From: Eledone cirrhosa
Taxonomy: Eukaryota
Reading direction: 5' to 3'
Assembly: GCA_964016885.1 (NCBI GenBank)
Contig: OZ024740.1
Span: 63,240,001 to 63,304,000 of the forward strand
Length of the DNA: 64,000 nucleotides
Part shown: one piece after another, positions 1 through 64,000 of the stretch
How positions within the stretch are numbered: position 1 is the first letter of the stretch
How the letters are laid out: each line of letters begins with the position of its first letter
Made by a program: the position numbers and the translations under genes
The notes under the pieces: model-generated
Told to the model about the DNA's origin: nothing
What the model saw: the letters and a program-made list of their open reading frames with translations, nothing else
Databases searched by the model: none

Positions 1-370
1 ACCAATGAAAACATTTTCCTTGGTCTGATATATGTATCGGCTTCTTTCTCTTTTTTCTCTGCCTTTCATTTTTACAAACATGTTATTTTTTTAGCCAAAG
101 GTCAGCACTGATCAAGCACACATGTGATTATGCTTGTTCCAGCCATGATATTATAGTCAATATAGGACTACATAATCCAATGTGTCCCCTCGTCAATTTT
201 TTATAACGGTTACGAGTGATTTGAAGGAGATTTACAAATCATCCAAACGACTCAATAAATCATAAGATTTGTTTACTTCTGGCTCTAGCCGCTGAAGTTA
301 TCATATATAATTCCTAATGTGGACAGGAACTGTCGTCAACTGCCATTTGGTGTAAAGATAACACACTTTG

Positions 371-432
371 CATTCTCCATTCTGTCCGCCGGGGCTGTGG
401 TACGGCCAGCACGTGGGACCCCATTTGCTCAA
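371..432 (+). mobile_element. Tiny 3'-end remnant of the CRE-clade retrotransposon
   Basis: ttctccattctgtccgccggggctgtgg matches the 3' end of the CRE element at ~45241-45290. Confidence 0.6.
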
Positions 433-1027
433 CATACAGAGAAATGGGGAGAGCGAGAGAGATGGGGGCGATGACAGTCGGAGTTCGGCTCTTCCACGTT
501 CGGGCCAGATCCTTATGGTTGTGTTTAAGGGGGTTGTGTATTACATACTACATTATTTAACGTGACCTATTTGATAACTTGAGATCTGCATTTTGTAGAT
601 GTGTTATATTTTATAAGTACCACAAATACTAGCGATGTCTACTGTTGGTCAATTGCTGGACTACTTTTGATCTACAGTAGCTCTGCTGTCTACACACACT
701 TAGCTGGAATTTAAGTGAAACAGAGTTCGATTCCCTGAAGTTGTTGCTTAATTTGTCCCTTCAGAGTATTTTACTCGATTTTCTAACGCTATAATCATTA
801 TTATTGTAGCGAATGTGTTTGACTATCAACATTGTGAAATATAAATTGCTCCTTTCTTCACACACGATTTATTGCCTTTCAACGAACCCTTAACATACCT
901 TGCCTTCCTGTGCCCACTTCCAATGTTCAAGAAGGTGGTAGTGCCCAATTTGGGAATCAGTGATTTAAACCAACAGAAATTAACTTCAAGAATTAGCACT
1001 ATTCAAAGAGCCAACATATATATATAG

Positions 1028-1220
1028 TAATAATTGTTTCTACTTTAGGCACAAGGCCACCAATTACCCAGTGCATTACTGCTACTTTATTTTATCGACC
1101 TCGTAAGGATGAAAGGCAAAGTAAACCTCGGCGGGATTTGAACTCAGACCGTAAAGGGACGTAACTATGCTGGAAAGCATGGCGTCCGACTCTCTACCGA
1201 TACTGCCAATCCACCACCGC
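1028..1220 (-). mobile_element. tRNA-derived SINE (Octopus-type)
   Basis: Reverse complement has an A-box-like TGGCAGTATCGG, a B-box GAGTTCAAATCC and the core CTTTGCCTTTCATCC..GGTCGATAAAATAAAGTA; near-identical to 41965-42153. Confidence 0.85.
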
Positions 1221-1320
1221 TATATATATAGTAATAATAATAAATTTGAAGACTAAAATCCAAAGAGGGCTCGATAAGGATAAATATATATCAAATATAT
1301 AAGAACCGTAGAGCAAATAT

Positions 1321-2663
<1,343 letters not shown>

Positions 2664-2934
2664 GGAATAGAATGAAACGAAATTGCATTTCTCACTCTTA
2701 GTACGGCACTTACTTAAATGTAAGTATGTATGTATACGTACATACATATATGTATACAGACGTACAGTAGTATGTATATATATACATACATGCACACATA
2801 TATATATGCACGTATCGGTTTACCGAACATTTATTATAATACTCGGTTTGTTTGTTTGTAAACAAACAGCCCGAATTATGCCTTACAGTGTTTAGGCAAT
2901 CACGTCACCTTTTTGTTCAACACTGACACAGGAA

Positions 2935-2975
2935 CGATGTACTAGTTTCAAGCTTATTAGCTATCGTCAGCATTG
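2935..2975 (-). ncRNA. Minimal type I hammerhead ribozyme (inverted copy, element B)
   Basis: Reverse complement: caatg CTGACGA TAGCT aata AGCTT GAAAC TA GTA catcg. Confidence 0.85.
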
Positions 2976-3425
2976 TATACCTTCCTGCCAGATGGTTGAA
3001 CGTCTGAAAGTATATACTTTCCTTATGCATATTACAAATAACAAAAAGTTGACGTGGTTGCCTAAACTGTACGGCGTAATTCGAGCTGTTTGTTTGTTTA
3101 CAAACAAACAAACCGAGCATTATAATAAATGTTCGGTAAACCGATACGTGCATATATATATGTGGGCATGTATGTATATAGATAAATACTACTGTACGTC
3201 TGTATACATATATGTATGTACGTATACATACATACATACATACATTTAAGTAAGTGCCGTACTAAGAGTGAGAAATGAAATTTCGTTTCATTCTATTCCA
3301 TTTATCGTTTTCGGTGTGCCCGGCCGACTGAACTCACTCGATATGCAAATTAGACTGCTCAGCCGTTAATATGCATTAGGAAAGTATATACTTTCAGACG
3401 TTCAACCATCTGGCAGGAAGGTATA

Positions 3426-3466
3426 CGATGCTGACGATAGCTAATAAGCTTGAAACTAGTACAACG
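3426..3466 (+). ncRNA. Minimal type I hammerhead ribozyme (element B)
   Basis: cgatg CTGACGA TAGCT aata AGCTT GAAAC TA GTA caacg; palindromic stem III ACTAGT; GUA cleavage site. Confidence 0.88.
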
Positions 3467-3687
3467 TTCCTGTGTCAGTGTTGATCAAAAAGATGACGTG
3501 GTTACCTAAACACTGTACGGCGTAATTCGGGCTGTTTGTTTGTTTACAAATAAATAAACCGAGCATTATAATAAATGTTCGGTAAACCGATACGTGCACA
3601 TATATATATGTGGGCATGTATGTATATATATACATACTACTATACGTCTGTATACATATATGTATGTACGTATACATACATACTTAC

Positions 3688-3731
<44 letters not shown>

Positions 3732-3733
3732 TC

Positions 3734-3775
<42 letters not shown>

Positions 3776-4303
3776 TTGTGTGTGTGTCTGTGTGTCTGTG
3801 TGTGTGTGTGTTGGCTTTCAAGAATCTAGACCAGTATTTCTCATTTTTTTTTTTCTTGAGGATGGTGAATTGTGTAAGTTTATGTTCTGAGTTTAAATCT
3901 TGCTGAGGCCAGCTTTGTTTTCTTTCCTACCGGGATCGATAAACTAAAGTAATGGGCCAGTTTAATGAATTTATCCCATATGTAGTGGGCTAACGCTACT
4001 TTGCGAACATGGTAGCGTTAGCTCATGACATATCAATCCACTCAAATAGCTATGTTAATATCTCATGACGTCAGACTGGTGCCGGTTACTATTGAAATAA
4101 TGTCACTGAAATACGTATAATCAAATAAATGCAATTATGTAACATCTGTCTTAACGTTTATTTCATACATGGAAACTCCGTTACTTTTGATCGCCATCTT
4201 TGTTAGATAGATACAACTGATGTGGAGTGCCCATTACCTACTTACACCTGTTTATCATCGGGACGTCACAACACTTACAGATAAACAACACAGTAATTAG
4301 CTA

Positions 4304-5340
<1,037 letters not shown>

Positions 5341-5452
5341 TCACACTAAGGCAAAGAATATTGTATGTGAAATGAAGTTGCATCTTATCTGCTGGCTCTA
5401 TTTATACACAAGTATATAACGTATGGACTATGGACAATGGACATGTTCACCT

Positions 5453-5536
<84 letters not shown>

Positions 5537-6589
5537 TCTCTCTCTCTATATATATGTTGTCAGACTTTGCAACACATCAACTGTAACACTACAGTAGTCA
5601 GTCTAGTGAGAAATTGTTATCAAGCGGAGTTAAAATACTTCTGAAAAGTCTGGCATGTAAGCGTAAATCTCGTAGGGCAGACAATTCAAGCTCGGTGGTT
5701 TTCCCCTTACGTATCCGCTTGTTATACATACATACGAACAATATCAGAGATTATAATATGGCCTTATAATTTAGTGCACAATTTTATACAAGTCATTAAG
5801 CATTGGAACTATAATTGTAAATATCATGCTAGATATTTTGAGATAAAAAATAATAATAATTTATCTTTATTAATCCTGTTTTGTTCTGTTATTTGTCTTC
5901 AAGCAAGAATATTTTACAGAATCGATAAAGCCTTTCTTTTTATGAATATAAATTAACTACAGATATTAATAAACAAAAAAAAGTAAAAAGTAAAAAGCAA
6001 ACAAACATAAAGTCAATTTTTTCCTATTCTTTTTAATTAAATCATTAATGAATCGGTTTTAAACTCACAGAATGCAAATACAAACTCTGATATAACTTTA
6101 AAAGAGCTCTGCATATTTAAGAAAAACGAACAAAGTTTAAACAGATTTTCTAATCTAGAATAAATTAGTTACTTGTCAGTCCACTTGATAGTTGTAGGTC
6201 GTCCATTAACAGCCGCTATAAAATATTGCTATATAATCTGAATGTGTCAATATATCTAAAAGCAATGCATAAAATATGAGCGTACTAGATCCAAACCAGG
6301 CTATTCTTTATATATAATTGTATCAAATTAAAAAACTCACATTAATCCCCTATAATTTAATTAGCTCAAGGAATAGATTCCGGGCACTTTATAAATCACC
6401 ATATAGAGAGAAGTACATATAGATTTGTGTTTAATCATAGGGGATCAAAAATGACCAGAGTGATGAACATATACTTTACGGAAGAAATGGTGAATACAAA
6501 TCAATAAAAAAAATATATTAAAGTGTACTAACCATCCGATTATAACAATTATTGTACTATTGCGCGCGTGTGTGAGTGTGTGTGTATAT

Positions 6590-6906
6590 TTAGCATAGAC
6601 GAGTTGAGAAAGAAACTCGGTATAAGAGAGATAAGTTGTGGTGTGCAGGAGAGAAGACTGAGATGGTATGGACATGTGACGCGTATGGAGGATGACCGCT
6701 GGGTAAAGAAGTGCCAAGAAATTCCAGTAGAAGGAAGACGCAGTAGAGGTAGACCACGAAAAACATGGGCGGAGGTGGTGAGAGCAGACCTGAGAGGAGA
6801 TGACGAAGGACCGTGACAAGTGGAGAGATGCTGTGCTGAAAAGGACGCGTCCTACCCTTGCAAGCAGAGAAAAGCGGACGTAAAATGATGATGATGATGA
6901 TGATGA
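6590..6906 (+). mobile_element. RTE-clade LINE 3' fragment with (GAT)n tail
   Basis: RRLRWYGHVTRM..GRRSRGRPRKTW. Confidence 0.85.
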
Positions 6907-6921
6907 TATATATATATATAT

Positions 6922-6985
<64 letters not shown>

Positions 6986-6989
<4 letters not shown>

Positions 6990-7150
6990 ACACCATGCTT
7001 TGCAGCATAGAGTTACTGCCCTTTATGATCTGAGTTCAAATCCCGCCGAGGTTAACTTTGCCTTTCATCCTTACGGGGTCGATAAAATAAAGTACCAGTA
7101 ATGCACTGGGATAATTGCTGGCCTTGTGCCAAAAGAAGAAACAATTATTT
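6986..7150 (+). mobile_element. tRNA-derived SINE, 5'-truncated
   Basis: Same family as 1028-1220. Confidence 0.8.
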
Positions 7151-7161
7151 ATTATTTATAT

Positions 7162-7340
7162 GAGGGTGGATAGGCAGTATCGGTGGAACGTCGGACAACA
7201 TGCTTTATGACATATAGTTACGTCCATTTACGTTTTGAGTTCAAATCCTGCCGTGTTTAGCTTTGCCTTTCATCGTTACGGGGTCGATAAAATAAAGTAC
7301 CAGTAATGCACCGGGATTGATTTAATTGATTTTGCCCTTC
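7162..7340 (+). mobile_element. tRNA-derived SINE
   Basis: Same family; B-box GAGTTCAAATCC. Confidence 0.8.
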
Positions 7341-7344
7341 TTCT

Positions 7345-7665
7345 CTCTTCTTCTCCCACTTATTCCTGGGAGGGTTGTGGAGGCAGAGACCTCAAACACT
7401 CCTTCCAGCGGATCCTGTCAGTAACAACCGTTTCCAACTGATCTGGTAGGATCTCCAAGCGAGACCAGCTAAGCTCATGGATGTTATCTAACCATCTTCC
7501 TTGGGATCTAACCTTAGGTCTCCTGCCTGTTGGTTTTGTCCGTAAAATCTCTCCAGCGATTCTTTCGTGTGATATTCTAACCACATGCCCATAGTATTGG
7601 AACTGAGATCTCTCAATTCGGAGAAGTAGCCATCGACTTTCCCTCCGCAATTGTTTGCCTTGCAC
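7345..7665 (-). mobile_element. RTE-clade LINE 3' fragment
   Basis: QFQYYGHVVRI..PTGRRPK..RWLDNI. Confidence 0.75.
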
Positions 7666-7690
7666 CTAAATCAGAAACCTTTATTTGTAT

Positions 7691-7872
7691 ATGATTGGCA
7701 GTATCGGTAGAGGACCGGATATCATGCTGTGCAGTATAGAGTTACGTTCCTTTACAGCCTGAATTCAAATCCTGCCGGGGTTAACTTTGCCTTTCATCCA
7801 TACGGGATCGATAAGATAGCAGTACCGTACTGGGATAATTGTTGGCCTTCTGCCAAAAGTAGAAACAATTAT
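7691..7872 (+). mobile_element. tRNA-derived SINE
   Basis: Same family as 1028-1220. Confidence 0.8.
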
Positions 7873-7892
7873 TTGTATGTATATATATATAT

Positions 7893-7969
<77 letters not shown>

Positions 7970-7974
7970 TGTCG

Positions 7975-8009
<35 letters not shown>

Positions 8010-8504
8010 ACATATGTATTCAATTTGTTAACTAATTTATTTATTTGTATAACATTATAACAATACTGTAATATAGTAGAAATCCAGCATGTATATTAGG
8101 GTGGCCCTTATTTTTCAACTTTCTAAAAGTTTAGCTCCCCCCACCACCACCACTATCTTGTTTCAATTAACAAAAAAACAATTTATGCGACCCTCCTCCA
8201 AGTTTTCGCTTGGAAAGTCATTTTTTCAGATAAAAAATGTTTATCTCATAATTTTCTCTCAAATTAAAAACTTGTTCAGACTTATTCTTGGTATTAGAAG
8301 GATAAGTGACAATAAGTAAAATGGGGAAGGCAACTTGCAAAGCTGGGGACAGAGCGCAAATATAGGGCAAACAACTATTTTTCACTGTGGGAACATCAAA
8401 ACTTTAACTTTCGGAAAATTACCTATTGCTACGGGCCAGCCACCCTAATATATATATATCCGTATGTGGTTGACAGCTGAGAGAAATGACAACTCGGTAT
8501 TGAG

Positions 8505-8583
<79 letters not shown>

Positions 8584-8586
<3 letters not shown>

Positions 8587-9081
8587 TTAGAGCTTAATGG
8601 TTACAGGGTTCTAATTCATATATATATTTCGGCTCTCTTGCAGGATGATCTATTAAGTTGTGCGTGTTGGACTGTTATTTCTGTTCAATACGCGCTTACC
8701 ACGTTTGACTGGCGGCGCACGAGGTGATAAATTCATCTTTCTGTGTGAACGTTGGCAAATAGTGTTTGTGACATTTAATTTCAATCTCTCGCTGATGAAG
8801 CCCAGGATTATCTGTTACAAACACACTCAGGGCGAAACAGATTAGGGATAATCTGTCCGAGAGATATAATGGTTATTGAGGCGGTTTGTATTATGATAAT
8901 ATATTTTTATTTTCATTTTGTCATCCTGTCTGTTTCTTGGTTAAATATTTCAAGCATATGTGGTTTTTCAACCCTTGTAATTTTAGACACACGGTTTACT
9001 GTGTTTCGTACTATATATTGTTAATCGGCTCAGTATTTATTTGTACTTTATACTTAGAGCTTAATGGTTACAGGGTTCTAA

Positions 9082-9093
<12 letters not shown>
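8584..9093 (+). mobile_element. Non-coding hammerhead mini-element C (467-nt monomer, terminal direct repeat) in (TA)n
   Basis: tacttagagcttaatggttacagggttctaattca at 8584 and 9051; CTGATGA AGCCC..GGGC GAAAC at 8792-8838. Confidence 0.75.
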
Positions 9094-9136
<43 letters not shown>

Positions 9137-9142
<6 letters not shown>

Positions 9143-9488
9143 AAAAAGAGATTAAATCGAAAATGCAACTGAAGTCTTATTTTTTTTTTAAATATATATA
9201 TTTATTTGGTTCCTTTACCGGTTTCGCAGTTCTTCTGCTTTTCAAAAGGTGAGTTGAGATGGAGGGTCTGTGGTTTTTCTCAGATGTGAGAAAAACCACA
9301 GACCCTCCATCTCAACTCACCTTTTGAAAAGCAGAAGAACTGCGAAACCGGTAAAGGAACCAAATAAATATATATATTTTTTTTAAAAATAAGACTTCAG
9401 TTGCATTTTCGATTTCATCTCTTTTTCTTTATACTTTCACTCGTGTAGGACACCTCGGTTATTTTTCATTTTGTAAAAAAAACCTCAC

Positions 9489-9495
<7 letters not shown>
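9137..9495 (+). mobile_element. Foldback mini-element D with ~145-bp arms in (TA)n
   Basis: 9137-9282 is nearly the exact reverse complement of 9287-9432. Confidence 0.85.
9320..9357 (+). ncRNA. Variant hammerhead ribozyme (UUGAAAA core)
   Basis: cctt TTGAAAA GCAG aagaa CTGC GAAAC CG GTA aagg; mirrored in the left arm. Confidence 0.75.
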
Positions 9496-9580
<85 letters not shown>

Positions 9581-9654
9581 TCTCCTTACTATCCTTGCTT
9601 TCATATTTCTCCTTGGTCCCCTTTTCTCATTGTATTTGTATATAAACAAGTACA

Positions 9655-10390
9655 TAGATACAAGGAGAAAGGGAGAGCAAAGGGGAAAGGAGAATACGGA
9701 GAAAAGAAGAGCAAGGATAAAAGGAGAACAAAGAGAGCAATGAGAAAAGGAGAGTTAGGAGAACAATAAGAAAAGGAGAGCAAGGAAAGCAATAAGAAAA
9801 GGAGAGCAAGGAAAGCAATAAGAAAAGGAGAGCAAGGATAAAAGGAGAGCAAGGAGAGAAAAGAGAGCAATGAGTAAAGGAGAGTAAGGAGAGTAAGGAG
9901 AGCAAGGCTCAAAGGAGAGCAAGGAGAGCAATGAGAAAAGGAGAGCAAGAAAAGCAAGGATAAAGGGAGACCAAGGAGAGCAATGAGAAAAGGAGAAAGG
10001 GAGAGTAAAAAGAGCAAGGATAAAAGGAGAACAAGTAGAGCAATGATAAAATGAGAGCAAGGAGAGCAAGGAGAGCAATGAGAAAATGAGAGCAAGGAGA
10101 GCAAGGAGAGCAATGAGAGCAAAGAGCGCAAGGAGAGTGTGGAAAGTAAGGATGAAAGGAGAGCAAGGAGAGCACTGAGAAAAGGAAAGCAATGAGAAGA
10201 AGGAGAAAAGGAGAGCAATTATAAAAGGAGAGTAAGGAGAGCAATGAGAGGAAGGATAAAAGGAGAGCAAGGAGAATAAGAGAGCAAAGAGAACAAGGAG
10301 AATAGGCGAGCAAGGAGAGCAGTGGGAAAAGGAGAGCAAGAAGAGTAAGGAGAGCAATGAGAAAAGGAGAGCAAAGAGAGCAAGGAGAGG
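9655..10390. repeat. Purine-rich degenerate minisatellite (GGAGAGCAA units)
   Basis: Direct reading; explains the Leu/Ser-rich minus-strand ORFs. Confidence 0.9.
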
Positions 10391-11528
10391 TTAGGGCAAA
10401 TATTGCTCAAGTGATGCCGGAAGCAGACAAAGGTGAAAAAATCAAAATTACTTTTCTTCCTTTAAAACATCGAGTTTTCGTCTTTTGTAACTCCTGGTAC
10501 AAAAACTTTCTTCACGAGATTTTCTATCAGCACCGATTTCCTCGACAAAGATGCTTCAGCATGGAAAGATGATCCTGGTTACAAAAGTGGACTTGAAAAA
10601 CTTGTGAGGACAGTTATTGTGAATGATGTTGCAGAAAGAGGTGTCATTCAGGATTACAATTACATTCTCACAAAAGATGAAACTGAGAAACAATTTGTTT
10701 TACAGATCGTTACCGAAAACCGTAAAACATACCTAACTGCCACTAAATCCTCTCTTATGCAAAAATAATGTTCAATATTCAGTGTTCAGTGTTCACATTA
10801 TGTTTTTGATTCTATAGAAATTATTGTTGTAAATAAAAATGAGTTTCTCTTATAGAAGTTGTGTGCTTTATTAAGAAAATCTAATATCTCTTAAGTTGTT
10901 CATGTTATTTCAGGAATTTCTCAAATTAACTATTGGTAAATTTGATTCAAAATGTTTTTAAACATTTGCTGAGGTTGCCTGGATGTATCCACATAAATTT
11001 CTCTAAGAAGAAAAAAGAAAATGGTCGAGATAGGGAACAGTATACTGCTTTTGAACAGAATTAATCGTTGTGTATACTATGTTCCAACTTCAAGGTATTT
11101 GAGGGTCGCTTAACAGTTGTTTGATTCAGCTGAAAGTTTGCACATCCCGTGTTTTTGTTGATTGGAACAGGATTTAGGGGTGGGAGCAGCAAAATTTAAA
11201 CTTTCGGAAAATTACCTATTGCTAAGGGCCACCCTAATGTATATACATGTGTGTATATTTAAACATTCGTTGTTTGTTTCGATATAGCTTCAGCTAACTT
11301 ACGAATATTTATCTAAATAACCTTCATTTAAATATATGTTCATCTTGGAACTACGGGTATACACACAGTATATTTTATTTAATGTAGTAAATAAATGTAG
11401 TTCAGTGTTAGAGTAAGTGTAACAATGTTGATTTAGAGGTTAGTTCTCACCGTAGGATTTTCTGTTTTTTTCACAACACTTCTAGTTTGCTATCTTCTAT
11501 ATATCCATATCTATCTGTCTCTATCTCC

Positions 11529-11576
<48 letters not shown>

Positions 11577-11593
11577 CTCTCTCTCTCCTTCTT

Positions 11594-11624
<31 letters not shown>

Positions 11625-11689
11625 TTCTTTCTCTCTCTCTCTCTCGCTTTCTCTCTCTCTCTCTCCTTCTTTCTCTCTCTCTCTCGCTT

Positions 11690-11738
<49 letters not shown>

Positions 11739-11940
11739 CTGTATGTATGTGTCTGTGTACAAAGAGAGGGAGAAGGAAAGAAAGAGAGAAAGAGAGAGAG
11801 AGAGAAAGATATATATATATATATATATATATTTTTTCATTTGTCTTTATGCGGGGTCGAAAGGAGTTAGGGCTAGAGGCATATGGGTGTGTATGTGTCT
11901 ATATATGCGTCTGTATGTATGTATGTATGTATGTATGTAT

Positions 11941-14790
11941 GTTCTTCTGGTTTTATAATTTCACAGATTTACCAATAGAGGGAGTGTCGGTTTGTAACAT
12001 AGACACAAGACTCTCTCATTGGAATTTACACAACATCAACTAGGTAGATATGTATGTATGCATGTATGTGTAGATATGGATGTTATTGAATGTGTGGATG
12101 TGCATGTTTTGAGTTGTATGTGTGCATGTGTATATGCTTTGCATCTGTACATGTGTATATGCAGTTATTTTTGGAATGTTTTACATATTTTTACTGTTCC
12201 ATTAATGGATTGTACTTGTAATTTCCTAACTAGTTGTTAGTTGTGTTCTTTCTGTTCCTGTGAAGCCTAGCTTTTCAAGATTTGTACTTAGGCAATTACT
12301 AACATACCCCATTGCCCCAATAATCACAGGCATAAATCTGAAGGTGTAATCAGGGTGGAGTATCTGCAGATTTCTCATCAGTTCTGCATAAATATTCTCC
12401 TTGTCACTAATCTTTGATATTATATTGGCATCTGCAGGGCAGCTAATTTCCACTACTGTGCATGTTTTCTTCTCCCTGTCCCACATCATATCTGGTCTGT
12501 TATGCCTGCATTTTATTGGGGTTTTTACTGGAACATTCCACAAGTACTCTTTCATATTATGTACATGGATGTCTTCCACATTGTTGTAGCTTTTAATGTG
12601 TTTATTATCGGGGCTATCTTTTTTACGAACTGCATCGTACAGTGTTTGGCCACTACATCATGCCTCATAGGTAGATAGTACCACGATGACATCTTTGGAC
12701 AGCTGTATGTGTTGTATGTGTGCATGTGTATATGATATCCTCGATGTTAGTTATGCAGAGTCTGCACTTGTTATCACATCTAGGTGTTTTGCCTGCATCC
12801 CTATCTCTTTTGTGAATCAGGTATTTCGTGTTAATCTCCTGTTCTTGGATTGCAAAAGCGTATCCTTCAAAGTGGGAGCCAATATAGCGGTTGTTGGTCC
12901 AAGATAGACTACTTTCCTTGTCTATATTACTCTCACTCTGGAGCTTCCTGGCAACATATCCATGCATGATTTTTTGCTGATAGGCATGCAGTTTTTCATC
13001 CATGGATTCACTGCGATACTGCTGAGCGACATCCCTGGGTGTGAGTTTTTGATTATCACACAGGGAATATCTCTCGAGGAGTTCCTTCCCAACTCTCATG
13101 ATCTTATCTGTTTCATGCAGATAGACTTGCTCTAAAAACGGGCTCCTACGCTTCGAGGTTCGTAGATATTGTCGGAGAGATATTATGCGACATTCAAATG
13201 TTGTCTGGACTGATGTTAGGCCTCTGCCTCCCTGCTTACGTTTCAAGTAAAGGCGGTCTATGTCACTGTTGATGTGGAAGTTTGCCCAGAGAGTTCCGAT
13301 GACCTGATCTTTCTTAATCGGGTGTAGTATTCCCTGGTGACGCGTTCTTTATTACAGATACTATTATAGGATATGTTCTCATCTATCCCCAGGTATCTGT
13401 AATAGTCCTCATCAGATATCGGTGAAACAGTTAGGCCATTGATGACAATGTTGCTAGATTAGGTTGTTGTTTTTCTCCGCTTTACAGTCATGTATGAGAA
13501 TTTATCTTGGCCAAACTACATTCCTAAATCCTTTGAGAACGTTGTAACCAGGTCAAGATTTTTCTTCATCCCATCCATGTTCTTGGCATAGAGTTTCAGA
13601 TCGTCCACAAATAAATTATCGCTTAGGTTCGTATTTCTGTTCTCCTGTGAGCTAATGATGTATCCCTCACATTTCTTGAGCAGAAAGGACAAAGGGTTTA
13701 ATGACAAGATGAATAATATCACAGAGAGACTGTCCCCCTGAAATATACCCCTGCAATATTTTATTTTATCAGTGAAAATAAAGTCCTCCCTCTCTGTCTT
13801 TAACCTTAGGATAGTAGCCCAAAAAGAAGACAGCCTCTCTATTGCTCTGACAATAATGTCTGGGACTTTAGCAAGTTGGAGGGCCTCTATCATCCAAGAG
13901 TGGGGAACAGAATCGAAAGCTTTCCTGTAGTCCAGCCAGACTGTAGTCATATGCCTCCTAAGTTGTAGCACCTGCGACATCGCAGTTTTGTTGATTAAGA
14001 GTTGTTCAGCACATCCCCAAACCCCTTTCTTTCTAGCTGCTTGTTCATCTGTGATGATGTTATTATTTTCACAGTGATCTTGGAGGAATAGGTTCAGGCA
14101 GGCTGTATACATCTTATACATCAGGTTCTGGCATGCAATGGGTCGGTAGTTTTTTGCCAGGTAGGTGTCTTTGTTTTTGGGTACCAGTAATGTTTGTGCT
14201 AATGTCAACCATTCTGGTATAAGTGAATCTCCCTTAAGAACTTGTTGGTAGAGGTCAGTAAAATACCTCCGATAAATATCAGTTTTTTGTACCAGTAGCC
14301 GACAATAATGTCTCTTCCTGGTGTTTTCTTATCTTGGAGTTTTCCTATCACAGTCTCAAGGGTACCCTCACTTATTTCGTATGTTTTTGTTGTAGTGTAG
14401 GACCAATAGTTCTTTCGGATTTCTCTTAGCCACACTGCATCTTGGTTGAAATTCTTCTTTTCACCCCATATTTTGCTCCAAAAGGAATCTATGTCTTTCT
14501 GGGATGGGGCCTCAGTGACACTTATTATTTTGCCATTCATATCTCTCTAGACTGATGTTTGGTTTCGTCTGAATCTTTTATTAAGCACTTTTCTCTCATC
14601 TACCTTCTTCAGGCATCGGCGTTTTTCGCTAACAGCTCTCAATTCTTGTTTGAGGGTGATCAGCTTATATTGGAGAGTTCTGGTTCTACTGTTACCAAAC
14701 ATCGTCTCTATTTTATTTTTCCCTCTTTTTTGGTGAGGAGTGAGGTTTTTTTGTGTTTGTTTGCATGTAAGGAACATTGTCACATATCCT
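11941..14790 (-). mobile_element. R4/Dong-like non-LTR retrotransposon family E, 5'-truncated, decayed
   Basis: NYRPIAC, LDYRKAFDSVPH, GIFQGDSLS, LFVDDLK, CRLC, RPD..VEISCP; (TATG)n on both flanks. Confidence 0.9.
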
Positions 14791-14820
14791 ATGTTTTTTT
14801 ATGTATGTATGTATGTATGT

Positions 14821-15352
14821 AAACTGGCAACCCCACCAAGGTTTCTTGGTGAGGAGGGTGACTTTGGACATCCTGCAGGACTAAAATCAAAACCTGTCAA
14901 AGGGCAAAGGAGCTCTTAAGAATCAATGGCCATCCAAAATCACCGGGAGAGATGACCCCTTAGCCTTTGTCAAGGCAGAATTCTAGGAGAAGGAAAACTC
15001 TGATATAACACCTGCAACCCTGATGGTATCCAATGATGTTGACTTGTTCTTCTTTTTGGTAAATATCATCTTGGTTAAGAGAGTGGGACTGGCTTTGTGC
15101 AGTGCCTTTGCTCACTATAAAAGCTTCACGGCACAGGCATTGCTTTATATCGGAGTTCTCTCTGCACTTGTCGTCACATGGTACCATGGGCCCAGCACTA
15201 TGTGTCAATAATTGTCACAAGTGTAGTGTTTGTACCAGAGTTTTCAAGTCGCTGGCTGGACTAAAAAGTCACATTCGTCAGCGCATCGGTAGGGGTTCTC
15301 CTACATGGATATAAAGTAGTGGCCGTACTCGAAAACCAGTTGGCAGCCACCA
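14821..15352 (+). mobile_element. Bipartite RTE-derived non-autonomous element G with (ATGT)n tail
   Basis: RTE-like 5' UTR motif ctaggagaaggaaaactctga joined to a C2H2 remnant CSVCTRVFKSLAGLKSHIR and an (ATGT)n tail; copies at 29695 and 37757. Confidence 0.7.
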
Positions 15353-16186
15353 TGTATGTATGTATGTATGTATGTATGTATGTATGTATGTATGTATGTA
15401 TGTATGTATGTATGTATGTATGTGCATCTGTGTTTGTATATATGGTTGCATGTTTCTGTCTGTGTGTGTGCGCGCGTGTGTGTGTGTATGTATGTATGTA
15501 TGCATGCATGTATGTATGCATGTATGTATGTGCATCTGTGTTTGTATATATGGCTGCATGTTTCTGTGTGTATATATATGTATACATGCAAGTATGTATG
15601 TATGTATGCATGCATGTGTGTATGTATGTAGGTATGCATGCACGTGTCTATGTGCATCTATGTGTTTGCATATATGGTTGCATGTACAGACTCAAACAGA
15701 CACCCACAAACACATACATACACGACTACAAATAGAAACAAATCAATAAAAAGTGAGCACATGTTATTTACGCATATAATCACCACTGACTTTCAATAAT
15801 ACTATTTTATTATCTAATTATCTCTTGTCAGACAGAAATTATTTTCGATTTAATTTAATATATTTGAATAATATTTAAATTTCAATGTTTAAAAGTGTTT
15901 CGGGTTATATGATGATGGAATGTCATTAAATTATAAAATAAGTTTATTTGGAAAAGCAAAAAGTCAAAACAATGAGAAGTTGACAGAGGGAATTAGACAA
16001 GTATACGAAATAATGGGAAAGTGAGTAAGTGAGAGGAAGAGAGAGAGGGGGAGAGTGAGGGAGAGAGAGAGAATGAGAGAGTGAAAGCTATGGAACTGCC
16101 GGAGGAAAATGAACTTAGGAAAAGTAGCGTTCATAGACATCACAACTGATGTTGTATCTATGTGTGCTCGTAACATTTATATATAC

Positions 16187-16263
<77 letters not shown>

Positions 16264-16269
<6 letters not shown>

Positions 16270-16765
16270 TTGGAGCTCTGAAATAGCAATATATATATGG
16301 ATGTATATATAATGTATTTTGCAATACACTTTATGCTTAATTAAAAGCATTTTGAAGACCGTAAGCTATTGGTTTTTAGAGTAGTGACAAATTCGCTTAC
16401 TTTGATCTCGGCAAACAGGGGAGATAAGCCGACAAGGCCTTGTTTCGCTATTTCAGAGCTCCAATTCTAATTTTTAATTTCTGCCTGACCAACAACCGCT
16501 CTGCATAATCAGCTCCTGATTATTTACTAGAATTCTATAAGAATATAACATCAGTGATCTCGGTAGACAGGCGGGGTAGTTGGCCTTGATAAGCTTCAAC
16601 AAAAGCGAAACAAGGCCTTCTCGGCTTATCTCGCCTGTTTGCAGAGATCAAAGTAAGTGAATTTGTCACTACTCTAAAAAACAATAGCTTACGGTCTTCA
16701 AAATGCTTTTAATTAAGCATAAAGTGTATTGCAAAATACATTATATATACATCCATATATATATA
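16264..16765 (+). mobile_element. Non-coding hammerhead mini-element H (~320-nt monomer plus inverted copy) in (TA)n
   Basis: 16264-16448 is the reverse complement of 16605-16760 continued by 16447-16470. Confidence 0.8.
16582..16626 (+). ncRNA. Variant hammerhead ribozyme (UUGAUAA core)
   Basis: ggcc TTGATAA GCTT caacaa AAGC GAAAC AAGGCCTT cTC ggct; the inverted copy retains GTC (palindrome ACAAGGCCTTGT). Confidence 0.75.
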
Positions 16766-16767
16766 TA

Positions 16768-16848
<81 letters not shown>

Positions 16849-16975
16849 AGGAGGTGAGTTTCATTGTAGTACAATAAAGCAATGCAGATATCGGATAAGT
16901 AGCACTCTACAGTTTGTAGGACTGGAGTATAAATAATGTATAAGATCAAAAGATGGTTAAAAGAGTTCCATGTAT

Positions 16976-17040
16976 TTTATTATGCGCATTTCAAAAACAA
17001 ATATCATCATGCGATGACATTTGCGTTTTCGTCAGATAAA
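16976..17040 (-). ncRNA. Hammerhead ribozyme with long stem II
   Basis: Reverse complement: tttat CTGACGA AAACGCAAATGTCATC gcat GATGATATTTGTTTTT GAAA TGCGCA TA ataaa. Confidence 0.88.
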
Positions 17041-17329
17041 ATAGGGAGACATGATATGAAGGTTAAAAAACACTTGTGAATAGTGCAGTTTTAAATCAAC
17101 ATATGAAAAGTAGTTTTAGATTGATGTGTGATATTGGGAAAAAAATTGAGGGGGGGGGGGGTGAAAAAGAGGAGATGAGAGTAAAGAGTGGAGGGGGAGG
17201 AGTATAATAAGGAAGGATGAGATAGGAGGAGAGATGGGTGATAGAGAGAGAGATAGCTTTTATAACTGAGAAAAATATATTGTTTTACATAGAGAGGTTA
17301 AAAAACCGTTGGATGATAATATATACTTT

Positions 17330-18377
<1,048 letters not shown>

Positions 18378-18390
18378 CGTATGTATAAAC

Positions 18391-18798
18391 ATCACCAGAG
18401 GACGTTAGACCTCCGGTGTCCTAAAAACGTATTTATTTGGAAATACAAAATATTTATACATATTGTATAAAGCTATGATTGGAACAAAATCCTATTTCTT
18501 TTTTATTATAAGTTGAGCCAACTTATGCAGCTTCATATGCAAATGAGATTAATCACCTCATTTACACACGAGAAAAATATATATTCTCGGCTGTCTTCTA
18601 GTCCAGCAGTCGCAAGCGATGGGAGGGACCGTCCTGACGAAGGCCAGTTAAGCCTGAACTGCATAGACGGTTGTCCCCCTTGCTTCTGCTAGATATCACC
18701 AGAGGGCGTTAGCCACCCGGTGTTTGCATAGCTACGGCTTTCTAAAACCGTATTTCTTTGGAGATACGAAATATTTATACAAATTATATAAAGCTATG
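18391..18798 (+). mobile_element. Hammerhead mini-element L (~310-nt monomer)
   Basis: Direct repeat 18391-18477 / 18695-18798; related fragment inverted at ~24645-24705. Confidence 0.75.
18628..18671 (+). ncRNA. Hammerhead ribozyme (element L)
   Basis: accgtc CTGACGA AGGC cagttaa GCCT GAAc TGCA TA gacggt; 6-bp stem I; one core substitution. Confidence 0.8.
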
Positions 18799-18993
18799 CT
18801 CAACAAGAAGTTTACTTAGTTGTGGTGATCAGTATTTTGAGAATTTTATTGGGTGTCAACTGTAATTAAAATCGAGTACCGTGGCATACTGCGGTTTTTA
18901 GACACATGGACTAATGAAACATCTGTTAATACTTGAAATGAATATTATACACACACGCACACGCAAACGCGCGCACACACACACACATACACA

Positions 18994-19058
<65 letters not shown>

Positions 19059-19177
19059 TAATAAGAGGAATTCCAACTTTGTCTGATTTACTCGTTTTAT
19101 TTACAATCCTTTAAAATATATATAATATGGTATTATAATGAAATAGTATGATAGAATATTAAATTCTAAGTGTTAAT

Positions 19178-19216
19178 TGAACAAGTACTTTCATGCTTTC
19201 GCAATCTTCAGGTTCA
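19178..19216 (-). ncRNA. pLTR minimal hammerhead ribozyme
   Basis: Reverse complement: tgaac CTGAAGA TTGC gaaa GCAT GAAA GTAC TT gttca. Confidence 0.88.
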
Positions 19217-19590
19217 TGAAATGTGGTGACAGTCGAGTTTGCAATTTTCAACTGTAATGAGATGGGTAAATTTACTACCTTTTATACATTTTATACAGAG
19301 AAAAGTGGCTCCAGAATGCAAAGCCCTGTAAACTGTATTTCGACCAATCAGTGTGTAGTTTCACTGAATTACTACAGCTGATTGGTTTAAGCGTCACGGC
19401 TGGTTGAGCATGCTAACGTCCAATAGTCATACCCAACGTATCAATTGTTTTGCTTTTTGAAATGATGAAAATAGCATTTTCTATTAATCATCACCATCAA
19501 CATCACTTTTATTATTATTATTATTGTTGTTGTTATTGTTGTTAGTGGTCGTGGTCATAGTGGTAGTAGAAGTAATACCCCTAGGCGTTA

Positions 19591-21917
19591 TTATTGTTCA
19601 TTTAGCTTGGGTTTGAATTTATCAATAAAATTCTTTTCTTTGATTTTTCTCTTGATTTCACTTGGGCTGTGTAATTTGTAGAATGGGAATATTATAAATA
19701 TTCCCTGACCACATGTTGCCAGGTGGCCGCTTAGGGGTATCTGACGGACATTTGGGTCTCTGATTTGTTGACGGTGTACCCGTGCACGTTCCGATAGTGC
19801 ATTTCCAGTTTGACCGACATATAGTTCTTCACAATTCGGGCATTTAATGCAGTAAATTAGATTTCTGCTTTTGCAGTTCATATTTGCATTTGGGAATATT
19901 TTTCCAGTTTTTGTTCTCATATATTGACCGACGTGTATGGATTGACATGTGCCGCATCGATTATCATTGCATTTAGATACAGTGAATGATTGGTCTTTGT
20001 TGTTAAGGTCAAACTTTGCTTTTGTTAGCAATTGCTTCAAATTTTTTGGCTGTCTTTTACTAAGAGTCAAAGATCGATCTGTGATTAAGCCTTTTAATTC
20101 ATTACTTTGAGCAATGATCGGTAGGTTTGCTTTGGCAGTGTTGAATATATTCTGGTGACATGGGTTGTGTGTCATTATAAATGGTATGACCAGTTCTTGG
20201 TTTCTTCTTCCTTGGGTTGTTCTAAGTTGTTGTATAGGTATTTTTATAGCCCGCTGTATGCCATTTTCTGTAAGTAGAGATGGGTATTTTTGTTTGAGCA
20301 AAAGTTCTCTTAGTTCTGTTAGGCGTTTGTACCTGGTATTCGTATCTTCTACAATGGTACAAATTCTTCTGGCTAGGCAGTATGGGATGTTGCGTTTTGT
20401 ATGAGGTGGATGGCACGACTTAAAATTCAGATATTGATGGGTGTCTGTGTGTTTATAATATATATCCGTGGTAATGGTGGTGTCGTTTTTGATTATCATT
20501 ATATCTAGGAATGGTAATTTGGTCCTACTCATCTCTTTTGTGAATTGGAGAGATGGGTGTAGGTTATTCAGGAGGATATTGAACTCATCCAGAGTATCTA
20601 GAGATTCTGTCCAGATGATGAAACAGTCGTCAAGGTATCTCTTCCAAGATTTTTCAATGTACTTTCTAAAGTCAGTACTATATTTTTCCTCTATTTCTTG
20701 GTAGAGTTGTTGTTCTAAGTATCCCATTACAGAGTTCGCGTAAACGGGAGCAAACTTCGTTCCCATCGCTGTGCCTCTAATTTGGATGTAATTCTTTCCA
20801 TTGAAGAAGAAAGTGTTGTTTTCCAGAATAAGTTTAACTGCGTCTAATATAAATGGCGCTGTGAATCTAATGGGAATCACTTCTCTATGTTTTTCCACCC
20901 AGTATTTAACCGCCTTTATTCCTAAATCATGTGTAATGTTGGTGTAAAGGCTTACCACATCAAAACTGAGTAGAAGTGAATTCGTTTCCGTGGTTTTGGT
21001 AAGATGGGACAGGAAGTCGATATCATCCCGGATGAAACTGGGTATGTGAATACATAGTGGTTTCAAAATAATGTCAACAAAATTGCTTAGACGGTGAGTG
21101 GGGCATGTTGGACCAGCTATAATAGGTCTAAGTTTTAAGTCTTTTGGGCGTAATATTTTATGTACTCACTGTTTTGTTCTCTTACTGCCAGTTGTATTTC
21201 TCTTGACTTGTGAACTTTCGGTAGGCCATACAGGTTGCTGGGTTTTGACTCAAAATTGGTGATGTAGTCTCTTTCCTTATCAGTAAATGAGTTGTGGTAT
21301 TTTGAAGCCAGGTTGTTGATCTTCTTCATGATGTTGTGGTCTATATTTGACGGTATTTTATGATAGAATGTTGTGTCTTTCAGTTGTTCCTCAACCAAAT
21401 CCTTGTAGTATTCAGTATCCATTATAACAACTGCACCCCCTTTATCTGCTTGTTTAATTATTATTGTTTTATCATTTTGTATACGTTTAAGTGCAGACAT
21501 TTCTGATTTGTTAATGTTTGGCCTAACATTAGTATTATGTCTAAGAGGAAATTTAGACAGGATGTCAATGTATTGGTCGAGATAAATATTTCTTCCTTTT
21601 GGCGGAGTGAAATTTGATTTATTCTTTACTAGTGATTCATCACTCTCATTATTTTTATCAGCGAAGAATTCTACAAGACGTAATTTTCGACAGAATTCTT
21701 GGGTATCCTCCTTCAGTTCTTGGTGGTTGACTGTTGGAGTCGGTGTGAATTTCAGTCCTTTTGACAGAATTTGCATTTCATCATTGTCAAGATCTCTTTT
21801 AGATAAATTAATTATTTTAGGAACTACGTGTACAGCTGTTTTGGGTATGCTTCCTCCTGGAGTTTTTCTTTTTCCGGTTTTTGTTGTCCTGACGTTAAAA
21901 AATGAATTTTTCTCTGT
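19591..21917 (-). CDS. PLE ORF2: reverse transcriptase + GIY-YIG endonuclease (one 1-bp frameshift at ~21158)
   Basis: IINLS..LSKGLKF, ADKGG, YGLPKVHK, RPII, FDVVSLYT, GTAMG, RYLDD, Cys linker, IYCIKC..YVGQT..R..H; ORFs 21135-21776 and 19591-21066 join if one A is added to an A4 run. Confidence 0.92.
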
Positions 21918-23173
21918 TCAGGATTTATATTCCTGTTGGTGTTCGCTTGATGAACTTTTGGTCGTGATATTATATTTGGTTTCGTTATGTATTTTGTCCT
22001 ATTTTTGGTATTCTGTATATTATTTTTCTTCCTGTTAGCATTATTTTTAACAATCTGGGAAAATGACCTAGGTTTGCTTTCAGGTTTAGATCGTTTTTTC
22101 GTCCAGTTTCTTGTGGGCAATCTCTGTTGAGATCTTGAGAGTGATCTGGTTATTCTACGTTTTGTTTCCACATTCCTTGTTGGTAGTCTCTGTTGAGATC
22201 TTGAGAATGATCTCCTGGTTTTACTACTTCTCATGGTCTGGTCAAAGGAATACCTATCGTGTTTGTGCTTTTTGTTCATGTTGTGTGCGATAGGGTGTTT
22301 TTGTAGAAAAAGCGAAGAGTTATTACCGTAGTTCTTCTTTGATTCAAAGTAAGGTGAGTGTTTGTGTTGGTACGTGTTCTGGCGTATGTTGTGTTGATGA
22401 GATTGTCCACTTTTAATGCTTTTTCTCAGGGTTCCAGAGTCTTTACCGTAATTTGCAGCATATTCATCGAGAAATAATTGTTTCTGCTGCCATACCTTTC
22501 TTGATTTGTTTTCTTCTTTTAAGATATCTCCGATCCATAGTTCTCGTAGTTTTTCAGCTATAATACCAGTCGTTAGCTTTGAAATTTCAACTTCAATTTG
22601 GTCATCAATAGCTTCATATTTGGCTTTGTAGCGGGATTGTTTACATTCAGAAATGAAGATGTCGGTCCTGAATTTTGTCAATGTAAGTTCCCATCGGAGT
22701 TTTGTTTCTTCTTCTGGTTCTCCTGCAATTTCTGTAATTAGGCATTTACGAGGGAGTATGGGTGCCGTTAGAGAGAGCCATTTCGAATGTGTTTCGACAT
22801 ATTTTTCGCCTCTGTATGCTTTCCAGAAATTTTGTTTTCTTATGTTAAGGAATTTTTTCCATGTCTTCCACATTTCTTTTCTTATTCGATGTGTTTTGTT
22901 TTCAAAATTTCTTTCGTTTATTTCTGACATCCAAGGGGGTTGTGGTAGGCTTTCTCTTGTATCTTTGATAACTGTTGGTATAATTTCAGCTAAATTCTTA
23001 ATTTCAGAGTTTATATGTTCAGTTATAAGTTTTCCGTCTGTAGATTGTTTTTCTATTTCCTTTAAAATAGAGGATTGTGTGTCCATCATCGTGATAAGTG
23101 TTGATAATTTCGATGATATCTCCTTTAGAATTCTTTCTGATTCTGTTGGTTTCATTTGTTGCTTTCCAGACAT
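21824..23173 (-). CDS. PLE ORF1, 449 aa, coiled-coil-like N-terminus and basic C-terminus, function unknown
   Basis: Uninterrupted 1350-nt ORF inside the pLTRs, overlapping the ORF2 frame by 94 nt. Confidence 0.8.
   Translation of the reverse strand: MSGKQQMKPTESERILKEISSKLSTLITMMDTQSSILKEIEKQSTDGKLITEHINSEIKNLAEIIPTVIKDTRESLPQPPWMSEINERNFENKTHRIRKEMWKTWKKFLNIRKQNFWKAYRGEKYVETHSKWLSLTAPILPRKCLITEIAGEPEEETKLRWELTLTKFRTDIFISECKQSRYKAKYEAIDDQIEVEISKLTTGIIAEKLRELWIGDILKEENKSRKVWQQKQLFLDEYAANYGKDSGTLRKSIKSGQSHQHNIRQNTYQHKHSPYFESKKNYGNNSSLFLQKHPIAHNMNKKHKHDRYSFDQTMRSSKTRRSFSRSQQRLPTRNVETKRRITRSLSRSQQRLPTRNWTKKRSKPESKPRSFSQIVKNNANRKKNNIQNTKNRTKYITKPNIISRPKVHQANTNRNINPEQRKIHFLTSGQQKPEKEKLQEEAYPKQLYT
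21896..21902 (-). promoter_or_regulatory. Putative -1 ribosomal frameshift slippery heptamer U_UUU_UUA
   Basis: ORF1 reads CAT TTT TTA; a -1 slip enters the ORF2 frame (TTT TTT AAC). Confidence 0.7.
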
Positions 23174-23379
23174 GTTGGCATATACACAATAGGAATATAT
23201 ATATAGATATAGATAGGTAAATATACACGGGTGTGTATGATTGTGTATAGAAGATTATATTAATAAGAGGAATTCCAACTTTGTCTGATTTACTCGTTTT
23301 ATTTACAATCCTTTAAAATATATATAATATGGTATTATAATGAAATATTATGATAGAATATTAAATTCTAAGTGTTAAT

Positions 23380-23418
23380 TGAACAAGTACTTTCATGCTT
23401 TCGCAATCTTCAGGTTCA
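23380..23418 (-). ncRNA. pLTR hammerhead ribozyme (5' copy)
   Basis: Identical to 19178-19216. Confidence 0.88.
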
Positions 23419-24024
23419 TGATATGTGGTGACAGTCGAGTTTGCAATTTTCAACTGTAATGAGATACCCCTAAGCGGCCACCTGGCAACATGTGGTCAGG
23501 GAATATTTATAATATTCCCTGGCAACATGTGGTCAGGGAATATTTATAATATTCCCATTCTACAAATTACACAGACCAAGTGAAATCAAGAGAAAAATCA
23601 AAGAAAAGAATTTTATTGATAAATTCAAACCCAAGCTAAATGAACAATAATAACGCCTAGGGGTATTACTTCTACTACCACTATGACCACGACCACTAAC
23701 AACAACAACAACAACAATAATAATAATAATAAAAGTGATGTTGATGGTGATGATTAATAGAAAATGCTATTTTCATCATTTCAAAAAGCAAAACAATTGA
23801 TACGTTGGGTATGACTATTGGACGTTAGCATGCTCAACCAGCCGTGACGCTTAAACCAATCAGCTGTAGTAATTCAGTGAAACTACACACTGATTGGTCG
23901 AAATACAGTTTACAGGGCTTTGCATTCTGGAGCCACTTTTCTCTGTATAAAATGTATAAAAGGTAGTAAATTTACCCATCTCATTACAGTTGAAAATTGC
24001 AAACTCGACTGTCACCACATTTCA

Positions 24025-24063
24025 TGAACCTGAAGATTGCGAAAGCATGAAAGTACTTGTTCA
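24025..24063 (+). ncRNA. pLTR hammerhead ribozyme (inverted copy)
   Basis: tgaac CTGAAGA TTGC gaaa GCAT GAAA GTAC TT gttca. Confidence 0.88.
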
Positions 24064-24243
24064 ATTAACACTTAGAATTTAATATTCTATCATACTATTT
24101 CATTATAATACCATATTATATATATTTTAAAGGATTGTAAGTAAAACGAGTAAATCAGACAAAGTTGGAATTCCTCTTATTAATATAATCTTCTATACAC
24201 AATCATACACACCCGTGTATATTTACCTATCTATATCTATATC

Positions 24244-24275
<32 letters not shown>

Positions 24276-24418
24276 TGCATGCATATATATAAGACCAGTG
24301 CTTTGAGAAAACAACATCATACTTCAGCACTGAGCTTATGAAAAAAAAAACGAATTTACAGAGGTAAATTTTATTCCATCATTATGTTTTTCTGTTTTTT
24401 TTTCTGTTCAAATTCTAG

Positions 24419-24475
24419 TTGTCTGATGAGGTCATAGCTGTTGTATAACGGTTATCACCGAAATATATATAATAG
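24419..24475 (+). ncRNA. Hammerhead ribozyme in a short element between TA tracts
   Basis: CTGATGA GGTcATAGCTGTT gtat AACGGTTATcACC GAAA TATATA TA. Confidence 0.82.
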
Positions 24476-24703
24476 TGAATATGAATAAACGAAGTTACTT
24501 TTTACCTGTTGACTTACATTTTCTGTTTTTAAATTACTCCGGAGTAAAGAGAGCCACTTCCGTACTTTGTCGAGTGGTCTACCCTGCATACTGAAGTGTC
24601 GGTAATTAACCAATACATATACGAATTGCTATTATATATTTATATATATAAATATTGCGTATCTCCAAAGCAATACGGTTTTAGGAAGCCGTAGCTATGC
24701 AAC

Positions 24704-24742
<39 letters not shown>

Positions 24743-24938
24743 TTAGGAAAAAGTATGACCCCGACGGCAGAGCTCAAGCCGTTTCGACGGCTATTTCTGA
24801 GTCCAGAAATAGCCGTCGAAACGGCTTGAGCTCTGCTGTCGGATCATACTTTTTCCTATTTCCCACTCTACTACCCTAAGTATTGAGTACTCTGGTGCGT
24901 TATGGTCCATCTGGTTCCTTACCATAATTCCTTTGTTA
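24743..24938 (+). mobile_element. Mini-element M (foldback); related copies at 25170-25298, 47540-47696 and 49270-49410
   Basis: ~55-bp inverted arms; shared gagtactctggtgcgttatggtcc block; GAAACGGC..GAGCTC..GCYGTC hammerhead-like half. Confidence 0.75.
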
Positions 24939-24954
24939 TATATATATATATATA

Positions 24955-25014
<60 letters not shown>

Positions 25015-25117
25015 TGTGTGTGTGGTGTGGTGTGTGTGTGTGTGTGTGTGTGTACGCAAAAGCACACACACAAACAACACTCACATATATATACATACAT
25101 GCACACATATACCTATG

Positions 25118-25168
<51 letters not shown>

Positions 25169-25399
25169 CAGAATGGACGCGGTAAAAACCAGTTAGACCA
25201 TAACCCACCAAAGTACTCGATACTTGGGGTAGTAGAGTGGTAATATGAAAGATTCGGGACTCCGACGGCGGAGCTCCTGCCGTTTCATCAGCTAGATCCG
25301 TGCATACATACACACCAACATACATACATACATACATACATACATACATACATACATACATACATACATACATACATACATACATACATACACACATAC

Positions 25400-28300
25400 A
25401 ATGGCGACCGTTGTGGTCAGTGTCCGATAATCGGACGTGTGTAATTACGGCTTACATGAAGGCAACATACCATATATTGGAAAAAGTTGAGCTACATTAC
25501 GCGGTAAGATTACATACAATAATTCTACATAAGTGTTTGAACTGTAAGTGTGTTGTAAAACACCTATTTATATGAACGATACATACACTTATGATATATG
25601 AACGATACATATACTTTAACATATAAATGCAACGTTGTTATATTACATTTATAAAGAAATATACAAGTAACGTTTTCGATTCAGAAACAAAAACATAAGT
25701 GTTTGAACTGTGAATATGTTGTGAATAAGTTGTAGAACACCTATTTATGTGAATGATACATAAACTTTAACATATAAATACAGCGTTGTTATATTATATT
25801 ACATTCATAAAGGAATATACTAAGTAACGGTTCTTTTTGTTCTCGATTCAAACGATTCAAGAACAACGTTTAAAACACAGTTGTAGAATTAAAAACTAAC
25901 TGAAAAGAAATATTACCCAAGCTGTGAATAACTTTAAATTTGATTCTGAGAGAACTTTGTCGAAACTTTTAAAGAAGATCATCGACTATTTTGAAAAATA
26001 AATACGAAATATTAGTGAATAGACGAACTCATCATGACAAAAAGTACAAGTCTCCTTCGACCAAATCGCAACTACAACCGTTGTATACAATGGAGCTACG
26101 AGCTTAACAAAGTATTATATGAAGCATACAAACAATCTGAACCCCAAAAGTTCGGTTTTATGCAAAGGCTAAAAACTTTATGGAACTTCAAACACCCAGA
26201 ATTAGACTTTTCTCCAAAGCATTTAAATGAACAGGCAAAACGTATCATTAGATGTAAATTGATACATCTAACGGAATTGAGTGATACTACAAATACAGCC
26301 CTTGTAGACAACTACCCCACCTCCACTGACAGACAAAGAGTATGGCCAGCTAAATCTAACAGTGAACAGCTCACCAACAATTTTGCTGAAATCCATCCCA
26401 CTTCCACTGAAGAACAGCGAGAAAGGTCAGCTAACTCTAGTAGTAATTGTCACCACATCAACAACGAGGCTGAAATTCATGACTCTACTGAACAAACAGA
26501 GCACCAAAAACTTGTGGACACCCTACAAGTGATATGGAACGATATGTTTCAAGAGATACACAGCCTTAATGTGAGTGACAGACCATACAACACCAGAATC
26601 AGTAAAGAACCCACTAAAGTGGAATTGGAAGCGGTGAACGAAATAGCTGGCAATTATCTGAAGGCTATACGATCTAAAGGTGTAGAAACAACATTTGAAA
26701 CGCTTAATGTTTTGTTATGTTTCAGCTGTCACATTGCTATCATATAACACACATCTAAAACCACGCAATCAAGATACAAACAGAAAGCCTGAACCAACGT
26801 GGATGCGAAATTTAAAAACCAAAATGTTGTCCCTGAGACGAAGTATCTCACACATCGCAGTCGTTATTAAATGCAATATAGAGAGCAACTTCACACGACA
26901 CCAGGAAGACCTAAAGAAAAAGTTAGAGAGACGATTTGGAGATACAAAATTTAAAACTTTGAACTCCAAATTACACCAGTTGAAACAACAACTCACAGCT
27001 ACAACAGAAAGACTAAAATATAAGTCAACAGCACATAAACGACAAGTGCTAAATAGATTGTTTGCCAGAGATCCTAAATCAGTTTATCGCAGCTTCGGTG
27101 GCAAAAGCTCAATCCCTGTAAACGACACCCCTTCAAAAGAACAGGTTGAGAGCTACTGGAGATCTGTATGGGAAACGGATGACGGATTCAACAGACAAGC
27201 TAATTGGCTAAAAGAACTGGAACAGGACTACTGCCAACATGTCCAGAGAAAACAATATGACATAGATGGGTCAATACTGGAAACAGCTCTACAGAGAATG
27301 TCGAATAGGAAATCGCCAGGCCCAGACCTCATTACAGGATACTGGTTGAAGAATTTCACTTTCTATCGGCAAGATCTCATACGGCTGTTTACAGAAACCA
27401 TTAAAGGCACACAAGAACTGCCCAGATGGTTATCAACTGCCACTACTCTCCTCATTCCCAAAAATAGACAAACCACCCTTGCTAAAAATTACCGCCCAAT
27501 AGCCTGCCAAAACATCATGTATAAATTATATACTGGGTGCCTTAACCTGTTCTTACAGGATCACTGTGCTACCAACAACATCATAACACATGAGCAAGCT
27601 GGTGGAAAGAGGGAGGTGTGGGGTTGCATAGATCACCTACTAACCAACAAAATGATTCAGGAAAAAACAACAAAGAATCGCAGAAACATGACTGTGGTGT
27701 GGCTGGACTATCAAAAAGCATTTGATAGTGTACCTCATGGGTGGATTATTAAGGCTTTACAGTTAGCTAAAGTCCCACAACCATTGGTAGCTGCTGTTGA
27801 ACGCCTGACCAAGAACTGGTACACCAATTTGATCCTTAGAGGTGAGAAGGAGCAAGTTAAGACTGATAAGATACATTACCAGAAGGGCATCTTTCAGGGT
27901 GATAGCTTGTCAGTGCTACTCTTCGTTCTCTCACTGAATCCACTGTCTTACCTACTCAGGAAACAAGGTGGACAAAGAAGTGGGCCCAGAAGTATCTCCC
28001 ATCTTTTCTTTGTTGATGACCTGAAGTTGTATGGGCCAAATATCAATGACATCAAGAAACAATTGGACCTCATTACACAATTTTCAACCGACATCAAAAT
28101 GAAATTTGGTGAGTCCAAGTGTGCATATTTGGCAGTAAAACGTGGAAGAGCTGTGCCCTCCTCTAGAAATCTAGAGATGAACGGCCTGACAATACAACCT
28201 CTGCAGTCAGGTGACAACTACAAATATCTTGGACAGGATTAGAATGTCAGATATGATGGACCCATAAATAAGGAGAGAACCAGAACTGAATACCTCAGAA

Positions 28301-29619
28301 GAGTAAAGAAAATATGGTCATCAGAACTGTCAGCATACAACAAATACATTGCCCACAATACTTATGCTGTGCCAATTCTAACGCCAACATTTGGCCTGCT
28401 GAACTGGTCATTGCAAGAACTAAGTGAGATGGGTGTTAGAACTCGAAAACTTCTCAGTGTTACTGGGAACTTTAACATCAATGGTGATGTGGATAGGCTA
28501 TACTTCTCACGCAAGGAAGGTGGCCGTGGTCTAAAATCAATATTAACAACATATGAGACCCGGATAGTAACACTGAAGCAACACCTTCAACGGAGGAAAA
28601 AGGTTGGCAACCATCTTGCCCAGGTTTATGAGCATGAAGAAGAAAATATCATTAGGATAGCCACTGGTCTGGAGGAGAGATATGGAATAAAGTCTGATAT
28701 AAATCTCTCACCCAGAGAAATCGGAAGATCCTATTCAATGTTCAAACAAGATTAAAAAATTGACCAATTTACAGAAAAAGTTGTGCATGGATACTTGAGG
28801 CGTAAAACACAGACCATAGAGGGGATAAACTACTCAAAAAGCCTGGTATGGAGTTCCGACAAGTTTATGACATCACACCTTGAGGGATATCTCTATGCAA
28901 TACAGGAACAAGAACTCCCTACCAAATATCTGCTGCACAAAAGAGGAGGGACAGCAGCTGACAATAAATGTAGGCTATGTAAAACAAAGATCGAGGATGT
29001 AAGCCACATTGTTGCCATCTGCGAAAGAATGTCATTTCGCTACTACCTCCCCATGAGACACGATGGGATAGCTAGAACCATCTGGAACGCACTTCGGAAA
29101 ACAAAATTAACAACAAACGAGGAGGAATATATTGAGACAGATAGCACTAAGGAATACTGGTGGAACCTGAAAATAAAAACTGCCACCAAATTAAAGCACA
29201 ACCGGCCTGATATTGTTGTTTGGGACCACACATTGAAAATGTGTTCTGTTGTGGAGATCAGCTGCCCACTTGATGTAAACGTTGTCAGAAAAATACAGGA
29301 GAAGGAGGACATCTACGGACCATTGATGAGGAGTTTACAAATCCAGTATCCAAGATACACCTTTAGCTTCATACCCATCATTATTGGAGCTACGGGTTAT
29401 ATACCAACCTGCTTAGACCAAAGTATGACTGAACTTGGATTTGCGGACAGAAAGCGCAGCTCCCTAATTCATAGTCTACAAATGGCTGCGATAGCTGGCA
29501 CCTTCAAAATTTGCAAAACATTCTTGCGATTCAATGGATGACAATTTCTTTTCTTTTACAACCTTGCCACCAGGAAGGTGGCCGGTCAAAAAAATATACA
29601 CGAAATTAATAGAAAGAGA
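25400..29619 (+). mobile_element. R4/Dong-like non-LTR retrotransposon family F, full length
   Basis: 5' UTR, single long ORF, short 3' UTR; (TACA)n on both flanks. Confidence 0.92.
26034..29541 (+). pseudogene. RT-REL polyprotein of family F (1 frameshift at ~26715; stops at 28240 and 28753)
   Basis: N-terminal W..ELN..GFMQRLK.LW domain; NYRPIAC, QGDSLS, FVDD; CRLC..H...C; RHD; RPD..VEISCP. Confidence 0.92.
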
Positions 29620-29694
29620 TACATACATACATACATACATACATACATACATACATACATACATACATACATACATACATACATACATACATAC

Positions 29695-30069
29695 ATGGTG
29701 GCTGCCAACTCGTTTTCGAGTATGGCCACTACTTTATATCCATGTAGAAGAACCCCTACCGATGCGCTGAACAAGTGTGACATTTTAGTCCAGCCAGCGA
29801 CTTGAAAACTCTGGTACAAACACTACACTTGTGACAATTATTGACACATAGTGCTGGGCCCATGGCACCATGTGACGACAAGTGCAGAGAGATCTCCAGA
29901 TATAAAGCAATGCCTGTGCCGTGAAGCTTTTATAGTGAGCAAAGGCACTGCACAAAGCCAGTCCTACTCTCTTAACCAAGATGATATTTACCAAAAAGAA
30001 GAACAAGTCAACATCATAAGATACCATCAGGGTTGCAGGTGTTATATCAGAGTTGTCCTTCTCCTAGAA
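29695..30069 (-). mobile_element. Element G copy, 5'-truncated
   Basis: Reverse complement of ~14980-15352; TACA tracts on both sides. Confidence 0.85.
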
Positions 30070-30170
30070 TATACATACATACATACATACATACATACAT
30101 ACATACATACATACATACATACATACATACATACATACATACATACATACATACATACATACATACATAC

Positions 30171-33100
30171 AATCAACGCGATCAGTCGCATATTTTAGCG
30201 TGGGCGACTATTTATTAAATTTAAGATGAATACTATCTCTCACAGTAATGCCACAACTTTAGTCATGTTGAATAACTGGTTATTCTTCTAACTATATCTT
30301 CTGAAGGCACCTTTTATTCGAATTCGTAGAGATATCCGACTAAATACATAATTCATTTTACAAGGATTTGCTACAAACAGCATGGCTGAACACAACATAA
30401 ACAACAAAGTTAAGGAAGTATCGAAGACAACCAACAAGAAAGGTAAACAAACTTTATTCAGTTGTAGCTACAGAAGAAACCGAAATTATAAATCGCATTT
30501 CTCTTGGAGTTGCGAACTTAATAATGATTTATTTAATTGTTATAAAATGGCAAAAAACAATCCCTCCATTGGCTATATGAACAGAATGAAGCTATACTGG
30601 GACGAAATGCACCCAGAGCTAAATTATTTCACAGCGAAACAATTATGCCAACAAGTTTTTTTAACGTAAAAATAAGATAAATATTATTAACTCTAAGTCC
30701 CCCACAACAAACATGGGATCAACAACACGTGCTACAGGTCGCCATGCTACTAGACTTCCTAGCAGCCAAGTCGAACAGCGCCTTGAAACAACTATGCCTG
30801 TAAGAAACTTGACACCACCTGTACCATCTAAGTCTACCTCGAAACCTGGGGAAAACACTATCGATAATAATAATAATCGAAGAAATAATAATAATAATCG
30901 AAGAAATTTGACACCACGTGTACCATCCGAGTCTACCTCGACTGTTGTGGAAAATACTATCGATAATGATAATAATCAAAAGTATAGACAATTGCAAATT
31001 TCCCTCAACGAAATCTTCCAGAGAGAAATTAATTCATATACAAATATCTCTCTTGCTGAACGTGTTAAAACGACAATGTTTAATAAAAAACCAAATAATG
31101 AAATATTACGTGTTATTCACGAAATAAGGGATGAATATTTTTATATAAACGCCTGTTTATATGCCCTAGCAACGACAGTGAAGCATTATCTTTGTGATAG
31201 CAGAGATATTAAAAAGAACAGAACACCACCAAAAATACCATCATATATAACTAAAATAGAAAAAAAGATAGCTGACCTACGAAAAAACATAGGATATGTG
31301 ACAATGCTCCTTACAAACAAACACAAAAAACCTCACTCCTCACCAACAAAGAGTGAAAAATAAAATAGAGACGATGTTTGGTAACAGTAGAACCAGAACT
31401 CTTCAATGTAAGCTGATCACCCTCAAACAAGAATTGAGAGCTGTTAGTGAAAAAGGCCGATACCTGAAGAAGGTAGATGAGAGAAAAGTGCTTAATAAAA
31501 GATTCAGACGAAACCAAACATCAGCCTATAGAGATATGAATGGCAAAATAATAAGTGTCACTGAGGCCCCATCCCAGAAAGACATAGATTCCTTTTGGAG
31601 CAAAATATGGGGTGAAAAGAAGAATTTCAACCAAGATGCAGTGTGGCTAAGAGAAATCCGAAAGAACTATTGCTCCTACACTTCAACAAAAACATACGAA
31701 ATAAGTGAGGGTACCCTTGAGACTGTGATAGGAAAACTCCAAGATAAGAAAACACCAGGAAGAGACATGATTGTCGGCTACTGGTACAAAAAACTGATAT
31801 TCTATCGGGGGTATCTTACTGACCTCTGCCAACAAGTTTTTAAGGGAAATACACTTATACCAGAATGGTTGACATTAGCACAAACATTACTGGACCCCAA
31901 GAACAAAGACACCCACTTGGCAAGAAACTACCGACCCATTGCATGCCCATTGCATGCCAGAACCAGATGTATACAGCCTGCATAAATCTATTCCTCCAAG
32001 ATCACTGTGAAAATAATAACATCATCACAGATGAACAAGCAGCTGGAAAGAAAGGGGTTTGGGGATGTGCTGAACAACTCCTAATCAACAAAACTTCGAT
32101 GACGGAGGTGCAACAACTTAGGAGGAATATGGCTACAGTCTGGCCGGACTACAGGAAAGCTTTCGATTCTGCTCCCCACTCATGGATGATAGAGGTCCTC
32201 CAACTTGCTAAAGTCCCAGACATTATTGTCAGAGCCATAGAGAGGCTGTCTTCTTCTTGGGCTACTATCCTAAGGCAGAGAGAGAGGACTCTATTTTCAC
32301 TGATAAAATAAAATATTGCAGGTGTATATTTCAGGGGGACAGTCTCTCTGTGATATTATTCATCTTGTCATTAAACCCCTTGTCCTTTCTGATCAAGAAA
32401 TGTGAGGGATACATCGTTGGCTCACGGGAGGACAGAAATACGAACCTAAGCGATAATTTATTTGTGGACGATCTGAAACTCTATGCCAAAAACATGGATG
32501 GTATAAAGAAAAATCTTGACATGGTTACAACGTTCTCAAAGGATATAGGAATGGAGTTTGGCCAAGATAAATACTCATACATGACTGTAAAGCGGGGAAA
32601 AACAACAACACAATCTAGCAACATTGTCATTAATGGCCTAACTGTTTCACCGATATCTGATGAGGACTGCTACAGATACCTGGGGATAGATGAGAACATA
32701 TCCTATAATGGTATCTGTAATAAGGAACGTGTAACCAGGGAATACTACACCCGATTAAGAAAGATCTGGTAATCGGAACTCTCTGCGCAAAACAAAACAG
32801 TGGCTTACAATGTGTTTGCTGTGCCTGACCTAACACCAACGTTTTGAGTACTCAATTGGACGATAGACGAAATCCCAGCAGTTGATGTTGGAACTCGAAA
32901 AATACTAAACAACACCGGAAAGTTCCACATCAACAGTGACATAGATCGCCGTAAGCAGGGAGGCAGAGGCCTAACATCAGTCCAGACAACATTTGAATGT
33001 CGCATCATATCTCTCCGACAACATCTACGAACCTCGAAGCGTAGGAGCCCGTTTCTCAAGCAAGTCTATCTGCATGAAACAGATAAGATCACGAGAGTTG

Positions 33101-34241
33101 GGAAGGATCTCCTCGAGAGATATTCCCTGTGTGATAATCAAAAACTCACACCCAGGGAAGTCGCTCAGCAGCATCACGGTGAATCCATGGATGAAAAACT
33201 GCATGTTTATCAGCAAAAAATCATGCATGGATATGTTGCCAGGAAGCTCCAGAGTGAGAGTAATATAGATAAGGAAAGTAGTCTATCTTGGACCAACAAC
33301 CGCTATATTGGCTCCAACTTTGAAGGATACGCTTTTGCAATCCAAGAACAGGAGATTAACACGAAATACCTGATTCACAAAAGAGATAGGGATGCAGGCA
33401 AAACACCTAGATGTGATAACAAGTGCAGACTCTGCATAACTAACATCGAGGATATCACCCATGTCATCTGCAGCTGTCCAAAGATGTCATCGCGGTACTA
33501 TCTACCTATGAGGCATGATGTAGTAGCCAAAACACTGTACGATGCAGTTCGTAAAAATGATAGCCTGATAATAAACACATTAAAAGCTACAGCAATGTGG
33601 AAGACATCCATGTACATTATATGAAAGAGTACTGGTGGAATGTTCCAGTAAAACCCCAATAAAATGCAGGCATCACAGACCAGATAGTATGATATGGGAC
33701 AGGGAGAAGAAAACATGCACAGTAGTGGAAATTAGCTGCCCAGCAGATGCCAATATAATATCAAAGATTAGCGAAAAGGAGAATATTTATGCAGAACTGA
33801 TGAGAAATCTGCAGATACTCCACCCTGATTACACCTTCAGATTTATGCCTGTGATTATTGGGGCACTGGGGTATGTTAGTAACTGCCTTAATACAAATCT
33901 TGAGAAGCTAGGCTTCACAGGAACAGAAAGAACACTAGTTAGGAAATTACAAGTACAATCCATTAATGGAACAGTAAAAATATGTAAAACATTCCAAAAC
34001 ATTTTCATCTAATAACTGCATATACACATGTACAGATACAAAGCATATACACATACACACATACACCTCAAAACATCCACATCTACACATACAATCACAT
34101 CTATATCTACACATGCAGATATAAATACATAATCTACCTAGTTGATGTTGTATAAATTCCAATGAGAGAGTCTTGTGTCTATGTTAGAAACCGACTCTCT
34201 CTCTATTGCTAAAAATTTGTGAAATTATAAAACCAGAAAAA
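30171..34241 (+). mobile_element. R4/Dong-like family E, full length, multiply frameshifted
   Basis: ORF pieces 30382-34012 carry the same domains as family F; highly similar to 11941-14790; 5' flank (TACA)n. Confidence 0.92.
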
Positions 34242-34539
34242 CATACAAACAGATACTCCACCCTGACTATACCTTCAGATTTATAATCGTTTTTCGTAAA
34301 TCATTTTCATTTAAATTTAATTTATTTGAATGATACTTAAGTTTAGAAAATGAGTGTGTTTCCTGTGTCTTCTTAATCAACCGATTTGGCAAGTATTTTC
34401 ATTTTCTTGCTCAAATATTCTGCATAGAAATATAGCAGGGAGACCAGAGTCAAGATATGATGCCACTGAGAAGTAGTGAGGACGAGAACAAAATAAGAAT
34501 GTAATAAAGTCAAACCTTCACAACTCCACAATATAAGAG

Positions 34540-35760
34540 CCGAAGGAAAACAACGGGAGAAAGAGACACAAAGGAAGAGAGACATGTTCGTCCTCAGGAA
34601 CAGAGACAGAACGAATAGCATAAGAGTTGAAGAGACGGTCTATCACATGTCTGCGTGTCTCCATCATTATCAACAAAAGGCACAGAATGAGGAGAGAAGA
34701 AACAGTGAAAGATATGGAAAATACTCTTGAGAATATGCGGTAAAAGTGATTACTGTGCGAGTTGCAGAAGACAATTGCTGCCATTGAAGATAAGACCTCG
34801 ACAGAGAAAGAACGTGGTTTAATAGACAGCTTCTGCTGCTAATATCGGCACAATGTGTACAGTTTATTCTGTAAAGAACCTGCCACTTTTGGTTGTAGAA
34901 ACGGAAAGGTTACGATAGGCAAATTACAGCTTCAATTCAATGAGCTCCTTTATTTATACAGCAATGTTGATCATATTTGAAACGAATTCAGAAAAAATAA
35001 CAGTGCAACTGTCGCCACCAAATGACATCCTTTGGTAGCAATGAAGTAATTGTGTCAAGGAACATATGGGATCCTTCTGATGTTATTCACTGACAAATAC
35101 GATATTACCATATACATCTTATGACAGACCCCCAACTAACGAATTCTTTTTCTCTTACAAATTTATTTTATGGATCCCCAATACAGCGTAAAATTGTGAA
35201 TAGACATCTTCTAGAACAATATAATTCAACATGAGTCTGTTGAACGTTTAGAAAACATACTAAAACAAAGAAACATTGCGTTCCTTCAATCTGTGAAGGA
35301 ACGGAAAGCATAAGGTTCGATTAAATCCACAAATTACCAAAGAAGTCATCGTCGTTATAACGACCAACAGTGAACCTGGCTCATTATCACGGCATATTCT
35401 TTTGAGAGAATGAGAAGCATCTCTGGTATTGCAGAAACATTGACATCTGGTAGCTGAACAGTGAATTCAGAATTCAAAATACCGTTTCATGAGAATGAAA
35501 ATGATACTGAAGAACAATATGCAATTGAATGAGAATGATGGAAGTTATTCTAAATTTTTACTGGATATCGAATGAGACAAGATTAAGAAAAATGAAAGTG
35601 ATGAAATCGAATCAACTATAGATATTTTCCTACCAGAAAGAACTACGGAAAAAAACCTTGATATCATCTACTAGATAGTCGGCAACCCTGCAGAATTGCT
35701 CATTAAGAATCGTATCTTGATTCACTTCCATGAAAAGATGTCAAAATTCAATTCACTGTG
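34540..35760 (+). pseudogene. Possible heavily decayed Helitron Rep/helicase remnant
   Basis: Scattered peptides KEPATFGCRNGKV, LQIYFMD and MQLNENDGSYSKFLLDI resemble RepHel motifs. Confidence 0.4.
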
Positions 35761-36084
35761 CATTAGATGCTACCCTGGTATCTGAAAGAGTACCCTTCAT
35801 TCACTGCCGAGAGTGGATGGGCTTGAAAGTCATTTTCCAACAGAATTTCTCGAATAAATTGAATTGTCTGTATACTACCGCTTTAACTGGAATCGAAGAG
35901 AGGATCTCCAATGATTTAAATGATAAAATTAAAACCTTTAAGACTTTAACGTGAAACACAGATGATCATGCAAGAGTTGCTAGAAAATCTCAAAATAGCA
36001 AACATCGATATTACTGCGTTCGAAAATGAGATTGTCATAATTCCAAGTATTACGCTCAATACTGGTCATTTGGCTGAGAAGATA

Positions 36085-37401
36085 TAGTGTTGTGCATAAT
36101 TTAGACAACCTGCATTTTAGCTGACATATTATTAGTAACCTTAGTATACACACACACACAAGCGCACAAATATCATCACACTTTTTTTTCAATAATTGTA
36201 CATAAGTAGACCAATCACATTATTTGTTGTATTTTCATATATATAGCATACCGAGTCAGCATTTCAATACATTTTTTTAGTACTAACATGGCTGCCATTT
36301 CAAGCGAAGTACATGAAAATATCATCCTTCTTCAAGAGGAAGGCAGGCTATTCCCAGCACCAAATATCTGTATGATTGGATGTATCTAAGACTGGTACCA
36401 AAAACCCACTTCTCCGTAATGCAACAACAGGCACTCTTAACAAGTGACATGGAAGACTATGCAAGATAGTTGTTCAAACTGATCACATGATACGCCGACT
36501 TGCAGTGTCAAGTCTAACTGCTTCCAACTCATATATCCAAACCCAACTTCTTCAGCACACAAACATATTCTACCATCCGACGACGCTGTGTTAAGGACTT
36601 TAATCTTCGGGCTTTTAAGCCAGCTGCCAAGCCTCAACTTTCAAATAAAAGCATCAAGGACCGTCTGTTGTTCTGCAACAATTATCGTCACTGGATTGCT
36701 GCTCAATGGGGTGAGGTAATGTTTAGTGGTGAAACATTAATTAGACAATTTTCCCCTTATAATCCCCATGTAAGCAGACCACCTGGACAGCGTTATAATT
36801 CTCATTATGTCAAACCAACAGTTAAATATTCACAATCATTGATGGTCTGGGTATCAATGAGCATAAATGGACGAACTGCACTGATCATAATTCCAGCAGA
36901 TAAGACTGTAAATGCAAACATGTATTTGGAAATAATGCTAGAAAAGGTCCCATTATGGATGGTTACCATATATATCAACAACATGGTAGTCCGTGCCATA
37001 ACCACTTTTTTCGAGAATCTAATATTGAAGTGCTGACACCTTGGCCAGGTTTAAGTCTTGACTTAAACCCAATTGAAAACTGTTGGAAATTGATGGAAGA
37101 CAAAATTGCCGAGCTAAATCCCAGATCAAATATTGATTTACAACAATAGATTCTGTATGGACACAACAAATTACTCCTGAATATTGTACCTCCTTGGTGG
37201 AATAAATGCCTCGCAGAATTGTTGTAGTAATTGCAGCTGAAGGTCATCAAACAAAGTACTATTTCGGAATAGACAATTTGTAGCATAATGCTTTGTGTTG
37301 TATGTTTGTAATAATATACTATTTTAATAATTGTACCTTGTTCAATATTGATCTAACCAAATAAAATTATTGGGATGGTCTCTGAATTATGCACAACACT
37401 G
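36085..37401 (+). mobile_element. Tc1-like DNA transposon, decayed
   Basis: TIR AGTGTTGTGCATAATT / AATTATGCACAACACTG with TA TSD; W..VMFSGE, QQHGSPCH, WPGLSLDLNPIENCW. Confidence 0.9.
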
Positions 37402-37403
37402 TA

Positions 37404-37670
37404 TAAGGTTAAGGTGACAGTGCGGAAGTCGATGGTGGAGCGTTCAGACCACACTGAAGTTCTCAGCCATTTTCTGTAGTTTGTTCAAGATCACGCGGGC
37501 AAAGACCTTCCCAACGATGTTTAGCAGCGAGATAACTCGTTAGCTATTACAGTCGCTCGTGTTCCCCTTTGTATAGAGAATGACAATATTGCAGTCTCTC
37601 ATGCCTTGTGGGACTGTTCCTTCTAGCACTGACATAGTAGTTTCAACAAGTGGCTAAGTAGCACTCCAGC
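37404..37670 (-). mobile_element. RTE-BovB-like RT fragment
   Basis: Reverse complement encodes VPQGMRDCNIVILY.KG..SDCN..ISLLNIVGKVFARVIL. Confidence 0.75.
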
Positions 37671-37756
37671 TTACGATCGTCAGCCGAATTACCTAACTAC
37701 AAAGCCACGCACCTTTACATACATAATACATACATACTTACCTACATACATACATA

Positions 37757-38356
37757 CATGATGATGGCTCTGCCTCCTCGTTATCGAGTATGGCCATTGC
37801 ACAATATAACATTATTAATAATTATCAATTAATTCTATGGTGTAATGCCTGTGCGTGAAGATTTTCTTTTAAGTGAGGAAAGACTGTGCACTGAGCCAAT
37901 CCCATTCTCTGAGCAGCAGTAGCTATAACCCGAAAAGAAGAAAAGATCAACATCATCGGTAACTAGTGAACCTCAAGTTTTATGTCGGGGTTATCCCAGT
38001 TTCCTGAGTTACCTTCTCCTAGAAGAATGCCCTGACAAAGGCTAGGGGTCCTTCATTCCCAGTGGTTTAACCGCGTGATCGAGTATCCAGCCCGATTATT
38101 TCTATGTCCCCGCACATATATACACATGTATACATATACACATGTATATAGATATTTACACATTTTTGGATGGCCGTTGACTCTTATGAATTCCTCCGCC
38201 CTTTGTCAGGATTTGTTTTTTGTCCTGCAGGGTGTCCAAAATCACTCTCCTCACCAAGTAAACTTGGTGGGGTTGCCGGTTTAGTCACCGACGACCCGAC
38301 CATGCGACAGGTTGTACTGGGTTACATATTACCAGTAGCACTCGAGAGTGACCCGA
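37757..38356 (-). mobile_element. Element G-related subfamily with longer 5' end
   Basis: Shares the ggcaaccccaccaag..cctgcaggac 5' block and the ggccatactcga 3' block; TACA tracts on both sides. Confidence 0.7.
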
Positions 38357-38449
38357 TATACATACATACATACATACATACATACATACATACATACATA
38401 CATACATACATACATACATACATACATACATACATACATACATACATAC

Positions 38450-39151
38450 AATGCAATCCGTAGAAAAGATATCCCCGATAATAAACACATTAAAAGCTAC
38501 AGCAATGTGGAAGACATACCTAATATGAAAGAGTACTGGTGGAATGGTCCAGTAAAAACTCCAATAAAATGCAGGCATAACAATATAACAGACCAGATAT
38601 AATGATAGGGGACAGGAAAAAGAAGGCATGCACAGTAGTGAATGTTAGCTGTCCAGGAGATGCCAATATAATATCAAAGATTAGTGAAAAGGAGAATATC
38701 TATGCAGAACTAATGAGAAATCTGCAGATACTTCACCCTGATTATACCTTCAGATTTATGCCTGTGATTATTGGGGCACTGGGATATGTTAGTAACTGTC
38801 TCAGTACAAATCTTGAGAAGTTGGGCTTCACAGAAACAGAACGAACACGACTAGTTATGAAATTACAAGTACAATCTATTAATGGAACAGTAAAAATATG
38901 TAAAACATTCCAAAGATTCTGCTATACATTTGTACAGACACAAAGCATATGCACAGAGATATAACTCAAAACAAACACATCCACACATAAAATAACATCC
39001 ATACCTGCACACACATGCATGCATGCAGACATGTATACATATCTACCTAGTTGATGTTGTGTAAATTCCAATGAAAATCTTGTATCTATGTTAGAAACTG
39101 ACTCTCTCCCTCTATCGGTAAAAATTTGTGAAATTATTAAACCAGAAGAAC
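38450..39151 (+). mobile_element. Family E 3' fragment
   Basis: REL C-terminus and 3' UTR as in 33540-34241; TACA on both flanks. Confidence 0.9.
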
Positions 39152-39243
39152 GTACATACATATATACTACATACATACATACATACATACATACATACAT
39201 ACATACATACATACATACATACATACATACATACATACATACA

Positions 39244-39689
39244 TAAAAACTGCCACCAAATTAAAGCACAACCGGCCTGATATTGTTGTTTGGGACCACA
39301 CATTGAAAACGTGTTCTGTTGTGGAGATCAGCTGCCCACTTGATGTAAACGTCAGAAAAATACAGGAGAAGGAGGACATCTACGGACCATTGATGAGGAG
39401 TTTACAAATCCAGTATCCAAGATACACCTTTAGCTTCATACCCATCATTATTGGAGCTACGGGTTATATACCAACCTGCTTAGACCAAAGTATGACTGAA
39501 CTTGGATTTGCGGACAGAAAGCGCAGCTCCCTAATTCATAGTCTACAAATGGCTGCGATAGCTGGCACCTTCAAAATTTGCAAAACATTCTTGCGATTCA
39601 AGGGATGACAATTTCTTTTCTTTTACAACCTTGCCACCAGGAAGGTGGCCGGTCAAAAAAATATACTCAAAATTAAGAGAAAGAGAAAA
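39244..39689 (+). mobile_element. Family F 3' fragment
   Basis: Near-identical to 29173-29619; TACA on both flanks. Confidence 0.92.
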
Positions 39690-39915
39690 CATACATACAT
39701 ACATACATACATACATACATACATACATACATGACTGGTCATGATAAATATATAATTTTATAGGTGGGTGAAGCAAGCGCTCCACGCTGAGCTAGAATAT
39801 AATTTTTATCAATTAAAATCACGCCCACAACTAAAAGAAAAGACTTCTTTGGCGTATCGATAAAATAAGTTCAATTTTTTTCATTTTCGTCTTGGTTCTT
39901 AATCATTTATTTTAA

Positions 39916-39979
<64 letters not shown>

Positions 39980-40954
39980 CTTTTTCTTCTTCGTCCGCTT
40001 ATTTCTGAAAGGCTCGTGAGGGAGAGTTCCAGACGTGCCCTCTAGGGAATCCTGAAAGAGTTGTAACCTTCTAGCTGCCAATTGTTAACGTTTGCTTCTT
40101 TCTGGACTTTCTTTCGGATCCCGGAATACGTAACATTTGTACGCCCACCCCAACCCTCCAAAGTCAGGTCGAAGGCCCAATTCAGTCTTTTCAGCATTAT
40201 ATGGAGGCTGCAGTATATTTTTCGAAAGGGCCCCTCTTATTAAAAATACTTTCCCTCTGTGGAGTCACCAGATGCCAGCTCTGATTCAGAAGGCCTATGA
40301 GCAAAAGCATTCAAGCCTTGTCTATCCATTTTCTTTACTATTCAAACACAATGTAGCTTAAACAACAGTTTTTTTCAAGACGGTTGTATGGACATAAAGG
40401 AGAATTGGCTGATTTTTCTAAAATATCGTGTGACATCGAAGAGGCTTCCCAGTTAGCTAGTGATCATAGCCTGTTTCTTACTATAAAAAGGTTGTTTAGC
40501 CCTAGGTAGACTTGAACGAGTGAGTCTATGATCAATAGCCTTCCATCCATAACCTCTATGTCTCTTTTCTATGTTCGTTGAACCGATAATCGCATTATCC
40601 AACATACCTTTTTCTAAGATAGTAGGGTGTGCTTTGAAGGTAATTTGACTGCTATTTCTAGTATGTCGAGCGACCAGCTAGAATCTCCCTTGCTAGCTCG
40701 ATAACTAGTTGATAAATTCCAGAATAGAATGTTTATACTCGATTTATTGATGAAATTTATCATGAAAAGACTGTATAAGTGAACTTTAGACTACCTTGAG
40801 TTAATGCTTTCTATGAGTGAGTACATGCATTATCATCATTATATATATGTACATGATACTAGTTGTTTCTCATCTAGATATATGAGACTTTTTTGTATAT
40901 CGTTTGAAATTGTATAAATTATTGTATAAATAATAATAGAAAAGTTTAAATCAA

Positions 40955-41880
40955 CATGGGTTGTTGAAATGTGCGAACTGTGGCTCTCAACATCGCTATG
41001 ATGTAGATATAGCTGCCCTTTCAGAAACTCGCCTTTCTGAAAACGGGCAACTGGAGTAGATAGATGGCGGATTTACATTTTTCTGGAAGGGACAAAATGC
41101 TCAAGAAAGGAAAGAATCAAGATTGGGTTTCGCTATCCACTGGAGTCTAGATCACAGACTAACAGAACCTCCTCGTAGGATTAGTGACTGGTTAATAACT
41201 TGTCGTCTACCTGTCTCGAGTGACAGGCATGTCACTACTATTGGTGTATGTTCGTTTTTTAATGAAAATATTCAACTTTGGGAGGAGATGCTGTTCACTA
41301 ATAATCTGTTGTTTGACTCAAAAGTTACGTCTATTTTAGATTTATTGAAGCTATGTATTAATGAGCATAACTTCCCATTGAACACCTGATGGAGTGTTGC
41401 TATGGTAGATAGATACAAAGGTTTCTTTTCTCATCTAATGCCAATCTATGAAAGCACTTGAAATCGGCCTTCCCAACTTTCTACTTGGTAGAAGCTGGAT
41501 ATAACCAGGCGATGTGACTCGCGGTTAAATATGATAAATTTTTGGTTCAATCAAGAGGTCAAAGATGCCATTGGAGCAAAGAATGAGGCTTACAAAGCTT
41601 GGCTTGGAAATAAACCCTCTTTCGTGCACTTGTGGCACAATCAGGCACGAAGAATCGCAGCAGAGACAGTAAAGGCGTCCAAAGTTAAGACATAGGAGGA
41701 TTTGGGGTTAAGCTGGAATCCGACTTCAGATCAGCAGATAAAGTATCTATACAAATGTTCTAGTATTTATGTTCGGATAAATGGTGCTGTCAAAACCATT
41801 CAATGTGGGAGTCGGATTCCACCAAGGGTGCGTACTGTCACCTTTCCAGTTCCTTATTTTCATGAATAGGATTGACTGTG
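40955..41880 (+). mobile_element. Decayed RTE-clade fragments (APE endonuclease and RT pieces)
   Basis: DVDIAALSETR..FTFFWKG..GFAI; WFNQEVKDAI; HQGCVLSP. Confidence 0.65.
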
Positions 41881-41964
41881 GATGAATTGGCCAGTATATA
41901 GGCATGTTGTTATGAGTGTGGGAGGGGAAGTACGATAAGCTCTATCTATATATCTATATATTTA

Positions 41965-42153
41965 TAATAATTGTTTCTACATTTGGCACAAGGCCAGCAA
42001 TTACCAGTGCATTACTGGTACTTTATTTTATCGACCTCGTAAGGATGAAAGGCAAAGTTAACCTCGACGAGATTTGAACTCAGACCGTAAAGGGACATAA
42101 CTATGCTGGAAAGCATGGCGTCCGACCCTCTACCGATACTGCCAATCCACCGT
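41965..42153 (-). mobile_element. tRNA-derived SINE
   Basis: Near-identical to 1028-1220. Confidence 0.85.
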
Positions 42154-42526
42154 GCTTATGTAATATACACACACAAAGGGCATACACACACGCACACAGT
42201 GCATACACACAACATCAATTGGTTGGTTGTGTCTTAAGTAATGTCAATTATCCGTGTGGCTTGGTACTATTAAAGGTGGATGAATTGTTGCTCATATAAT
42301 TAGACCCATACACATATGTACACATGTACACATGTGTACATGCATTCACAGTTATATACATTAGCTGAATAGCTGGTGGAATGTCAAATGTAGAGTCTTG
42401 TCTAAGTGTAGCGTTAGATGTGTCATCATAAAGTTCAGTATCCATGCCTGAATTCTTGGAGGTTCTCGTTTATGTACTGTTCAATCAAATGGCAATTGTT
42501 AGCACAACTATCAGGTGTATATGATG

Positions 42527-42616
<90 letters not shown>

Positions 42617-42879
42617 ATTACAAAGAATGCAGTCAGTTTGAATGGGAAAAATTAGCATTACTTGAACAATATTTTATGCAGTAAAATTATATGGAGAAAA
42701 CCACAGGAATGATTGAAACCTGATGTCAGCAAAATACGTCAACCATCTAAGTGACTCCAAATTCACTATTCTCCTTTTATTTTGCTCCACTTTTCAAATT
42801 AAATGACACGACGGTTCAGTTATATTCAAATATTGTAAGCGCGTCCATTGAGAATATCGTCTATGACAAACTGCTCAGT

Positions 42880-45300
42880 TGCTCGCATGTGTGCGTGCTG
42901 AACTCTGTGTCTTTCCGCTGGGAACAACCCCTTGTTTTCTCCCCCCCCCCCGTTTTTGTGTACATCCATCCATTCACTGATTCATTTACTGCCATTCTAC
43001 CTTCCTGTGTCTCCCCCTCCATGCAGCCCCTTTTCGCTCTCGTTTTCTGGCACCATATATATAGGTGAACTATGCTGCCCTCTTACCAGCACTTTCCTTT
43101 CCACCCACACACACCAGCCACCCACCCCTGATGCCGCTCGGTTCCCCAGTCCCCGGCCCCACTCCCCACCCCCACCTGCTCCTTGTGGCTAATGATGCAG
43201 ATATCATGTCCGCTATCAGGTCCTTCCCAGCTAGCAGCTGCGGAGGTGTTGATGGAGTTGACATCCCCCCTCTCCGCTGAGGCCGGGCGCCGCCTTCTGA
43301 GTGCAATTGTGGCGCTCACCAATAGGCTCATTCATGGTGCCCTCGACCCTTACGCTCGAAGCCTCTTTTTTTCTGCCAGCCTCACCGCTCTCAGGAAGAA
43401 AGAGGGTGGCATACGCCCCATCGCTGTGGGCAATGTCTTCCGAAGGCTGGCTGCCAAGGTGATCTGCAAGTCCGTCACACACGAACTGGGTGAAGAGTTT
43501 AGTCCGGTGCAACTGGGTGTCAGCGTGTCCGGTGGTTTTGAGGGAGCCTCTCAGGCAATCAGGCAATTCTCAGCAGCTGCCCATCGGTACCGGCATCCAG
43601 GGATTCCAGGCACCTCATTGTCAAGCTTGACATGAGGAATGCCTTTAACTCTTTACGCCGGGATCATCTGCTCGAGGCCTGCCTCAGCCGATCCCCCTCT
43701 GCCTACCCGCTAGCCTACCTGTCATATGGAGCCCCGAGCATGCTCCTAGATGCTGATACGGTCATACTCTCGGCTACTGGGGTCCAACAGGGCGACCCTT
43801 TGGGACCCCTCCTGTTCACCCTTGGTATTGACCACATCGCCCGGAGTATCACGGCCCCTCTCAACATTTGGTATCTGGATGATGCTACGTTGGGCGGGCC
43901 CGTACGGACGGTCTGCCAAGACCTTCAATCAGTGATTCCTGCCCTGGCGGGAATCGGCCTCCAGGTCAACTTGGCCAAGTCGGAGATGGTGAAAGTCAAC
44001 CTCGATGCTGCGACCTTTGTAGCCTCCGTCTTGGACGTGCGGTCCATTCTCCGCTAGGTTCAGGTGACCCCAAAGAGGATGTTCTCATCCTCGGGTCACC
44101 GATCCACCCGCCGGCCATCCGCTCCACCATCAGGTCCAGGCTTCAACAGCTCCAGACTCTCGCGAGCCGACTGGGCTTGATTGACGGCCACCCAGCTCTC
44201 TTTCTGCTGAGGAACTGCTTCGCCATGCCGAAGCTCCTCTATACACTCCGCAACGCTCCATGCTACACCCAGACATCTCTCCTCGCTGACCTCGATACTT
44301 GTATCCGAGCAGCAGCCGAGGGGATATGCAACGTCAAGTTTGACGACATAGGGTGGCAACAGGCCACTTTACCGGTCAGGTATGGCGGCCTAGGCGTCCG
44401 ATCCCCGATCTCACTAGCTTTGCCGGCGTAACTTTTTTCGGTAACCTCGTGCCGCGTCCTCGTCAGCAGGGTTCTTCAAAACACAACAGAACCCTCTGTG
44501 TTCAGAGAACGTGAGGCCGCCTGTGAGACGTGGGACCGGCTGGGACTTAGCCCAGTAGACTCCCTCCTCCTTCTTCCCCTGTTGACGTCAAGTCCCCCCA
44601 ACGCACTTGGGATACCATCCAGTGCAGCCTGGCCTCAGACAGGCTCACGCGCCAGCTCGACCAGCACCGCCTTGCTTGTTTTCGTGTGGCCTCCAAACCC
44701 CACAGTGGTGCCTGGCTCCATGCTCTGCCCTCATTCTCCACTGGCACGCAGCTAGACAACCATAGCCTGCGAATCGGCGTTTCCCTGAGGCTCGGCCTCT
44801 GGATCTGCCAGCCACACCAATGTCGCTGCGGTTCTACCGTGGACTCTTTCGGCCTCCACTCGCTTTCCTGTCGCTACAGTGCCGGCCGCATTCCACGCCA
44901 TACTGCCCTCAACGAGGTCATTAAGCATGGCTAGGACGCCGCAGGCTTCCCTTCCCAGCTCGAGCCGGTGGGGCTGGACCGAAAAGATGGCAAAAGGCCA
45001 GATGGCATGACCATCTTCCCGTTCCGCGGTGGCAAACCCCTCGTCTGGGATGCCACTTGCACCGACACTTTCTGCAGCCGCAACCTGGTGCAGTCTGCGA
45101 CTGACCCAGGTTCTGCTGCACGTCGGGCTACCTCCTTACTCACCACCATAGGCGCTGAGCTGGCCAGCCGCAGGTGTGAGCCCCGCGTGTTGGGGTGGCT
45201 TTTCCAGCGCGTCACCCTTGCCGTCCTCCGGGGAAACGCCTTCTCCATTCTTCCGCCGGGGCTGTGGGTGGGCCCCATGGCGTACCAATACATTAGTTAA
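42880..45300 (+). mobile_element. CRE-clade non-LTR retrotransposon (RT + REL), decayed
   Basis: KKEGGIRPIAVG..RRL, NAFNS, GVQQGDPLGPLLF, WYLDD, LPVRYGGLG, RH..LN, RPDG..WDATC; GC-rich island. Confidence 0.88.
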
Positions 45301-45841
45301 ATACCATTCTTTCATCGATGTTCAATGGTATAACTGAAGTCGTAGACTAAAATTCTAACTAGGAAACCGAATGATTCTCGGCTTCAGAGTTAAAAATAAA
45401 GTATCTATACGAAATCTTGCTCACAATAATTTTGTTAGCATCAGAAATGCGTCAGTTTTTAACGCATATGAAATTTTTCAGCTTTATGAAATATTATTAA
45501 CAAAAGAATATACGGATTGTATATGCTTACAAAGTCTTTGAACAATAGGAATGAATATTCTGAATATAAATGGATAGAAATAAAATCAGCTTTTATATAA
45601 TTCATATGCTGGCAACAGTCAAGTCAAAACAATCCATTATATTATGAGATTTGTATTAAAATAAATGTAAAAGGTGCGGCGAGGCGATGCGTTATGTCCT
45701 TGAGTAAGACACTTTATTTCACGTTGCTCCTTCTACCAGGATTTGCGACCGATAGATAGTATCAGCAACTGGAAATACCAATGGAAACTTTGTTTCCTCG
45801 GTCCGATTTGACGAAAGTCGATCGATCCATTTATATATATA

Positions 45842-47023
45842 CTAGCAGAATGGCCCGTCGTTACTCGGGAATTGCTCTAGGGGTCTTATATATTTGATAT
45901 ATATTTATCCTTATTGAGCCTCGTGAAATAAATACGTTTATTTATATTTTGTTATTGTGTGTGCAAAAATATCTGTACACGAATATATAATTATATATAT
46001 ATATAGGCGGGAAGCAAAAATATCTGTACACGAATATATAATTATATATATATATAGGCGGGAAGCCGCTGGAATTGGTTGAGGACTTCCTGTATTTGGG
46101 AGCAAAGATTGGGAATACGGAAGATGATGTGGTTGAGAGGAAGAGCAAGGCCTGGGCGGCGTGTCACAGCTTGAGATCGGTGTGGAAGTCGGACCTTCGT
46201 AGAGACCTGAAAATCCGCCTCTTCATTGCTGTAGTGGAGTCTGTGCTGCTGTATGGGTCTGAGACTTGGACACTGACCAAGAGACTCACTCAGATGGTGG
46301 ATGGGTGCTACACGAGAATGCTGAGGATGGCTCTGAACATTAATCAGTATACACTGAGGATGAAAAACTCAGAGCTGTATGGGAGCATCCCAAAAGTCAG
46401 CTCAAAAGTGACACAGAGGAGACTGAGGTTGGCTGGACATGCTCACCGACATCCAGAGTTGACATTGCACTCAGTGCTCCTTTGGGAGCCCCTACATGGA
46501 CACACTAGAAGAGGAAGACCAAGGTTAACATATGTTGATGCCCTAAGGACAGACACTGGTCTGTTGGAGATGCAGGATATGGCAGCGATAATGAGGGACA
46601 GAGACCGCTGGAGAGAACTCGTCCATGGATCTCGGGAATTTTACCCGCCTTAGATAGATAGATATATATATCTAAAACAGAGAATGTCTGTCTGTCTGTC
46701 AGCTCACTAAAACTTGAGAACCACCCAACCGATTGTTTTCAAACTTTACACATGTAATACTTATGGTCCTGTGAGTGTTTTGGGTAAAAAATATTTCAAA
46801 TTTTCAATGCTCTAGGGACCGCATTAGGCGATTTAGCGATCTCTCTCTATAATTATTAGTCTTTCTTTTTAGATAGATACATAGATATAACGTTGCGCCC
46901 TTATAATATATGTCTGTATGCCTGGCTGTCTGCATTACGTCATTATGACGCGATCAGTGTGTGTATATATATGTATCGTAATGCAGACAGCAAGACATAT
47001 AGCTTTGCTTCCCCTCTTCCAGC

Positions 47024-47101
<78 letters not shown>

Positions 47102-47465
47102 CTATCCCCCTCTTTTAGTCTGTCTGTTTCTTTCACTCTCACTCTTTCTCTCTGTAACTCGTTCACATTTCTCCCCTCTATCGAAAAACGCTGTGACGAA
47201 TGGGGAGAAGGAGGAGGAGGAGTAGAGAGCCACTTCTTCACTTCGCCTCTCCGTTTCTTTCTCTCCCCTCTCACTCCCTCATTATATACAGACATTGGCC
47301 ACTTCACTAATTCGATCCCTAGGTCAGAATAATTGGAAATTTCTTTTTTTGTTCAAAACACTTCCAGGGCCATACGGGTTACATGTGTAAAGTTTGAATA
47401 AAAACGGTTGGGTACTTCTCGAGTTTTAGGGAAACAGACACACAGACAGACATCCTCTGTGTTAT
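45842..47465 (-). mobile_element. Non-autonomous Helitron-like element with nested insertions
   Basis: Reverse complement ends in a CCCG..CGGG hairpin followed by CTAG (45842-45870); ~130-bp diverged inverted copies at 46672-46805 / 47331-47465 with (TCTG)n 5'-type ends. Confidence 0.5.
46055..46663 (+). mobile_element. RTE-clade LINE 3' fragment with (TAGA)n tail
   Basis: VEDFLYLG, LLYGSETWTL, RRLRLAGH, RRGRP. Confidence 0.85.
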
Positions 47466-47474
47466 ATATATACA

Positions 47475-47542
<68 letters not shown>

Positions 47543-47693
47543 AAAAGGTATGATTCCGACGGCCGAGCTCAAGCCGTTTCGACGGCTATTTCTGGACGGG
47601 GTCATACTTTTTCCTATTTTCCACTCTACTACCCTAAGTAATGAGTACTCTGGTGCGTTATGGTCCATCTGGTTCCTTACCACAATTCCTTTG

Positions 47694-47753
<60 letters not shown>

Positions 47754-47768
47754 TTTTAATATAGATAA

Positions 47769-47814
47769 GATTCTACAGGACTAGAACTGTTTCATTCTTT
47801 AGAAATCATCAGGA

Positions 47815-47817
<3 letters not shown>
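47769..47817 (-). ncRNA. Hammerhead ribozyme (mini-element N), nearly alone between TA tracts
   Basis: Reverse complement: gattc CTGATGA TTTC taaa GAAT GAAAC AG ttctagtc CT GTA gaatc. Confidence 0.85.
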
Positions 47818-47851
<34 letters not shown>

Positions 47852-48208
47852 CCAGGATCGGATATATCCACAAAGTACGAGCAAAACTATCGATAGTCGG
47901 GACTATAGGAATTTGGGTAGAGTTTATATGCATTTGTTCTTCTAACTTATATTTTAGATATAGCTCTGTTTAATTGATTATTTGTCTAGTTAATTTCTAC
48001 GAGCTAAGAGGAAAGACTAGATAAATTTTATCTGACTGTTCCTCGCGGAAAATAGTCTGTATCATTTGTCTATTATTTCTTCATGGTTACCTCTTAAACT
48101 TATCGTCCCGTTTAAATGATTATTTATCTAGTTGATTTCTACGGACTAGGGTGAAGAAAGACTGGGTATATTTTATCTAATAATTCTTCAAACTTGCAAT
48201 TTTATATA

Positions 48209-49272
<1,064 letters not shown>

Positions 49273-49406
49273 CGAAGGAAATGTGGTAAGGAACCAGGTG
49301 GACCATAACGCACCAAAGTACTCAATACTTGGGGTAGTAGAGTGGGTAATAGTCCAGAATTAGCCGTCGAAACGGCTTGAGCTCAGCCGTCGGGGTCTTA
49401 CTGGTT

Positions 49407-49462
<56 letters not shown>

Positions 49463-50421
49463 CAAACATCACGGACGCTCTATCTCAAAATTATTTTTGA
49501 AAAGCATTAGAAATGCGCAACCGGTAAAACTTAAAACCAAAACTGAATAATAACCAATACTATTACTAATTCTCACTTATTCCTAATTAAACTATTTTTC
49601 ACTGTGAACAATTAGTCAGCAATTTCTTTTCCGTTTACCAATATATCATAACTTGTGTGTTACACCTCTATTCTTTTAAATATATATATGTGTGTGTGTG
49701 TGTGTGCATATATATATATATATATTGATTTGTGTTAACCTATATTACACGGCTCAGAATAGTCTTTCTTCGAGCTATTTCATTGTAAATGATCGCCTGA
49801 GATTTGAACTCATTATTATTGATTTTACACTGCTCCTTCGTTCAGCTTATTTTAGCCCCATACAAACGGCTGTTATTTCTAGCAGCACGAGTATGTGGCT
49901 AGCTAGACACTGGATAACCGCATGAGGTTACCTCGTGCGCTAAACAGTCTTCCTAAATATTTTGAAGTGGAACATACCAATTTTTATAGTGCTTGCTGAG
50001 GAGATCAAAATGCGGTATTCCCTCCACTTTTTCATTATTCGAAACATATTTGGATTTTAAGGTTTAAACCTGTCTACGGAACAGGTTTGATTTTGAAATT
50101 TAAATTTGTTCAAGCACCACGGCCATTGCCAAAACAATTTGTTTTTGTTGATTTATGATGTATTATCTTAAGTCATGATAGGCAAACTGTAATATTATTA
50201 TTAGAATATTTCTATCTAGCTAACTTGGTCATTTACAATACATACATAAATATGATGATTTGTTTATCAAATATATTGATTTTTGTTAACCTATATATAT
50301 ATATATATGTATGTATGCATATATATATACGGGTTTCTAAATGTTTACCTGTAAACACCCTATTTCTTTACAAATACGAAATGTATATATCTTCCAATGT
50401 ATATATCTATATATATGTATA

Positions 50422-50507
<86 letters not shown>

Positions 50508-50511
<4 letters not shown>

Positions 50512-51800
50512 TACTTTGGGAGGGTCATGTTGCCAATAAGAAACACACGCACCAGTTGCTTTCACTACAATTTATCATAAATTAAATTTATAAATTTAAG
50601 AATTTATAAATTTCCGGTTGGCTAGTTGGTTCCACAACCGGACGGTTGTTCATATATTGTTCTTTCGTCATACATTCTGTGACCTCTTCAGTGACTGGGG
50701 ATTCTTTTCTTTGTTTTGTGCCTCTCCTTTGTTCTGTCCTACGCCATCTTGTTTTTGTGTGTGTTGTGTGCTTAGTTTGCGCATGTGTTACATACGGGTG
50801 TCTGTGTTTGTTTTTATTTGTTTATTTATTTGTTTATTTACATGTTACTGGTTGGTTGTTTGTTCTATGTGCGTGTGTGTTTTCATTTTGTCTTTAATTG
50901 TAAGTTGTGATGTTGCTATTCCATTCATGTTTTCTATTTAGTTTTGGTTGGAGTTCATTTATGTTTATTGCCTCTGTGATTTGTCTAAACATTGCGTCTT
51001 TTCTGTGTGTAGATTTTATTTTTATTTCTATGTTCTCTAATATGCCCTTATGTTCTATTTTAGCATGTTGGTGGAGTATTGATGATTCTTTTTTATCTTG
51101 AAGCTCTCGCCAGTGTTCATTTAACCGTTCTCCTATACTACGAGCTGTCTCACCTATGTACACTATATTCTTATCTTTACATTGTCCTTCAGTACATCTT
51201 ATGCTAAATACTACATTTCTAGTGTTACAGTTAATATGGGGGTTTAGTTTACAGATTATGCATTTCTTATCTATACAGGGAGGTCTTTGAAAAGGGTATG
51301 TATTACTAATAAGTGTTTTCATGGAGGTACCTGGTCTTTCTACTATATTAATATTAAGTTTAGGTTTATCTAGAGCCCTTCTAAATTGGTAAGCTAATTC
51401 ACCTCTAAGGGTTGTATTCATGAACATTACACTCTGGTATTTATTGCTATCATACCCTGAGTTTATTCTATTAACCTTATTCCTAGTTCTTTCTATTCTA
51501 TTCCAAAATGTTCTCCTATACAAGGGGCAGGTCCCATTTGTATCCTTATTTACCATTTTTTTCCCATTTGGTTGTGGCTCCTCTATATACTCTGATTTTA
51601 TCTCTCTGATTGTAACCAGAGAACTGCATACGGTGGATGAAGTGTTGTATGTGCCTCTCTAGTTCTTTGCGTTGCACATGCGGCATAGCAACTGGTGGGT
51701 GTGTTTCTTATTGGTAACATGACCCTCCCAAAGTATAACAATATCGGTTTCAACACACGTTTTCAGATAAAGAATCTTGCTAAACAAATTCAGAAACGAA
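50508..51800 (-). mobile_element. 5'-truncated PLE (second family) with GIY-YIG remnant and inverted pLTR
   Basis: ORF 50894-51556 has CIIC..C..RNVVFSIRC..YIGETAR..ER..EH..PKLN; terminal block 50508-50560 is inverted at 51687-51739. Confidence 0.9.
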
Positions 51801-51820
51801 ATATATATATATATATACAT

Positions 51821-53450
51821 ATTAATACAATAACAGAGATAGTTTAAAGCTAATCTCTGACTGGTAACCATCTCACTCAACAAACATTAGGTTATATTTT
51901 AATATAAACCCAATTTAAGTGTTTGGGGTGCTAACAATATGTATTATGTGGAAAATCCAGTTGTATTATTTTATGAGATATAATTAAAGTTAAAATATAT
52001 CTCTCTTTCCAAACAATTGTTTCATTATAAGTTTTCTACAAATTCGGAGAATATTTCCAGTTTATGTAGAAGCCTAATATACATTCATGTAAGAATATAT
52101 TTAGGTGGGCGCTTATAAATCATCAGTGGAAGCCCATTAAACTTTGATATAAGAAAAACATTTCTTACCACGGTTAAAAATCGTGTCCGTTAAGTTGCTC
52201 CTTCCCGCATCGAATGACCGGCAAATTTGAAATTTCAGCAGTTTTTGACTGAGGAAGTGTTATAGCGTCACTAAGCGGGAAGGGGAGACAACTACGATCC
52301 ACGAAAGGAGGAAAAAAAATAATATACACGCGGGTTAATCAGTTTATTCGAAAACATTATCAATCCAATGTGTTAAGAACTCAATTGAAATTAAAAAAAT
52401 AAATATATGCGTGTATAAATTACACACGCATATAGATATTTTCTTAGGCTAAAATCAGAGGTTGTACCTGAATAAGAAACCGCATCTCGTAACCGTAGTA
52501 AATACGGAAAGTTATGCTTTAAAGGGCAAATGGGAATGTAAATCTCCGGCCGAATTAAGAGTAAAATATAAAACACACGCGGGTTAATTAGTTATTTCAA
52601 AAATAATATCAATTCCTCGTGTAAAGAACTCAATTAATTTTAAAAAATAAATGTATGCATGTAATTATATACATAGGCATATATATATATTTTCTTAGGC
52701 TAAAAAACAGAGAAGTTACAACAAAATAAAAACAATATCGCACAACAGTAATAAATACGGAAAGTCAAATTTATAAGGTACCTAGAAATAAACACCTCTG
52801 GCCAATCAAGAGTAAAATATTAATACAATAACAGAGATAGTTTAAAGCTAATCTCTGACTGGTAACCATCTCACTCAACAAACATTAGGTTATATTTTAA
52901 TATAAACCCAATTTAAGTGTTTGGGGTGCTAACAATATGTATTATGTGGAAAATCCAGTTGTATTATTTTATGAGATATAATTAAAGTTAAAATATATCT
53001 CTCTTTCCAAACAATTGTTTCATTATAAGTTTTCTACAAATTCGGAGAATATTTCCAGTTTATGTAGAAGCCTAATATACATTCATGTAAGAATATATTT
53101 AGGTGGGCACTTATAAATCATCAGTGGAAGCCCATTAAACTTTGATATAAGAAAAACATTTCTTACCACGGTTAAAAATCGTGTCCGTTAAGTTGCTCCT
53201 TCCCGCATCGAATGACCGGCAAATTTGAAATTCCAGCAGTTTTTGACTGAGGAAGTGTTATAGCGTCACTAAGCGGGAAGGGAAGACAACTACGATCCAC
53301 GAAAGGAGGAAAAAAATAATATACACGCGGGTTAATCAGTTTATTCGAAAACATTATCAATCCAACGTGTTATGAACTTAATTGAAATTAAAAAAATAAA
53401 TATATGCGTGTATAAATTACACACGCATATAGATATTTTCTTAGGCTAAA

Positions 53451-53453
<3 letters not shown>
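51821..53453. repeat. 998-bp unit in ~1.6 tandem copies flanked by (TA)n
   Basis: 51821-52454 is repeated at 52819-53453; internal ~245-bp diverged repeat. Confidence 0.9.
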
Positions 53454-53482
<29 letters not shown>

Positions 53483-54088
53483 CGTGCTATACGATAGGTA
53501 ATTTCTCTAGCAATATATATATTTTGTGATGTTTAAATTCCAATTTTTAATATATTGATCTCAATTTTTAAACTAAATATCTAATCATAATTAAACAATG
53601 ATTAATTTCTCATATTATATACCTATATGCCATTCATGAATATTAATATTTCTAATTATTTTTATTCATTTCATCTCAGTTGTTAACTCAACTTAATATG
53701 ACATGACTTAAGGTTTTCGTTCTCTCCCCCTCTCTCTATCTATATATTTCTCTCTCTTGAGTTTTTTCTCTCTGTCTGGTGGTTTGATATCTCTCTGTTG
53801 TTTTCCTCTGTTTTCTTTTTTCTTTTTTCTTTTTTCTTTTTTCTTTTTTCTTTTTTCTTTTTTCTTTTTTCTTTTTTCTTTTTTCTTTTTTCTTTTTTCT
53901 TTCCTCTTTTTCTTTATTTATCTCTCCCTTTTTTTCTCCACTTTTCTCTCTCTCCGTCTTTCTACTTATCCTTAACACTTCGACTTACTAAAATAAACAA
54001 ACCACTATCCTGATGTCTTCCAAAAGTAACGGTCGCATTTTGAAAGGGTACGTCAATGTTTATTTATAAAACTGGTATATATTGTATT

Positions 54089-54145
54089 TTGTCTGATGAA
54101 GGCATACCATAATTTAACTTGGTATCCTTGAAATATGTATAATGA
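54089..54145 (+). ncRNA. Hammerhead ribozyme, architecture like 24419
   Basis: ttgt CTGATGA AGGcATACCA taatttaact TGGTATCCTT GAAA TATGTA TA. Confidence 0.8.
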
Positions 54146-54188
54146 AATAAATATGGTTTTATAAATATAGTTTCCATTTGTTAATATC

Positions 54189-54251
<63 letters not shown>

Positions 54252-54261
54252 TATATATATA

Positions 54262-58231
<3,970 letters not shown>

Positions 58232-58500
58232 ATAAGTAAATAAAATAAAATAAAATAAGATAAATAAATACATACACAAGCACAATAACAACAAGCACAT
58301 AAACACACACTAGTCACCCAGCAGACACAACACTATACACACTAGTCACACAGCAAACATAACACTATACACACACGCAAACGCATGCGCAAAGAAGACA
58401 AAATAAAATAAACAAACAAGCAAATAAATAAATAAATATATAGACAGACTGAATAAAAAATGGCGTAGACATACAACACAACAGGAGGAAAAAATATAAC

Positions 58501-58550
58501 ACTACTGACGATGTTGCAGATGTGCAACGAAAGATTTATGTAAATTATGT
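58501..58550 (+). ncRNA. Hammerhead ribozyme in the PLE 3' pLTR
   Basis: CTGACGA T GTTGCA gatg TGCAAC GAAA followed by an ATTTA tg TAAAT hairpin. Confidence 0.75.
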
Positions 58551-58746
58551 AAACTATATATATGTGTTTGTGTCTATATTGTATCTGTATTATTTTTGAC
58601 CGTCGGTCAGTCAATGGCAACATTGAGGACCGAGTAAGTTAGATCGCAGATATAAAAGACAGCGAGAAGCGAAAACTAACCAAACAGTGAGTGTGTTCTG
58701 TTATTAATTCTGGCAATATTACACAAATATGACCCTCCCCAAGTAT

Positions 58747-58792
<46 letters not shown>

Positions 58793-58875
58793 GTTATTCC
58801 GGGTTGAATCGGAGGTAACCACAGTAAGTAAGGTACTCAATACATAGCAGAGTATAACAGTTTTAATATAGATGA

Positions 58876-58924
58876 GATTCTACAGGACTAGAACTGTTTC
58901 ATTCATTTGAAATCATCAGGAATC
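58876..58924 (-). ncRNA. Hammerhead ribozyme (mini-element N, second copy)
   Basis: Same as 47769-47817 with changes only in the stem II loop. Confidence 0.85.
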
Positions 58925-58942
58925 ACGTATATCAGGAGTATC

Positions 58943-59022
<80 letters not shown>

Positions 59023-59666
59023 GATACTCCCCCGCTCTCCATATTCGTGCCCGCATGCGCGCACGCACATACATGTGTGTACATATACATATGGCTGTGT
59101 GTGAGCGTGTGTCGATGTGTGTGGGCAAGGATGTGCGTATGTGTTTTGTGGTGGGTGTGTTTATACAACAACATGTGTGCACATATATACATATATGTGT
59201 GTGCGTATACGTATATACAAAGCATCTGTCAGAAGAAGAGCGTCTAGCTATGTATCTAGGTAATGACCTTGACGCCACCAATACATCCACCACACCACCA
59301 CAAACGCCGCTACCGTAGACAACGGCACCAATACCATACCCCCACAGACACCTCAACCCGTCTACTGACAATCCACTAACCTCATACAACAGCCCATCCC
59401 ACTAAGCAAGCATAACCACCACCATATCATCACATCCACCCCCACATACTCTACAGGCCAAGGCCAACCCACCACCACCACACCACAGCCCACCTCATCC
59501 ACCGACCGTCACCAACATCTCACCATCACACCCACCCCCATATACACTACAGGCCAGTACATCGCCTTGATCCTTCCCACCAATCAAAACAACTCATTTT
59601 GTCAAACTCTTGAATCTCTGACTTTACCACATAGCATGTATTCCATTTTCTTATAGCATTTTAAGA

Positions 59667-59753
59667 GGGTCCGTCGAGCTGCCGATTATTGAGTCGGGTA
59701 GGATCGATATAGATCGAACCTTGAGCTAATCAGTGGCGAAACGCGCGTCACCT
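59667..59753 (+). ncRNA. Degenerate hammerhead with very long stem II
   Basis: gggt CCGTCGA GCTGCCGATTA..TAATCAGTGGC GAAAC GCGC GTC acct. Confidence 0.6.
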
Positions 59754-59904
59754 ATCAATAAATGCAATGAAGGAATAATCAATCGCCCCTTTTATCCTTT
59801 CTATATATTACACTCTGTATAGCTCTACACCTCATCACAGAAGTGAACCTAAACATCGAGTGCTCTCCCGGGTGAACCTGCAGTAACTCCTAGTTACACC
59901 CCCT

Positions 59905-59961
<57 letters not shown>

Positions 59962-60041
59962 ATAACTTTGATAGGTTTCGGCCAGTTAAGTTAGACATGG
60001 CCTGGTTCAGGCCATGTCTAACTTAAAAGCACCACCTGGCA

Positions 60042-60126
<85 letters not shown>

Positions 60127-60784
60127 TGTGTGTGTGTTAATAATAAGTTGACAAGTTTCATTGGTAGTACCGATTGCATCTCAGTGTACTCAATAGGTAA
60201 GGTTATGTAAAAATCCGAGAGTAGACACTAAGTTGTCTGCTTCAATACAACACACGTACATGGGTACCATAAATCTATACCATAAATCTATACTCGATGT
60301 TCGACCACTCTTAATGTAGCAAGAGAGCGTACACCATCTACTGTAGCATTTATTATACAACAATGCACAATCGGTGCATGTCGCTTCATCAGCGAATCTC
60401 GCCTAATTAATAACCAATCGATCGACAAAATTCGATTCCAGTCCGTGCCGGCTATGGCAGTGAATACGACAGGTGACACAGTAGTACATTAGTAACTGAA
60501 ACCCCTACGCGTTATCAAAATATATGACGTAGTCACTACTTTAACATTCATAGCCAATGGTCTTCAAAATGTTTTTAAATAAATATACAGTAAATTATCA
60601 AATATACTATATGTAGATTTAATGCTCCATCATCCACTTTTCTAAAAAAGTATATCATACACAAAACGCCACCATCAACAGTTTTCCAAGAGATGTCAGC
60701 ATGAATGGACCTGTTATTTTTCTCTAAAACATTTTTCCGATTCCGCCCTGTCTGTCGCTTCAATCTTTCTAATTTGTCATTCTT

Positions 60785-60820
60785 TCTTCTGATGAAGGAC
60801 TAGCGCCCGAAACGTTAAAA
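60785..60820 (+). ncRNA. Minimal hammerhead-like motif
   Basis: CTGATGA AGG actagcg CCC GAAACGTTA; weak stem I. Confidence 0.6.
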
Positions 60821-60991
60821 CCTCTTCTTTGCTATTTCAAGCGTTAAACTAATATATTACTTCTTTATAATGTACCGTTTGTATTGTTATTTCTGTTCAC
60901 CGTTTACATATATGTGTGTGCGTGTGTGGTAAGTATTTCTGTGGAAAAGGTAAAGGAAAGAAGAGTGTTCTATTAATAGTACAGAGCTATT

Positions 60992-61409
60992 TAATTATGT
61001 AATAAAAAACACAAAATAATTATTCCATTACCCAAGGTTTCACAAAGTTAGACGATTCTAACAGAACTGTTTGATATCGTTCATCAGAAGGAATCTTTAT
61101 TTGGATATCTATATTTATTTAAATGTAAGTATGTATGTATGTATGCAAGTATGTATGTATACGTACATACATATATGTATACAGACGTACAGTAGTATGT
61201 ATATATATACATACAGGCACAGATATATATATGCACGTATCGGTTTACCGAACATTTATTATAATGCTCGGTTTGTTTGTTTGTAAACAAACAAACAGCC
61301 CGAATTACGCCGTACAGTGTTTAGGCAACCACGTCACCTTCTGTTAGAATCGTCTAACATCGTGAAAGCTTGGGTAATGAAATAATTATATTGTGTTGTT
61401 TATTACATA

Positions 61410-61413
<4 letters not shown>
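60992..61413 (-). mobile_element. Mini-element with ~75-bp inverted ends, a B-family core and an N-like degenerate hammerhead
   Basis: 60992-61066 is inverted at 61339-61413; 61120-61345 matches 2715-2915; reverse-complement CTGATGA motif at 61054-61095. Confidence 0.7.
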
Positions 61414-61443
<30 letters not shown>

Positions 61444-61908
61444 TGGAAGGTTAGTAAAATCGAAGTTATGGCAGGAGGCCAAACCCACAAAGTAAAAATT
61501 CGGATTTGCACGAAGCACTCAATAAGAATGTATCAATAAATCGATAGATTACACCTTAGAGTAAGTAACATACGTTAAATAGCATGACAAATTGAAAGGC
61601 GTGGTTAGGGGACATAGCTACAGAAGCCGCCACAACAACGAAAATACAATCAGGTTAAATAATAAACCTGTACCGTATCGAGGGGTATTATGCAATATCC
61701 TCGATTGGTTTCTATGAAATTCAAAATCAACAATCCTACTTGCACAATATGCAAGTTTGTGGTATTTGAAGACCGAAACAGGGACTCACGTTATCAACAG
61801 GTTTCCGTACTGTACCTAAGCTGGTGTGAAGCGTAGTAGTAAACTACCAATAGTAGCAGACACTGTTTCGCTGTCACGTGTTTACTCCCCACTAAGGGAA
61901 ATAACCTC

Positions 61909-62007
<99 letters not shown>

Positions 62008-62011
62008 TGTG

Positions 62012-62051
<40 letters not shown>

Positions 62052-62766
62052 CTATTTATAAAAAAACACCAAAGATTCAAGGTATTTTCAAACAACCATA
62101 TGTTTCAACCGACAAAACTTCATCTGGGTTTCGTATGGTTACAGAGCTTTAATTTTTTTAATTTAAAAAAATGTTTTTTTCCAAAATTTATTTATGGTTT
62201 TATACTCAGACCTTCAGGAATTGGTTTAATATCGACATACTCAGAGTTTATTTTAGCCTGTCAATATTTCACATATGTTTATATATATATCACAACGATG
62301 ACAACAACTACAACTCTAGGAATCAAGAACATCGAAAATAGTACAAAATTACGAGAAATCTCCAACCACTATAGATTTTCCTCACTAGAAGGACACTAGG
62401 ATTCCCTAAAAAACTTTTTTCAAATAAGCTTTAACAAGATTAAAAGTGAGACGTTATCTTCAAAGTCAGTTTAATTGTAATTAGAATATGGTGTCTGCGA
62501 CAGTATGAAATGTTTTGTGAGAGACTTACAAGCTTATATTTATGATTAGGTGTAGATTTTCATTGATGAAGTTAAAAGCTTTAAGAAAAATGATAGACAT
62601 TATTATAGAATTATTTTTAGTGGCATAAAATGTTGTATGCAGTTAAAATCAATCCTGTTCAGATTTAAATATATCAACTGTTTGTTGCAGATAGGCAGAA
62701 AGAAATGCAAACGTTTCTCACCAGTGTGAATGTAAATCCTGTCCAGTACTCTTGAAAAACGCGTCC

Positions 62767-62918
62767 TATACTCTAACTAGTTTCATTCAGAAACAACAGT
62801 CTTTTGTGTTTATTAATTAGATGAGCAGATACATCACATGGGATATATATATATATATATGCTCATCAAATTAATAAACACAAAAGACTTGTTTCTGAAT
62901 GAAACTAGCTAGAGTATA
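62767..62918. repeat. ~60-bp inverted repeat around a short TA tract
   Basis: 62767-62827 versus 62860-62918. Confidence 0.8.
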
Positions 62919-63056
62919 TATATATATATATATATATACTATAAATGAGAATGTATGTGTATATGTGTATGTCTCCTAATGGATCCGAAACGGTGCATCC
63001 TAGAAAAAGACGTTTTTTTTTAACTGTTACTCTTTCACTCACTTTCTAAATCCTGT

Positions 63057-63255
63057 ATGGTGGTGGTGGTGGTAGCGGTGATGGTGGTGATAGCGGTGGT
63101 GGTGGTGCTGCTGGTTGAGGAGGTGGAGGTGGTGGTAGCGGTGGTGATGGTGGTAGTAGTGATGGTTGTGATGGTGATGGTAGTAGTAATAGTAGTGATG
63201 GTAGTAGTGGTGGTGGTGGTAGTGGTGATGGTGGAAGTGGTAGCGGTGGTAGTGT

Positions 63256-63330
<75 letters not shown>

Positions 63331-63340
63331 GGGAGGAGGA
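63057..63340. repeat. (GGT/GAT/TAG)n trinucleotide tract
   Basis: Direct reading. Confidence 0.95.
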
Positions 63341-63941
63341 GGTTATAGAGAAACTCTCCCAGTCATTCCAAAAGGCAACAGGATTGATCAAATCCGAACC
63401 TATTTGAAAAAATTGACACTTTGGACTTCTATCAAAGTTTTGAAACTCCCTACAAAGATGAGGGCATATCTTGATGGAGTTAAACAATCAGGGCAGTTCG
63501 CTTAGAATCTATTAATGCTTGGGGACGGAACACCTCCTGTAGATAGCAAGGGAGCTATTGATATAAGTCCCATATGCACGATGGTAGAATCGTTATTCCA
63601 TCCCATAGAAAATGTTGTCCTCACCTGAAATTACATCTGATCTGTAACTGGATTGACATTCCTACGATGACTCAACCACCTTGAAATTCTTCTCTGCTCT
63701 CTACGCCTTACATCCACTACGATTTTTATTACTTTCTGAATTCACTTTCTGAACTCACTTTCTGTACTCTTATATTATTTTTCCCCCTTATCTCCCCTTA
63801 TATTTAAACTTTTTCCTGTGTTATTTATTTTCATTATTCCCCCCTACTTTCTACATTACCCTTTACATACCTACCTTTTTATTTATAGATATTTATTTCT
63901 GTGTGTATGTATGTGTTGTGTATATGTGTATATATGTATAT

Positions 63942-64000
63942 GTTGGTGTAAATGGTAGCACAGTGGTCCGGATAACCAAAGATGTGGGTTCAACTCCCAT
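63942..64000 (+). other. tRNA-like head (SINE or pseudogene), cut by the window edge
   Basis: A-box TGGTGTAAATGG and B-box GGTTCAACTCC with tRNA-like spacing. Confidence 0.5.

Follow-up and report, generated by a model that had tools for sequence, protein, structure and literature searches.

Element B, a repeat at positions 2658-3692 of a 64,000-nucleotide stretch of Eledone cirrhosa DNA (contig OZ024740.1; the whole stretch is called the window here), is probably a decayed, non-coding 445-nt retrozyme of the animal non-LTR kind, whose insertion into a (TA)n microsatellite was carried out in trans by the RT/GIY-YIG protein of a Penelope-like element (PLE). An earlier note on this DNA had described the repeat as a mobile hammerhead monomer, and its interpretation overlooked two points: a tandem with an inverted copy, a tail and a (TA)n target is the standard structure of a Penelope-like insertion, and such hammerhead monomers already form a named class.

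Layout of the element B locus

The window is repeat-rich, with 28-50% GC, many microsatellites and broken retroelements. Self-comparison places the forward arm of element B at 3040-3692 (+), a stretch of 653 nt or about 1.46 units with a period of 444-448 nt, and the inverted arm from 3034 down to 2658 (-), about 375 nt long, 5'-truncated and head-to-head with the forward arm. On the unit, which has 36.6% GC (measured on 3246-3690), the inverted arm extends from the equivalent of 3367, through position 3481 and round to the equivalent of 3305. The outer ends of both arms merge with one (TA)n tract. The earlier description of about 1.45 head-to-tail copies of a monomer of about 445 nt with an inverted partial copy is therefore real; the limits of 3036-3690 given for the tandem require a small correction, as the homology begins at 3040 and ends at 3692, where CATTTA passes into (TA)n. 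Position 3481 does not mark a particular junction, as the inverted arm continues straight across it; only 3306-3366 occurs once in the window. The features are as follows, sites 1 and 2 being the two 3' end sites described below.

2627..2659, no strand: (TA)n tract, left half of the target, common to the neighbouring element A (from the sequence)
2658..3034, minus strand: inverted 5'-truncated arm, with its 3' end at site 2 fused to (TA)n (from self-comparison)
3035..3039, no strand: head-to-head junction, 5 bases fitting the continuation of neither arm, without a (TA)n remnant
3040..3483, plus strand: first unit length of the forward arm, a permuted monomer
3249..3304, plus strand: 'tail' of 56 nt between 3' end sites 1 and 2
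3306..3366, plus strand: link segment, present once in the window and spanned by contigs that come from other copies
3484..3692, plus strand: second, partial unit (0.46), joined to (TA)n at its 3' end (site 1)
3691..3729, no strand: (TA)n tract, right half of the target (from the sequence)
61119..61340, minus strand: dispersed fragment of the element B family, with its 5' end at the equivalent of 3490 and its 3' end at site 1

In a comparison of about 200 common bases, the divergence among the three segments of element B at this locus is 5.1, 7.0 and 5.1%, and their divergence from the copy at 61340-61119 is 3.9, 4.0 and 3.0%. The locus is, to judge from these figures, an old insertion, decayed by 3-7% from a source that it apparently had in common with the distant copy. 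The same distances bear on the proposal that a DNA-level repeat (a satellite, a fold-back or a MITE-like sequence) was duplicated locally, the hammerhead being a relic. The unit is hairpin-rich and one rare letter is common to both forward repeats, as such a duplication would have it, but local segments that are further apart than they are from a copy 58 kb off indicate that there was no recent local copying; moreover, the unit has no terminal inverted repeats, and the constancy of its 3' ends together with the scatter of its 5' ends indicates reverse transcription, so that we regard a DNA-level origin as very unlikely. It is also unlikely that the two arms are separate insertions lying side by side in the same microsatellite. 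Element A sits in the same tract, which has thus been hit repeatedly, the inverted arm carries T at the 3613-equivalent where both forward repeats carry G, and the divergence amounts to 5-7%; against this, there is no (TA)n between the arms, both of them have A3428 in stem I, a minority letter with a share of about 0.11-0.26 in the family, and element A and the coding PLE of the window have their arms arranged in the same way.

Element A, which adjoins element B in this (TA)n tract, consists of an inverted arm at 1555-2040 and a forward arm at 2036-2630 that are 96-97% identical, and it has a 30-nt terminal repeat at a period of 565; strict and relaxed scans gave no hammerhead within 1555-2630. 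On either side of the dispersed fragment at 61340-61119 lies a 77-nt copy of a different repeat, one that has a degenerate hammerhead; these two copies (within 61430-60985) are oppositely oriented and about 90% identical, which places the fragment at the centre of this other family's head-to-head insertion. It may have arisen by a template jump onto RNA of element B at site 1, or have been inserted later.

The hammerhead ribozyme

A scan for type I hammerheads gave 8 matches in the window, against a mean of 0.03 (maximum 1) in 100 shuffled windows. Element B has one hammerhead per arm, at +3431-3461 and -2970-2940.

3413..3473, plus strand: type I hammerhead of the forward arm, with the stem I mismatch A.A
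2940..2970, minus strand: type I hammerhead core of the inverted arm, with the stem I mismatch A.C

Stem I is composed of 5 bp, a 6-nt bulge and 7 bp, and the core of the forward hammerhead (3431-3437 and 3452-3455) is intact. The cut is predicted after A3461, in the GUA triplet 3459-3461, which lies where it had been reported before. The single stem I mismatch of each copy was also recognised correctly, and the two copies combined do give cgatg/catcg; as a consensus this can be derived from both copies, but the family has three or more stem I variants, of which this is one. The word 'canonical', which the earlier note had used for this ribozyme, holds in the sense of the metazoan type I form, in which 1-2 pairs make up helix III below a palindromic loop and efficient cutting is reported for the dimer only (PMC4209133). 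It does not hold beyond that, since helix III is just one A-U pair under the palindromic loop CUAG, helix II opens with a U.U mismatch before its 4 bp, and Rfam returned no hammerhead match to element B either at gathering level or among 98 matches to E 10. Nor does either copy take up the active hammerhead at minimum energy, the active fold lying 6.8-7 kcal/mol higher, which counts against mobilization by a PLE in trans. In most, though not all, animal retrozymes the hammerhead can fold freely within the circle; in the predicted circle of this mutated copy, the pair probability of the proximal stem I is at most 0.05. The mir-297-like Rfam matches were rejected, being simple-repeat hairpins far below the cut-offs.

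The palindrome ACUAGU of the element B hammerhead is predicted to pair with itself at -4.8 kcal/mol, and efficient cutting would be expected only when two copies pair through it; for hammerhead motifs of axolotl, 6-22% cleavage as monomers has been reported (PMC7229834). Li et al. (2026) recognise an 'active' locus by two consecutive units each with a complete hammerhead, and the present locus has no such pair, a statement that applies to this locus and not to the family. Because there is one mutated hammerhead per strand, unit-length RNA cannot be released from it, and the locus is unlikely to be a source of new copies.

The unit and its family in public reads and contigs

Round the element B circle, the longest frames are 46 codons in sense and 75 in antisense, and an RT + GIY-YIG ORF is absent between the repeats. 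Element B did not match any of the six PLE protein frames of the window (tblastn, best E 0.11), and this result counts against the PLE-in-trans reading. Folded as a circle, the unit reaches -125.3 kcal/mol with 67% of its bases paired and z -5.2 against shuffles, a score to which low-complexity hairpins add and which compares with z -4.7 for the opposite strand.

The evidence from reads comes from 4 of 23 candidate runs, none of the 23 being on record as RNA, aligned to 3246-3690: one sample supplied three contig sets and a second sample a RAD run. The family counts do not include sixteen runs from other organisms, whose shares were 0.03-0.17. The family is very abundant, with 13,914, 12,753 and 12,630 contig pieces matched to 3246-3690 and 75,461 of 12,467,656 RAD reads (0.6%, a library-biased figure). 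Motif scans of metagenome and viral contigs gave 0 matches.

The link 3306-3366 is bridged on both sides by contigs that show 6-15 differences (e.g., the pieces 3264-3396, 3275-3381, 3265-3383 and 3262-3383); therefore the unit is continuous in other copies. The earlier claim that a monomer without an ORF is the mobile unit is upheld by these contigs together with the short sense frame, and the unit is real and non-coding. The same contigs stand against the view that the locus is made of ordinary pLTR scraps of a coding PLE, namely two or three truncated insertions abutting each other, with 3306-3366 as unrelated DNA and no monomer at all. Such scraps would agree with the single occurrence of the link in the window, with the report that truncated ends of PLEs are often found near each other on opposite strands (PMC4209133), and with a contig depth of 0.39 M over 3306-3335 vs 1.5-2.3 M at the hammerhead. 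However, the depth at the link is of the same order as that over 3486-3515, and no consistent foreign sequence appears at 3305-3400 among the 24 loose-end rows listed. The view is thus largely refuted and we consider it most improbable.

Among the 40 variant rows listed, of 87 in all, those inside 3426-3466 lie at the free N7 position, in loop II and at both partners of one stem I pair. The shares of T3428 and A3464 agree in the RAD reads (0.05/0.06 and 0.53/0.51) and fit U-A, G.U and A-U variants, but they disagree in the contigs (0.59-0.63 vs 0.31-0.33); neither data set is phased, and this disagreement was held against the PLE-in-trans reading. The variant pattern as a whole is one of constraint on the hammerhead and was counted in favour of that reading.

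Several apparent ends were discarded. The RAD 'ends' at 3279-3283 and 3348-3351 (more than 25,000 loose-ended reads) lie on AATT at 3279 and 3348 and look like restriction-library cuts and chimeras, and opposite-strand joints at 3246-3257 were set aside because they coincide with TTAA 3246 or adjoin it. Loose ends at 3331, 3398, 3489 and 3537 were rejected as foreign flanks, since by eye they resemble variant forms of the unit.

Copy ends, tail and target

All three free 3' ends of element B copies in the window fall at CATTTA, at two sites 56 nt apart. Site 1, the CATTTA ending at 3248/3692, holds the 3' ends at 3692 and 61119, and site 2, the CATTTA ending at 3304, holds the 3' end at 2658. 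The 5' ends, by contrast, are spread over the equivalents of 3367, 3484 and 3490. In three runs of one sample, contigs run loose into (TA)n behind 3305 in 69/823, 60/713 and 55/750 of the partly aligned contigs and behind 3292 in 53/823, 44/713 and 43/750, these two positions being the best two rows of six listed per run; the count covers site 2 and not site 1, as 3646-3690 was left out for being repetitive and 3248 is at the border of the aligned part. The ends of element B are thus fixed at 3', ragged at 5' and not randomly permuted, and the circular permutation of copy ends that the earlier note had expected is not what these copies display. The note had also held that fixed ends together with continuation into a longer coding element would speak against its reading; the fixed 3' ends exist, and no coding continuation was seen among the loose-end and joint rows listed, although a low-copy coding version may also exist.

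PLE insertions have been described as comprising a partial tandem, an adjacent inverted 5'-truncated copy and, at one of the ends, a tail of 30-40 bp, with a bias for microsatellites (PMC8557442). The purified PLE protein of anole cuts and extends both DNA strands, and with it two internal RNA start sites delimit the tail, hammerhead cleavage is not needed and uncut RNA is used (PMC11167929). The tail, the inverted arm and the (TA)n targeting of element B correspond to these hallmarks of PLEs; (TA)n is found at both ends of the insertion and also in the contig loose ends. Two observations count against the PLE-in-trans reading. The element B tail of 56 nt is longer than the 30-40 nt described for PLEs, that of the coding PLE here being 61, and within the (TA)n target a target-site duplication, which in retrozymes exceeds 4 bp when present, is illegible.

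The coding Penelope-like element of the window

The window contains a coding PLE with which the layout of element B can be compared.

19054..24248, minus strand: coding PLE, comparator outside element B, with RT + GIY-YIG above the Pfam cut-off and a CX4CXXC linker

This element is near-intact, with a linker of the Neptune type, a coding sequence distributed over at least three frames, a long N-terminal region preceding the RT and repeats that are 98.5-99.6% identical. It carries three hammerheads, in which helix II begins with U.U and loop III is palindromic. Its inverted arm points outward, its two 3' ends are separated by 61 nt, and (TA)n flanks the element on either side. Comparison of element B with the PLE repeats (7 window regions) gave low-complexity matches only, a further point against the PLE-in-trans reading. 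As the layout is shared without sequence homology, the coding PLE shows the mechanism but is not established as the helper.

Other elements occur elsewhere in the window. PLE-like RT/GIY-YIG frames with CX4CXXC linkers, below the Pfam cut-off, are located at 54855-58231 (+), where there is an Asn-rich insert, and at 50894-51658 (-). A third hammerhead family, with a longer helix III, is represented by short fragments at 47774-47812 and 58881-58919 (-), each inside (TA)n. By eye, a minimal hammerhead-like motif (CUGAUGA ... GAAACGUU) that is absent from the scan results can be seen at about 60780-60820 (+), and its host repeat may be of the Poseidon type. Non-LTR RT elements at 11932-14799 (-), 26019-29541 (+) and 30665-34255 (+) end, again by eye, in a zinc-knuckle and a restriction-like nuclease motif.

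Proposed origin and the nature of the template

In the mechanism that we propose, a tandem source locus elsewhere would be transcribed, and the PLE protein would bind the element B RNA and cut both strands of AT-rich DNA. From each DNA end, reverse transcription would then start at an internal position of the RNA, site 1 for one end and site 2 for the other; the forward cDNA would run for 1.46 units through an uncut hammerhead on a template of more than one unit, and both cDNAs would stop early and afterwards be joined 5'-to-5'. The inverted arm, which lacks the rare G (3613-equivalent), may derive from a second RNA molecule. If both hammerheads had cut, the resulting linear unit could have given just 231 or 287 nt of cDNA from these sites, and since both arms pass an intact hammerhead the template was presumably uncut there. 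The circular or multimeric RNA template put forward in the earlier note is retained, as a forward arm of more than one unit through an intact hammerhead would need one. Most simply, this template would be an uncut or partly cut tandem transcript, and a ligated circle would fit nearly as well.

The latter alternative keeps the same element and enzyme and takes as the template a covalently closed, unit-length circle, cut by the hammerhead, ligated by the host and copied for about 1.5 rounds; we hold it to be quite possible without leaning toward it. As a circle the unit has a much stronger predicted fold than shuffled sequences, low-complexity hairpins contributing to this, and retrozymes of coral, mussel and axolotl have been reported to accumulate as circles (PMC7229834). 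The rare G is present in both forward repeats, at 3613 and at the matching position (about 2% of the contig depth is not T there; read by eye, next to a gap set by the aligner), and at 3493 too neither repeat has the majority letter, a pattern expected of copies made from a single molecule; the chance of two shared sites is about 0.01-0.02 and that of one same-base site about 0.1, from substitution counts made by eye. However, a homogeneous tandem source yields the same shared letters, and the anole PLE uses uncut RNA in vitro (PMC11167929). In two of the three 5' ends, moreover, the copy stops short of the upstream cut site, by 22 nt in the forward arm and by 28 nt in the dispersed copy, as it would on a transcript cut at the 5' hammerhead, although the base of the long hammerhead hairpin lies there too. 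This old, short locus is a weak witness on circle vs linear template. Only tentatively can the element B insertion be called the fossil of a Penelope RT dimer that primed from both ends of a cut microsatellite, at two fixed internal sites of a ribozyme-made circular RNA, and ran more than once round this RNA. If it is one, it would provide a direct genomic trace of circRNA-templated retrotransposition, which, in those parts of the literature that we consulted, is proposed for animal retrozymes and not shown. With its two named start sites, element B could be used directly in the in vitro PLE assay that already exists, by which circle and linear template could be compared.

Comparison with known systems

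Our search of published papers gave, among those listed, none on the element B family. Defined at the level of sequence, element B is likely a new family of animal non-LTR retrozymes, mobilized by PLEs. It resembles the metazoan non-LTR retrozymes of coral, mussel and axolotl/newt (satellite 2), as these are described (Cervera and de la Pena 2020, PMC7229834), in its non-coding, low-GC (<50%) tandem unit within the range of 150-450 nt, in the one type I hammerhead per unit, in the predicted self-paired circle and in its coexistence with PLEs. The one-pair helix III with a palindromic tetraloop is like that of the axolotl HHR_Amex1, and the U.U at the base of helix II is like that of HHR_Amex2 (PMC7229834). 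Compared with the retrozymes of coral, mussel and axolotl, element B has a different sequence and a size at the upper limit, and its circles and cleavage are predicted ones; the locus, again unlike those of PMC7229834, has fewer than two units and one hammerhead per strand. The inverted arm, the two fixed 3' sites and the (TA)n targeting are features of element B that the available text of PMC7229834 does not describe for its retrozymes.

These features connect element B with the PLEs. Retrozymes are reported to track and to derive from PLE repeats (10.64898/2026.07.22.740005, whose supplements list vertebrate and four invertebrate genomes), and both the non-autonomous PLE MRC1 of Chlamydomonas (PMC8557442) and the Xenopus retrozymes, regarded as PLE derivatives (10.64898/2026.07.22.740005), share with element B the head-to-tail partial tandems, the absence of coding sequence and the insertion layout of EN+ PLEs. 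Unlike what is described for MRC1 and the Xenopus retrozymes, no pLTR homology to an autonomous partner was found for element B within the window. With EN+ PLEs, both those of the Neptune type (CX2-5CXXC linker) and the anole Poseidon PAc, as described (PMC8557442, PMC11167929), element B has in common the inverted 5'-truncated arm, the hammerhead in the repeat, a tail from two internal start sites and an AT-rich or microsatellite target, whereas it differs from EN+ PLEs by having no RT/GIY-YIG ORF and a tail of 56 nt rather than 30-40 nt. Element B would thus add a family to the animal retrozymes that is tied to the Penelope machinery by its insertion footprint and not by co-occurrence alone.
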